Source: an uncultured Hormoscilla sp.
GTDB lineage: Bacteria; Cyanobacteriota; Cyanobacteriia; Cyanobacteriales; Desertifilaceae
DNA: 64,000 nt
Reading direction: 5' to 3'
Assembly: GCA_963921275.4 (NCBI GenBank)
Contig: OZ001293.3
Span: forward strand, 1,568,001-1,632,000
Shown: piece after piece, positions 1-64,000 of the stretch
Position numbering within the stretch: position 1 is the stretch's first letter
Layout: every line of letters starts with the position of its first letter
Position numbers and translations under genes: made by a program
Notes under the pieces: model-generated
Told to the model about the DNA's origin: nothing
Seen by the model: the letters and a program-made list of their open reading frames with translations, nothing else
Database searches by the model: none

Positions 1-93
1 ATGGTGGAAAACCGCATGCGCTCTCTGCGTCGCACCGGTGAATTAAGCGAATACGATAAACTTCAGGTTATTCATAAGCGCACGTTCCAATGA
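1..93 (+). CDS. pipX: PII-interacting protein X, C-terminal part (5' end outside window)
   Basis: Translates as MVENRMRSLRRTGELSEYDKLQVIHKRTFQ*. The stop overlaps the pipY start (ATGA), the conserved cyanobacterial arrangement. Confidence 0.85.
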   Translation: MVENRMRSLRRTGELSEYDKLQVIHKRTFQ

Positions 94-767
94 CAGGCAC
101 CGTCGCCCAACGCATCGCAAACATTCGCTCCCAACTCCCGACCTCAGTCCGGCTGATAGCCGTCACCAAGCAGGTGCCAGTTGAGACTATGCGGGCAGCT
201 TATGCCGCTGGCCTGCGTGATTTTGGCGAGAGTCGCATCCAAGAGGCGGCCACAAAACAGGCTCAGCTTCAGGACCTGCCAGATATCACCTGGCACCTGA
301 TCGGACATCTGCAAAGCAATAAAGCCCAAAAGACCTTAGAACAATTCCACTGGATCCATTCCATTGACAGCCTCAAACTCGCACAAAGGCTCGATCTGCT
401 GGCTGAGGGTCGATCTCGGAAGCCGCAAGTTTTGCTACAGGTAAAAATCCTCAGGGATCCCAATAAATCAGGTTGGACGATCCCAGAGCTGATGGCCGAC
501 TTGCAGCAACTGGAGCAATGTCGGAACCTGAAGATTCAGGGTCTGATGAGCATTCCCCCTTTGAGACTAGAAACTGCCGAAATCGAAAAATTTTTTGAGC
601 AAACTGCCCAATTAGCTGATAAAATAAGACAGCAAAACTGGTCCCATATCCAAATGCAGCATCTGTCTATGGGTATGTCGAATGATTACCAGTTGGCGGT
701 GAGGGCCGGTGCGACAATGATGCGCTTAGGACGAATTTTATTTGCCGATGGCAGTAATGAGACTTAG
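90..767 (+). CDS. pipY: YggS/PipY pyridoxal-phosphate homeostasis protein
   Basis: IAVTK, FGESRIQE, WHLIGHLQSNK and LSMGMSND motifs. Confidence 0.95.
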   Translation: MTGTVAQRIANIRSQLPTSVRLIAVTKQVPVETMRAAYAAGLRDFGESRIQEAATKQAQLQDLPDITWHLIGHLQSNKAQKTLEQFHWIHSIDSLKLAQRLDLLAEGRSRKPQVLLQVKILRDPNKSGWTIPELMADLQQLEQCRNLKIQGLMSIPPLRLETAEIEKFFEQTAQLADKIRQQNWSHIQMQHLSMGMSNDYQLAVRAGATMMRLGRILFADGSNET

Positions 768-903
768 TAGACGGCTTGCTGTAGTAGCACTTCTAAAAAG
801 AGGTGGTATAAGTAAAATAAACTTCCCGATCGCATCTTTTATGCTAGTGGGCGCTCTAGGGTAGAAGGGAAGTATGATGTAGATTTTGGAGGGTTTGTCA
901 ACC

Positions 904-1482
904 ATGAACAATCTGTTTTCTAAGTTACGAGATTTCGTAGGTATCAATGAACCAGCTTATGATTACGGGTATGAGGAAATGGATCCCGAAGATTACCAAA
1001 ACATTTACAGAGAAGAGCATCCCGAACCAGAGGAAGAACCACGTCCGAGACGTAGGTCGCGGGAACGCTTAGATGTAGCACAGGAAACAGGAGTCACGCA
1101 AAACATGAATAATGTAATCGGGATGCCAGGAGCGGTAAACGGCATGTCAGAAGTGATGGTAATGGAACCGCGTACTTTTGAGGAAATGCCTCAAGCGATT
1201 CAAGCGCTACGGGAGAGGAAGTCTGTTGTCCTGAATCTGACGATGATGGACCCAGATCAGGCGCAACGAGCTGTAGATTTTGTGGCTGGTGGCACCTATG
1301 CTATTGACGGTCACCAAGAACGGATAGGGGAAAGCATCTTTCTGTTCACTCCCAGTTGTGTCCAGGTGAGAACTCAGTCGGTGGGCGAGGGTCCCCAGTC
1401 GCAAATGCGCCCAGTGCGTCCAGCGGTGGCGGTGACTCCATCCTCGGCATGGACAGATGAACCGGCACGGATGGCTCAGTAG
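904..1482 (+). CDS. sepF: Cell division protein SepF
   Basis: [27 protein letters not shown] and [17 protein letters not shown]; synteny. Confidence 0.95.
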
Positions 1483-1543
1483 GACAGGAGATCGGCCCGT
1501 CCTACGCGCCCGGACAACTGACAAGTATCAATTAGCAAAAAAA

Positions 1544-2341
1544 GTGTCTGTAAAACTTGGCATAATTGGTGGCGGGGTAATGGGAGAAGCTCTCTTATCC
1601 TGCTTAATTGCGCGGCAGATATATCTTGCTTCAGAGATTTTGGTGAGCGAACCGATGCCGCAAAGGCGCGATTTGTTGGCGCAGCAATATGAGGTGGAAT
1701 TGACGACGGATAATCATGCGGCGGCGGCGGCGACCGAGGTGTTGCTGTTGGCGATTAAACCCCAGGTGTTTGCAGTGGTGGCGGCAGATTTGGCAGGGGT
1801 AAAGGTGCCAGTAGTGGTGTCAATTTTGGCGGGCGTGCCTTTGAGTAAGTTGGAAGCGGGGTTTCCTGAACGACCGGTGGTGAGAGTGATGCCGAATACT
1901 CCTGCAACGGTGGGGGCGGGGATAAGTGCGATCGCCTCTGGTAAGCATGTATCCCCGGACCAGGTAGATCTGGTCAAGAGAATTTTGCAAGCTGTGGGTG
2001 AAGTGGTGGAGGTGCCAGAATACCTGATGGATGCGGTGACGGGTTTATCTGGCTCGGGCCCTGGCTATGTGGCAATTATGATCGAAGCTTTGGCAGATGG
2101 GGGCGTTTGTGCGGGGCTGCCGAGGGCGATCGCCTCCCAGTTGGCGATCCAAACGGTACTGGGAACGGCCCAGTTGCTGCAAGAAACGGGGATGCATCCA
2201 GCCCAATTAAAAGACCGGGTTACCAGTCCTGGGGGTACTACAATTGCAGCAATTGCGAAACTAGAACAAGGGGGTTTCCGTTCGGCGTTGATAGAAGCGG
2301 TGCGAGAGTCAAGTAGGCGATCGCAAGAATTAGGAAGTTAA
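1544..2341 (+). CDS. proC: Pyrroline-5-carboxylate reductase (GTG start inferred)
   Basis: GIIGGGVMG, VMPNTP, GLSGSGP and VTSPGGTT motifs. Confidence 0.95.
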   Translation: MSVKLGIIGGGVMGEALLSCLIARQIYLASEILVSEPMPQRRDLLAQQYEVELTTDNHAAAAATEVLLLAIKPQVFAVVAADLAGVKVPVVVSILAGVPLSKLEAGFPERPVVRVMPNTPATVGAGISAIASGKHVSPDQVDLVKRILQAVGEVVEVPEYLMDAVTGLSGSGPGYVAIMIEALADGGVCAGLPRAIASQLAIQTVLGTAQLLQETGMHPAQLKDRVTSPGGTTIAAIAKLEQGGFRSALIEAVRESSRRSQELGS

Positions 2342-2533
2342 GTCAACTTCTCATTTCCTCAAAGATATCTCGTTCCCTGACTCTGGCAGGGAACGTCCCT
2401 CTGGAGGCAGAGCCTCCCGTGCATCAACCGCAATGAAAACCCCAGACACCCGTCTGGCAGTTCCTCGTTGCGTCGCAGTGAAACTAGCAACGAGTTCCTG
2501 ATTTTCCTTAAGTTGACAGTCCTGGATGCACTC

Positions 2534-2803
2534 CTATCCATCATTGCTATCTCCCCAGTAAAACAATTCAAGTAAACCAACTGTACCGACAAAAAAAGTA
2601 TATGTTTCATAGGATATCTGGTTTTTGGGTTTGACAGAGAAAGCTGCGATCGCGGCTTCGAGTAAGTGCGAGATCAGAGCAAAGCGTTCGATCCAAAAAA
2701 TGATCTTCATAAATATGGGAATAGGCTTTGTAGGCTGCATAAATATGCCATAATTATAAGGCGATCGCGCTAGCGATGAGAACTGTAGAGATAATTTTGA
2801 CAA
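2534..2803 (-). CDS. Small hypothetical membrane protein, possibly 5'-truncated
   Basis: ORF with hydrophobic segments (ISHLLEAAIAAF, TFFVGTVGLLEL). Confidence 0.4.
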   Translation of the reverse strand: MSKLSLQFSSLARSPYNYGIFMQPTKPIPIFMKIIFWIERFALISHLLEAAIAAFSVKPKNQISYETYTFFVGTVGLLELFYWGDSNDG

Positions 2804-2847
2804 ACAAGATAATTTGTTCTTTGTGGTTCTGTTTGAATTTCATTTAA

Positions 2848-3470
2848 CTAAGATTGAATAACTCCCATAAGAATGTATAACAAGTTCTCCAAATCTGCTG
2901 GCGATCTGTAGAGATTAATATCCTGAACCACAGATTTTTTATCGCGCTGCAAGAGACCGAACTTCCATATATCTCCAGTGGTCACGGAGCAATAAAGTAT
3001 GGGAACATCCAAGGTTGTCCACCGATCCAGAGCAATTAACTCGACTGCAAGCTGTGTAAATCCTCTTGATAAATCTGCATTTTTTGCTGACAGGACTAGC
3101 AAGTTATTTTGTGAGATAACGCAGTAGTCTATAATTCCTTGCAAAAAGTTATTCACTAAGACGGGATAATGGATCTTCAATTTTGCCTGAGATCAACGAC
3201 AAAGTTCTAACAGGTTGGTGCAATCAAGACCTCTCGACGTGCCGTTTCACTGGTAAGATAGACGTAGAGGATATCTTGATCTAATCTCTTTTTCAGATCG
3301 GTGCAGTCCAAATGTCCGGCAAATTGGGGAAGCTGTAGATCGGCCTTTTCTAAACTAAAACCTAACTCAGCCAGAATATCCTCTGGGTCAAAGGTGAGTT
3401 CGGCGTATCTGCTAAAGCTGTAGCTTTCCTCTGGATTCAAAATCGGAGGTCTAGTCATAACATTACTCAT
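2848..3470 (-). pseudogene. Frameshifted restriction-endonuclease-like hypothetical protein
   Basis: Two consecutive ORFs (..LTSETARREVLIAP / ..AKNADLSRGFTQLAVELIAL..VTTGDIWKFG) together form one cyanobacterial family member. Confidence 0.65.
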
Positions 3471-3531
3471 TGTACATACGTTAAAACCAAAACCTCTTCT
3501 CTAAATCTACGGGTAAGCATCGCACTGGTAA

Positions 3532-4056
3532 TTAATCCCACCAATAGGCAACAATGACGGCATCCCGGTCTTCGCGTTCGCGATCGCCATATATTCCCCC
3601 TTGCAACCGAGTTTGAAGTCGGCGCTGGAGGCGCCAACCGTAGTTTTCATTCGTGCCATCTGCCACCTCCACCGAATCAGCTTGCCACTTTTTGCCCAAG
3701 TCCATCAGCTGAGCTACTATTGTATCTTGGTTTTCTGTGAGAATGTATAGGGTATCGGCAGGATAGGCAACGAAATGCATAATGCTGGTTTCCGGCATCG
3801 GACGATAGTTTGCCATTGCTAGCAGGGTATCAAGCAGGCCATTAAAGCTCAGTGCATTGGGGTCTGGTGCAAAAATCGGTTTTGTAAACATAAAGCTTGC
3901 CCATAATTCTGGGTGGTGGGAGAGGTCGGTAATGACTTCTTCTCCGTTAAACTGATTAAACCGACGCTGCCAAACCAGTGCGGCAAAGAGTTCTTGCGCC
4001 GAATAGGATTGAGCGATCGATTTAATTTTGGCTAAGTCCAGCATTGCGGTAGTCAT
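3532..4056 (-). CDS. Hypothetical protein
   Basis: 174-aa ORF ending in AYWWD. Confidence 0.65.
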   Translation of the reverse strand: MTTAMLDLAKIKSIAQSYSAQELFAALVWQRRFNQFNGEEVITDLSHHPELWASFMFTKPIFAPDPNALSFNGLLDTLLAMANYRPMPETSIMHFVAYPADTLYILTENQDTIVAQLMDLGKKWQADSVEVADGTNENYGWRLQRRLQTRLQGGIYGDREREDRDAVIVAYWWD

Positions 4057-4376
4057 GTGATTGATGCTCTGATTCTACAATAGCGCTAGGTTCGTAGTAA
4101 GGACTAAAGTCCTTCCGGTTTGTAGTTTCGTAGTATTTACGGATTGATATTAAGTGATCTAGTTCACAAATAAAATCTGGCGTTGCACAATCACGGGATG
4201 ATGGTTGCAGCACTTTTAAACTTAGAGTACAAGCTATTTTCTGTCATGTGCAAAAAAGGGAATCATCCCCAAAATGTGCAACGCCTAAAATCTAATTGCT
4301 ATATTATAGTAGATCAAAACTACAATCAACTATACCAGTCCCAACCGAAATCGCCCTTAGTGGGCGCGTTCGGGAA

Positions 4377-4712
4377 AGCTTGACCAAAAATTATGGTGTT
4401 TCCTTGTTAATCACGCACCAGACTTTTCAGCGCTTGCAGGACTCTAACCGGTATGCAATCCGCCTGCTCGATCGGGCAAAAGTGAAGGGCAAATCAAAAG
4501 AAGTGACTGTCTATGAAGTGTTTAATGCGGATCCGCCTCCAGTGCGAGAGGGGAAGTTAGTGACGCGCACGGCTTTTGAAAGAGCGTGGTTGCTATATAA
4601 TATGGGGATATGTGGAGAGGCGGCACAACTGTTTGCAGATTGTTTGCGGCAAAACCCCTCCGATAAGGTGGCTAAAATATATCTGGAACGTTGTCAGCTT
4701 CCAGGTTCGTAG
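4377..4712 (+). pseudogene. C-terminal remnant of an adenylate/guanylate cyclase
   Basis: ESLTKNYGVSLLIT..VKGKSKEVTVYEVF..DKVAKIYLERC is the end of a class III cyclase; the N-terminal part is absent. Confidence 0.7.
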
Positions 4713-4828
4713 TAAGCACTTTAGTGCTTCTCTGTTCGTAGTAAGCACTAAAGTGCTTCCGGGATAGTAAAATTGCTTAAATTAAAGGCCCGGGCAAATC
4801 TAAGTAAGATTACATAAGATGCAGGCCC

Positions 4829-4894
4829 GGGCAATTCTAAGTACAATTGCGCAAGCTGGAGGGCAATTCTAAGTACAATTGCGCAAGCTGGAGG
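4829..4894 (+). repeat. Two tandem 32-bp repeats
   Basis: gggcaattctaagtacaattgcgcaagctgga x2. Confidence 0.8.
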
Positions 4895-4896
4895 CT

Positions 4897-5289
4897 TTAT
4901 GCCCTGCTAGGGATTGCTATGGGCTTGGATAGTTGGGAATCGTGCCGCTGTTTGACAGTATCGCGCAGCGAACCTGCCTTTTCTCCAGGTTGGTGCTCCT
5001 GCCGAAACCAGAATACTGGTTCGGCGTCGGAGGCGCGGGTAAACACTATGAGGCGTCCGCAGTGCGGGCACTCATAGATTTGAGGAAACTCTGGGTTCCT
5101 TAGATAAAGAATGCGATAGACTTTATCCTCAAATTCGGAATCAGATGTTGATTGTTTGCGTGCAGACGCTAGCTCTTCTATTAGTTTTTCCATGAGGGGT
5201 TCCCAGAGCAACTTGAACCCTTGGGGATTGGGAATTGGCGATAAACTAAAGCTTTCGCCACACAAACAAGATAGTCTCGGCACAATCAT
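4897..5289 (-). CDS. Zn-ribbon protein, candidate immunity protein
   Basis: CLCG...YECPHCGRL; lies directly downstream of the toxin-like ORF. Confidence 0.5.
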   Translation of the reverse strand: MIVPRLSCLCGESFSLSPIPNPQGFKLLWEPLMEKLIEELASARKQSTSDSEFEDKVYRILYLRNPEFPQIYECPHCGRLIVFTRASDAEPVFWFRQEHQPGEKAGSLRDTVKQRHDSQLSKPIAIPSRA

Positions 5290-5401
5290 CCCTCCTATTG
5301 TCAGTGATCGGCGATCGGTGGTCAGTTCCCAGTGCTTGAAATCAGTTTTAGATGTCCCACCGCGCCTGCGGCCTTGGTCTCAAAATTTTCGCTATGCTGT
5401 A

Positions 5402-5866
5402 CTAGCGAGAACGGTCAACAATTATTTTGCTTTCTTTAACAACAATTACTCGCTCCACCTCGTGACCGGGCGTAGCGATGACTGCTTCAGCCATCGTTAT
5501 AGCTCGCTCTAGGACTATAGTAGCATTTTCTCCGCGACCGAGTTCCACTACAACAATCTCGGCTTGTTCACTCTTATTAATAATATTGATAGCTATACTT
5601 CTGGTGTTTGAGGTTTCTGGTTGCATCAAGTCAGCCGATGTTTGGCTGCCGTCAGCAAGAATAAACCGATAATCGCCACTTCTCTTGTTTAGCACCTCGG
5701 CGGATCCTTCTACCCGTGCTACTCCTGGCAGTTCGCCAGAAAGGGCTTTGCGGCCTAAAAACTCGCCGATCCGGATTTCATCGTAGGTAGCCCTTGGATT
5801 ATTGTTGATATACGGTTGGCTGCCATCCGAGGTTTCACCAATAATCTGATTTGAGTTATTGACCAT
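5402..5866 (-). CDS. Stand-alone CdiA-CT-like PD-(D/E)xK nuclease/tRNase domain
   Basis: E..IG..L, SGDYRF and ADLMQPETSNTRSIAINIINKSEQAEIVVVEL pattern; AGAGGA directly precedes the ATG at 5866. Confidence 0.5.
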   Translation of the reverse strand: MVNNSNQIIGETSDGSQPYINNNPRATYDEIRIGEFLGRKALSGELPGVARVEGSAEVLNKRSGDYRFILADGSQTSADLMQPETSNTRSIAINIINKSEQAEIVVVELGRGENATIVLERAITMAEAVIATPGHEVERVIVVKESKIIVDRSR

Positions 5867-6294
5867 TCCTCTACCTATCTGTGGTAAGATTATTTGTTGC
5901 ACGTTTACAGTATATTATAACACAAGAGTCGTAAATTGCGCTGTCCTCTGGAGCGATCCACGGGCGCGATCGGATAAAGGCGATGCCCCCTATGCCCTCG
6001 CGCAAGGAATTATGTACGCTAGCGCCGATCCACGCTAGCGCTGCTACGCGAAACACGCTTTTCCTTCACGCACTGGCGATGTGACATCAAACCCCATTAG
6101 GTCGGGCATTTCCAGAAAATGAAATAGTTCTAGTATGGTCAGAAGATGGCAGGTGTTGTGCAGATGTTGTAGAATGAGATAGGGGGGCGATCGCCCACTA
6201 GCTCTGCTACAATATGAGAGAGAGAAAATTATCAAAATATAGTCCCAACAGATGACTGCATTATTCAAGATAAATAGATTGAAGTAAAAAAAAT

Positions 6295-6924
6295 ATGCCT
6301 TATAGTAAATTTACCCTCAGTCAAGCTGTAGAAGATTTTCAACTCACTCTCAGGGAAGGCGATCGCTTTTTGCCAGAGGTTTCGCCAGTCAATCCCACGG
6401 CCTTGCTGAAAGATACCCTGAAAGAAACAATTCCTTGGGCGATCGCGGTGAGTAGTGAAAAGGCGCGTTCTGAAGGCATTATCAATCCAGTATTGTTAGA
6501 AGTAACGTCAACTAAAATGAGAAATAAGTGTTTTTTCGGGTGAAGAGTTTACCGTGCAACCAGAGGTTGATTTGACTGGGGATGTCGATTTTCTGATTAG
6601 CCGCTCTCCAGAGCAGTTATTTATTAAGGCTCCGGCAGTAGTGTTGGTAGAAGCGAAAAAAGAAGACCTCAAACCAGCACTGGGGCAATGTTTAGCCGAG
6701 ATGGTAGCCGCTCAACGCTTTAATCAACAGAAGCAGCAGTCTATTTCAACAATTTACGGAACGGTGACCAGTGGTACGGTTTGACGATTTCTCAAGCCGC
6801 GTAGCGTTGCGAGGCACGAAGCAATCTAGAAGGACAAACTATTGCGATCGATCTAACAGATTATCCACTGCCGCCGGTCGAGCAAATTTTGGGCTTTCTG
6901 GTTTGGATGGTGCTCAATGGCTGA
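6295..6924 (+). pseudogene. Restriction-endonuclease-like protein with a frameshift, an in-frame TGA and a ~30-bp insertion
   Basis: [46 protein letters not shown]; insert at ~6798-6826. Confidence 0.75.
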
Positions 6925-7007
6925 TTTGCTAGAGAATTAAATGCGATCGGCCTCTATCTCGGTTACAATATGAGAAAGATAAAATTATCAAAAGTCAGTC
7001 TAAACAG

Positions 7008-7259
7008 ATGAATGCATTAGTGACTAAAAATAGAGTGTACGACGAAGTGATTGACTTCATTGCGGCGGGAACAACACCTCTTAGCGTGATAAACTTTCAA
7101 TTGTCCGATCCTGCCAAAGAGCGTTTAGAAGACCTCGTTTATCGAGCCAAGACCGCAGAACTGTCACCAGATGAAAAGAGCGAACTTGACAAGTTCCTGG
7201 TAATAGAGCATATAATGAGATTAGCCAAGGCTAAAGCCCACCAGTACATCTCTGTGTAG
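7008..7259 (+). CDS. Small hypothetical protein (antitoxin-like, no partner visible)
   Basis: YDEVIDFIAAGTTP..EHIMRLAKAKA. Confidence 0.6.
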   Translation: MNALVTKNRVYDEVIDFIAAGTTPLSVINFQLSDPAKERLEDLVYRAKTAELSPDEKSELDKFLVIEHIMRLAKAKAHQYISV

Positions 7260-7262
7260 TCG

Positions 7263-7435
7263 TTATACCATTTTGATTTAATGATGATACAGTTAGTCAC
7301 TTCGCTGTTATCCCGCCGGGGTATGCTTACCCCCGCGTTACCAGGCGGGAGCCAGGTAACGAGGCTGAAGTCGGTTAAAACCGACTAATAAATAATGTTG
7401 GAAGTAATTGTAGCATGGTTTTTCCAAAATTGTAT
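7263..7435. mobile_element. MITE-like element with imperfect TIRs
   Basis: Left end ATACCATTTTG; right end reverse complement ATACAATTTTG. 7363-7433 recurs inverted at ~54731-54801. Confidence 0.55.
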
Positions 7436-7987
7436 TACATTTCCACGATCGAACAAATCTATCAACGCCTTCAAATCTCCCCTGCTACTCTTGCCAAAGT
7501 CTGTAAACAGTGGCAAATTACTGAACTGGCTGTTTTTGGTTCCATCCTCAGAGATGACTTTAATCTCAATAGCGATATCGACCTTCTGGTTACTTTTCAC
7601 CCCGAAGCGAGAATTACCCTGTTTGGCCTCGAAGCTATTGAAATTGGATTCCAAAAAATCTTTCAACGCCCAGTCGATCTGGTCACTAAACGCGCTATTG
7701 AACGCAGTCATAACTGGATTCGTCGCCAAAATGCTAAAACTATTATGTCACAAGACCACGAAATTTTACTCGATCTCGATCGCGCTTGCCGCTTAATCTT
7801 AAATTTCACCGCAGGCACGACAAAAGACGACTTTGAAAATGATCTGAAAACCCAATCTTCGGTTCTTTATCAAATTATTATCATTGGTGAAGCCGTGAAT
7901 CGACTCTCGGAAGCATTTAAGAATGCTTATCCAGAAATACCCTACGCAGAAATACGAGGTATGCGAAACCGCATCACTCACGAATAG
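7415..7987 (+). pseudogene. Fused and truncated MNT (nucleotidyltransferase)-HEPN/DUF86 toxin-antitoxin pair
   Basis: FGSILRDDFNLNSDIDLLV (MNT) runs in frame into IIGEAVNRL..MRNRITHE* (HEPN RxxxxH), which stops prematurely. Confidence 0.75.
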
Positions 7988-8365
7988 ACAGTGACCCAAG
8001 GATCACAGGACTCGTGACGGGACCATGCAGCTTTGGGCCAGTGCTGATTGAGAAAGCGATCGCGACAGGTGCAATTTTCACTCACTTGCAGCCGCCTGAA
8101 ATAAGATATCGCCTTCTCACTTGCTATAGTAAATCATAGCTTCTGTCATGAAATATCCTCTTCAGACACAATCGATCGCCCGTTTCCGGCATTGCCGCTC
8201 AGAAATTGCTTGAAGCGATCGATTCTGGCAACGCAGTGGTAAACGATCAGATGCTTGCCCTAGCCAAACGTCTTGCTGCTCGTCGTCGCCAGAAAGCTCT
8301 GAAGAATGGCTAATTCCGGTAAATTTGATGGAGATGCACCCGATCGCAACCCTATATTCAGGGCA

Positions 8366-8788
8366 TCAATCATCCATGCTTCTGAACAAAATCACAAAGC
8401 CTTCCTGAGTAAAGTGTTTGTCATGAGTCAGCACTTCAGTAATCCCCAGTCGCCCCATAGTAGTCATAGAAATACAATCCGTCAGACTGTATCCCTTATC
8501 GAGGCGATTTTCATACAAGTTAAGACCAGACAGAAAAGATTCATGGGTCTGTTCAATCACCTGGACCTCTGGATCGTTTAGAAGACCTCTGACTAGCTGC
8601 ACTGCACGTCGCCGCATTTGAGGACCGTAGTTTGAGTAGAAGGCGAGAACTTCTACTAGCACTTCATCTGTTGTTACTATACGGGTCTGACCAAGCCTGC
8701 TGGTGACATCTATAATTCTCGGATACCACTCATTTCTTGGATTGATTGAAGATATCCAATAAAATGTGTCTGCAAACACCATCTTCAT
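8366..8788 (-). CDS. PIN-domain (VapC-type) toxin
   Basis: VFADTFYW..EVL..SLTDCISM..LTHDKHF. Confidence 0.9.
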   Translation of the reverse strand: MKMVFADTFYWISSINPRNEWYPRIIDVTSRLGQTRIVTTDEVLVEVLAFYSNYGPQMRRRAVQLVRGLLNDPEVQVIEQTHESFLSGLNLYENRLDKGYSLTDCISMTTMGRLGITEVLTHDKHFTQEGFVILFRSMDD

Positions 8789-9117
8789 TGTTTTCTTTTA
8801 GGGGTTCCGTAGATGTAATGGTCGTGTTGTTCTGCACCATCGGTGGGCAGTTGGCTAAGCTCCTCCTCTGTCATATCTTTGACAATGTCTTCAAACAGCT
8901 TCAGGATGGAGTGTGCTGATGAATTATTTGCTTTCTCCTCTAATGAATTATTTGCTTTCTCCTCTAGTTTTTTCAAGTCAAGTTTGACCGCTTCTTTTAA
9001 ATCATCAAAGACTCGATCGACTGAAGAGCCCTGAAATTTCCCTACCGCTAGCTCAGGAGAATAGGCACTATAGCCATCTTCAGTCTGTTCTAGCTGAATG
9101 CTAACTCTGTACGACAT
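8785..9117 (-). CDS. HicB-like antitoxin coupled to the PIN toxin
   Basis: LEQTEDGYSAYSPEL; C-terminal LPTDGAEQHDHYIYGTPK; ATGA overlap; short internal duplication (EEKANNS x2). Confidence 0.75.
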   Translation of the reverse strand: MSYRVSIQLEQTEDGYSAYSPELAVGKFQGSSVDRVFDDLKEAVKLDLKKLEEKANNSLEEKANNSSAHSILKLFEDIVKDMTEEELSQLPTDGAEQHDHYIYGTPKRKQ

Positions 9118-9253
9118 GATAATTCGGTTCCTTGCGAAACATCGATACTGACTATACCCGAATCGCGTATTGGGTAAGATATACTTGATTATAGCAGGTT
9201 AAGCCAGTAGTTGGGCTGTGCATCACCAGCCTCGTTACCACTTGGGAGAAAAA

Positions 9254-9676
9254 ATGCTGTACGAAACTGACATTATCGAATGGGTAGAACAACAAGTTAA
9301 CCTCATCCAAGCACAACGATATAGTGAAGTAGATTGGGTTAATATTATCGAGGAAATTGAAGATTTGAGTAAACGAGAACGCGACCGTTTTTTATCTTCT
9401 ATTCGCTTAATAATTCAACATCTGTTAAAATGGGAATATGAACCAGAAAAACGATCTAAGTCTTGGGAAATCACCATCAAAAGAGAACGCAATCACCTGA
9501 AACGCTATCTGAGAGATGCTCCCAGCTTAAAGCGATCCTGGGCAGATATATCAAAAGTATATGGTGATGCGAGAGCAGATGCTGCTAATGAAACCGGAAT
9601 TGACGATTGGGATTTTCCAGAAGATTGTCCTTACTCCCCCGAACAAATTCAATCGGATTGGTTTCCCCTAGAATAG
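9254..9676 (+). CDS. DUF29 family protein
   Basis: LYETDIIEW..IIEEIEDL..HLLKW..FPEDCPYS. Confidence 0.9.
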   Translation: MLYETDIIEWVEQQVNLIQAQRYSEVDWVNIIEEIEDLSKRERDRFLSSIRLIIQHLLKWEYEPEKRSKSWEITIKRERNHLKRYLRDAPSLKRSWADISKVYGDARADAANETGIDDWDFPEDCPYSPEQIQSDWFPLE

Positions 9677-9999
9677 CGAATAGGTTGGGTTAGCAACAGC
9701 GTAACCAAACCTACAGGTCTAGAAAAACCTTGTACAGAGGATGGAGAAGATAGGGAGAGTAGAAGCAATCGTGAAGAAATTATGAATTTTACACGGGAGG
9801 TGAATTAATTAGGTGTATGATGGGAATGGGAAAAGAAATAGAATGCAATTGCTCCTACCCTTTTTCTTAATATCGTAGAGTGCATCTCATATAATATCGT
9901 ATATCCTAAGCCCGAGAAAGTAACCTTTATCAGACTTAGAGGGTATTGCCAAGGAAATGCGGTACAATTATCAGTAGTCGATCGGAATAATGAGAACAA

Positions 10000-12900
10000 A
10001 TGAGCAAGGACATAAAACAACTTAGCAACCCTTTTTCTACCGGAGGGGGTGGCCCACATTTTGAGGCCCATGTTCAAGCAACGTTTGTTGCGCTGATGCT
10101 GACTGGTGGATATGCACCATGCTTGCCATGTTGGCCGATTAAGAAAATCAGGTTGCAAGGTAAATCGGCAGGCTATAACACAGATGATGTAATCGTTTTT
10201 GTTGAAAATCCTGGTACAGGAGAACAAAGCAAGCTCCTCGGTCAAATCAAACGCTCGATCAACATCACTAAGAATGACGATACTTTTGGTGAAGTCATAA
10301 AGGCTGCTTGGGACGACTTCAATAATCCAGAAGTGTTTATTAAAGGTCGAGATAGATTTGCTCTAATAACTGGGCCATTAAATGTAACAGACACCAAGGA
10401 TACTCGTACAGTTTTGGAATGGGCTCGGTCGTTAGATAACGCTGATGAATTCTTCAAAAATATATATCTGGCTAAAGTCAGCAATGATGGCAAACGTACA
10501 AAACTAGAGGCATTTAAGACAAACATCAAGAAGGCAAACGACGACAATGATGTAGAAGACAAAACTATTTATGCTTTTTTAAAGCACTTCCATCTGTTAG
10601 GGTTTGATCTGGATATAAAATCAAACGTAACCCTCGCACTAATGCATTCATTGATCGGTCAGTATTCCAGGGATAATGCAGCTTATATTTGGACACAATT
10701 AGTTGATGAAGTGCAATCGACCAATAAGAATGCGGGAACAATCACCCCTGAAAAACTTCCCGAAGACTTGAAGGAAGCATTCAAGCAACCAGCCTTTGCG
10801 CAGATTCCTACAGAACTTACCGTGCCCCCGTCTGAAACAGCGGAAACAGACTGGAGTCAGCATCAATATGCCAATGCTCTTGCTTTGGCGAATTTAGTTG
10901 GTGCATGGCACGATCAAAATGAGGCAGACATCTTAATTATGAGCCAAATAATCACTGAAAATTACTCAAATTGGATCACAAAAATTATAGATGTTATTCA
11001 GGCTTATGACAGTCCAATTTCGCTTCAAAACGGAATCTGGAAGATTGAGAAACGCAGCAGTCTGTGGACTGCATTAGGTTCGCGTATTTTCGACGAACAT
11101 CTGGATACTTTCAAAAAATTGATTGTTGCGATACTAACCGAACGCAATCCATATTTTGACCTTCCCACAGAAGAACTATATGCGGCGATCTTTGATGAAA
11201 AAGTGCTGACGCATTCGCCAGCTCTGCGAAAAGGTCTGGCAGAAGGTCTAGCCCTACTCGGCAGCAGAGCTAGCGAGTTAATCAACTGCTCGCATGGTAA
11301 AGCAGAGAGCACGGCTGTTATGGCTATTCATGAAATTCTCGCAGACGCTGATTGGGTACTGTGGGGCAGCTTGAATAGCCTGCTCCCTATATTAGCAGAG
11401 GCAGCTCCAAATGAATTTTTGCATGCAGTAGAAAAAGCGTTGCTTTTATCTCCTTGCCCGTTTGATGAGCTTTTCTCTCGGGAAGGTGATGGCATTACTG
11501 GTGGTAACTATCTGACGGGCCTGCTTTGGGCACTAGAAGGACTCGCATGGGATGAGAAATACTTCGTCCAAGTTTGTCTCGTCCTTGGGGAACTCGCTAG
11601 CCATGATCCAGGAGGAAAGTGGGCAAACAGACCTGCCAACTCACTATCAACTATCTTACTGCCATGGCGCCCGCAAACCATGGCATCAATAAAAAAGCGC
11701 AACGTAGCAGTTCAGACACTCCGTAAAGAGCTGCCAGACATCACTTGGAGACTCATTATCAACCTGTTACCCAATCAGCGACAAACATCAATGGGCTCAC
11801 ATAAGCCTTCATGGCGTAACCCAATACCAGACGATAGGGAACAAGTTGTTACTCACCAGGAATATTGGAAACAAATCTCCTCTTATGCCGAACTTGCTGT
11901 TTCAATGGCAAGTCAGGATAATTCCAGGCTTGGCGAACTTATCGACCATTTCGATAAGCTTCCCAAACCTTCTTTCGATCGCTTGCTTAAAGTATTATCG
12001 TCAGATGCCATTACAGGACTACCAGAAAATGAGCGTTTACCTGTTTGGGACAGACTCACAAAATTCACCTCCGAACACAGGCGTTTTTCTGATGCAAAAT
12101 GGGCGCTGAACTCCGATTTGCTATCTGCCATTGAGGCGGTTTCCAACCAACTGGCCCCATCAAATCCTCTGAACCTGTATCAACATTTATTTTCCGATCG
12201 CGACTGGGAACTTTATGAAAAGAATGTGAATTTGGATGAGCAGAGGAAGAAACTCGACGATCGCCGCCAAAAAGCCATTAGGGAAATATTGAATATAGGT
12301 GGTATAAATTCAGTAGTTGAATTTGCCGAAGCTGTCAATTCGCCGATCGACGTTGGGTATTCTATCGGGTGTATTGCCGATATTGCCGATAGACGCCAAA
12401 TTGATGAAGTTTTACTGCCAGCATACCTGGAAACAGAAAACCGGAAGCTCTCGTTCTTCGCCAGCGGGTATGTCTGGAGCCGTCACTATACCAATGGTTG
12501 GTCGTGGGCAGACAGATTGAACAAGTCGAAATGGAGCGCCAGTCAAATTGGACAGTTTTTGAGCTACCTGCCGTTCACAAAGGAAACCTGGGATCGAACT
12601 GCCGATTGGTTGGGAGAATCACAAGGCGAATACTGGGCAAAAACCAATGCTAATCCCTACCAGGCAAAGGGTGACTTAAGCATCGCCATTGACAAACTTC
12701 TCGAACACGGGAGACCCCACGCCGCAATCAACTGTTTATATATAATGCGCTACCGCAAGCAACCCATCGATGTAGCCCAAATTGTCAATGCTCTTCTTGC
12801 TGCTTTGTCTTCATCAGAGCCATTCTATTCAAAGGATCCATATAAAATAGTCGAACTCGTCAAGATTCTGCAAGAAACTCCCGAGGTAAGTCCGGATGCT

Positions 12901-13565
12901 CTTTTTGTAGAGTGGGCTTATTTGCCGTTGTTAAATCGCCATTGCGGGGCTACCCCAAAACTGCTGGAAAGTCGCCTTGCTGGAGACCCGGATTTTTTCT
13001 GCGAAATCATTCAGTCAATTTACCATTCAAACAAAGGCGGCAAGATCGCCGATGAACCATCCGAAGACAGGAAGGCGATTGCCACAAATGCTTGGCGATT
13101 GCTCCATGAGTGGCGTACCCACCTGGCATGCAATCGGATGGTAGTTTCAAAAATGATGAATTCTCAAGTTGGCTTCAGCGTGTGAAAGAGGTCTGTACCG
13201 AATCAGGGCACCTAGAAGTCGCGCTCACCCATGTAGGACAGGTGCTTATCTATGCCCCAGCTGATGCAGATGAGTTGTGGATCAATCGCACGGTTGCCGA
13301 TGCACTGAATTCTGGGGATTCAGAGGAAATGCGAAACGGTTACTACCTGGGGTTTTTGAACTCACGTGGAGTTTATTGGGTCGATCCTACAGGAAAGCCG
13401 GAACGGGAACTGGCTGAAAAGTACAGAAAAATGGCCCATGAGGTCGAGAATGAAGGATATCAACGCCTTGCTGTCACGCTCAAGGGCCTGTCAGAAGATT
13501 ACGATCGTGAAGCCGAACGTATCGTTGCCGAACATAAAGGTGATGATTATGACAATGAATGTTGA
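10000..13565 (+). pseudogene. ~1190-codon protein with an N-terminal PD-(D/E)xK-like nuclease domain; one frameshift near 13118
   Basis: STGGGGPHFE..TDDVIVF..GQIK head. The 1061-aa ORF (EWRT) continues in another frame as PPGMQ..KGDDYDNEC*. Confidence 0.65.
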
Positions 13566-13829
13566 GCACCATCTGTCGGCAGTTAGTTCAGTTCCTCTTC
13601 TGTCATATCTTTAATGAAATTTTCAGCCAGTTTCCAGATTGATTGACCAACATTATCATTTTTGTTGTCATACTTGACTTATTTAAAATTTAGTCTGACA
13701 GCTTCTTTGAGCTTAATAAATATCAGGTCAATAGTATCAGCTTTAAATTCGCCTATGGCAAGTTCAGGATAATAGGCATTATAGCCAGATTCAGTCTTTT
13801 CCAGCTGTAATGCTGACTCTGTACGACAT
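13561..13829 (-). pseudogene. Degraded paralogue of the 8785-9117 HicB-like antitoxin
   Basis: Shares the upstream and start sequence (actctgtacgacatgataattcggttccttgc). Reads QLEKTESGYNAYYPEL..DMTEEELN*LPTDGAQH with a frameshift and stops. Confidence 0.8.
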
Positions 13830-14138
13830 GATAATTCGGTTCCTTGCTAAACATCGATACTGACATTATAGCTGATCGGCTCGTGCCTTGACAAGGGATA
13901 CTGGTCAGTATCTAGACTTTTTTCAACTCGATATGGAACTGCGGCGAAACCCAACATCAACATAGTATGGTTGGGTTTCGTTCCTGATGCTGTTGGCGAA
14001 ATCCATCTCGAAAGACGAATAAGAGCGTGCTACAAGAACGAGAAATCTTTACTTGGACGATTAGTAATACTCAATGTAAGATGCTTGGTAGCACATTCGC
14101 CAATAGTATCCGTTCCTCAACCCAACCTACAAAAATTA

Positions 14139-14801
14139 CTAGCTTTCCAGAGTCGGTTCAGACGGGGATAGCTTTTGTCCCACCTTTGGTTCAGTCCCGG
14201 CCAGCAACCGTTGGATATTACTGCGGTGCAGCCAGATCACGTACAAACTAGCCGCGATCGCGAACAGTTCGTAAGCCAAAGGTTGACCTAGCAAGAACAT
14301 GATACCCGATAAGGCGATCGCCCCGGCGATGGAGCTGAGGGAGACAATGCGGGAAATAGCCATTCCCACGCCAAACACCACCATAGTTAAGAGTCCCACT
14401 TGCCAGGACATAGCCAGCAAAATCCCCAGACTGGTAGCCACAGACTTACCGCCTTTGAAATTCAGCCAGATGGACTTACTATGACCTAAAATCGCCCCTA
14501 AGCCTGCCAAAGTGACCATCCAAGGCTGCCAGGACGCGATCGCCTGCAGTGGGTCAAAAGCGTAAACCAGATCCACAAGGGCGATCGCGAAGGCACCTTT
14601 AAGCAAATCAACCAACAAAACAGCGATCGCGGTAATTTTTCCCAGAGTCCGGAGCACATTAGTGGCCCCAGTAGAACCGGAACCATGCTCGCAAATATCA
14701 ATACCTTGCAGCCAGCGTCCTGCCAGATAGCCCGTGGGCAGAGATCCTAGCAGATAGGCAAGCAAAAGTAAAACCCCATTGATAGCTAGCCAAAGCGTCA
14801 T
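14139..14801 (-). CDS. plsY: Glycerol-3-phosphate acyltransferase PlsY
   Basis: GSGSTGATN, GHS..FKGGKSVAT and HRSNIQRL motifs. Confidence 0.95.
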   Translation of the reverse strand: MTLWLAINGVLLLLAYLLGSLPTGYLAGRWLQGIDICEHGSGSTGATNVLRTLGKITAIAVLLVDLLKGAFAIALVDLVYAFDPLQAIASWQPWMVTLAGLGAILGHSKSIWLNFKGGKSVATSLGILLAMSWQVGLLTMVVFGVGMAISRIVSLSSIAGAIALSGIMFLLGQPLAYELFAIAASLYVIWLHRSNIQRLLAGTEPKVGQKLSPSEPTLES

Positions 14802-14818
14802 TACTCTTTACTCCATTG

Positions 14819-16069
14819 CTAATAAATCATTGGTGGCGGTGCTTCCGGATCGGCTGCAAAAGCCAACCAGAGAGGAAATTGCAGCATGGACAGACTAACT
14901 TTATTTTCCGACTCATCCACGACAATGAGTGGTAGTTCCCCTTGCTTGTTCAAGCGCTCAGCTTTCACCGCCAAGGGTTCCGGTTCCTCAAACAGCACTA
15001 TACCCCCATCGGAACCAAAATCACTGCGAGAAATGCCCAGGCAATCTTGCAAACCCCGCCGCCATTCTCCCAGTCGTTCCGGCGAGTTTACCAAGATCAG
15101 ACTCCGCAGGTGATCGCCATACAGACTGCGCAACACCGAAATCACCGCCGAAGTAATCAGAATATTTTGCAAGCGACTCCCCATACTCTGCACTGCACCC
15201 TTGCCCCCTTGAGTAAAAAACCAATTCGATACACGTTCGGCATGAATTGGTTCAAAAGTGCGGCGCAACTGCCAAGCTGGACCATAGTAATCTGGTTGGG
15301 TGCAATATTGGTCCAAAATCCGGCGAATTTGCCTCCTTTGTTCCGTAAAACCCTGTGACGCAAACTGCGGACCCTCCGATGCTTCCTGACTGACTCTCCT
15401 GCCATCTGGCCGTACTGCTGGCGCTGTTTGAGGATATTCCGAGCGATCGCTCACCAATTGCAGCTGTTCTGCCGCGCTGGCCAACTCCTGTAAACTCCCC
15501 ACCAGATAGTCCTTAAACCCCTGAATTCTAATTGCCAGATCCTGGGATACCCCGGCAAAACTCGTGCGCATTTCCGATCGGATCCTCTCCGATCGCCTTT
15601 CCAACTGTTCTACATTAATTTGCAGCTTTTTCTTCCGTTGTTCTAACTCACTCACACCCTCTTGCACTAGCTTTCCCATCGCCGCTTGCGTAGATGCGAT
15701 CGCCTCTTGCCAGCGTTTCAATTCCGCTTCCTTAGCAGCTATCTGTTCTGTAAGTTCTCGTTCTTGCCGCTTTAAATCTGCTACTCGTTGCGCCAAACCA
15801 TCTACTTCATCCGACCTTGTCTCGTCAGATGCTTCTGCAGCAACTGCTGACTTTTCTGCTTCTAGGTTTTCGGACGCAGATGCTGGCACATCTGGAGATT
15901 CCACCTCTGTCTCTATCGTCGCTGCTTCTGGTGCTAACTCTTGTCCTTCACTATTGGGATCTCCCTCAGATGCTGAGTTTTCCTCTGCTGTCACTTGGTT
16001 ATTGTTTGCTTCCTCAACAGCTAAATTTTTATCTTCTTGTTCTGGGCTTGTGGTATGTTCTGAATTCAT
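14819..16069 (-). CDS. DUF3086 family protein
   Basis: EMRTSFAGVSQDLAIRIQGFKDYLVGSLQ and PDYYGPAWQLRRTFE; synteny with plsY. Confidence 0.9.
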   Translation of the reverse strand: MNSEHTTSPEQEDKNLAVEEANNNQVTAEENSASEGDPNSEGQELAPEAATIETEVESPDVPASASENLEAEKSAVAAEASDETRSDEVDGLAQRVADLKRQERELTEQIAAKEAELKRWQEAIASTQAAMGKLVQEGVSELEQRKKKLQINVEQLERRSERIRSEMRTSFAGVSQDLAIRIQGFKDYLVGSLQELASAAEQLQLVSDRSEYPQTAPAVRPDGRRVSQEASEGPQFASQGFTEQRRQIRRILDQYCTQPDYYGPAWQLRRTFEPIHAERVSNWFFTQGGKGAVQSMGSRLQNILITSAVISVLRSLYGDHLRSLILVNSPERLGEWRRGLQDCLGISRSDFGSDGGIVLFEEPEPLAVKAERLNKQGELPLIVVDESENKVSLSMLQFPLWLAFAADPEAPPPMIY

Positions 16070-16137
16070 CTGGTAACTTGCGACTAACGACTATACTCCG
16101 AACGGTCATAAACTGCGCTTTTTGGGACAGTTAATAA

Positions 16138-16299
16138 TGTCATTGCGAGGGGAGGGAGATAATTGAGAGATCCTTGTGTTCCCTGAGTAACTCCCCCCGA
16201 AGCAATCTTCGGCAGTCCTGTTCTTTGGGAGATTGCTTCGGGGGGTCTTCCTGTTGTGCTGACCGCAGTTACTGCTGCCATAGCCCCCTCGCAATGACA
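16138..16299. repeat. REP-like palindromic element
   Basis: TGTCATTGCGAGGGG...CCCCTCGCAATGACA outer inverted repeat; CCCCCGAAGCAATCT...AGATTGCTTCGGGGG inner inverted repeat. Confidence 0.8.
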
Positions 16300-16375
16300 C
16301 CAACAATGCCTCTTTCGCGCAAGTCGATCCCTTTCAAAGTATAACAAATAATAGCATATCCTAAAATTACTCTCC

Positions 16376-17243
<868 letters not shown>

Positions 17244-17252
17244 AATCCAATA

Positions 17253-17657
17253 CTATAACTCATTGATGCTTGACTTTAATGGATAGCGTTGTTCCAGACA
17301 AGTCCTCAGCATCTTGGGGTCAAACAGAATCGGCAAAAAGTGGATACTCTTGACCTCCTTAAAATAAAACAGGATGGGCACCGGATTCCAGAAAATCCGC
17401 CAGTTCTGCCAATCGCTGTAGGGAAAGCTTCGCAATTTAGTCGAGGTCAGGTAAACTTCCATTGCCTTGGGCGTGAATACCAGGCGGATCCTGGCCGTCT
17501 GAAACATTAAGAATAACCCCAACAGGGCGATCGGCAAGCTCAACCATACTTGTACCAATGCCAGGGCCGGGGCAGCAACTACCAACACCAAAGGCAGCTT
17601 ATAGCTAGGAGTTAGTTCAATTGTCTCAGTTGATTCAATAGTAGCAGTAGTAGTCAC
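17253..17657 (-). CDS. DUF3119 family protein
   Basis: FLMFQTARIRL..FPYSDWQNWRIFW..FKEVKSIHFLPILFD. Confidence 0.9.
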   Translation of the reverse strand: MTTTATIESTETIELTPSYKLPLVLVVAAPALALVQVWLSLPIALLGLFLMFQTARIRLVFTPKAMEVYLTSTKLRSFPYSDWQNWRIFWNPVPILFYFKEVKSIHFLPILFDPKMLRTCLEQRYPLKSSINEL

Positions 17658-17732
17658 GGGCTTAATTCCTTTCTTTATTTCTCTAGCGGCTGGGCTGGGG
17701 CGGCTGGGCTGGCCCATAGGGATGGGTTAAGT

Positions 17733-18500
17733 TCAGACATTTCCCAGGGAAGAGGAGCCCAGTCCTTGAAAGAGCAACCAGGAAAGAAAGAAGTTAGCAA
17801 TAAAGATCGCCAACATCGCAGTTACCACAGCCGTTGTGGTAGATTGTCCCACACCCTTGGCTCCACCAGTGGTAGTCAAGCCCCAGCTGCAACCGATCAC
17901 TGCCAGTAAGGCACCGAAGACAACAGCTTTAATCATCGCACTGACAATATCCCAAGGCTGTAGGAAATTACGGACAGAATCTAGAAATAGGGACGAGACG
18001 ATTCTAAAATTAGCGCTTGCCACCAGCAGTCCCCCCGCCAGACCTGTAATCAAGGATAGAATCGTCAACAGCGGCAGCATCAGGCAACATGCTATCACCC
18101 GGGGGATGACTAAGTAATCAACCGGGTCGGTTTTCAGCATATAGAGGGCGTCGATCTGTTCGGTTACCTGCATGGTACCGATTTCCGCCGCAAAGGCCGA
18201 ACCGACCCGGCCCGCTAACACCACTGCTGTGAGTACCGGTGCTAGTTCTCGGGCTAAGGCCAGGGCCAGAACCCCGCCCACCGCCGCCGTCGCGCCAAAG
18301 TTGATAAATTCTCGTGCTACCTGAATGGTAAACACCATGCCCACAGAGCCCATCGTCATCAGAGTGATCGACAAGCTCGCCGGACCTACCAATGCCATTT
18401 GTTCCAGGGTGTTGCGGCGGTTAATCTTACCGGCAAATATATGCACTAGCACTTGTCCTGCCAATAAAACCGCCGCTAGTAACCGCTTACCCCATGCCAT
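17733..18500 (-). CDS. mlaE: MlaE/TGD1-type lipid ABC transporter permease
   Basis: RELAPVLTAVVLAGRVGSAFAAEIGTMQVTEQIDAL. Confidence 0.92.
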   Translation of the reverse strand: MAWGKRLLAAVLLAGQVLVHIFAGKINRRNTLEQMALVGPASLSITLMTMGSVGMVFTIQVAREFINFGATAAVGGVLALALARELAPVLTAVVLAGRVGSAFAAEIGTMQVTEQIDALYMLKTDPVDYLVIPRVIACCLMLPLLTILSLITGLAGGLLVASANFRIVSSLFLDSVRNFLQPWDIVSAMIKAVVFGALLAVIGCSWGLTTTGGAKGVGQSTTTAVVTAMLAIFIANFFLSWLLFQGLGSSSLGNV

Positions 18501-18810
18501 AAGCTACAACTCCATTTTCCCGCTCGGCTCGATCGGCTGTTTGGGCTCGATCGCCTTGGTCTATCATAGCGCTCTTATTTACGTTCTGTAATATTCTATC
18601 ATTTTTTACTCATTAGCAAAAATATCCTTATTTTGACTCTCAAGGTAAAAATATTAAAATTTTGCTACATATCTTCACAAAGATTTGGTAAGTAAAATTT
18701 AAGATTTATAAACTCTCGGTAATGGTATGGCATTGAGGCGTATGGTAGAGAAACGGGTGCAGCAAGTGACCTGCATCCAGAATAGTCAATTTAACTGGAG
18801 TAACATAGAA

Positions 18811-19104
18811 ATGAGCAGCTTGCCGGTTTTTATCCGCTCCCTGCTGTTGACAACTGTCCTCAGTTTTGTCGCCCCCCTGGTGTTAATTAGTGGCATAATG
18901 GTAAGTATATTCCTGAGTGGTTATCTGCCGGGCATGGCAGGAATCTCTCAAGCGGGGGCAACAATAGTCTGGAATTTTTTGGCGACCTTCGGCAGTGGAT
19001 GTCCCATGGAAGGACTGGTGACGATCGGTCTGGCCTGTAGTTTTGTGGGAGCCTTGTTTGATACCTACGCTTTCTATCGCAATCAAATCCTCCATGGCAA
19101 TTAA
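18811..19104 (+). CDS. Small conserved membrane protein
   Basis: Hydrophobic helices; FGSG..VGALFDTYAFY. Confidence 0.7.
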   Translation: MSSLPVFIRSLLLTTVLSFVAPLVLISGIMVSIFLSGYLPGMAGISQAGATIVWNFLATFGSGCPMEGLVTIGLACSFVGALFDTYAFYRNQILHGN

Positions 19105-19619
19105 CGTGGCACCAAATAGGGTATTGGCCATGATATTTGGGGTCGAGTTGGCCCCAAATTTGTGCTCCGATCCTAGAGTGAGGAGTAATTCTTATGGGAG
19201 ATAAAAAGAGCAGACCTGTGTTGAGATTGAGATCGTGGTGGTCCTTGCTAGCGCTCGTCATGTTGTTGGCTTGGGGAACTCTCCCCACAACGACGAGCAC
19301 CCGGTTACCGTTCGGCCTGGGATTGCAAAATTCGACAGATCCAACAGCCGATCGCATCGGCCAGGATCTGGAACGAATAGAAAAGCAAGTCCGAGAATTC
19401 ACTCTGGACAATGGGTTAAAATTCATTGTCATGGAACGCCATCAAGCGCCAATTATATCATTCATTACCTATGTAAATGTCGGGTGTGTGAATGAACCAG
19501 TTGGGAAAACGAGGGTGGCTCACTATTTAGATCATTTAGCTTTCAAAGGTACTACTCGCATCGGCACCAAATATTACGCAGCCGAAAAACCTCTACTAAT
19601 TAAACTGGATCGATTATTC

Positions 19620-21795
19620 GTTGGTGTCTTTAGTTTTTCGCCACCTTTGAGCGGTTGTGTAAGGCATGATCTCGTTGGACGACAAGGAAGAATAACGTCA
19701 GATAGCTGTGCTCATTCGGGAAAGCTCCTATTTCATCAGACTTCCTGGGAAACTTTCCAAGCGTTCGAGTAAGTTAGAGGTTCTCATCCTACAATGTAAC
19801 TCAGGCGCCAATTGGTAGAAAGTCAAGGTCAACTCAAGAGCTCTCTGGAACCTTTGCACTGCCTTATATTCCAGAACTTCCCACTTCAGGAAAAACGCTG
19901 CCAAGCGCTGTTGTGCTTCCTGTGAGCGAGGGCGCAGCGTAAAGAGCATAAGCATCATTTTGAAGAGGATAACGACGCTGTTGTTTGGCTTGGGAGTGAG
20001 TTAGCTGTTGTCCCATCTCATCATGTTCGGGGAGTTGTTGATAGCTCAGATCGTCTTGGAGCCGTCCCACAAGGTGGGTGATGCATCGCTGTTGCTTGGC
20101 CTTGGGCAGATGTTTGGTCATGGCAGCAGGCAAACCTAAAGTCCCATCACTCACAACTACTTCAACAATTTCTGCTTGCAGACCCCATGCCATTAAGTTT
20201 TATATGAAGTTTTCCCAGGCCAGGATGTCAAGACAGTTGGGCAATTTCGTAATGTATAAGTTGGTAGCTGCCATCTGGCCAGACAGCCATCGCCGCCAAA
20301 ATTACACGCTCTTGAGCTTGCCCCATCTGGCGGAGATGTCCTGCAGGGTCTACTTTGGATGGGGTCGAGCCGGGAATCGCTTCCCGACCCTCCCTTGAGG
20401 AACCGGACTTGCGATTTTCACCGCATCCGGCTACTGGGTACTAGGCCCTTTTCATAGGTAGACTTAATAGGAATTACTTCCGTTAGCCCTTGCCGCCTGT
20501 CTTTTCTTCCCTTTCCTGGTTTAGCGAGTGGTTGTTCTGATAACCGTTAGTATCACCATTTTCAAGTCAGTTTTACCAGTTATCCATACCTTATCCTCCA
20601 CTTGCGTTTCGGATTAGTTCCGTGGCTTTTTAGGATTACTCATTCCAGCAGCTTCCTAGTATCACCGACCCACGTCAGCGCTGGCTACCCAGCATCATCT
20701 ACATTACTGTAGATGTTATCCCAGGAATTACCCCGGGCATTCGCTTCTTGGGCCATCCCTCCCCCCGTGGCTTGCGCTTAACATCTAACTTGTCCTGATG
20801 GACAGCACACGAGAGGTTACTTCGTTCCCTAACAACATTTCGCGATACCTTTAGGTCCACACTATACCCCGGGAGCTATTTGAGTACTATATTAGCCAGA
20901 GTCTAAAACTAATACTAGCTACCATTTCCTTTTTAGGCCAGCGCATATAGCCTTATTTCGCTGGTTCCTTATAACGAGGCTTGCACATGTTTGCCTGCTC
21001 TAACCTTGGATATCTTTCCTAGCGGCGTCACCGGCTTAGGCTGCCAGTTATCCTACATTTGAGTCCTCGCTTAGCACCACGATGATGTCGCTTCGTAGCA
21101 CCGAGGACCGGTGTCACCCCCGTACCTGGGGGGAGGGGAATTTAACCCCCATGCGGTCAGAGTTCCCGGCTAATGAAACCGGGCTAGCGTTCCGTGTTTG
21201 ACCACGTTAGGCTAGAACGAATCGCACAAACTCTTCAAGGGTATATTGGATGTCCACCCAGACCCCATCTACAATCAAGATGGGGGGCGTCTTCTCAATC
21301 ACCGATTGACGATGTTTATCCATTTGCTGTTGAGCTTGTAAAGTAATAGGATTGATGGCACTCACAGATAGGACACTGCCCAGAAGAGGATAAAGTGCCT
21401 CTTGCAAGTCCCTGAAGGATAAACCCATCACATACAGACATAACCCCAAGTGAGCGAGATTCTACCTAGTAACCACAGCTTATGTGCGAGCATCACAAAT
21501 TTATTAAATTGACGCCGCAACTTTTTTCAATCGAGGACATTTAGGCATTCTGAGAACAACATTTTCACTCCTAGGGCGAGAAACCGTGATTCTTTCGTAG
21601 AAAGTTGCACCGAAGCGTTAAATTGATATACTGCTGTGGGAGAGCCCTCACTGCAGGCTATCGGGCCAAATCGCCAGAACCATTGAACCATAAGGGTTGA
21701 GCACCAGAATAGCCATTTTTCGATGTGTAATTTAAATGCGCGACAGCTTACTCCCATTAACAAAGGTAAGGTGGCGAAGAATTCCAGACACCAAT
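19620..21795 (-). mobile_element. Degraded IS256-family-like element
   Basis: Imperfect TIRs TTGGTGTCT-N7-TTCGCCACCTT; 8-bp target duplication GATTATTC (19612-19619 / 21796-21803); transposase fragments GLSFRDLQEAL, ILIVDGVWV, VVSDG, QRCITH and RTSNLLER. Confidence 0.85.
20357..21227 (-). mobile_element. ORF-less group II intron (intron 2, 871 nt) inside the IS256-like transposase
   Basis: 5' GTGCGATTCGTTCTAG; domain V AGCCGGATGCGGTGAAAATCGCAAGTCCGGTT. Removing it restores ..TLEEF|KVDPAGH.. Confidence 0.92.
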
Positions 21796-23062
21796 GATTA
21801 TTCGATCGAATAAAGTCAGTCCAAACAGCCGGAGATGGGGCAAAATTGGCGGAAATCCAGGAGGAGTTCGAGCGGGTGCGATCGCAGGCATCAAGTTACG
21901 TAAAGCAAAATGAATTCGGTCAAATTATCGAGCGGGCAGGGGGAGTAGGACTGAATGCGACGACTTCGGCAGATGCCACCCGCTATTTCTTCAGCTTACC
22001 ATCCAATAAGCTAGAACTGTGGAGGTCTCTGGAGTCGGAAAGGTTTGGCGATCCGGTGTTTCGGGAGTTTTTTGCCGAGAAAGAGGTGATCCTGGAAGAA
22101 AGACGCCTGCGCACGGATAACTCTCCTATGGGTAAGATGATAGAAGCATTTCAAGATACTGCTTTCCAAGAACATCCCTATGGCCGTCCCATAATTGGTT
22201 ATGAACAAGATATCCGCAACCTGACGCGGCAAGATGTAGAAGAATTCTTTGCAACTTATTACATGCCTGGCAACATGACAGTGGCAATCGTGGGAGATGT
22301 GGATCTGGCAGAAGTGAAGCGGTTAGCGGAAATTTACTTTGGGAGCTATCAAGATAAACAGTTACCAAAAGATAAAATCCCAGAGTAACCGCCGCAAACA
22401 AAAACGAAGGAAGTGACGGTAGAGTTTCCTTCTCAACCCTGGTATTTGGAAGGGTATCATCGCCCAGCCATGAAGCATCCAGATAATGTAGTTTATGAAA
22501 TGATTGGCAGCATTCTCAGTGACGGTCGCACATCACGGCTATATAAGTCTCTGGTAGAAAAGCAGCAAGTAGCCCTGGGAGCAGCAGGTGAGAGTGGTTT
22601 CCCTGGGAATAAGTATCCTAATTTGATGCTGTTCTATGCCGTGACTGCACCCGGTCGTACTGTAGAAGAGGTAGCGGCAGCTTTACAGACAGAAATTGCC
22701 CGCCTGAAAACGGAACCGGTTTCCCAAACAGAATTAGACCGGGTGAAAACTCAAGCAAGGGCAGGTCTGTTGCGGGCGATCGGGTCTAACGCCGGTCTAG
22801 CTAGTTTGTTAGTAGAGTACGAAGCGAAAACGGGTTCTTGGCGGAACCTGTTCCGAGAAATAGATATGATTGAAAAGGTAACGGCAGCAGATATCCAGCG
22901 AGTCGCCCAGGCTACCTTTACCCAGAAAACCGGACAGTGGGGCGTCTGTTACCAAAATCTTAAGCAATTCTCTCATGCAAAATTCGTAGGTTGGGTTTCG
23001 TGCCTCAACCCAACCCCGCCGACGTTGGGTTTCTTCCCGTTATCAATTTTAACCGACTCAAG

Positions 23063-23917
23063 CTAAGGGTGGTCTTGAGAGTACTGCTGGACTTCTTCTA
23101 TGGTCAAGCTCAGGGTTTGGGCGACCTGCTCGGCGGTTAAGCCAAGAGCTAATAATCTGGGAACTGCTGCTCTTTGAGCCTGTTCAGCCCGAAAAGCCCG
23201 CTCCTGTTGTTGGTCCGCACGCTCTCGTTCGCGTTCGGCTCGTTCTTCTCCCAGCAGTAAGAGATTTCCCTGGGAGTCCCACCACCGCATCCACGGTTGA
23301 TTTTGGTTCTGATAGAAACCCCGCCATACTCCTAGTTCTACTCCCAAGGGCGGTATGGGATAATGTCCTCGTTCATTGGGTCTCATCTGCTGGTAAGATC
23401 CCCCTTGCAACTCATAGAATTCTAATGAACCGCTATTGACAAAATAGATGCCATAATAGGGAATATTCAATATTTGCTCGTAAACCCAGAATTTTCCCGG
23501 CTTGATGAGATTACCTTCCGAGTCGCGAGCCATTGGTGTATTGTTACGTTTGGCAGAACCATTACCACTGGCAAACTCTAAGACAATCTGCGGTATGGTC
23601 GGTTCCTTCCATAACACGTAGGAACGGCGAATCTGGGAGTCAATCAAGGGGGGCACCCCTGGTACATAGAACCAGTCCGGTGCTACGGCCCCTGCTTCTG
23701 GCGGATCTGCTTGGATCCAGTAGATACCGCAGTCTTGCCCGATCGCATATTGTCCGTCGGGGTGAAGTTGTCGTAATACTGGTCCAATTGAATCTGTGAG
23801 AATCAGGCTTTGGGGATGTTCTTGAAAATTCTTCACAAATGTGCCATCCGACTCTGGTAGCTGGGTGTGGTCTGGTAAAATCGGAGTCTTTACTATTTTT
23901 TCTGCTGTGGTGACCAT
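23063..23917 (-). CDS. Uma2/DUF820 endonuclease-family protein, array copy U1
   Basis: LPESDG, APDWFYV, VLEFAS, KFWVYE; coiled-coil tail. Confidence 0.9.
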   Translation of the reverse strand: MVTTAEKIVKTPILPDHTQLPESDGTFVKNFQEHPQSLILTDSIGPVLRQLHPDGQYAIGQDCGIYWIQADPPEAGAVAPDWFYVPGVPPLIDSQIRRSYVLWKEPTIPQIVLEFASGNGSAKRNNTPMARDSEGNLIKPGKFWVYEQILNIPYYGIYFVNSGSLEFYELQGGSYQQMRPNERGHYPIPPLGVELGVWRGFYQNQNQPWMRWWDSQGNLLLLGEERAERERERADQQQERAFRAEQAQRAAVPRLLALGLTAEQVAQTLSLTIEEVQQYSQDHP

Positions 23918-23947
23918 AGGATTTTACACTTATTTAGGTGATGCTGT

Positions 23948-24835
23948 TTATTGAGAGTATTGCTGGACTTCTTCAATGGTCAAGCTCAGGGTTTGGGCGA
24001 CCTGCTCGGAGCTTAAGCCAAGAGCTAATAATTTGGGAATTGCTGCTCTTTGAGCCTGTTCAGCCCGAAATGCCCGCTCCTGTTGTTGCTCCGCTCGCTC
24101 CTGTTGTTGCTCCGCACGCTCTCGCTCACGGTCCGCACGCTCTCGTTCGCGTTCCGCCCGCTCTTCTCCCAGTAGTAATAGATTTCCCCGCTCGTCCCAC
24201 CACCGCATCCACGGCTGATTTTGGTTTTGATAAAAACCCCGCCAGACTCCTAGTTCTACTCCCAAGGGCGGTATGGGATAATGTCCCCGTTCATTGGGTC
24301 TCATCAGCTGGTAAGATCCCCCCTGCAACTCATAGAATTCTAAAGCACCGCTATTGACAAAATAGATGCCATAATAGGGAATCTTCATGACTTGCTCGTA
24401 AACCCAGAATTTTCCCGCCTTTATTAGATTACCTTCAGCATCGCGAGATATAGGTGTATTGTTACGTTCGGGAGAACCATTACCACTGGCAAACTCTAAG
24501 ACAATCTGCGGTATGGTCGGTTCCTTCCATAACACGTAGGAACGGCGAATCTGGGAGTCAATCATGGGGGGCACCCCTGGTACATAGAACCAGTCCGGTG
24601 CTACTGCTCCTGCTTCTGGCGGGTCTGTTCGAGTCCAGTAGATACCGCAGTCTTGCCCGATCGCATATTGTCCGTCCGGGTGCAGTTGTCGTAAAACTGG
24701 TCCTAGAGAATCCGTCAGGATCAGGCTTTGGGGATGTTCTTGAAAGTTCTTCACAAAAGTACCATCCGACTCTGGTAGCTGGGTATGATCCGGTAAAATC
24801 GGAGTCTTTACTGTTTTTGCTGCTGTGGTGACCAT
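23948..24835 (-). CDS. Uma2/DUF820 protein, copy U2
   Basis: Same motifs; protein identical to U4. Confidence 0.9.
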   Translation of the reverse strand: MVTTAAKTVKTPILPDHTQLPESDGTFVKNFQEHPQSLILTDSLGPVLRQLHPDGQYAIGQDCGIYWTRTDPPEAGAVAPDWFYVPGVPPMIDSQIRRSYVLWKEPTIPQIVLEFASGNGSPERNNTPISRDAEGNLIKAGKFWVYEQVMKIPYYGIYFVNSGALEFYELQGGSYQLMRPNERGHYPIPPLGVELGVWRGFYQNQNQPWMRWWDERGNLLLLGEERAERERERADRERERAEQQQERAEQQQERAFRAEQAQRAAIPKLLALGLSSEQVAQTLSLTIEEVQQYSQ

Positions 24836-24865
24836 AGGATTTTACACTTATTTAGGTGATGCTGT

Positions 24866-25690
24866 TTATTGAGAGTATTGCTGGACTTCTTCAATGGTCA
24901 AGCTCAGGGTTTGGGCTACCTGTTCGGCGGTTAAGCCAAGAGCTAATAATCTGGGAACTGCTGCTCTTTGAGCCTGTTCAGCCCTTTCAGCACGCTCTCG
25001 TTCGCGTTCGGCTCGTTCTTCTCCCAGTAGTAATAGATTTCCCTGGGAGTCCCACCACCGCATCCACGGCTGATTTTGGTTTTGATACAAACCCCGCCAT
25101 ACTCCTAGTTCTACTCCCAAGGGCGGTATGGGATAATGTCCCCGTTCATTAGGTCTGTGAAGCTGGTAAGACCCGGACTGCAACTCATAGAATTCTAAAG
25201 CACCGCTATTGACAAAATAGATGCCATAATAGGGAATCTTGATGACTTGCTCGTAAACCCAGAATTTTCCCGCCTTAATTAGATTACCTTCAGCATCGCG
25301 AGATATAGCGGTATTGTTACGTTCAGCGGCACCATTACCACTGGCAAACTCTAAGACAATCTGCGGTATGGTCGGTTCCTTCCATAACACGTAGGAACGG
25401 CGAATCTGGGAGTCAATCAAGGGGGGCACCCCTGGTACATAGAACCAGTCCGGTGCTACTGCTCCTGCTTCTGGCGGGTCTGTTCGAGTCCAGTAGATAC
25501 CGCAGTCTTGCCCGATCGCATATTGTCCGTCGGGGTGAAGTTGTCGTAATACTGGTCCAATTGAATCTGTGAGAATCAGGCTTTGGGGATGTTCTTGAAA
25601 ATTCTTCACAAATGTGCCATCCGACTCTGGTAGCTGGGTGTGGTCTGGTAAAATCGGAGTCTTTACTATTTTTTCTGCTGTGGTGACCAT
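24866..25690 (-). CDS. Uma2/DUF820 protein, copy U3 (U1/U5 chimaera)
   Basis: 5' part matches U1; body matches U5. Confidence 0.9.
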   Translation of the reverse strand: MVTTAEKIVKTPILPDHTQLPESDGTFVKNFQEHPQSLILTDSIGPVLRQLHPDGQYAIGQDCGIYWTRTDPPEAGAVAPDWFYVPGVPPLIDSQIRRSYVLWKEPTIPQIVLEFASGNGAAERNNTAISRDAEGNLIKAGKFWVYEQVIKIPYYGIYFVNSGALEFYELQSGSYQLHRPNERGHYPIPPLGVELGVWRGLYQNQNQPWMRWWDSQGNLLLLGEERAERERERAERAEQAQRAAVPRLLALGLTAEQVAQTLSLTIEEVQQYSQ

Positions 25691-25720
25691 AGGATTTTAC
25701 ACTTATTTAGGTGATGCTGT

Positions 25721-26608
25721 TTATTGAGAGTATTGCTGGACTTCTTCAATGGTCAAGCTCAGGGTTTGGGCGACCTGCTCGGAGCTTAAGCCAAGAGCTA
25801 ATAATTTGGGAATTGCTGCTCTTTGAGCCTGTTCAGCCCGAAATGCCCGCTCCTGTTGTTGCTCCGCTCGCTCCTGTTGTTGCTCCGCACGCTCTCGCTC
25901 ACGGTCCGCACGCTCTCGTTCGCGTTCCGCCCGCTCTTCTCCCAGTAGTAATAGATTTCCCCGCTCGTCCCACCACCGCATCCACGGCTGATTTTGGTTT
26001 TGATAAAAACCCCGCCAGACTCCTAGTTCTACTCCCAAGGGCGGTATGGGATAATGTCCCCGTTCATTGGGTCTCATCAGCTGGTAAGATCCCCCCTGCA
26101 ACTCATAGAATTCTAAAGCACCGCTATTGACAAAATAGATGCCATAATAGGGAATCTTCATGACTTGCTCGTAAACCCAGAATTTTCCCGCCTTTATTAG
26201 ATTACCTTCAGCATCGCGAGATATAGGTGTATTGTTACGTTCGGGAGAACCATTACCACTGGCAAACTCTAAGACAATCTGCGGTATGGTCGGTTCCTTC
26301 CATAACACGTAGGAACGGCGAATCTGGGAGTCAATCATGGGGGGCACCCCTGGTACATAGAACCAGTCCGGTGCTACTGCTCCTGCTTCTGGCGGGTCTG
26401 TTCGAGTCCAGTAGATACCGCAGTCTTGCCCGATCGCATATTGTCCGTCCGGGTGCAGTTGTCGTAAAACTGGTCCTAGAGAATCCGTCAGGATCAGGCT
26501 TTGGGGATGTTCTTGAAAGTTCTTCACAAAAGTACCATCCGACTCTGGTAGCTGGGTATGATCCGGTAAAATCGGAGTCTTTACTGTTTTTGCTGCTGTG
26601 GTGACCAT
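25721..26608 (-). CDS. Uma2/DUF820 protein, copy U4
   Basis: Identical to U2 at +1773 bp. Confidence 0.9.
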   Translation of the reverse strand: MVTTAAKTVKTPILPDHTQLPESDGTFVKNFQEHPQSLILTDSLGPVLRQLHPDGQYAIGQDCGIYWTRTDPPEAGAVAPDWFYVPGVPPMIDSQIRRSYVLWKEPTIPQIVLEFASGNGSPERNNTPISRDAEGNLIKAGKFWVYEQVMKIPYYGIYFVNSGALEFYELQGGSYQLMRPNERGHYPIPPLGVELGVWRGFYQNQNQPWMRWWDERGNLLLLGEERAERERERADRERERAEQQQERAEQQQERAFRAEQAQRAAIPKLLALGLSSEQVAQTLSLTIEEVQQYSQ

Positions 26609-26638
26609 AGGATTTTACACTTATTTAGGTGATGCTGT

Positions 26639-27463
26639 TTATTGAGAGTATTGCTGGACTTCTTCAATGGTCAAGCTCAGGGTTTGGGCTACCTGTTCGG
26701 CGGTTAAGCCAAGAGCTAATAATCTGGGAACTGCTGCTCTTTGAGCCTGTTCAGCCCTTTCAGCACGCTCTCGTTCGCGTTCGGCTCGTTCTTCTCCCAG
26801 TAGTAATAGATTTCCCTGGGAGTCCCACCACCGCATCCACGGCTGATTTTGGTTTTGATACAAACCCCGCCATACTCCTAGTTCTACTCCCAAGGGCGGT
26901 ATGGGATAATGTCCCCGTTCATTAGGTCTGTGAAGCTGGTAAGACCCGGACTGCAACTCATAGAATTCTAAAGCACCGCTATTGACAAAATAGATGCCAT
27001 AATAGGGAATCTTGATGACTTGCTCGTAAACCCAGAATTTTCCCGCCTTAATTAGATTACCTTCAGCATCGCGAGATATAGCGGTATTGTTACGTTCAGC
27101 GGCACCATTACCACTGGCAAACTCTAAGACAATCTGCGGTATGGTCGGTTCCTTCCATAACACGTAGGAACGGCGAATCTGGGAGTCAATCAAGGGGGGC
27201 ACCCCTGGTACATAGAACCAGTCCGGTGCTACTGCTCCTGCTTCTGGCGGGTCTGTTCGAGTCCAGTAGATACCGCAGTCTTGCCCGATCGCATATTGTC
27301 CATCCGGGTGCAGTTGTCGTAAAACTGGTCCTAGAGAATCCGTCAGGATCAGGCTTTGGGGATGTTCTTGAAAGTTCTTCACAAAAGTACCATCCGATTC
27401 TGGTAGCAGGGTGTGATCTGGTAAAATCGGAGTCTTTACTATTTTTTCTGCTGTGGTGACCAT
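26639..27463 (-). CDS. Uma2/DUF820 protein, copy U5
   Basis: Same motifs. Confidence 0.9.
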   Translation of the reverse strand: MVTTAEKIVKTPILPDHTLLPESDGTFVKNFQEHPQSLILTDSLGPVLRQLHPDGQYAIGQDCGIYWTRTDPPEAGAVAPDWFYVPGVPPLIDSQIRRSYVLWKEPTIPQIVLEFASGNGAAERNNTAISRDAEGNLIKAGKFWVYEQVIKIPYYGIYFVNSGALEFYELQSGSYQLHRPNERGHYPIPPLGVELGVWRGLYQNQNQPWMRWWDSQGNLLLLGEERAERERERAERAEQAQRAAVPRLLALGLTAEQVAQTLSLTIEEVQQYSQ

Positions 27464-27493
27464 AGGATTTTACACTTATTTAGGTAATGGTGT

Positions 27494-28360
27494 TTATTGA
27501 GAGTATTGCTGGACTTCTTCAATGGTCAAGCTCAGGGTTTGGGCTACCTGCTCGGTGGTTAAGCCAAGAGCTAATAATCTGGGAACTGCTGCTCTTTGAG
27601 CCTGTTCAGCTCGAAATGCTCGCTCCTGTTGTTGCTCCGCACGCTCTCGCTCACGGTCCGCACGCTCTCGTTCGCGTTCGGCTCGTTCTTCTCCCAGTAG
27701 TAATAGATTTCCCCGCTCGTCCCACCACCGCATCCACGGCTGATGAGAGTTGAGATAGAAACCCCGCCAGACTCCTAGTTCTACTCCCAAGGGCGGTATG
27801 GGATAATGTCCCCGTTCATTGGGTCTCATCTGCTGGTAAGACCCGGACTGCAACTCATAGAATTCTAAAGCACCGCTATTGACAAAATAGATGCCATAAT
27901 AGGGAATCTTGATGACTTGCTCGTAAACCCAGAATTTTCCCGCCTTTATTAGATTACCTTCAGCATCGCGAGATATAGGTGTATTGTTACGTTCAACAGC
28001 ACCATTACCACTGGCAAACTCTAAGACAATCTGCGGCATAGTCGGTTCGTTCCATAACACGTAGGAACGGCGAATCTGGGAGTCCAGCATGGGGGGCACC
28101 CCTGGTACATAGAACCAGTCCGGTGCTACCGCTCCTGCTTCTGGCGGGTCTGTTTGAGTCCAGTAAATACCGCAGTCTTGCCCGATCGCATATTGTCCGT
28201 CCGGGTGCAGTTGTCGTAATACTGGTCCAATTGAATCTGTGAGAATCAGGCTTTGGGGATGTTCTTGAAAGTTTTTCACAAATGTGCCATCCGACTCTGG
28301 TAGCTGGGTATGAGCCGGTAAAATCGGAGTCTTTACTGTTTTTGCTGCTGTCTGTACCAT
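27494..28360 (-). CDS. Uma2/DUF820 protein, copy U6 (first transcribed)
   Basis: Same motifs; unique upstream region. Confidence 0.9.
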   Translation of the reverse strand: MVQTAAKTVKTPILPAHTQLPESDGTFVKNFQEHPQSLILTDSIGPVLRQLHPDGQYAIGQDCGIYWTQTDPPEAGAVAPDWFYVPGVPPMLDSQIRRSYVLWNEPTMPQIVLEFASGNGAVERNNTPISRDAEGNLIKAGKFWVYEQVIKIPYYGIYFVNSGALEFYELQSGSYQQMRPNERGHYPIPPLGVELGVWRGFYLNSHQPWMRWWDERGNLLLLGEERAERERERADRERERAEQQQERAFRAEQAQRAAVPRLLALGLTTEQVAQTLSLTIEEVQQYSQ

Positions 28361-28655
28361 TTTATTTTACCCTTAGAGAGGGTAGCGCTTCTATTATATT
28401 ATTTTTGAGCTGCGCTGCACCGCGTTCCCATATTATATCATATCTACTGCGCCTGGTTACTAGTCGGCCCTCGATCGCGGTTGTAGCACCGGGAGCACCT
28501 TAATAGACCCAAACCGTTTGTTGACGTTCTGCAAGACTGATGTTAATCTAGTAAGTAGCCTGATATTGAACCTCGCGGGGCTGTTATGGTGCCAGAGGAT
28601 TGCCCTGGGTGCGAATGGTACGACTTAATGATAGAATGTAGGGAACATGTCCCGA

Positions 28656-29641
28656 ATGACTCCAGAACAAAAAAAATTAATTCCGGTTTATCGGGAAAAA
28701 TGGATGAAAATCGTGCGATCGACTGAAAGAGTTTACCGCGATCGGGCATAAAAAAAGATCAAAGCTGCTTACGATCTGATGGGTGAAAAAGAACCGGAAG
28801 TGATTTTCTGTGATAGTCCTTACGCGGCTTTGGATGTGGTTGATTGGTATGACGTAGAAAGTAGCTTAATGGTGCTGCCATGGGGACTACCAGGAAAATT
28901 TTATTCAGATTATATGATTGGGATAATAAACGACTTAATCTACAGTAGATTAATAGAGGTAGCATTTGAAGATTATCAAAAAGCAGAAAATAAACAATGG
29001 AAAGCGGGCCCATTGTACGATCCTGGCTATGATTACTGCCTAGATCCAGGCTTTTGTAGAACGGGAATGGGTTTTGATTTTGCACTCTCGGTTTTAAAAG
29101 AGGATTGTGATGTCAAGTCTAAGTTAGGCTTTAATTTGTTAGTTAACCTGGGAGGTTGGATTTTCGCTCATCAGAAGGCATGTGTAATATGGGATCGCCC
29201 GACAAAAATGTGCTTGGACGACAAACAACTCCTTCACAAGGTTTTCCTGCCATCCAATTTTCTGATGGGTTTAGCGTTTATGCCTATCACGGGGTGGGAT
29301 TACCAGAAAAATACGGTAAAATCCATCCGGATCAATGGCAATCTCAGTGGCTTTTAGAAGAAGAAAACGCGGAACTGAGGCGAGTGCTGATTCAGGGGAT
29401 TGGTTACGCAAGAATTAGCCAAGAGTTACAGGCAACTCCATTAGATGATTGGCGAGAATACACGCTGTTAAGAATAAACTTAAATGTAGATCGAGAGCAA
29501 ATTAACCTGTTAAAAATGACCTGTCCGAGTACGGGTTATATTCATTGCCTCAGAGTCCCGCCCTATTTCCAAAATGCCAGAGAAGCAATTCGCTGGGTGA
29601 ATTGGGACATAGATCCGGAAAGTTTCGCGATCGAGACTTAA
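28656..29641 (+). pseudogene. DUF6745-like protein with a stop and a frameshift
   Basis: MTPEQKKLIPVYREKW..RA* then EPEVIFCDSPYAA; second frame EENAELRRVLIQGIGY..MTCPSTG..LRVPP. Confidence 0.75.
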
Positions 29642-29731
29642 AATATATGTGGTATATCAAAAAATGACGAGGAACCGATCGTGCAGAGGTTTTCACTTGC
29701 CAATTGGCTATCAAGGAGAGGTAGAAGAAGT

Positions 29732-31740
29732 ATGAGGCGTTATTTGTGGGCGGGACTGCTGGTGGTGACCGTGCTGCTATCAACACAGTTTCAGACAACG
29801 GCCACCGAAAGATGCGACATTATTACACGGAGTTGGAGTTTCCGCCTCTGCCAGAAATTCAGGTGCCCGACTATACCCGCTTTCAGCTAGAGAACGGCAT
29901 GAAGGTATTCTTGATGCCAGACCGGGAACTTCCTCTAATCAGCGGTACGGCCATATTCGCTACGGGCGATCGCTTGGAACCTGCGGACAAAGTAGGACTG
30001 GCCAGCATTGTCGGGGAAGTGATGCGTACTGGGGGCACCCGCACCCACTCGCCAGGGGAACTTAACGAACTGCTGGAACAACGGGCCGCTGCGATCGAGA
30101 CCTCCATCAGGACTACGGCGGGGGTTGCTATGTTTAATGCCTTGAGTGAAGACACCGACTTGGTGTTGGGGCTATTTGCCGAAGTGCTGCGAGAACCTGT
30201 TTTTGACGAAAGACAGTTCCAGTTAGCTAAAACCCAGCTACGGGGAGAAATAGCTCGTCGTAACGATGACCCTTCTGACATTGCCAGTCGGGAGTTCCAG
30301 AAACTGGTCTACGGACCTGCAAGTCCCTATGCTCGCACGATTGAATATGCGACAATCGACAATATAACCCGCGAGGATCTCGTCAGTTTCTGGGCTAAAT
30401 ATTTCCATCCCAACAATATGATTCTGGGAATAGTGGGAGATTTAAATCCGCTTTCAGCTAGAGAACGGCATGAAGGTATTCTTGATGCCAGACCGGGAAC
30501 TTCCTCTAATCAGCGGTACGGCCATATTCGCTACGGGCGATCGCTTGGAACCTGCGGACAAAGTAGGACTGGCCAGCATTGTCGGGGAAGTGATGCGTAC
30601 TGGGGGCACCCGCACCCACTCGCCAGGGGAACTTAACGAACTGCTGGAACAACGGGCCGCTGCGATCGAGACCTCCATCAGGACTACGGCGGGGGTTGCT
30701 ATGTTTAATGCCTTGAGTGAAGACACCGACTTGGTGTTGGGGCTATTTGCCGAAGTGCTGCGAGAACCTGTTTTTGACAAAAGACAGTTCCAGTTAGCTA
30801 AAACCCAGCTACGGGGAGAAATAGCTCGTCGTAACGATGACCCTTCTGACATTGCCAGTCGGGAGTTCCAGAAACTGGTCTACGGACCTGCAAGTCCCTA
30901 TGCTCGCACGATTGAATATGCGACAATCGACAATATACCCGCGAGGATCTCGTCAGTTTCTGGGCTAAATATTTCCATCCCAACAATATGATTCTGGGAA
31001 TAGTGGGAGATTTAGATCCGCAAGCAATGCGCCAACTTATTGTGCAAAAGTTTGGTGACTGGCCAGCTAACCGGCAGCTAGAAATACCTCCACTGCCAAA
31101 GGTTGAGCAAGCAAATATGGGGGGAATTTTTATGGTCGATCGGCCTCAGTTAAGCCAAAGTAACGTCCTCATGGGACATCTGGGGGGTAAGTTTAAAGAT
31201 CCCGACTATTTTGCCCTGGATGTGATGAATGGGGTGCTGAATGGTTTGGGGGGACGGCTGTTTAATAAAGTGCGATCGGCCCAAGGATTAGCTTACTCGG
31301 TCTACGGATTTTGGAATCCCAGGTATGACTACCCGGGCAAGTTTATTGCTGGCGGACAAACCCGTTCCGAGGCAACTGTGCCCTTTATTCAGGCAGTCCG
31401 ATCGGAAATTGAGCAGATCCGGACAACTCCTATTTCCCCAGCAGAACTGAAGTCCGCCCAAGATGCCGTTCTCAACTCTTTTGTCTTTAACTTTGCTACC
31501 CCCTCTCAAACCCGGTCGCGGCTGATGCAATATGAATATTACGGCTATCCAGAATATTTTATCTTCCAGTACCGTAAAGGGGTGGAAGGGACTACAGTCG
31601 CAGATATCCAGCGGGTCGCTAACCGTTATCTCCAACCAGATGATATCGTGACTCTGGTAGTGGGCAATGCTTCGGCAATTCAGCCACCTCTAAGTAGTCT
31701 CGATCGGGGGACTACTGTGACGAAGATCGATATAAAGTAG
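29732..31740 (+). pseudogene. M16 family peptidase subunit 2 with frameshifts and an internal 571-bp duplication
   Basis: LENGMKVFL, MRTGGT and RLFNKVRSAQGLAYSV spread over three ORFs; 29877-30447 is repeated at 30448-31017. Confidence 0.9.
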
Positions 31741-31867
31741 GTTGGGTTAAAGGCAGTGGATACTGTTGGCGAGTTCGGTACGACAGCTACCAGACATTGA
31801 ACCGATGTGGGCAAATATCTCGTCACCTGCCATAATATAGCTTAAACCAGGTTGACAGGAAAAAAAG

Positions 31868-32885
31868 ATGGGTTTAGTTTACGCAGACATTGAACTGATT
31901 AACGGGGATGACCTCACCTTCTACCGCCGGGGCCACATCTCAACAGACCAAATCAAACGCTGCCAGGTCAGGGCGCTAGTTGATAGCGGTGCTTATCTGC
32001 TGGCGATTCCTGAATCTATTAAGATACAACTAGATTTGCCTAAGCTGGACGAACAGCTTGCCTCCTTAGCAGATAATTCTCGGATCTCCCTAGACATTGT
32101 TGGTCCTGTTGAAGTCAGGTTTAAAGTGCGATTCGTTTAGTGTAAACTGCATACTAAGTATGTAGGGGACCACTAGCTGGGCTGACTGCCTGACACATCT
32201 GTATGAACACCGTATCAGGTTCGACACCTTAATGACCGAATAAGCTCTAACCAGATCTGGTCATAGTAATCATGCTCAGCTTTAAAGGAAGCAAAGCACG
32301 GTTGTGGAGCTCTGGGCAACAATGTATGACGGAAACCTCACATATTGGAGCACTCGATTAGGCCAGAACCCTGAACTGAACAAACGGGTAGCAACGCTGC
32401 TCAAAAGGCAAAAAGGAAAATGCCAGCACTGCGGATTAATTTTCAGAGATAGTGACAAATGGGAAGTGGACCACATAATTCCTCTCTCACGAGGGGGAAA
32501 AGACCGGTGGGACAATATCCAGCTGTTACACGGACATTGCCACGATGAAAAAACTGCACACGATGACAGCAACAGCCGTACTCATGACAAGAGTGACATC
32601 GCGGAGGAGCCGGATGAGGTGAAAGTCTCACGGCGATGCCTTCGGGGTTTTTGCGAAGCATCCCGAAGGCATCGAACGGTTCTGAAGACTCCTCGGAGTG
32701 GTGACACCCTAGCTTAGTTTAACAATCGTCGCACTACTGTTGATGCATTGGTTTTACCCGATGGCAGTAATGTTTTACTGGGGGCTATTCCCCTGGAAGG
32801 CATGGATGTTTTGATTGACCCTAAGCAGCAAAGGTTAATTGTCAATCCCGACAATCCTGACATGGCTGTGACGATCTTAAAATAA
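31868..32885 (+). pseudogene. Clan AA aspartic protease interrupted by a group II intron remnant
   Basis: ALVDSGA motif; exons join in frame as VEVRFK|NRRTTVDALVL..LLGAIPLEGMDVLIDP. Confidence 0.85.
32126..32723 (+). mobile_element. Internally deleted group II intron (598 nt) retaining only the IEP HNH tail
   Basis: 5' GTGCGATTCGTT; GKCQHCG..EVDHIIP..LHGHCH; domain V GAGCCGGATGAGGTGAAAGTCTCAC; 3' end TTAGTTTAAC. Confidence 0.9.
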
Positions 32886-32950
32886 TATCCGCATCTAGAG
32901 ATAATTACAAACCTTGCTGGGAGGAAAAATATACATATTTAAGAGCAGCA

Positions 32951-33290
32951 TTGAAATCTGTTCAGTTTGTAATTGATGCTCAGGGTCAAAGGACAGGGGC
33001 GTCTCCTGGTCGCTCGATGTCTCCCATCGCACTACCCGGGAGACATCGTATTCGCACTACCCAGGAGACGCCGCGCGCTACTCGCACGTTCCCAGGCAGA
33101 GCCGTGGGAACGAGGGGGGGACACAGATAGAAGATAGGGAAGATGAAGCGATTGTAACAGCAGCTTTGGCGCAGTTGCAATCAGCGGGAAATAGTCCAGA
33201 AAAGGCAGGTTGGCTAGATTGGGAAGCTGTTAAAGATGAATGGGATGAAGATTGAGGGTTTTTAGATGTATCGAGTCATACTGTTAGCAT
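32951..33290 (+). pseudogene. Remnant antitoxin plus start of a RelE-like toxin, disrupted by palindromic inserts
   Basis: MKSVQFVIDAQGQRTG..GWLDWEAVKDEWDED*, then MYRVILLASA truncated. Confidence 0.45.
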
Positions 33291-33297
33291 CTGCACA

Positions 33298-33484
33298 TTA
33301 TGATTTAATCGAAGAACTACGAGATGCAGGCTATTATCATCTGAGAAATGATAGCTACTTCGGTCCAGTCACAGAACGAGGAGTAAAACAGTTTCAGCGG
33401 GATAATCAGTTATTCCCTGATGGAATAGCGGGTCCTTAAACCCGAAACATACTCCGCCTGCGAAATCAGCAGCGCCGTCGGTAA
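33298..33484 (+). pseudogene. Partial duplicate of the adjacent peptidoglycan-binding gene
   Basis: Near-copy of 33674-33845 with CAA>TAA at ~33436. Confidence 0.7.
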
Positions 33485-33491
33485 TAAGAGT

Positions 33492-33875
33492 ATGAAAAAT
33501 ACCATCATAGTTGCGGCTCTAATCATCTCCACGCTCTTTGGTATCATTAATATAAACGTAGAGCCAGCAGAAGCAGGGTACTGGCGATGTGAAGGCTGTG
33601 TCCCTTGGACACAGGGGGGAGATGATGACCGTGGCAGCTATTGTTTTCGTCTCGGTGACAGGGGGCCACTGATTTATGACTTAATCGAAGAACTACGTAA
33701 AGCGGGCTATTATCATCTGATAAATGGTAGCTACTTTGGTCCAGTCACAGAACGCGCTGTCATCAAGTTCCAACGCGATAATCAGTTACGTCCTGATGGA
33801 GTGGCGGGCCCTCAAACCCAGAACCTACTCCTCCTGCGAAATCAACAGATCCTGAAGTTGCCCAATAGCTGGTAA
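33492..33875 (+). CDS. Secreted peptidoglycan-binding domain protein
   Basis: Signal peptide; FGPVTERAVIKFQRDNQLRPDGVAGPQT. Confidence 0.85.
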   Translation: MKNTIIVAALIISTLFGIININVEPAEAGYWRCEGCVPWTQGGDDDRGSYCFRLGDRGPLIYDLIEELRKAGYYHLINGSYFGPVTERAVIKFQRDNQLRPDGVAGPQTQNLLLLRNQQILKLPNSW

Positions 33876-34027
33876 AAGGTCAGTTGATAGTGGTCAACTG
33901 ACAAATAACAACCAACAACTGACAACCAACAGGCGAATAATGATATTTGGGTTATTTTATCATATATATGCCTACATGTCAACAATATTCTCAAAGACAA
34001 AAAAAGATGCCATCACCAAAAAAATTC

Positions 34028-34057
34028 TTGACAGTAGAGGCGGCTGAATGCTAACTT
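34028..34057 (+). promoter_or_regulatory. Sigma70-type promoter of tRNA-Leu
   Basis: TTGACA-N18-TAACTT with extended -10 TG, ~10 nt upstream of the tRNA. Confidence 0.6.
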
Positions 34058-34067
34058 AGAGATAGCT

Positions 34068-34149
34068 GCGGATGTGGCGGAATTGGTAGACGCGCTAGAT
34101 TTAGATTCTAGTGTCTTATGACGTGAAGGTTCAAGTCCTTTCATCCGCA
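34068..34149 (+). tRNA. trnL: tRNA-Leu(TAG)
   Basis: Acceptor stem GCGGATG/CATCCGC; anticodon arm CTAGA-TTTAGAT-TCTAG; variable arm; T loop TTCAAGT. Confidence 0.95.
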
Positions 34150-34185
34150 TTAGTCCTAATTTGTCAAATTTGTCCATGCTCCCGT

Positions 34186-35229
34186 TCAGTCTTGGTGATG
34201 GAACCAGTTCTGTTCGTGCAGACGTTCCCAGGCTTTACGGAGATGATTGTGTTTGAAGAGGTGGCGCTTGCGATCGCTCCATTCGAGTACACCGGTGATT
34301 GCCTGTTCGCAATCAACCGCCGCTTGGGGGTCTTCGGTGGCGACCCAATGAATGGTTGCCAGCATTTCCATGCCGTAAGGGGTTTCAAAGCCAAAAATCA
34401 GGTTGCCAACTCGTTCTAGTCGTTCGTTGGCCTCGGGGTGTGCTGCTAGAAAGCGATGGGCGGCCTGGAGACCATCAGGGAGAAAGTAAATTTGAGAACT
34501 ATTAGTCCTATCTCCGTAACCTCGAATAAAATGCCCATCAATTCTTTGCAAAGCATGATTGAGATTATCGGCATAGGGACCAAATTTATGTTTGACGTAG
34601 CGCAGCTTTAACGGTTCGCCAGCGACTTGTAGGAAGTAGGCAAGTTTCTGAATTTCTAGCTTAGTCAAGCGATAACCTGGAATGTCGTACAGTTCCAGCA
34701 GACGAATGAACAAAGCCCGGGCGCGAGTCATCTTCGGCTTAGAAGTAGCAACAGGCATTTGAGCAGCCAGACGTGCGCCCATCGGTTCAAAGATAACAAC
34801 CCGCACCTCTGGCAAGTTGGCAAAGGCTAGGGTAATCATAGGTTTAACCTGTGCCCAGTCTAAGCCGCCGTTACCGCATCCCAGTGGAGGGATGGCAAGA
34901 GATTTAATCTCAAATTGTTGCACCTCAGCAACTAAAGCTTTTAGTCCAGTTTCAATATCTGATATTTTTGACTTTCCTCTCCAGTGACCTTTGGTGGGAA
35001 AGTTAATAATGTATCTAGGGTTGAACAAACTACCTGTGGCAAAGGTGAACATGTGACCGAGTTGCAGCTCTTTAGCATCACAGGCTTTTTTATACTGGCG
35101 GAAATTTTATGGAAAAGCCTGTTTGAACAGCAAGGCAATACCTTTGCTCATGACACCGACGCAGTTGATGGTGTTAACCAGAGCTTCTGTGTTAACTTCG
35201 AGTAGGTTGCCTTGCCTAAACTCAATCAT
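34186..35229 (-). pseudogene. darG: DarG macrodomain antitoxin with a nonsense codon at codon 41
   Basis: [64 protein letters not shown] at 35109-35107. Confidence 0.9.
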
Positions 35230-35265
35230 TGCTTTGCTCCAGTTCCATTACAGCTATTTTAAAAC

Positions 35266-35892
35266 TTAGTAGTACCAATTAGAATAAACCTTAACGGGAG
35301 GTTGGTGGTCAACATTGCCTAAAATTTGTATAACCTGCTCCTGATATCGGCCATTGATGACCCCAATCTCTCGGATCAGTCTCCAAGGGCAGCATTCGTA
35401 AACTAGGAACTCTACTTGTCGGCGACACTTACGATTTGGATAGTCTTCAGTGTCAAACCAATACTTAGATTCCATGAGTTCCCAGTCAATAACCTCATAC
35501 AACCTGTCGAGATCGTCAAAAAAGTCAGAGTATGTCATGATTGCATGACCGTTTGTAAAGAGGAAAAAAATCTTCAAAGCTACTGATTCTGCTTCAACGA
35601 CAAGATAAATTACAGGGTTTTGTCCTTCCTGATAGCCTTCGACGTTGCCTGTACTGATTGAGTATAGCATAGGAGAACGGGGAGCAAAGTAAAACGGGAC
35701 ATAATCGTGTAAAGTACCACCAGCACTACAAGAAACCCGGATTCCGGCTCGTCTATCCTGTATATTTTTGTGAGCGATATCGATGTAATTTATTTCTTTT
35801 TGTTCTTGCTTGCTTTTGGCAATTATTCCGCCCGCAAGTAGGATAGAAGGCAAGTTTTTGATATGGGTGATGTGGTAAATATCAATAGGCAT
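35266..35892 (-). CDS. darT: DarT ssDNA ADP-ribosyltransferase toxin (DUF4433)
   Basis: IYHITHIKNLPSIL, HDYVPFYFAPRSPMLY and RQVEFLV. Confidence 0.9.
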   Translation of the reverse strand: MPIDIYHITHIKNLPSILLAGGIIAKSKQEQKEINYIDIAHKNIQDRRAGIRVSCSAGGTLHDYVPFYFAPRSPMLYSISTGNVEGYQEGQNPVIYLVVEAESVALKIFFLFTNGHAIMTYSDFFDDLDRLYEVIDWELMESKYWFDTEDYPNRKCRRQVEFLVYECCPWRLIREIGVINGRYQEQVIQILGNVDHQPPVKVYSNWYY

Positions 35893-36055
35893 TGGTCATG
35901 CATTCATGTCGCTAGTTGTACCAGTTTGCTTAAGTAGTCGGACAAAAACTCTTTATATTTGGGTAACTCAGGCATTATTCTACTGACAACGAACAACCTT
36001 CGGACAGGCGGGACAAGTCCTAAGCTACTAACTACTTATTTCTTTCCTACCATAC

Positions 36056-38371
36056 TCACCCGCTTAATCTTACCCAAACCCTGAGTATCCCGGAGCAATG
36101 TTGCAGACGTAGCCGCAGCAGATTGTAGCTAGTCTCCTTACCGCCATAACGCCAGAGGACATAAGCCTGAGAAATCTCATCGATCGCCCCAGCCGCCTCC
36201 GAGTGATAATGTGGGCGTAATGCTGTAGCATACTCCAAGGGAGTTTGAGCCGGATGCTTAGGATATCCCTGAGCCTTTAACAGATCCAGCATTTGCCAGT
36301 AGATACTTTCAATGGGAGGCAACTTAGCCAGCTTCTGGCTGTGAAGCCACCGCCCCAACAGATTCCCACCCAACCATCCCAGAAAGGCCAGGCCGCAGGC
36401 CAGCATCAGACCAGTCAACAATCCCACCCAGCCACTGGTAAACAGTCGCCACAGCCAGATGAGCGATTGCCCTGCCCACCGGAAAATCCCACCAAACAGA
36501 GTCGCGAATAGATTCCGGACCGGACTGGGAAACCAACCGGCGACCCAATGCCAGAACTGTCGTAGGACACCAAAAGTCTGATAATCTTCAACCGAAGGGG
36601 GAATCAGTTCGTGACCGGGAATGGGGTCAAAAGCAAACCAACCGTACTGGGGAAAATACACCTCCGTCACCGCATAGGCGTCACTATTGCGAACCTCATA
36701 AAGACCAGTGAAAGGATTGAACTCTCCCGGTCCAAAGCCCACCGCTAACCTTGCAGGTACGCCGATGGAACGCAGCATAATTGTTAAAACCGTAGAGAAG
36801 TGGTCGGGATAGCCACCTTCGTAATCGAACAGAAAAGCCTCTACCAGATCCCGTTCTTCATCTAATACAGGCAAGTTGGGCTGAATTGTATAATGCTGCT
36901 TTAAATATTGTGCCAGATAGAGAGCTTGCTCATAGGCAACAGTCACGGGCTTTTCTGATTTTGCCAATATCTCTTCAGTCCGTTGGCGCACCCTGTCAGC
37001 AATTAAGGAGGGAATTTGCAGGTACTTATCCTCGATACTAGCTGTATACACCGATCGCGCTTGTCCCAATTGAGTGCGATCGCGCAAGGGAACTTGAGAG
37101 ATAACAGTATAAGTATCGCCATCCAGCAAACCTAGAGGCGATCGCAAAGAGTCTTCCGCATCGACCTCAACCTTCTTAGTAAAAAAGAAAAGTTGCTTCG
37201 GTTGGGTCATAGCGGGAATAATATTCGGCAGTTCCGAAACTATAGAATAGGTTTGCACCACCTCTCTAGTTTGAGCCTGAGTCGGCCTACTCGGCAAAAA
37301 GAACCGATAGGACCAGCTAGGCCGTTCCACAGTTGCCGTCTGTTCGCGAGAAATCTCCCAACCATGACCGGTGTAGCGGTCAAAACCCAACACCCGCCAA
37401 AAACCTGCCGCCTGCGATCGCACCCGCATCACCACCCTCGGTTGCATCTGTCCCCGCAGGTTCTGGTTAATCTTAGTATTAAAGCCGTAATAAAAAGTGT
37501 CATCTAGTTCCGTACCATCGCTCCCCCTACCACCGGTGCCCTCACCGTCCGATTCAGCATTTCCTTCTCTAACATAGCCAGGATTAGCAATCCCATCAAT
37601 TTCCGGTCGGTCAGCTTCTTCCACTTGATTAGAAGCACTCACCGGAAAAGTCCGCAATTGATAGCCCGGCACCCTGGGTAAAGACGCAAAAATTGCCAAA
37701 CCTAATGTGACAATTAACAGCAATATCAGACTCAAACGTCCCAGAGATAGTTCTGGTGGTAGCGATGGTAATAATTTGCGGAGATTTTTTCTACTAGGAC
37801 CAACTTTAGTCCGACTAGGAATTAAACCTAGGCGGGAGCGGTAATCTAAAACCAGAGTTGGCAAAGCTAAGGCCAAAAATAGCAGCAAAAGAGGGGCAAA
37901 AGCCAAAGTTTGAGACAGAGTACCAGCAACCCCAATCAAGATCAGCCCGATCGCCATCGAGTATCCCAAATCATGACGGCGGGGGAGGTCAAAACTGTGG
38001 AGTACCTGGAGTTGAATCAACAACTCTGCCAACACTAGCCTAGTATCATTCAGCTGAGTGAACAGGTTACCCAAGAAAGCAAACAGGGCCACCAGCATAG
38101 CCATCGCCAGTAGAAACTTCACTGCCACATTGCGTTTTCTGCGCCGATGCCAACTCCACGTAGCACCAACCACACTCAGGGGCACCCCCCAGAAACTCAT
38201 CTGGGTTCCGGCCGCCACATCCGTAGCAATAATTCCCACAATCACTAGCGCTTGTACTAAAACCCGTAAGAGGAGCGAATCCTCCGGCACTGGGAGAGGC
38301 AACGCCTGAATGCGTCGCCACAGTTCGCCAAAGATTGGTATATCTGACCTGCTTGCAGAGGAGTTAGACAT
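36056..38371 (-). CDS. DUF3488/transglutaminase-like/DUF4129 membrane protein
   Basis: N-terminal TM helices; GGYPDHFSTVL, DAYAVTEVYFP and QTPLEYA. Confidence 0.88.
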   Translation of the reverse strand: MSNSSASRSDIPIFGELWRRIQALPLPVPEDSLLLRVLVQALVIVGIIATDVAAGTQMSFWGVPLSVVGATWSWHRRRKRNVAVKFLLAMAMLVALFAFLGNLFTQLNDTRLVLAELLIQLQVLHSFDLPRRHDLGYSMAIGLILIGVAGTLSQTLAFAPLLLLFLALALPTLVLDYRSRLGLIPSRTKVGPSRKNLRKLLPSLPPELSLGRLSLILLLIVTLGLAIFASLPRVPGYQLRTFPVSASNQVEEADRPEIDGIANPGYVREGNAESDGEGTGGRGSDGTELDDTFYYGFNTKINQNLRGQMQPRVVMRVRSQAAGFWRVLGFDRYTGHGWEISREQTATVERPSWSYRFFLPSRPTQAQTREVVQTYSIVSELPNIIPAMTQPKQLFFFTKKVEVDAEDSLRSPLGLLDGDTYTVISQVPLRDRTQLGQARSVYTASIEDKYLQIPSLIADRVRQRTEEILAKSEKPVTVAYEQALYLAQYLKQHYTIQPNLPVLDEERDLVEAFLFDYEGGYPDHFSTVLTIMLRSIGVPARLAVGFGPGEFNPFTGLYEVRNSDAYAVTEVYFPQYGWFAFDPIPGHELIPPSVEDYQTFGVLRQFWHWVAGWFPSPVRNLFATLFGGIFRWAGQSLIWLWRLFTSGWVGLLTGLMLACGLAFLGWLGGNLLGRWLHSQKLAKLPPIESIYWQMLDLLKAQGYPKHPAQTPLEYATALRPHYHSEAAGAIDEISQAYVLWRYGGKETSYNLLRLRLQHCSGILRVWVRLSG

Positions 38372-38426
38372 GTTAATTCATAGATTTGGGATGCTACAAT
38401 TAATGTAACATATCCACCCAACCCAT

Positions 38427-39518
38427 CTAAGTAGGACAAACAGCAAAAATCAGGGGAGTAGTAGACTCTGTGGGAAACTCAATCACCAAGCAGTAAGTCT
38501 GTAAGGCTTGAATATCTGACAATTCTACAGTCAAACTGCCGGTATTTTCTCGTTGCGCGATCGCCTCTGTCTGGTCTCCGGTCAACTTTAACCTACCAGC
38601 ACAAGGCATCTGAGCCTGAATCTCCAACCAAGATACACCATCTCTAATATAGTAATTAGCCCGAACAATCAACTTCCCAGCCCTAGTCAGCCATTCTCTG
38701 GACACCACTGGTCCCGACAAGTTTAATGACAGAGTCAGACCATTCAAAATCTGCCTTGCTGCCAGTAAGGATAGTTGCATCTGTTGGGTAGGCGTTGTGG
38801 TTTCATAACTGCTGGGGAAATTCTTCTGGTCTACTGGACCACGATGGGTAGACTCTAACTGCCCCCATTGATTGAACCGATACTCTAAGAGCACCATACC
38901 AGCTAACTCGTTCAGAGTCTGGAGGTGGTTAGGAAACAGCTCGCCGGTAGCCTGAACTAATTTAGCACCTTCACGCAGTCCCGAGCGGGCGATAAGCTGA
39001 CATTGCTCTAGCAGCTGAGCTAAGATAGATTCGGGGAGTTTAACTGGCACTGGCAGGTTCAGGTAAAATAGCTGGGCAGTCCAGGGTAGTTCGGGAACTC
39101 CCGAAAACAATGTGGAGTCAGAAATATCATCATAGTATTCGCAAACCTCTGTTTCCCAAGGAAATAGTGGCAGCTTTGATGCGATTTCCGATTTAATTCG
39201 GCGCTTTAAAACAGCCTGGAAACGATCTTGCACAGCAGGTATCTCTCCAATTTCAAGTGGTTGAGACTCCAGCGGTTGTCTAGGAGAACCGCTAGAGTCG
39301 GGTGTGAAAATATCAATTTCTGCCGCTACAAGCGGAATATCGTCACCCCACCATATATCTTCGTCTGGTGAAGTTCGTTCTCTGGAAGTTTTGGAATTCT
39401 CTAGGTTAGCTTGTGGCCCAGATGAAGGTGTAGATGCGTTCGCTTTTGGAGCTTGTAGCAGCCAAGCGAGTAATTCATCTGTGTTGGCTTCTGGCTCTCT
39501 ATTCATGTTTAGATGCAT
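38427..39518 (-). CDS. patU: PatU (unsplit)
   Basis: GEIPAVQDRFQAVLKRR..PLFPWET; immediately downstream of hetZ. Confidence 0.8.
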   Translation of the reverse strand: MHLNMNREPEANTDELLAWLLQAPKANASTPSSGPQANLENSKTSRERTSPDEDIWWGDDIPLVAAEIDIFTPDSSGSPRQPLESQPLEIGEIPAVQDRFQAVLKRRIKSEIASKLPLFPWETEVCEYYDDISDSTLFSGVPELPWTAQLFYLNLPVPVKLPESILAQLLEQCQLIARSGLREGAKLVQATGELFPNHLQTLNELAGMVLLEYRFNQWGQLESTHRGPVDQKNFPSSYETTTPTQQMQLSLLAARQILNGLTLSLNLSGPVVSREWLTRAGKLIVRANYYIRDGVSWLEIQAQMPCAGRLKLTGDQTEAIAQRENTGSLTVELSDIQALQTYCLVIEFPTESTTPLIFAVCPT

Positions 39519-39536
39519 TCATTCCGGATAATAATA

Positions 39537-40682
39537 TCAGGTATTACGGATTTCCCAAGCTATTTGTAGCAGATGTGACCACTTTTTGGTGACTTGGCTA
39601 GGAGTGATGCCCAGATCGGAGGCGATCGCCTGATGGGGGAGTTTCTGTTGCTTAATGCCGAGCAAACTCCGCTGTTGTTGATTCAGCTTGTCCGTAAAAG
39701 TCTGCCATTGTCCGGGAGTCATGCCCAAGTTCCGTTCCAGGTCCGCTTCCAACCACTGATGCACCAATTCCCATCCCGATCCCGTAGCAAACTGGCTCAG
39801 ATGGTATTTAAAGCGCTGCTGTAAATAGTCCCGTTCCCGGGGAGTCAAACCCAGGATCTCTTCAATTTCCGATGTCGATAAATCCTGCAAGCGGAGGGCA
39901 AAGTAGTCAGCACAATCAAGTTGATTGCGGTCCTGTAAATACTGCATCAATTCTTCAACCACCTTGAAGCGCAGGTGATCTTCTATTGGGTTAGGATCCG
40001 CCGTCGCCACCATAACCTCTCGCACCTGCTTTCCCGGCGCTGCACCCCAGTTTCCGCCTGACTCACCAGTGGCTCCCTCTGCTGCCCTTTCCATATCAAC
40101 AAAAGTTTCTGGCGGTTGCTGCCCTGAAAAAGTTTGGGCGCGGAGAATAATCAGTTGTTGAGACCGACCTCGCAATAGTCGAATACGGCGTTTCCCGTAG
40201 CGTTCTACAAAAGCCATGTACTCTGACAACTCCAGCAAAGTTTTCGGTTGATAGGTAACCGGCAGTTCTGATTCCCGGCGCAAGGAATTCAGCGCCTCTA
40301 TGTAAAAACCCTGCAAAAAATCTTCAATCAGAGTCAGCCTCCCTTGATAGCTGGATGGCAGCCCTGATGGAGTAATGTAGCGATAGACGATCGCACTCAG
40401 AGAGCTGTGTAATTCCACCCGTCCTTGGCGAGACCCCAAATTATAGTAGTGAAGACATTGCTTGAGGCGCTGACTGGCTAGCGTCTGCGCCCATGAAGCT
40501 ATTTCGCCGGAGGCTTGAATCCGCTTGCTTTCAGAGCATATCCGCGTCACTTCTGTGGCTATACGTTTTGCCACCTCTTGACAGTTTCCCTCTGATGCAC
40601 GGGTAGACTGTTTAAGTTTTCTCAACAGGAGCTGAAAAACTTTCTCAAAGATTGCCTCCACGATCGGCACCAATCTCCCCAT
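39537..40682 (-). CDS. hetZ: HetZ family regulator
   Basis: RICSESKRIQASG, GRVELHSSLSAIVYRYI and RERDYLQQRFKYH. Confidence 0.88.
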   Translation of the reverse strand: MGRLVPIVEAIFEKVFQLLLRKLKQSTRASEGNCQEVAKRIATEVTRICSESKRIQASGEIASWAQTLASQRLKQCLHYYNLGSRQGRVELHSSLSAIVYRYITPSGLPSSYQGRLTLIEDFLQGFYIEALNSLRRESELPVTYQPKTLLELSEYMAFVERYGKRRIRLLRGRSQQLIILRAQTFSGQQPPETFVDMERAAEGATGESGGNWGAAPGKQVREVMVATADPNPIEDHLRFKVVEELMQYLQDRNQLDCADYFALRLQDLSTSEIEEILGLTPRERDYLQQRFKYHLSQFATGSGWELVHQWLEADLERNLGMTPGQWQTFTDKLNQQQRSLLGIKQQKLPHQAIASDLGITPSQVTKKWSHLLQIAWEIRNT

Positions 40683-40933
40683 TACGACTTCTTTGCTATC
40701 AATGACCCTAACACACCCACCAGCATACTCAAAACTTTACGCTCATTGGCCAATCCCGTTCGCGTAGGCGTAGCCCTGTGCGCGCAGCGCAATCGCCGGT
40801 GGGCATGGTACCTTATAATTTATAGCATTGACCAAAAATCTTGCTACCAAGGATCCGCCCGCTCGTCTTGTCGCCGCCATTTGGGCCATCTCATCATCCC
40901 TACCCACAGCATGAATACCCGAGAAGTCTAATT

Positions 40934-41404
40934 ATGAACTTAGACCAACAAATTAAACTGTTGATTGACCAAGCTCCCACCAGCACCCCCTTCTTGATGG
41001 AGGCGATCGCTCCTGTACTCAAGTCGATCGCTTCGCAGTTAAAGCACTCGCAATATTATATCATACAGAGCGCAGATGACAATTGGGTGTTAACAACTCT
41101 GAGCAATCGGGTCCAACCCGAGCTGCAAAAAAATGTCATTTATGCCTTTCCTACCCAGAAAGACGCCGCCAATACCGCCTATGCCCGACAAGACCCGAGG
41201 GCGATGGCCTTGCCACATCCTGTCACTCACATTTTATTTCAGATGGTAGCAATGGAAACTGTCGATAGTCTGGTGTTCTTTGAGACCCCCGGAAATCTCG
41301 ACGCCGGTACTGAAGTTGAGCGTGCTGATGTACAAAAATTAATTTTCTCATATATGCAGCTTCTCAAGCGCAAGTCTAATAATATCCCCGACGATATCGC
41401 CTAA
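40934..41404 (+). CDS. Conserved cyanobacterial hypothetical protein
   Basis: WVLTTLSNR..VIYAFPT..PVTHILFQ..IPDDIA; divergent from hetZ. Confidence 0.75.
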   Translation: MNLDQQIKLLIDQAPTSTPFLMEAIAPVLKSIASQLKHSQYYIIQSADDNWVLTTLSNRVQPELQKNVIYAFPTQKDAANTAYARQDPRAMALPHPVTHILFQMVAMETVDSLVFFETPGNLDAGTEVERADVQKLIFSYMQLLKRKSNNIPDDIA

Positions 41405-41589
41405 CAATTCAAAATTCTGGCATTGACAACTGAGGCAAGTCCCGGCCTTGGGCTATCCTAACTGTCCGACGCGGGAGCGCTATGAACATGAATAAATAAT
41501 CAACAACTTTCCCTTTTCAACTTTCCCTTTTCAACTTTCCCTGGGGACCGCCTGGGAACACGCTGCGCTATTCTCAATTTACAACGCCA

Positions 41590-42561
41590 CTAATATATAC
41601 GAATCAAAACGTAATCAGCCAGGTCCCTTAGAGCTTGGCGAGAGTCAGAGGGTGGTAAAGAAGCTAAACAATCGATAGCGCTACTGGCGTGGTATGCAGC
41701 TAATTCCTGAGAACGCTTGATGCCATTACTTTCTTTAATCACAGCCACAGCCTTTTCCAAGTCTTCTGATTGAGTGAACTCTTGGGAAATCATTGCTTCC
41801 AGGTAGGGTTTTTCTTCCAGAGCATATAAGACTGGTGCTGTCAAGTTTCCACTACATAGGTCCGAACCTGCTGGTTTTCCTAAAGTTTTAGTTGAACCAG
41901 TGAAATCGAGAATATCATCGACAACTTGGAAAGCCAGTCCCAGATGACGGCCATATTGATATAAATTTTCCGCTATTTCCGGAGACACCTCACTGAGTAC
42001 TGCGGCAGCCTTACAGCTATTAGCAATCAAAGAAGCCGTTTTATAATAACTCTTTTCCAGGTAAGCCTCAATTGACAAACTGGTATCAAATCGATTTAGT
42101 CCCTGTCGAATTTCCCCTTCCGCCAGATCCATAATCACCTCTGATAGCAGTTTGACCACCTCCAGGTTATCCAAGGAAGCCAAATACCAGGAAGATTGGG
42201 CGAACAGGAAATCTCCTGCTAACACTGCGATGCGGTTGCCAAAACGGCTATGTACCGTCGGTATGCCGCGACGCACTTCTGAAGAGTCCACCACATCATC
42301 ATGTACCAGACTAGCCGTGTGGATCATCTCTGTAATTTCCGCCAGCTTTCTGTGGCGTTGGGTAATATCCTGGTTCGGCATTGTTGTCCGCGAGACCAAC
42401 AGGACTATCGCCGGTCTTACCCCTTTTCCCTCTGCGCCGAATAGGTGTTCTGCCGCTGCGTACAGGATCGGGTGACGAGCAGGAACAAGCTGCTTCAAGT
42501 TTTCCGTCAGCAAAAGCAGGTCTGCTTCCACCGGATAAAATATTTTTGTGCGATCGGTCAT
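41590..42561 (-). CDS. sds: Solanesyl diphosphate synthase
   Basis: HTASLVHDDVVD and FQVVDDILD motifs. Confidence 0.92.
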   Translation of the reverse strand: MTDRTKIFYPVEADLLLLTENLKQLVPARHPILYAAAEHLFGAEGKGVRPAIVLLVSRTTMPNQDITQRHRKLAEITEMIHTASLVHDDVVDSSEVRRGIPTVHSRFGNRIAVLAGDFLFAQSSWYLASLDNLEVVKLLSEVIMDLAEGEIRQGLNRFDTSLSIEAYLEKSYYKTASLIANSCKAAAVLSEVSPEIAENLYQYGRHLGLAFQVVDDILDFTGSTKTLGKPAGSDLCSGNLTAPVLYALEEKPYLEAMISQEFTQSEDLEKAVAVIKESNGIKRSQELAAYHASSAIDCLASLPPSDSRQALRDLADYVLIRIY

Positions 42562-43218
42562 GGATCAGCCGACTCTAGCGCTAGGTTACAAAAATTTACA
42601 TATTTACTCTATTCTAAGCCAAACCTGCGGCATCTGACAGCTAATATTAAGATTTGTTAACTTTTTCTCAAAATTAACTACAGCCGCAGGAAATTTTGTG
42701 TTATTTTAATTATTAAGGATTTCAAATTTCTTTAACCAGATCGAGACTGACCGGCGCTCATCGGAGATGACAGTTCAAACACTCGCGGTTGATCTAGGCA
42801 ATCACAAACTTCCTTTTCAAGGTGGTTGTCAAGTCCTCAGTCCAGTTATGAAGTCAAAGGTCTTAAGTCTGATGGACCTAGTAAATTGCGGCTATGATAT
42901 CTGTGGGTTATCCACAGGTTAAATTATTCTGGCCGTAAGCATATACCGGCGTCAGTGTTAGTCAAGGGCGAGGTTTGGCGATCCATATAATTTGAAATAC
43001 CCTAACCGTTTGCTCTCCGCTATCCGTGTAACTGTGCTATGACTTACAAAGATCTTCCCCTGATAATTCCCGTTCTGGCCACGGCTTATATCTGTGTAGT
43101 TTATCTGATATTAATTCTGGCACAACGAGGTGTCAAGTGGTCGCGAAGGACGATAAATCGTTCTGCTTCGCTAACGCGCAGTTCTGTCCGCTAGGGCGCG
43201 GGGCAGAATTTCGACAGA

Positions 43219-43643
43219 TCAGATTTGAGATTGCGCACGAGATGAGATCTCAGCTAGCTGGGCTCGAACTTTTGTGAGATTTACATGTTCCACCTTAATT
43301 GTACAACCTAGCCACTGAACTGACAATTGGGCAAACAGCTCCGGAGAGCCGCTGACTCCAAACCGGGTTGGTAAAAGAGAGCGCGAATTTCTGTATCCTA
43401 GTTCTTGAGCGGCGGCGGCAACTACATGTACAGCTGGGTCAACTAACTGCACTGAGTGGGGTAAAATCCGGCGGAGCACTGGACAAACTGTTGGATTTGG
43501 GCCAGTTCTCGGGTGCCATAGGGGAGTCGAGCCGTATCGGCAAAATAAAGAATCGACTCCCCAGATAGTTGCTGGTATATCTGTCTCAAAACAGTCAGAC
43601 CACCAACACCACTGTCAAAAATCCCAATCCGTCCGTTTTGCAT
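43219..43643 (-). pseudogene. murI: Glutamate racemase with a large internal deletion
   Basis: IGIFDSGVGGLTV..FADTARLPYG joined out of frame to VLRRILP..LVDPAVHVV; both catalytic Cys motifs are missing. Confidence 0.88.
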
Positions 43644-45603
43644 CTGTCTGTATTTTCTGTAACTTCCCAGGCCCGACATGACTAATTTGCCGCAGATACC
43701 GAACAATCCCCTCCGCGATCGCCTCAGCCATGCGGCGGCGGTAAGCCGGGTTACTTAATCTAGCCGCATCTTCAGCACCGGTTACAAACCCAGTTTCCAC
43801 TAAGACGGCGGGCATAGAAGTTTTCCTGAGAACGTAAAATCTAGCTCGCCGCACTCTCCGGTCTGGAATACCAGTGCGTCGCAGAATGCTGTCGTGGATA
43901 GTCCTGGCCAGGCGTCCGCCAGTGTCATAGTAATAGGTTTCTAGCCCATTCACATCGGGACGACTGAGACTAATCGCATTAGCGTGGATGCTGACAAATA
44001 AACTAGCATTTACCCGTTCGGCAAAATCCACCCGGGGCTGCAAGTCAATTTCCCGATCATCATAGCGAGTCATTACTGCTTGGATGCCTTGTCGCTGCAA
44101 GATTGTGGCCACGTGTCGGGAGATCTCCAAGACTACCTGTTTTTCTTGCAAGCCGCCAATGCCAATAGCACCAGGGTCTCCCCCACCATGACCGGGATCG
44201 ACCACCACGACAAGGCGCGAATTGTTTGTCCGACCAGGATTCCGAGGAGAAGGCCGTGGTTGAGATAAAGATGGATTAGGAGGTGGCACATCAATCACGA
44301 TCGGACCAGTGGTTCGATTCACCGGCGGGACTGTCAGATTTCTGGTGGCAATGGGTGACAGTAGCAGGGATATATCTTGACCAGACTGACTGAAATTTTC
44401 GATTGTGTAACCGAAAACTGGGCGCAAGGAAACCACTACTCTGTTAAGATCTGACTGCTCTATACTCAGGTGCGACAAGGGATCAGTTGAATTTAACTGG
44501 GGTGTTCTAGTTTGGCTACTCAGTCGTGCCCGAGAGATTGTCAGCTTGTAGACTGCGGGTGTTTCCCATCTACCCATAGCATTCACCGGGCGATCGGTCC
44601 TGATTATCAGTCGAGATCCAAACAGTTGAACCGACTGTATGGTAGCAGTTTGGTCAGACCCAGGATCGGCGCTAGCTAACTGTTCTCTAACTGGCCAAGT
44701 CTGACCGTCTGAGGGCAAGGCAGTACTGCGACGGTCCGGTAAGAGTATAATCGCGTTTCCACTAATCTGTGCCTGCCAATTGGGGCTATCTTCTGTGACA
44801 GAAAGAGTAATACGAGTAACGGCAGGTGAGGTTTCAACTTGAGAGAGTCTGACCTTTTTAACACCTTTGCTGTCGATCGATAATTCTCGCTGCCTCAGAT
44901 TAGGATCGATGCTTGCTCCCGGTAGGTCGATATTAATCTCCGTGCCATTTTTACTGCGCTCTACATTTTTAATTTCTGGAGTTTCCCCTCGGGTGCTAAT
45001 GAAAAAACCACCATGGGTCACCCGCAGATTCTCCACTTGAATTCTCGATCTAGGTATATCACTCTCCGATGTCCGTCGGGTAGTGCGAGTAGCGCTCCCG
45101 GCGGACATCATAGGGGCTGGTCGAGTACCAGGATTTAACGGTGGATCGAAAGGCTCCACCTCTAGCGGAGGATATACAGGTGGAGCCTGTGGGGCGGGAG
45201 GAGATAGATTTAAGGGTTGGGGAGTCGGTAATTGAACTAGCCACTGGCTCGGAGTAGCTCCTTGAAATCTGACTTGTTGTGGGTCGAGGGTATAACCCCG
45301 AATCAATTCAATCACAATCCTAGTAGTTCCAGGGGTAAACTGCCTCACCCGGACCGATCGAATCCCCGGTGTTTTCACCGGCTGCTCTTGCATGCTTCTC
45401 CCTAACCTAACTCCGGGTAAATCAATCACCAGACGAGTGGGGTTGAAGATCAGTTGCGCTCTGGGCTGAACGCGGCTGGATGTCGTAAACTCTAAGCGGT
45501 TGCGGTTAGCATCAAAGCGCCAAAACTGTAAGTTAGCCGCTTGTACGGGACTCGATAGCAGCCAAACACCTAGAGCACCAGATAATAGCCAATGGAATTT
45601 CAC
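43615..45603 (-). CDS. amiC: N-acetylmuramoyl-L-alanine amidase with AMIN domains
   Basis: Signal peptide; RLVIDLP (AMIN); VDPGHGG, SIHANA and LVETGF. Confidence 0.92.
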   Translation of the reverse strand: MKFHWLLSGALGVWLLSSPVQAANLQFWRFDANRNRLEFTTSSRVQPRAQLIFNPTRLVIDLPGVRLGRSMQEQPVKTPGIRSVRVRQFTPGTTRIVIELIRGYTLDPQQVRFQGATPSQWLVQLPTPQPLNLSPPAPQAPPVYPPLEVEPFDPPLNPGTRPAPMMSAGSATRTTRRTSESDIPRSRIQVENLRVTHGGFFISTRGETPEIKNVERSKNGTEINIDLPGASIDPNLRQRELSIDSKGVKKVRLSQVETSPAVTRITLSVTEDSPNWQAQISGNAIILLPDRRSTALPSDGQTWPVREQLASADPGSDQTATIQSVQLFGSRLIIRTDRPVNAMGRWETPAVYKLTISRARLSSQTRTPQLNSTDPLSHLSIEQSDLNRVVVSLRPVFGYTIENFSQSGQDISLLLSPIATRNLTVPPVNRTTGPIVIDVPPPNPSLSQPRPSPRNPGRTNNSRLVVVVDPGHGGGDPGAIGIGGLQEKQVVLEISRHVATILQRQGIQAVMTRYDDREIDLQPRVDFAERVNASLFVSIHANAISLSRPDVNGLETYYYDTGGRLARTIHDSILRRTGIPDRRVRRARFYVLRKTSMPAVLVETGFVTGAEDAARLSNPAYRRRMAEAIAEGIVRYLRQISHVGPGKLQKIQTDAKRTDWDF

Positions 45604-45699
45604 GAACCGCTCCTCTTTTTTGTCAAAACTCCTCGGTCATTGGTCATTAGATGTTTCTGACCAATGCTAAGGCAAAAACCACAAAACCTGATGACGTTG

Positions 45700-47235
45700 C
45701 TACTTACTTCGATCTGACTCTTTGAGCGACTCCCTTAACTCTTGTTCCGATTGTTCCCGAACGGTAGCTGATACTTCTGCTTTGGGACTCTTTGGTGTCC
45801 CAGTAGGAGTTTCTGGCTTGGTGTCGGATGCTGGCAGGGTGAACACTACCCGCAATAAGGGCGGCGCTAGAAAGGTCGTCAAAATCACCATCATAATAAT
45901 TGCAGCTTGCAAGGGTTCTGAGAGGGCACCACTAGCCGAACCGACGCCTGCAAACACAAGTCCCACTTCCCCTCTGGGAATCATGCCGACGCCAATTGCC
46001 AGCCGGTTAATTTTGCCCGACGCGCCAAACACTGTCAATCCCGTAACTACCTTTCCTACAATTGCTACCACAATCAGGAAGCTAGCGATAATCAGACCCT
46101 CCCGATTACTGGGTACTGCTGGATTTAGCACTCCCAGATCGGTTTTAGCACCAACGGTAACAAAGAAAATTGGCGTGAACATATCGGCAACGGGAATGAT
46201 TTTCTCTTCCAGTTCTCGGCGCAGTTCCGTTTCTGCCAGAATCAGACCAGCAGTAAAGGAGCCAAGTATGGCTTCTAATTGAATCGCGTCTCCAATGTAG
46301 GACAGAATAAAGGTGAAAATGAGGGCAGCAATCAACAGCTGACCCCGCGTTTGCAGTCTTTTGACTAGCCCGACAAAATAGGGCATCAAAAAACGACCCA
46401 ATAAAATCGAGCCAATCAGGAAAACTCCAGCACTGATAATTAGATAGATGACGTTAGTGACTTCGATCTCACCTGTCTCGGCCAGAGAAGCTACCACGGC
46501 CAGAACGATTATACCGAGTACATCGTCTATCACCGCTGCGCCAATGATAATCTGACCTTCGGTAGAAGTAAGACGCTGTATTTCTGCTAGCACCTTAGCC
46601 GTAATGCCAATACTGGTGGCAGTCAGAGCAGCCCCGGCGAAAACGGCTGGGACTGTGGAGACATGAAATAGATAAATCAGCCCAGCTGTACCAGCAGCAA
46701 AGGGTACAATCACCCCAGTCACAGCCACGACTGTTGCGGTGGGTCCGGATTTAAGCAATTCCTTCAAATCTGATTCCAGACCAATTTCAAACAATAGCAG
46801 GATCACGCCCAGTTCCGATAAAACGGAAATGACTTCGCTGGAGGCTTCAAACACGCTGTTGGAGGTTTCTGGGGTGAGATTGGCTGTTCCTTGCAGGAAG
46901 ACCATAATCACGGAATCGGAACTTTGGGCCCCTCCTTCTGGAAAAACCAGCAAGTTCAAGGCAGATATGCCCACAACTACGCCGCCGACCAGTTCGCCTA
47001 AGACGGGGGGCAAGTCGATTCTGGCACAAATCTCGCCGCCGACTTTGCTAGCCAGGTAAATAACAACTAAACTCAGTAACACTGCTGCCAGTACCATGGA
47101 AGTGCTAGGGGGGGCTGCTGTTGGAGTTGCTGTTGCCAACAGGACTTGTCCGGGGGGCGCTCCTGGGATGAAGTTGGTTGGGGTGAAGGTAGTCATCCAG
47201 GCAATTGCATCAACCATTGGTTCCCTATAACTCAT
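45700..47235 (-). CDS. nhaS3: CPA2 Na+/H+ antiporter (NhaS3-like)
   Basis: LFEIGLESDL, ATSIGIT, GAAVIDD and GMIPRGEV. Confidence 0.85.
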   Translation of the reverse strand: MSYREPMVDAIAWMTTFTPTNFIPGAPPGQVLLATATPTAAPPSTSMVLAAVLLSLVVIYLASKVGGEICARIDLPPVLGELVGGVVVGISALNLLVFPEGGAQSSDSVIMVFLQGTANLTPETSNSVFEASSEVISVLSELGVILLLFEIGLESDLKELLKSGPTATVVAVTGVIVPFAAGTAGLIYLFHVSTVPAVFAGAALTATSIGITAKVLAEIQRLTSTEGQIIIGAAVIDDVLGIIVLAVVASLAETGEIEVTNVIYLIISAGVFLIGSILLGRFLMPYFVGLVKRLQTRGQLLIAALIFTFILSYIGDAIQLEAILGSFTAGLILAETELRRELEEKIIPVADMFTPIFFVTVGAKTDLGVLNPAVPSNREGLIIASFLIVVAIVGKVVTGLTVFGASGKINRLAIGVGMIPRGEVGLVFAGVGSASGALSEPLQAAIIMMVILTTFLAPPLLRVVFTLPASDTKPETPTGTPKSPKAEVSATVREQSEQELRESLKESDRSK

Positions 47236-47318
47236 CGGGGTATACTGTACAGGTTTATTTACACATTGGGCGAAATTAGATTTACCAATCGGTCTATGGC
47301 TGCGCCCCCAGCGCAGCG

Positions 47319-48134
47319 CTATCGGCCGAACACCCGATGCTTTAATGCAGGCATCTGACGCCGCACTTGTTGCAGGCGTGAGGGGTCAATGTTAGCGCAC
47401 GCCACTCCTGGCGCTTCCCCAGCATCGGCGAGAATCATCCCCCAAGGGTCAATAATCATGGCGTGGCCGTGAGTTTGGCGCAAGGCATAATTGTTCCCAG
47501 TTTGGGCGGGGGCGATAACGTAGCAGGTGTTTTCGATCGCTCTTGCTTGCAGCAGTACTTGCCAATGGTCTTTGCCCGTGTAGGCGGTGAAAGCTGCTGG
47601 TACAAACAAGATATCTGCACCTTTTGATGACAGATGCCGGTACAGTTCCGGAAACCTGACATCATAGCATACGGAGAGTCCCATCACGCCTAAGGATGCG
47701 CAAGCGTAGACTGGCGGCAACTGGGTTCCTGGTTGGACTGTTAAAGATTCGCGATAGGTGTTGCCGTCGGGGAGGTTCACGTCAAACAAATGGACTTTCT
47801 GGTAACGGGCTACTTCGCTGCCAGTTGAGTCTATTAATAAAGCTGTATTATAGACTTTGTCTGTGTCTACCGGTACGGGAAAGCCTCCGCCGAGGATAGT
47901 AATTTGGTACCGCTGCGCCATGATCTGAAGAAATTTTTCGCTCTCTTGGGCAATTATTGCCGCCTGAGCCAGTTTTTCTGACTCGCTGCCCAAGAAGGGA
48001 AAGTTTTCTGGTAAAGTTACCAGTTCGGCTCCCTGATTCACGGCTAGATCTATCAGTTCTTCTGCCTGTACCAGGTTTTTTTCCAGGTCCGGCACGCTGG
48101 TCATTTGAATGGCGGCGGCTAAATACGACTTCAT
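47319..48134 (-). CDS. Carbon-nitrogen hydrolase (Nit1-like)
   Basis: LPENF, YQKVHLFD and VCYDVRFPE (E-K-C triad). Confidence 0.92.
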   Translation of the reverse strand: MKSYLAAAIQMTSVPDLEKNLVQAEELIDLAVNQGAELVTLPENFPFLGSESEKLAQAAIIAQESEKFLQIMAQRYQITILGGGFPVPVDTDKVYNTALLIDSTGSEVARYQKVHLFDVNLPDGNTYRESLTVQPGTQLPPVYACASLGVMGLSVCYDVRFPELYRHLSSKGADILFVPAAFTAYTGKDHWQVLLQARAIENTCYVIAPAQTGNNYALRQTHGHAMIIDPWGMILADAGEAPGVACANIDPSRLQQVRRQMPALKHRVFGR

Positions 48135-48570
48135 TTGTAACGGTGGAGCTTGTGAGGAACAGATTTATTTAGCATATCTCTTCTGCTGTCAATCCCATAG
48201 AGTTGCCCCGCGACCACCGCGCTAACACCGGCGATACAGAGTCCACCTGGGACAGCCCCACGGGAATGAGACCATGCTCTGAGTGGGAGATGACTACTCT
48301 GTAAACTAAGTAGTCAGTTGTTAGTTGTCAGTTGTCAGTATACAAGATACCCGAAATTCCCACATATAAATGGTTTAAGCTAGTTTAACAAAATTTTACA
48401 CGGGTTAAAACCCTTATTATCTACTATCATTTTCGCGAGCGAGCTGTTATTTATTCAAATATTAAATCTTTATTTCGATATCACTTGATTCCTTTATTTT
48501 TCTTAACATTTTAGATAGATTAATTATCTAATGAGGAAAATTTTAATAGATCGCATTCAATGAGATAGTA

Positions 48571-50080
48571 ACGTGAGTTCGACGAAGCTTAAACGCGCTC
48601 TCCAAAAGCCAGTCCTAACTTCACCGAATCCAGGCAGCAGCAAGCAATTGTCAATACTTAAATACTACATTGAGGAATTTTTCAACTAGCAGCGATTGTT
48701 GAGAACAGCCGAAGGGATCGCGGCCTTGCAGAATTTTTTGTTTGAGTTCAAGGACTTGTACGGTTATCTGCCGGTCCCCTATGGCCAGAGTCGGGCGATC
48801 GAGGGTGAGAGTTTTTCCCAAAAAGAAGTCACCAGACCTATAATAAAGATAGTTTTCACGAGGTCTGATGTTATGGAAATTAAAAATCCTCTTGATCTTA
48901 CTCAAATTTTTGGCGACGTGGATGATTTTTGCCAAAATGAGAGAATACTACTGGCAGCAGCAACCGCTGTTGACTTCAATAACCGGGCTCGGTGAAAAAT
49001 TATGCCGTTCAAGAATGAGTTTGAGGGAAGTGATGACCATGGCAATTGCTTTTCTAGGTTGCTGGCTTTAGAAATTTAGGTGAGTTTTATACTCTACAAG
49101 TAATCCCCCACTGGCCTAAGGCAATCCCTGTATCTGGTCAGTTATAATCCTTTTGTAGATGCCTTGGTCATTAATGTTGTTGTGTTGTTTTTGACAGACT
49201 ATAAGGGGTCAAATTACTGGTATTAGTTTCGTTGATTCGACTCCAATTGAAGTCTGTCATCCCTGCCGTTCCAAGTCTCATAAGGTATTTGAGGGTTTAG
49301 TTGGTTGGGGAAAAAATTCTCTGGGCGATATCACTTGACAGCCATGAGCTCCTATCGTCTCATGGCTGTCAAGTGATATCGGGATGGCACTAGGGAAACA
49401 AAGCTGCATCTAATTATTAATGATCAAGGAGAACTGCTTGCATTTAAGCTCACACGGGCGCAATGTTGACGAGCGCAAACCGGGACCTGACTTAACCAAA
49501 GATATAATCGGTAAACTATTTGGAGAGCGTGGATATATTCCCCAAGAGTTATTTGAGAAATTATAGGAGGGAGGTTTAGCAACTGATTACCAGTCGGTGT
49601 CTCCTATGCATGTGCGATCGCCCAGGCCCATGTGCAGGGCATGTAGCGCGCTGCCGAAACGTGGGTAGTGCTCAACCGCGCTCCCACGTTTCGGCAGCAC
49701 CAGGAGACACCGAAGCAAGAAAAATATGAAACAGAAATTAATTAAGTTAATAGATAAAATTTGATTGCGGAAACGGGTCTTAATTTAAACAGTTAATGAC
49801 CCCCCTTAGAACATCTTTAAAATCGAACATTCCCGCCACAGAGTGGAATTTTTTAGTCAATCTTTTGGCTGGATTAACAGCTTACACCTATTTACCTAAA
49901 AAACCATCCCTCGATTTAATACCAAAAGGCTTACCTGCTCTACCTCCGGCTGTGTTTTAACTCTTCTAGAGGGAGCTCGTCCTGAGCAGAAGTAGTGAGT
50001 ATTTTTGCTGTTTGCAACAAGAGCACATGCTACAGGATATAGTACTGACAACTAACAACTGACAACTGTCGAACTGACGT
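48571..50080 (+). mobile_element. Degraded IS982-family element
   Basis: TIRs ACGTGAGTTCGAC / GTCGAACTGACGT; 7-bp target duplication GATAGTA; transposase fragments DVDDFCQ, FVDSTP, KLHLIINDQGE and IEHSRHR. Confidence 0.88.
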
Positions 50081-50736
50081 GATAGTAAATTGACATACAC
50101 CAGTTGAATCTCTCATACTTCTTTGAGGTTTTAGATTGCCAAACTCTCTCGTCGAGAGAGTTTCAGGTATTATCTGTAGCAATATTTGGGTTAAATGAGA
50201 TCGGCCTACAGTGAGGCGATCGCACTTTCCCGACTAGATTACCAGTCCTAAAACTTCTCTTTATTCCCGAAAATATTGAGCCAATTAAGAAAAAATCAGA
50301 AAGATAGAAAAATCTATGTTACAATGCCAATAAGATCGCGCCCCGTACCCGCCGCGTGCCAACTGTTTGGGCTGCACTAGATGGGATGAGCAATCATACT
50401 CAGTTATTAGAGAATAGGGCATCTGATTAAACGAGTCTCAAGCTTCCACTTGGGGTAAGCTTGAGTGGTAGGCTGACGTGGCCCACCCCCTGTTTGCCAG
50501 AAAGGGAAGGGTTGTGGTGACGAGGTCGGTGACTTAAGAGACATGCAACCAGAGGGTAGCATTACCACTGACAAGCAAATTCCTCCATTAAAGATACAGG
50601 TACTCTCACATGGATTTGGCATCCCATCAGTTTATCTCCTATTTTGAACCAGAACAAGTATCCGGGTGCATCTCACTTTTGCATCTGTGACCTATCATAG
50701 AATTTTATCTATGATAAAATTTATTGGCTTTGGCCA

Positions 50737-51645
50737 AGGATGCATCTTACTTTTGCAAAAACATCATGTAGAAAGGGTCCCATTTATATAAGCACAACGT
50801 AAAGAAAGTATTTGGGGAAGGTTGGATATATTCCATTGAGCCCCTGAAATTTTTATCCGTGTTCCCATACGTTTAATCACTGATTCTATTGAACCAGAAC
50901 CGATAGAACTCACTGATTCTAACTGATAATACTGATAATCAATTATTCGAGAACGATGTTTTTCCAAATAATTACATAAATTCTGAGTTTCTTTTTGATC
51001 CGATTGAATAATAGTATTGTTTCATCAACTTTTCCCGACCAGAGGAGATTTTTAGCTTTTTTTATCCTCGTAGCCTCCTACTTTATGAAGATTTTCCTTG
51101 AGATGATACCAATCTAATATTTCTCTTCTCTTGCCTGGTTCGCCTATCTGTTTAAATAATTTCCAAATTCCTGCATGTCCATCTCCTAGACAATAAAATG
51201 GAGCCAAAAGTTTTTGACAATTTACCCAATCAAGTTGGCTCTTCTTGAAAAAATGCTCCGCAATATATCCCACTGACTGCTTTATAATCTTTCCATTCAC
51301 AAGCTTGTCCTTTTTCTTCTGTTCTAATCCTTGCTTTTCCACCAGGCGACTTCTTTCACTCCCAATACTGATGTTGGCAACTCAAAATCCTGCCTTTGAA
51401 CTAATCTATGTAATGTACTATGACTAATTTTTATTCCCGTGAGCTCTGCTAAATCATCTTCAGTTTTTTGATTCATTCGCACAACATAGCATTTTTCTCC
51501 ATTTTGGGACTGTATTTCACATGAGACTTCAAAATAATTAGCTTGTCGATTGGTGATTGATATCTTTCCCTGTTGTCAATTGACGTTTTTTTCCTGTTTT
51601 TATCCCCGTATTCAATAATTTGTGAGTTCTGGACCCACTCTTTCG
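50737..51645 (-). mobile_element. Degraded ISKra4-like transposase, left end lost
   Basis: CLGDGHAGIW, EILDWYHLKENL and SIGSGSIES..KISGAQW; end motif GATGCATCTTACTTTTGCA, with a second similar end at ~50663. Confidence 0.75.
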
Positions 51646-51647
51646 AG

Positions 51648-52463
51648 AAGCTTCTTAACCAGTTGGCTGCACTGGAAGCGCAGCTGCGGGACACCCAGTT
51701 CCTGGCGCCTTGCGTGCGTGGGGGTTCGGTGCTCGCGAATGTGGCTGGTATTGTCTACAGCTTCACGCCCAAGCCCCGCAAATTTGAGGGTTGGGGCATC
51801 TTTCAGCCGGTGGATTCCAAAACTGCCGAAGTTGTCGAAGAACCTAGCTTATCCCAACTAGGGGAATATCTCAATTTGCTCAAACCTCTGCGTCTGCGCC
51901 TCGTATACAAATTGCTTGGACAAACTTGGCTAGCTTATCCAGTCAATGAGTCCGATGCCCGACAGCGGTTTGGTAAAGTTAAGCCAGTGCCGGTGCATCT
52001 TGTGAGTGAAGGGGGACAATTTGAACAAATCATTGCCCGTGTCGATGGCAGGTCTTGGTGGTTTGAAGAGATCGATCGCCGTGCGGATCCACTGGTGATG
52101 GAAAAGTTGACAGAGCAACTTAAGCAGGTAACGGCACCCGAGGAGATCCAGTTCAAGGGGATGACGCCGGAAATGCGGACTGTTTACCAGATGGCTGCGT
52201 CGCGGGTGAAGGATTTTCAGACTGCAAGTGATGAGAAAAGTTTGCAGAAGGCGTTGCGGCAAGGTGGCGGCGAGTTACAAGACTTTTCCGATAAAGGTGA
52301 TTTCTGGCGGGTGGAGTGGACGACGGCGGATGGTACACGCCATAATTCTGCTATTGGCAAGCATGACTTAACGGTGATTAGTTCTGGGATTTGTTTGAGT
52401 GGGCGCGATCGGGATTTTGATCTGCAATCTTTGGTAGGAGTGATGAAAGGACGAGACCGCTGA
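51648..52463 (+). pseudogene. Conserved hypothetical protein whose first codons were replaced by IS sequence
   Basis: KLLNQLAALEAQLRDTQFLAPCV..SGICLSGRDRDFDLQSLVGV; the ORF's first ~25 codons are antisense IS DNA. Confidence 0.6.
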
Positions 52464-52541
52464 AGATGCGTGAGGGGGCGTCTCGTCCGCCCTACATCCC
52501 CATTATTTTGAGGCTACACTAGGCTGCTTGAGAACTCCCGA

Positions 52542-52937
52542 TCAGGTTAAGAATAAACTGGAGCCATCGAACATCTCAATTGTAAAATCAGAGCCTGAAA
52601 CTGATATTTTTGATGTCAGATATGGTAATACTTGGAAGCAAGTAAGAGTACGATCGGGGCTGAATAGCAAAACTTCCAACTCACTCAGGACTGCGGTGAA
52701 ATTATCTGCGATCGCAATTTGGAAAAGGGGCGTCATTAGGGACATGGCTATGCAAATGTGACCCTTTTCCAAATCTATTGCTGCTAACCTTTGATCCACT
52801 CCCACCCAAAGAGTACCGCCATCGCTTGACAATTCAACACAGGGAGTAATTATATCCCTTCCCCCAACAAAGTCCGTAATTCCCCAATGTTTTGCCCAAG
52901 TCGATAATCCCAAATACGTGAGAATGTTCGTTAACAA
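52542..52937 (-). CDS. Hypothetical protein, possibly truncated
   Basis: 131-aa ORF only. Confidence 0.4.
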   Translation of the reverse strand: MLTNILTYLGLSTWAKHWGITDFVGGRDIITPCVELSSDGGTLWVGVDQRLAAIDLEKGHICIAMSLMTPLFQIAIADNFTAVLSELEVLLFSPDRTLTCFQVLPYLTSKISVSGSDFTIEMFDGSSLFLT

Positions 52938-53025
52938 TTATCTTTCAGGTGGCTTCAAGTTGATTGAATTATAATTCACTAATCCTTTTGATATGGCCTT
53001 GGCTGTCCGCAAGGTTCATCATTTA

Positions 53026-54507
53026 CTATTTCTTGAGCTTATCTACTATTTTACCCACTGTCAGGGAGTACAGTTGCGACAACATATCCGATCGCACCAG
53101 TAAGAACCTTCCGAACCTAAACAATAAGGTGGCGGCGATCGCGGCCCCAACAGGCGGTCCCAATAGGGTAGCGTAATACCGGATAGTTTCTACAGACACT
53201 AGCTTTTCCACAGATCCTAGCTTTTCCACAGACAATTTATCTTCTGTCTGAAGTCGCCCTGCTAGGAAGGAACCTACCGCCCATCCTACTCCCAGATCGG
53301 TAAGCAATTCTTGAAAATTTTTATCCCTCTTCACCTTTTCGACTGCTACGCTACTCTCTGTCGCTTTAATTACTTCTTGCAGCAATTTCATCCCCGTCCA
53401 CATGTTACTCCTATCCTTGATGATTTGCTGCAAATATTTCTCCTTGAACTCGGCGATAAATATATCTAAAAATTCCAGTTCTGTCTCCGCTTCTGCTTTT
53501 AAATTCAGGGCTTTATTTTTCTGTGCGCTCTCTGCGCTCTGATAATTTTTCAGATTGATGTCGATCGCCCCTTTGAGCAAATCCAGCGTTCTCAAGAATT
53601 TTATATAGCGATCGAATGACCCTTGCAGATCGTATAATTTTTCATTGAGTAAGTCTATTTCTCTACGTTTAGCGAGACCTTTTTTTATGTCTGACTCAAC
53701 CTTTTCTATCTGACTAAATTTACTTTTCAGCTCGTGCTTCAGAATGCGATTCTGTCCGTAATTCCAGAGAACTTTGTGGCGAAAGAGAAACAGCCTCATC
53801 CACCCATCATAGAAAAATGCGGCTAGATCCGCTGTTTCTCTATCTGGATAGATGATAATGATGACATGCTGGTTATCTTGGATATCTTGGATCCTTGCCT
53901 CTCTGGTCGCATCCTCTTTTATGACGATGCGATATTTGGAGAGTTCAAAAATATCCGCTCCCATCAACTTTCCTTGTTTTTGCAAGTCGTTTTCCCACCT
54001 TTGGGAGCCCATTAATGCTGCATAGCAAGCTTCCGCCATTTCTGCGGGTGTTTTCTCTGAACCCTGGGGCAACCAACCTGATATCATCCAGGTTTGACCG
54101 ATCGTCGGTTGTTGCCCCAGGAGTCTGTTTTGCTCGATCTCCTCCTTCAATTCGGCGAAGCATTTTGCCCGTTGCGGTGCCGATTTATCGTTAACCGAAC
54201 AGTCTACCACCAATCCATAAGCATCGTTTATGCATACGGGATAATAATATCCTTTGTAGCATTTTGTGGTATCCTCAAACTGTGCCTCTGTTTCCTGCTT
54301 CTGTTCGTCCAGTAGTTGTATATATTCAGCTTCAAATCTATTATCATTTGCAAACAGGTCTTCACCAACATTTGCTGGGAGTTTCTGCTTGAATTTCTCT
54401 CTACTCTGGTTAACTTCCGCTGGCGTATCCCCCAGACCCTCTCTGAGATCGTAGAGAAATAGATCCAGCGTGTGATAGACTATATCACTCATTATGTTGT
54501 CCGTCAA
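53026..54507 (-). CDS. Hypothetical coiled-coil protein with C-terminal TM segments
   Basis: 493-aa ORF; LDLFLYDLREGLG N-terminus; two hydrophobic C-terminal helices. Confidence 0.8.
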   Translation of the reverse strand: MTDNIMSDIVYHTLDLFLYDLREGLGDTPAEVNQSREKFKQKLPANVGEDLFANDNRFEAEYIQLLDEQKQETEAQFEDTTKCYKGYYYPVCINDAYGLVVDCSVNDKSAPQRAKCFAELKEEIEQNRLLGQQPTIGQTWMISGWLPQGSEKTPAEMAEACYAALMGSQRWENDLQKQGKLMGADIFELSKYRIVIKEDATREARIQDIQDNQHVIIIIYPDRETADLAAFFYDGWMRLFLFRHKVLWNYGQNRILKHELKSKFSQIEKVESDIKKGLAKRREIDLLNEKLYDLQGSFDRYIKFLRTLDLLKGAIDINLKNYQSAESAQKNKALNLKAEAETELEFLDIFIAEFKEKYLQQIIKDRSNMWTGMKLLQEVIKATESSVAVEKVKRDKNFQELLTDLGVGWAVGSFLAGRLQTEDKLSVEKLGSVEKLVSVETIRYYATLLGPPVGAAIAATLLFRFGRFLLVRSDMLSQLYSLTVGKIVDKLKK

Positions 54508-54552
54508 TATTATTTACTACGAAGGCAATCTCTCAAGGGATAGAGTACAGGG

Positions 54553-54712
54553 TTATAACATTGCTATCCGATCGCTGTCACCCTAAAGGGTGCGGCTACA
54601 AGAACCAAGCCCGCCTGCGCGGGCTATAATACAAGATTATAACATTGCTATCCGATCGCCGTCACCCTAAAGGGTGCGGCTACAAGAACCAAGCCCGCCT
54701 GCGCGGGCTATA
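54553..54712 (+). repeat. Two tandem ~84-bp REP-like units
   Basis: ttataacattgctatccgatcgc..AGCCCGCCTGCGCGGGCT x2; related inverted copy at ~61351-61397. Confidence 0.8.
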
Positions 54713-54849
54713 GGCTATAGTACAGGGTTATACCATTTTGGAAAAACAATGCTACAATTACTTTAAACATTATTTATTAGTCGGTTTTAACCGACTTCAG
54801 CTATTAGCCGGGGCATTGACGCAGTTGGGTGAAGGTACCGAAGCACAAT

Positions 54850-56776
54850 ATTATCTGGACAAATATTATGAGTCGGGCATGTTGTCTGAGCTGGGTAAGG
54901 AGTTTATAGATGAGAGTATTCAACGTGACCGTCGCGATCGCAATAAAAAAAATCTAGTGGTATTTTTATTTGTATCTTCAGTATCGATATTGGGAATATT
55001 CTCGATTTTCAAAGAGCAAGAAACTCGGAAAATAAACATAAAACTACAGAAGTAAATTGAAAAAACTGAAAAACCGAGAAAAATTGCAGAGATTCGTGCT
55101 GATGCCGCAAGGGTCAAAAATTTACTGAATATAGAGCCAGTAAATGCACTGATTTTAGCAATTAAAACAACTGGCTCAAATCTAGAGATTATCAAGTTAT
55201 CAGAGAAGGAGGAGATTGAGCACCAAGTTCAGTCTAGCTTGCGTGACGCGATACTTAAAGTTAGAGATACTAATCGTTTTCAAGCTCATAAAGCTGTCGT
55301 TAATTCAATAGCATTTAGTCCAAACGGCAAGTATATTGTTACCGGCAGTCATGATAAAACATTATGCTTGTGGGATATGGAGGGAAACCCTATTGGTAAC
55401 TGCTTTCAAGGTCATAAAAACACAGTAAATGCGGTAGCATTTAGCCCAGATAGCAAGTATTTTCAGTGGTAGTTATGACAAGACATTGCGCTTGTGGGAT
55501 TTACAGGGAAACACAATTCGCGTGTTCAAGGGTCATAAAAGTTTTGTTAATTCAGTGGCATTTAGCCCAGATGGAAAATATATTGTTAGTGGCAGTTATG
55601 ATTATAAATTACGCCTGTGGGATTTACAGGGAAACACAAGTTTCGAGTTTCCTTCTGAAGATACAGGTATAGTATACTCAATAGTATACTCAGTAGCGTT
55701 TAGTCCAGATAGTAAGAGTATATTGCCAGTGGCAGTGGCAATAATTTATGGTTGTGGGATCTACAAAGAAATGTAATTCGCAAGTTTGAGGGTCATGACA
55801 AGATAGTATATTCAGTAGCATTCAGTCCAGATGGCAAGTATATTGTCAGTGGCAGTTTTGACAAGACCTTACGTTTGTGGGATATTGAGGGCAGCAAGGA
55901 TACAAAGTGTTGAGAGGTCATGATAGTTATGTATCCTCAGTAGCATTTAGCCCGGACGGCAGATATATTGTCAGTGGTAGTTACGACAAGACTATACGCT
56001 TATGGGATGTCAAGGGAAACTTCATTAGTGAGCTTTTTATTAATCGTGAAAGTTATGTAAGAGCGGTAGCATTTAGCTCCGACAGTAAGTACGTTATTAG
56101 TAGTGATTACGACAAGACATTACGTTTGTGGGATATCGAAAATACATTACCTTTGTGGAATATAAAAATAGATATTATAGACTCGTCTTCTCTTCCTCGT
56201 GAAAGTGATGTTAATGCCGTATAATTTAGCCCAAATGACAAGTATATTGTCACTGGCAGTTACAACAATACCTTACAGTTATGGGATATTAAAGGAAAGT
56301 ATATAGGTAATACTTTTAGAGGTCATAAAGATTCTGTATCCTCAGTAGCATTTAGCCAGGACAGCAAGTATATTGTTAGTGGCAGTGACGACAATACCTT
56401 ACGCTTGTGGGGTATCAATGGTAACTTCATTAAAGAATTTCAGGGTCATAAAGGCGATGTCAATGCAGTAGCATTTAGTCCAAATGACGAGTATATTGTT
56501 AGTGGCAGTGACGACAATACCTTACGCTTGTGGGGTATCAATGGTAACTTCATTAAAGAATTTCAGGGTCATAAAAGTGATGTCAATGCAGTAGCATTTA
56601 GTCCAAAGGGCAAGTATATTGTTAGTGGCAGTGACGACAATACCTTAGGCTTGTGGGATATCAATGGTAACTTGATTAAGAAATTTCAGGATCATGAAAG
56701 TTCTGTTAGTTCAGTAGCGTTTAGCCCGGACGGTCAGTACATTATCAGTGGCAGTTATGACAAGACTTATTGTTAA
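54850..56776 (+). pseudogene. WD40-repeat protein, multiply disrupted and truncated
   Basis: About ten [25 protein letters not shown] repeats with several stops and frameshifts. Confidence 0.9.
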
Positions 56777-56969
56777 TCATCTCGATGACGCTGCCGATAT
56801 TGCGGAGATCGCCAGTAGAGTATTATAAGGTTCTTCCCTGATTACATCAGCAGCAACCAGCTGTTGACAAGGCGCGGCGCAATTTATGAAGCGACAGGCG
56901 ATCGCCCCCTTGCTGCAAGAAACCGGGTTTCTGAGATATCCTCTGGTGTTTACCAAAGGTTGAAAAAAG

Positions 56970-57309
56970 GGCTCTTCGGTACCTAGTTTGCTAAACTATC
57001 AAATAAATCCTCGTAAAATTCAACCACAATTGTTATCCTTGAAGAGTAAACATATTGCTGTACTTGACTTGTAGCGATTTTTATCCTTTACTGAACTTGA
57101 GGACAAATTGAAAATTGAGGTGAAATCATCATGGCTTCAAAAGGACAACTCAAACTACTAACCGATTTTCTTAACATCCCAGATGTTAAAGTTACTCATT
57201 TCATACAGGATCCATCTCTAGGTTTTCGTAACCTAGACAATTTTGAGCTAAGATGTTTGTTATCTTTTCAAGATTAGCAATAGTTTAGCAAACCAAGTAC
57301 CGAAGAGCC
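56970..57309 (+). mobile_element. 340-bp internally deleted ISL3-family element
   Basis: ~30-bp TIRs GGCTCTTCGGTAC..TTTGCTAAACTAT; 8-bp target duplication GAAAAAAG; transposase start MASKGQLKLLTDFLNIPDVKV. Confidence 0.85.
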
Positions 57310-57474
57310 GAAAAAAGAAACCCGGTTTCTGGTCCCTAGTGTAGGCGATCTCGCCTGTTTGAGATGATGATGCGATCGCCAATATAGTAGATGTACGGCA
57401 GAGCGCAGATTATCGGTTCCGACGATCGTGTTATTATCGCCGTGCCCCGGTCCGATGGGGATGGGAATGCCGAT

Positions 57475-57882
57475 GCGATCGCCCGTTTTCGGTGATGGGG
57501 GCGATCGTCCGTTTTCTTCCACGTGGGGCCGGGGCACGGCGATATAAATATTTCGGTTATGGTTGTGATTTTGCCGATGCCGTGTCCCTACATATCTGCG
57601 CGATCGCCCGTTTTCGGTGATGGGGGCGATCGTCCGTTTTCTTCCAGGTGGGGCCGGGGCACGGCGATATAAATATTTCGGTTATGGTTGTGATTTTGCC
57701 GATGCCGTGTCCCTACATATCTGCGCGATCGTCTGTTTTCGGTTATGGATGCGATCGCCCGTTTTCTTCCAGGTGGGGCCGGGGCATGGCGATATAAATA
57801 TTTCGGTTATGGTTGTGATTTTGCCGATGTTGTGCCCCTACAGATCTGCGCGATCGTCTGTTTTCGGTTATGGATGCGATCG
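57475..57882 (+). repeat. Three tandem 125-bp units bounded by HIP1-like sites
   Basis: Unit starts at 57475, 57600 and 57725, partial at 57850. Confidence 0.85.
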
Positions 57883-58020
57883 CCCCCTTGCTGCCAGAAA
57901 CCGGGTTTCTGCGATCGCCTGTTTGTCGCAAGAAACCGGGTTTCTACAATAACCTTTGATCTTTGCCCAAGATTGAAAAAAGAAACCCGGTTTCTGTACC
58001 CACCGGATGGGCGATCTCGG

Positions 58021-58442
58021 TCAAGGAAACTTTTGAAATCCCATACTTGCGCAAAACGAGCATCGCCAGTTAGCACCATCTCAATTTCCAATTCTTTTAT
58101 TACCACCATTGAAGTCAAGTCCGTAAATGAAATCTGAGGAATATCCAAGAAACTTAACCCGGAGAGATTGTGTCTGATAAAATTGTTCTGGGGTAATCCA
58201 AATTACATTAAAATTATCTGCCGTCAATCCCTCCATTAGCAATTCCATAGAACGTTTTGCTAGTTCTGGATATAAACGCTTAAAAAACAGCGTAAAAGTT
58301 TCATTTAAGAAATAATCAGTCGTGTAAATCACCCCCTTTTGAGAACGAAATCTATTATAAAATTCTACAACCTGCTGATGCTGTGCTTCTCTTCTATCAT
58401 GTAGATTTAACCATCCCCGTCTACAAAAAGTTTAGGTTTCAT
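58021..58442 (-). pseudogene. Frameshifted PIN-domain toxin
   Basis: MKPKLFVD..IYTTDYFLNETFT..ISFTDLTSM..LTGDARF across frames. Confidence 0.8.
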
Positions 58443-58683
58443 AAATTTCTGCATCAATATTTTGAGCTAGAGAACCCCGTGCAACCGCCCCAATAAACTC
58501 CGATAGCGGATCTCGATCGGCAACGCTGCGATCGAGATTCTCATCTACTTGAGACTGGTAAAAACTCTGATTCTGAGAGGATAGCAAATCATTGACGAAT
58601 TGTAAAACTTCTGGCAGTCGTGTCTCGGGCAATTTGTCAATGCCCCTGAGCAATTCCTGTTTTATGCTGTCTATAGCTCTCAT
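58432..58683 (-). CDS. DUF2281-like antitoxin
   Basis: IDKLPETRLPEVLQFV..DPLSEFIGAV..IDAEIY; overlaps the PIN start. Confidence 0.7.
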   Translation of the reverse strand: MRAIDSIKQELLRGIDKLPETRLPEVLQFVNDLLSSQNQSFYQSQVDENLDRSVADRDPLSEFIGAVARGSLAQNIDAEIYET

Positions 58684-59063
58684 ATATTCTCCTGCGATCG
58701 GGCTTCTACAGTTTCCTGATTTTCGACTAGGAACATTATAACATAACCCCCTCGAAGATCGGGAGGATGCGTCTGATATTGGTAAGGGGATGCGATCGTC
58801 TGTTGTTTTCGGTTATTGATGCCATCGCCCCCTTGCAGCAAGAAACTGGGTTAGAGGGATATCAAGAAGGTTTTTACCCGAGTTGGGGTTGGGTTTCGTT
58901 CGGAAACCCAACCTACGATATACCCGATCGCTGGTCCCACCGTGCGATCTTCCCCTTCTAGCAAGAAACCGGGTTTCTGAGATATCCTTTAATCTTTATC
59001 CAAGGCAATACTGTTCGGTGCCCCGATCGTATTTTACCCTTTCCCCGCCCAGATAGGTTATGA

Positions 59064-59969
59064 TTATTGACCCTGTTGAGCTTCCAGTTCCCGTAAGCGA
59101 GTTTGCAATTCCTGATTTTGGGCTTCCCATTCCTGGAATTTAGCTTCCCATTCCTGGAATTTAGCTTTCAATTCCTGATTTTTAGCTTTCAATTCCTGAT
59201 TTTTAGCTTTCAATTCCTGATTTTGGGCTTTCCATTCCTGAGATTTAGCTTCCCATTTCTGAGATTTTGCTTTCTATTCGGTGGATTTCAGCAACCGTTC
59301 CCCAGTTTCCATATCTTCCAGCAATAAACGACCATCCTGCATACCGATCCATAACCCTAGAGTCTCGCAGGGGATGCGTCCGTCATCGTCTGGAATAATA
59401 GGTTGATAGCGTCCGGCTACTAACCGATAACCCAGCACCTCATCAATTACTTGACCCCGCAGACTGCGGCGATCTATAATTACATATTCACCAATGGAAG
59501 CCTGTTCGTATTGGAGCACTTTAGTTTGCTTGTCTTCCTTGCGGTAACGAGGCGATACCACTTCCAGAACAAAAACTGGTCGCACTCCTTCCGACGCAAC
59601 TACAAAGGTAGAACGATACTCCTGCTTGTTACGGATGCCAAACGCCACGAACAGGTCCGGACAGTGCTTTTTCAAATCGGGATTATCCCATTCGATGGAC
59701 AGGTCCGTGAATACTCCCACTGTTGGGTCTTCCTCATAGCGATCGCGCAACATATCCCGGACATCGCTAGTAACATCAGAGTGAAAACTATTGCTAGGCA
59801 AATAATAACCCTCCTCTGGGTACAAAAACTCCATAGAGGTAAGAGGAACCTGGATATTTTTAATTGTACCATCCCGTTGCACTTCCTCTACATATCGCCA
59901 GCCTGTTAAAGTCAGATATTCCCCCTGTGCGGTTGCTACAGTAGATGATAGTAACCCAGACTTGACCAT
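59064..59969 (-). pseudogene. Uma2 protein with a 21-bp heptad-repeat tail cut by TGG>TAG at 59274
   Basis: HCPDLFV and VLEVVSP; paralogue at 62716 reads KSTEWKAK; frame stays open to 59064. Confidence 0.8.
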
Positions 59970-60420
59970 GAAAACATCCTCCTTACTATCTCTAATTTTT
60001 TCTGGTTCCCTTGTGGCAAGAAACCGGGTTAGAGCTATATGCTAGCAGTCTTTATCCAAGGTTGAACAAAGAAATCCGGTTTCTGGTTCCACCGGATGAA
60101 TGCGATCGTCTGGGCAAAAAACCGGGTTTCTACGATATCCTTTAGCTTTACCCAAGGCGGAAATAAGAAACAAAGGTGATGGTTCCACCAGATGGGCGTG
60201 AGTCCCTTTGACTGGTTAAGGCAAGAAACCGGGTTTCTGGGATATCCTCTGGTCTTTGCTAGGATCGATCGGGCGAAACCCGGTTTCTGGAGCGACGTGA
60301 GCCCCCATCACCGTAGCCAGATAGCGGGTAGGGCGCGATCGCCATCAATAAGGTGCCACGATGTGATGTCTGTCACAATTGTCGTCCCCCAGCCATTGAT
60401 AAGCCAGCCTTTCGTGGCGA

Positions 60421-61149
60421 GGGAGTCTCGGTCAACACCGGTGCCAGCAGGTGGGGCGACTGCAAGCAATAAGGTGACAGACTGCGAGCAATAAGGTGAC
60501 AGACTGCGAGCAATAAGGTGACAGACTGCGAGCAATAAGGTGACAGACTGCGAGCAATAACCTCGCAGCTCGGGAGTCTCGGTCAACACCGGTGCCAGCA
60601 GGTGGCGACTGCGAGCAATAACCTCCCTGCGATCGCCTCGCTGCGCAGCTCGGGAGCCGGTCAACACCGGTGTCAGCAGGTGGAGCGACTGCGAGCAGTA
60701 AGGTGACAGACTGCGAGCAATAAGTAATAGGACAAAATTAATTACACCGTGGGCTTTGACGTAGGGTGGGCACCGCCCACCACGCAGTTAAGCCAACGTT
60801 CCGAATGTGTAAATATTTTTGTCCACCTACTTAAGGTGACAGACTGGGAACAATAAGGTGACAGACTGCGAGCAATAAGGTGACAGACTGCGAGCAGTAA
60901 GGTTACACTCTGCGAGCAATAAGGTGACAGACTGCGAGCAATAACCTCGCAGCTCGGGAGCCAGTCAACACCAGTGCCAGCAGGTGGCGACTGCGAGCAA
61001 TAACCTCCCTGCGATCGCCTCGCTGCGCAGCTCGGGAGCTTGACAACACCGGTGCCAGCAGGTGGAGCGACTGCGAGCAATAAGGTGACAGACTGCGAGC
61101 AATAAGGTGACAGACTGCGAGCAATAAGGTGACAGACTGCGAGCAATAA
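60421..61149 (+). repeat. Higher-order array of 22-bp units with two recurring longer modules
   Basis: About 18 copies of the core GACTGCGAGCAATAA, mostly separated by GGTGACA. Confidence 0.9.
60723..60831. mobile_element. TA-targeting MITE inserted into the 22-bp array
   Basis: TIRs AGTAATAGGACAAAATTAATTACAC / GTGTAAATATTTTTGTCCACCTACT; the TA of a repeat unit is duplicated. Confidence 0.8.
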
Positions 61150-61615
61150 TACCATTTTATTAAAGATATGATATACTTGATAGGCGCGGATTCCCAGGAA
61201 GCAGGAGCCGAGCGAAGACCGTTCCCAGGTAGAACCTGGGAACGAGGGAATGGTCTGAGGATGGTATTACAGACTGCGATCGCCTCCGGTGAGTGCGATG
61301 GGTGTGATCACAAGTAGTTGATAGCCGGGTGCATCTTAGATGCATGTAAATAGCCCGCCTGCGCGGGCTTTGTTCCTGTAGCTGGACCCTTTAGGGTTCG
61401 GGCTGTGTCTCCCGAGGGACACAGAAGGCGAGGCCGAGTAACAACGGGTTTTGACCACACCCAGTGCGATCGCTTGGCAGCATTAAGAAACTCGGTTTTG
61501 TGGAAAAACCGGGTTTTGGGGCTACGATCGCCAGCAACAGAATGTGAATATCCCCGCAGCAAAAGCGAGATACTCCCCAGCTTGCGAGCCACAGATGAGT
61601 TGTGGTAACCGGTGG

Positions 61616-62308
61616 CTATTCCTGAGTCAGAATAGCAGGATAGATAGTTTCCCGCAGGTTTTGGCCAAACTTGACTCGGACTAGCAACCGTTGAGGACCG
61701 CTGATATTTCCGGGGATCAGCACTGTGAGAGTACCGCGACTATTGTCAATGTACTGCTGGATGCGAGTTTCCGGACCGCCCGCTTCCGGTATCAAAAATA
61801 GCCCCTGATCGGTATCGCTTTTGGTTATCTTCAGGTCTGCCCCCGTCACCCGCAGGACGTTACCAGGGGTATAAGCATCCAGATTTTTCGTGGCCATGTT
61901 GCGCACCACATCGATCTGAGGGAGGCGATCGCCAGAAATTCCAGTACGTTTGATGGACAGATTATTATAAAATTCTCGTTGGGCCGTTGCTGCCAGATAG
62001 ACGACCATGCGGGGGTCAAGATCTTCTTTAGTAATAGCTTTTTCGGGGTCTTCAAGGGAACCGCCACTGGTAAGAGAGATGCGGAAGAAATCAAACAGAG
62101 TTTCCGAACCGCGACCGCAGCGGGCGGTTTCGATCAGGATGCGACGCACGGCACTAAAAGTATTCTGGAGGTCGCCTTTAGTAATGGAGGTTGCAGCTTC
62201 TATTTCTGCGATCAGCTCACTCTCGGTGAGGGGAGCACCCAAGTCCGGTCTGGTGGTATAATGGGTGTTACCGACTGATTTTTTTACAATTCTATAGCGG
62301 AAAACCAT
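61616..62308 (-). CDS. HU-like DNA-binding domain plus Ig-like (DUF4469-like) protein
   Basis: LTESELIAEIEAATSITKGDL (HU-like); TPGNVLRVTGADLKI..QGLFL..NSRGTLTVLIP. Confidence 0.7.
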   Translation of the reverse strand: MVFRYRIVKKSVGNTHYTTRPDLGAPLTESELIAEIEAATSITKGDLQNTFSAVRRILIETARCGRGSETLFDFFRISLTSGGSLEDPEKAITKEDLDPRMVVYLAATAQREFYNNLSIKRTGISGDRLPQIDVVRNMATKNLDAYTPGNVLRVTGADLKITKSDTDQGLFLIPEAGGPETRIQQYIDNSRGTLTVLIPGNISGPQRLLVRVKFGQNLRETIYPAILTQE

Positions 62309-62715
62309 AACGTTTACTTCATTTACATCTAGGCTCGCGCACCCAAGGGGGTATCTATTAACTATGCTACCAATTTTGCTCTAGCTTTTGCAGATGGCGA
62401 GCCATTTCTGCTGTCAAGAGTGGCTTTTCTCGTTCCTTGACTCTAGCAATAAAGGTAACTAAAGCTCTGGGGACGGAAGTTTTCGGTCTCCATGTAAGTA
62501 GGTGATAGGAACCCAGACTCATTTTACATCCTCAGTCTCCTTGTAGCGAGAAACCGGGTTTCTGGGATATCAAGAAGGTTTTTACCCAAGGTTGAAAACA
62601 GAAACCCGGTTTCTGTACCCTGGGTTCGCGCGATCTCATCAATTTGGTCTGCCACGGGCGATCGCTTCCTTGTCAATACTGTTGGGTGGCCCGATCGTAT
62701 TCGAGCCCTTAACCC

Positions 62716-63384
62716 TTATGATGATTGACGCCCTTCCCGTTCAGCTTCCAGTTCCCGTAAACGAGCTTCCAATTCCAGGAATTTCGCTTCCAAGTCCAGA
62801 TATTTCGCTTCCCATTTCTGATATTTCGCTTTCCATTCGGTGGATTTCAGCAACCTTTCTCCAGTTTCCATATCTTCCAGCAATAAACGACCATCCTGCA
62901 TACTGATCCACAACCCGATCGTCTCGCAGGAAATGCGTCCGTCATCGTCTGGAATAATAGGTAGATAGCGTTCGGCTACTAACCGATAACCCAGCACCTC
63001 ATCAATTACTTGACCGCGCAGACTGCGGCGATCTATAATTACATATTCACCAATGGAAGCCTGTTCGTATTGGAGCACTTTAGTTTGCTTGTCTTCCTTG
63101 CGGTAACGAGGCGATACCACTTCCAGAACAAAAACTGGTCGCACTCCTTCCGACGCAACTACAAAGGTAGAACGATACTGCTGCTTGTTGCGGATGCCAA
63201 ACGCCACAAACAGGTCTGGACAGTGCTTTTTCAAATCGGGATTATCCCATTCGATGGACAGGTCGGTGAATACTCCCACTGTTGGGTCCCGATCGCAGCG
63301 ATTACTCAACATATCCCGAGCATCCCTTGTAACATCAGAGTGAAAACTATTGCTAGGCAAATTATAACCCTCCTCCGGGTGCAA
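62716..63384 (-). CDS. 3' exon of an intron-interrupted Uma2 protein
   Basis: Close paralogue of 59064-59969 from LHPEEGY onward; intact to the stop; 5' exon lies outside the window. Confidence 0.8.
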   Translation of the reverse strand: MHPEEGYNLPSNSFHSDVTRDARDMLSNRCDRDPTVGVFTDLSIEWDNPDLKKHCPDLFVAFGIRNKQQYRSTFVVASEGVRPVFVLEVVSPRYRKEDKQTKVLQYEQASIGEYVIIDRRSLRGQVIDEVLGYRLVAERYLPIIPDDDGRISCETIGLWISMQDGRLLLEDMETGERLLKSTEWKAKYQKWEAKYLDLEAKFLELEARLRELEAEREGRQSS

Positions 63385-64000
63385 GGATGGGGTCGAGCCG
63401 GGAATCGCTTCCCGACCCTCCCTTGAGGAACCGGACTTGCGATTTTCACCGCATCCGGCTACTGGGTACTAGGCCCTTTTCATAGGTAGACTTAATAGGA
63501 ATTACTTCCGTTAGCCCTTGCCGCCTGTCTTTTCTTCCCTTTCCTGGTTTAGCGAGTGGTTGTTCTGATAACCGTTAGTATCACCATTTTCAAGTCAGTT
63601 TTACCAGTTATCCATACCTTATCCTCCACTTGCGTTTCGGATTAGTTCCGTGGCTTTTTAGGATTACTCATTCCAGCAGCTTCCTAGTATCACCGACCCA
63701 CGTCAGCGCTGGCTACCCAGCATCATCTACATTACTGTAGATGTTATCCCAGGAATTACCCCGGGCATTCGCTTCTTGGGCCATCCCTCCCCCCGTGGCT
63801 TGCGCTTAACATCTAACTTGTCCTGATGGACAGCACACGAGAGGTTACTTCGTTCCCTAACAACATTTCGCGATACCTTTAGGTCCACACTATACCCCGG
63901 GAGCTATTTGAGTACTATATTAGCCAGAGTCTAAAACTAATACTAGCTACCATTTCCTTTTTAGGCCAGCGCATATAGCCTTATTTCGCTGGTTCCTTAT
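63385..64000 (-). mobile_element. ORF-less group II intron (intron 3), copy of intron 2, truncated by the window edge
   Basis: Reads identical to 20357-20972 over all 616 visible nt. Confidence 0.92.

Follow-up and report, generated by a model that had tools for sequence, protein, structure and literature searches.

A high-copy ORF-less group II intron family of Hormoscilla with a terminal CC that belongs to the intron

Introduction

Where does a group II intron end when the letters after its domain VI read AUCC, so that a customary AU is followed by a CC that every copy shares? The question is raised by an intron lying in a transposase gene of an uncultured cyanobacterium, Hormoscilla sp. 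In group II introns the base before the last, normally A, corresponds to the A of the spliceosomal AG, and the prevailing view is that it touches G1 during the second step of splicing. The GUGYG...AY consensus and its known exceptions have been reviewed (PMC4424553). The original prediction, made from the letters of the DNA, gave the final CC to the intron, placed the bulged branch A at an unusual −9, and held that the intron must use an intron-encoded protein (IEP) supplied in trans; its observation was correct and its interpretation is partly supported by what follows. The window, by which is meant the whole stretch of 64,000 nucleotides that was analysed, is G000:C1:1568001-1632000, where G000 is the assembly and C1 the contig.

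The intron unit, its copies and its targets

The unit is on the minus strand and runs for 871 nt from GTGCGA at 21227 to ..CTCGACCCCATCC at 20357, its first letters being GUGCGAUUCG and its last ..GGCUCGACCCCAUCC. Domains V and VI match RF00029 at 20359-20435(-) and, in a second copy, at 63387-63463(-), with 44.4 bits against a gathering cut-off of 40 bits. No ORF overlapping the unit is longer than 106 aa, which leaves no room for a reverse transcriptase of about 590 aa. The predicted coordinates hold, as does the absence of such an ORF. The second copy, part of which is cut off by the end of the window, occupies C1:1632255-1631385 in the genome and is, as had been claimed, without any difference (100% identical) in an unrelated host: copy 1 is in a Mutator/IS256-type transposase gene (PF00872) and copy 2 in a Uma2 gene (PF05685). 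Their flanks part after ..CCCCATCC, with AAAGTAGACC following in one case and TTGCACCCGG in the other. The features of the window, all on the minus strand, are as follows.

20357..21227, minus: copy 1 of the ORF-less group II intron (871 nt), in the IS256/Mutator-type transposase gene
63385..64000, minus: intron copy 2 (3′ 616 nt; the whole is genome C1:1631385-1632255), directly after Uma2 codon 3
21223..21227, minus: 5′ end GUGCG (canonical GUGYG)
21228..21233, minus: IBS1 of copy 1, GAGUUU, pairing with EBS1; family consensus GAGUCU (logo of 111 site groups)
21236..21240, minus: IBS2 of copy 1, CCUUG, pairing with EBS2; family consensus CCUUA at -13..-9
20967..20972, minus: EBS2, intron 256-261, (A)UAAGG, hypervariable among families
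20899..20904, minus: EBS1, intron 324-329, AGACUC
20864..20864, minus: EBS3, U364 in GGGGUA(U)AG, covarying with the first base past the 4-nt tail
20758..20758, minus: gamma, G470 in J2/3 (A468 G469 G470 G471 A472), covarying with the last intron base
20399..20432, minus: domain V, with the AGC triad at intron 796-798
20361..20394, minus: domain VI with a GCGA loop; bulged branch A863 is window 20365
20357..20360, minus: 3′ tail AUCC, with the non-canonical base at penultimate C870 and gamma′ at C871
20356..20356, minus: IBS3 of copy 1 (A), base 1 of the 3′ exon
16379..17243, minus: another ORF-less intron, the third here and distinct from copies 1 and 2 though of their lineage; about 865 nt, with tail GGCU and 73% identity

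The third intron sits 3 kb from copy 1. Halves of an M16-type peptidase gene, at window 19194-19772 (+) and 21846-23066 (+), flank the transposase element, and the transposase that hosts copy 1 appears to be itself inserted in that gene. Downstream of the intron the transposase frame breaks again: it stops after 42 codons and goes on in a different frame.

Genome-wide there are 138 full-length copies with identities of 98.6-100%, 61 of them identical to the window copy, and 22 partial HSPs besides, numbers that chance does not come near to explaining. The full-length copies reduce to 119 distinct flank pairs and these to 111 independent site groups, which bears out the recent mobility that had been proposed and shows it to be massive. 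The 5′ boundary is GTGCG in 137 copies and GTGTG in one, and 136 of the 138 start with GTGCGATTCG; the end ..CCCCATCC is common to all full-length copies, a lone ..ATTC variant occurring in the wider set.

The target logo of the 111 site groups comprises IBS2 at -15..-9, IBS1 (GAGTCT) at -6..-1 and an A at +1 in 82 of them, and it is complementary to AGACUC and UAAGG, the pairings EBS1-IBS1 and EBS2-IBS2. In a congener family both EBS blocks differ, together with its flanks. A candidate EBS2 at intron 221-227 (AAGGUUA) was dropped, as that block is constant in all families whatever their target; positions 256-261 vary with the target.

The terminal CC belongs to the intron

At the DNA level the terminal CC is part of the intron, and five independent lines agree on this. 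No flank position is invariant and the CC is invariant, in 138 of 138 copies; when the copies of the whole genome and their flanks are compared, divergence follows the CC and not ..CCCCAT.

The first line comes from empty sites. Insertions outside other intron copies occupy 113 distinct sites; for 24 of these the genome has intron-free paralogues, and the CC is absent from those of all 24 (202 matches lack it and none has it). The Uma2 gene has four paralogues free of the intron, of which one lies in the window near 59884; they read ATGGAGTTT/TTGCACCC (a slash marks the junction), that is MEF/LH without CC, and so agree with the frame that the original prediction had restored. For the transposase host no intron-free copy is present in the genome, the sole other copy being also intron-bearing.

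The second line is provided by introns within or beside introns. Five nested copies, at intron 768/769 (AAGTCT/ACCTATG in intact copies), each add exactly 871 nt, and tandem copies, one double and one triple, both head-to-tail, show ..ATCC/GTGCG.

Host reading frames are the third. Over 114 distinct sites, taking out the full 871 nt leaves 23 ORFs that extend for 80 aa or more to either side of the junction, and keeping the CC leaves 3; at a threshold of 100 aa the numbers are 19 without CC and 1 with it. Twelve of the 23 genic insertions found with the 80-aa threshold are sense and 11 are antisense. For eight sense insertions the exon halves were profiled separately against Pfam, and in four of the eight a domain runs on across the junction: DUF3352 at profile positions 188/189, PhyH at 137/140, DUF6851 at 107/113 and pPIWI_RE_Z at 110/116. 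A fifth sense host has MS_channel_1st before the junction and MS_channel_2nd after it.

The fourth line is the gamma-gamma′ pairing. When 15 representatives of the sister families are aligned, the purine of position 470 is in a J2/3-like A-G-R-G-A stretch directly after the covariation-supported domain II stem, and it is G when the final base is C and A when the final base is U. The tally over 236 full-length ORF-less copies is G-C in 138, A-U in 89, a mismatch in 2 and no motif in 7. An unbiased scan of all columns finds that only column 470 partitions with the last base, the one exception being a misaligned row.

EBS3-IBS3 pairing is the fifth. At 200 distinct sites the first exon base past the CC, or its equivalent, forms a Watson-Crick pair with EBS3 in 164 and a U-G wobble in 21, and the states U-A, A-U and G-C occur in different families and also inside one cluster: A-U in two small families and half of a third, G-C in another family. 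In the congener family, which is 91% identical, position 364 is G and +1 is C in four of five copies.

Which part of the 3′ end is unusual

Related domain V/VI 3′ ends number 392 in the genome, and each has exactly 4 nt after the ACCCC of domain VI before the flanks part. These tails are ATCC in 147, GACT in 107, GACC in 68 and TAAT in 45, the rarer ones including GGCT, TAAC and AGCT. Because all 392 share a 4-nt tail after ACCCC, the ‘AU’ end of the Rfam model is a coincidence of the tail of the ATCC family. The penultimate base is C in 337 (86%), A in 50 and U in 5, and the last base is Y in 390.

The distance from the branch point is ordinary. A863, which is bulged in the Rfam and alifold structures (both predicted), has 8 nt after it, as in sister families ending in AAU or AAC. 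For comparison, in ai5γ it is A880 within an intron of 887 nt. The contrast that had been drawn between a branch A at −9 and a known −7 or −8 mixes two counting conventions; the splice site follows A863 at a distance of 8 nt, which falls in the ‘7-8 nt’ range stated for typical introns (PMC1865049), and the supposed anomaly is a spacing common to all 392 related ends, the AAU and AAC families included.

What remains is the penultimate C in place of A, and this is the sole deviation from the group II consensus. The 3′ boundary is not AY, its last base being Y and its penultimate C, and the element is kept among the group II introns because AY belongs to the consensus and RmInt1 is an exception already in print. 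That intron naturally ends in CC, and the authors who described it call the penultimate pyrimidine unique (PMC4238363). The penultimate C is thus a real deviation, and a CC end as such is on record. In the account given there, the penultimate base of model introns is tied to an interaction with G1 and is important for the second step, and each substitution of the penultimate C of RmInt1, C to A included, reduced the second step in vitro (PMC4238363). Within the portions of the literature covered, RmInt1 is the only such end found; others may exist.

No column of the whole alignment covaries with penultimate A versus C, even with one exception allowed. Within the tail, positions -4 and -2 are coupled over the 392 ends, with U and A together in 49 and non-U and C in 334; mixed states are rare (TACT or TACC in 3, GAAC in 1), and no partner column for the coupled positions was found elsewhere in the intron. 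The CC end is a lineage-wide variant with one published precedent and no new mechanism.

Mechanism and alternatives

With the boundaries in the DNA, the logo of the target sites and both covariations established, the best explanation of the locus as a whole is, very probably, a non-autonomous ORF-less group IIB intron that spreads by retrohoming as an 871-nt unit with its 3′ splice site after C871. The excised and inserted unit would be the 871 nt GUGCG...ACCCCAUCC, with branch A863 8 nt upstream from the 3′ splice site. C871 would pair with G470 in J2/3 (gamma-gamma′), and exon base 1 with U364; EBS3-IBS3 pairing is the one expected of subgroup IIB. The excised RNA would reverse-splice into DNA sites that pair with EBS2 (UAAGG), EBS1 (AGACUC) and EBS3 (U364). 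The inserted RNA would then be copied by a reverse transcriptase whose gene lies elsewhere in the genome. Copy 2 has a T at +1, giving a U-U mismatch, and its IBS2 pairing is partial. From sequence we infer splicing at C871 in vivo, lariat formation and help in trans. In the sole run recorded as RNA (X20, share 0.05; 24 runs were found) there is one 757-nt contig about 93% like the intron and no joint, and the DNA runs show no intron-free form of the locus.

A different view of the same unit is that, owing to its penultimate C, it splices poorly in the forward direction, joining exons inefficiently or inaccurately, and is mainly a selfish, gene-disrupting retroelement and not a phenotypically silent intron. 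Of the 23 genic insertions that pass the 80-aa threshold, 11 (about half) are antisense, and no splicing out of host mRNA is open to them; many copies are within IS elements, IEP genes and other introns, and in vitro the C run at the 3′ splice site of RmInt1 has been associated with low fidelity and with atypical circles (PMC4238363). Reverse splicing, however, starts from an intron that has been completely excised, which requires both steps to proceed at a useful rate, and the 12 sense insertions lie in long open host frames with profile continuity, though these are perhaps too young for decay. Furthermore, as every substitution of the C of RmInt1, C to A included, lowered the second step, C can be an adapted state (PMC4238363). 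Poor splicing as the main character of the element is therefore considered rather unlikely.

It could also be held that the intron has a canonical end, ..CCCCAU, and that CC is the start of the 3′ exon, kept since the element inserts only upstream of CC. The RF00029 alignment does stop at AU and every copy does have CC next, but the five lines above (empty sites, nested and tandem copies, frames, gamma-gamma′ and EBS3-IBS3) exclude such an end at the DNA level: the paralogues at all 24 sites lack the CC, nested and tandem copies add 871 nt and not 869, a retained CC breaks host frames and Pfam profiles, and both covariations indicate a site 2 nt further downstream. The equivalent two positions are, moreover, GA, UA or GG in sister families, and a splice site after AU would be just 6 nt from the branch A. 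An AU end is accordingly regarded as highly improbable, and the assignment of the CC to the intron, which the original prediction had made, stands.

That the copies are an assembly artefact or a segmental duplication, with no intron mobility, can be set aside as having almost no likelihood, for although some sites were duplicated along with host repeats (hence 111 site groups from 138 copies), the flanks of the 111 groups are unrelated and share only the EBS-complementary logo, related families are present in congeners, and the unit exists outside this assembly, as is attested by a run under another organism's label, in which an 873-nt contig spans 20356-21228, and by 17 of 24 runs among those listed, which contain at least half of the words of the searched stretch.

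Candidate helper proteins and spread

The retrohoming intron preferred here would depend on a protein from elsewhere. A 592-aa IEP is present in many copies in the genome, at least nine matches spanning residues 1-592 without stops; it has the domains RVT_N, RVT_1, GIIM and HNH. Among solved structures its best relative is chain 6ME0_C (‘Maturase reverse transcriptase’, E 3.9e-114), which we take to be the T. elongatus T.el4h protein. The introns that bear it have a different domain V/VI, with domain VI ending ..GGCUUAGUUUAAU/ and 7 nt after the branch A, and the 67 IEP-type 3′ ends found are all AAU or AAC. The helper IEPs belong to a separate ribozyme lineage with canonical ends.

No intron of the ACCCC lineage with its own ORF was found in this genome. 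Three ACCCC-TAAT ends with an IEP ORF upstream were considered as ORF-bearing members and rejected, being twintrons with an IEP-type intron inside. BLAST of the ORF-less domain IV against the region upstream of the helper IEP start gave no similarity, and the only Rfam match to D1-D4, seen with a permissive threshold, was RF01999, weak at 22 bits against a cut-off of 36 bits and too little to place the intron in a class such as IIB1 or chloroplast-like (the TeI3/TeI4 and EcI5 type). A search for loci related to the IEP returned two, neither from Thermosynechococcus. With no ACCCC-lineage intron having its own ORF and intact IEPs elsewhere in the genome, trans-mobilisation would seem the only evident route, and ORF-less introns in general depend on it according to the bacterial intron database (PMC3245105). 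The claim that the intron must use an IEP in trans is to this extent reasonable, intact IEP genes being at hand; its ‘must’ is better read as ‘probably’.

Several arrangements of the copies deserve description in their own right. The 871-nt intron lies antisense in a helper-type IEP gene at G000:C1:1058425-1061059 and at about ten similar loci (1148045-1150679, 3088618-3091252 and 3651020-3653654 are among them), at residue ~461-465 and always in one site, ..CTTTACGTGTCT/GATTATTTCAG. A non-autonomous intron disrupts here copies of the type of gene on which its dependence is presumed, and the intron-in-IEP composite seems to have been copied onward. There is also a sense insertion in the reverse transcriptase domain of an IEP gene (G000:C1:2801581-2802451) with the junction ..KPKWV/L/DADIAKCFDKIDH, around which the residues match an uninterrupted IEP, ..SKWVLDADIAKCFDKIDH, one for one.

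Head-to-tail arrays without spacers, of two and three full copies, are at G000:C1:824934-826675 and 5447656-5450268; they fit repeated insertion at one 5′ exon, since IBS1 and IBS2 survive the first insertion. Twintrons at 768/769 occur at G000:C1:1325884-1327625, 4741852-4743593, 5180205-5181946, 6029574-6031315 and 6410256-6411996, and their outer flanks differ. Two readings offer themselves: a hotspot for self-targeting, CCUAUUAAGUCU/A being similar to the IBS logo, or movement of the twintron in one piece.

Lineage and evolution of the tail

Congeners (assemblies G001-G004) hold the same lineage, with tails AGCC, GACC, TAAT, TAAC, GCCC and AACC. A share of 0.44-0.70 of the words of the searched stretch, about what the intron accounts for, occurs in runs X5-X19, which come from many studies and carry different organism labels, so the family is widespread in related material and not private to the assembly. 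In the literature covered, no paper that pairs Hormoscilla with a group II intron was found.

On a tree of 17 contiguous full-length representatives, out of 238 sequences and with the tails left out, the penultimate A or C state changes at least three times. The -4 base (U with A, non-U with C) switched too in three of three independent pairs, a result with p 0.25 in which n is too small for significance, and recombination between introns could yield the same -4/-2 pattern. A tree of 25 representatives, with seven penultimate changes, was dropped because of chimeric rows that joined an inner intron to the tail of an outer one.

The penultimate C in 337 of 392 ends versus AAU or AAC in all 67 IEP-type ends, together with the coupled -4 changes, could point to a selected tail state, as opposed to a defect that is tolerated, and to a contact so far unrecognised. 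The penultimate-C tail might be favoured in helper-dependent introns through a 3′-tail contact that shifts the balance of ligation and reverse splicing, or the use of a foreign IEP, and so promotes proliferation; this is a speculative idea that we consider improbable.

Comparison with known systems

The nearest parallel in way of life is TeI3 of Thermosynechococcus elongatus, mobilised by the IEPs of TeI4 (Mohr, Ghanem and Lambowitz 2010, PMC2882425) and likewise cyanobacterial, of group IIB and with EBS1, EBS2 and EBS3. As described there, TeI3 is like the present family in being ORF-less, in its genome-wide proliferation, in having families with diverged EBS and in inserting into introns (PMC2882425). 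The scale is larger here, with 138 copies and 392 related 3′ ends as against the 28 introns reported for T. elongatus (PMC2882425). It also differs from the TeI introns, as far as that account describes them, in that most 3′ ends have a penultimate C and the IEP-encoding introns have a domain V/VI clearly unlike that of the ORF-less lineage. The helper IEP, though nearest to 6ME0_C among solved chains, is in a ribozyme lineage other than that of the ORF-less introns.

RmInt1 of Sinorhizobium meliloti (Chillon et al. 2014, PMC4238363) shares the natural CC end and high mobility, and also the last C paired with a G in J2/3 and the penultimate pyrimidine. In contrast to the present intron, which has no IEP and whose helper IEPs have HNH, RmInt1 carries its own IEP, which another abstract describes as lacking the endonuclease domain. 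The exon after its CC is reported to start with CC (PMC4238363), and that here starts with A. The present lineage, unlike RmInt1 as described, also has CU, AU and AC ends. Assignment to the RmInt1-like class (class D) was considered and rejected: there is no IEP in the intron, the IEPs of the genome carry HNH, and just the CC end is shared.

In B.c.I4-type introns (Stabell et al. 2007, PMC1865049) the standard model likewise puts the 3′ splice site upstream of its real place, an extra domain of 56 nt shifting the site to about 60 nt from the branch A. Here, in contrast, the 2 nt that seem to extend the intron are an artefact of alignment, and the distance from the branch A is an ordinary 8 nt. 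The class with a 3′ extension (domain VII), a structured segment of 50-70 nt past domain VI, does not apply, as only 4 nt follow ACCCC.

Significance

After RmInt1 this is a second, unrelated lineage with a penultimate C, and it is present at very high copy number. The interest of the finding is moderate: the branch-distance anomaly, half of what was claimed, dissolves, and there remain a warning for the prediction of intron boundaries and a natural series at the penultimate nucleotide. Boundary finders that expect AY, and the Rfam model of domains V and VI, will misplace these 3′ ends by 2 nt and will then predict frameshifted host genes in the genus. Since penultimate-C families coexist with close AAU and AAC relatives, the tails UAAU, UAAC, GACU, GACC, AUCC and AGCC form a natural allelic series with which the penultimate base may be probed in splicing and reverse splicing.
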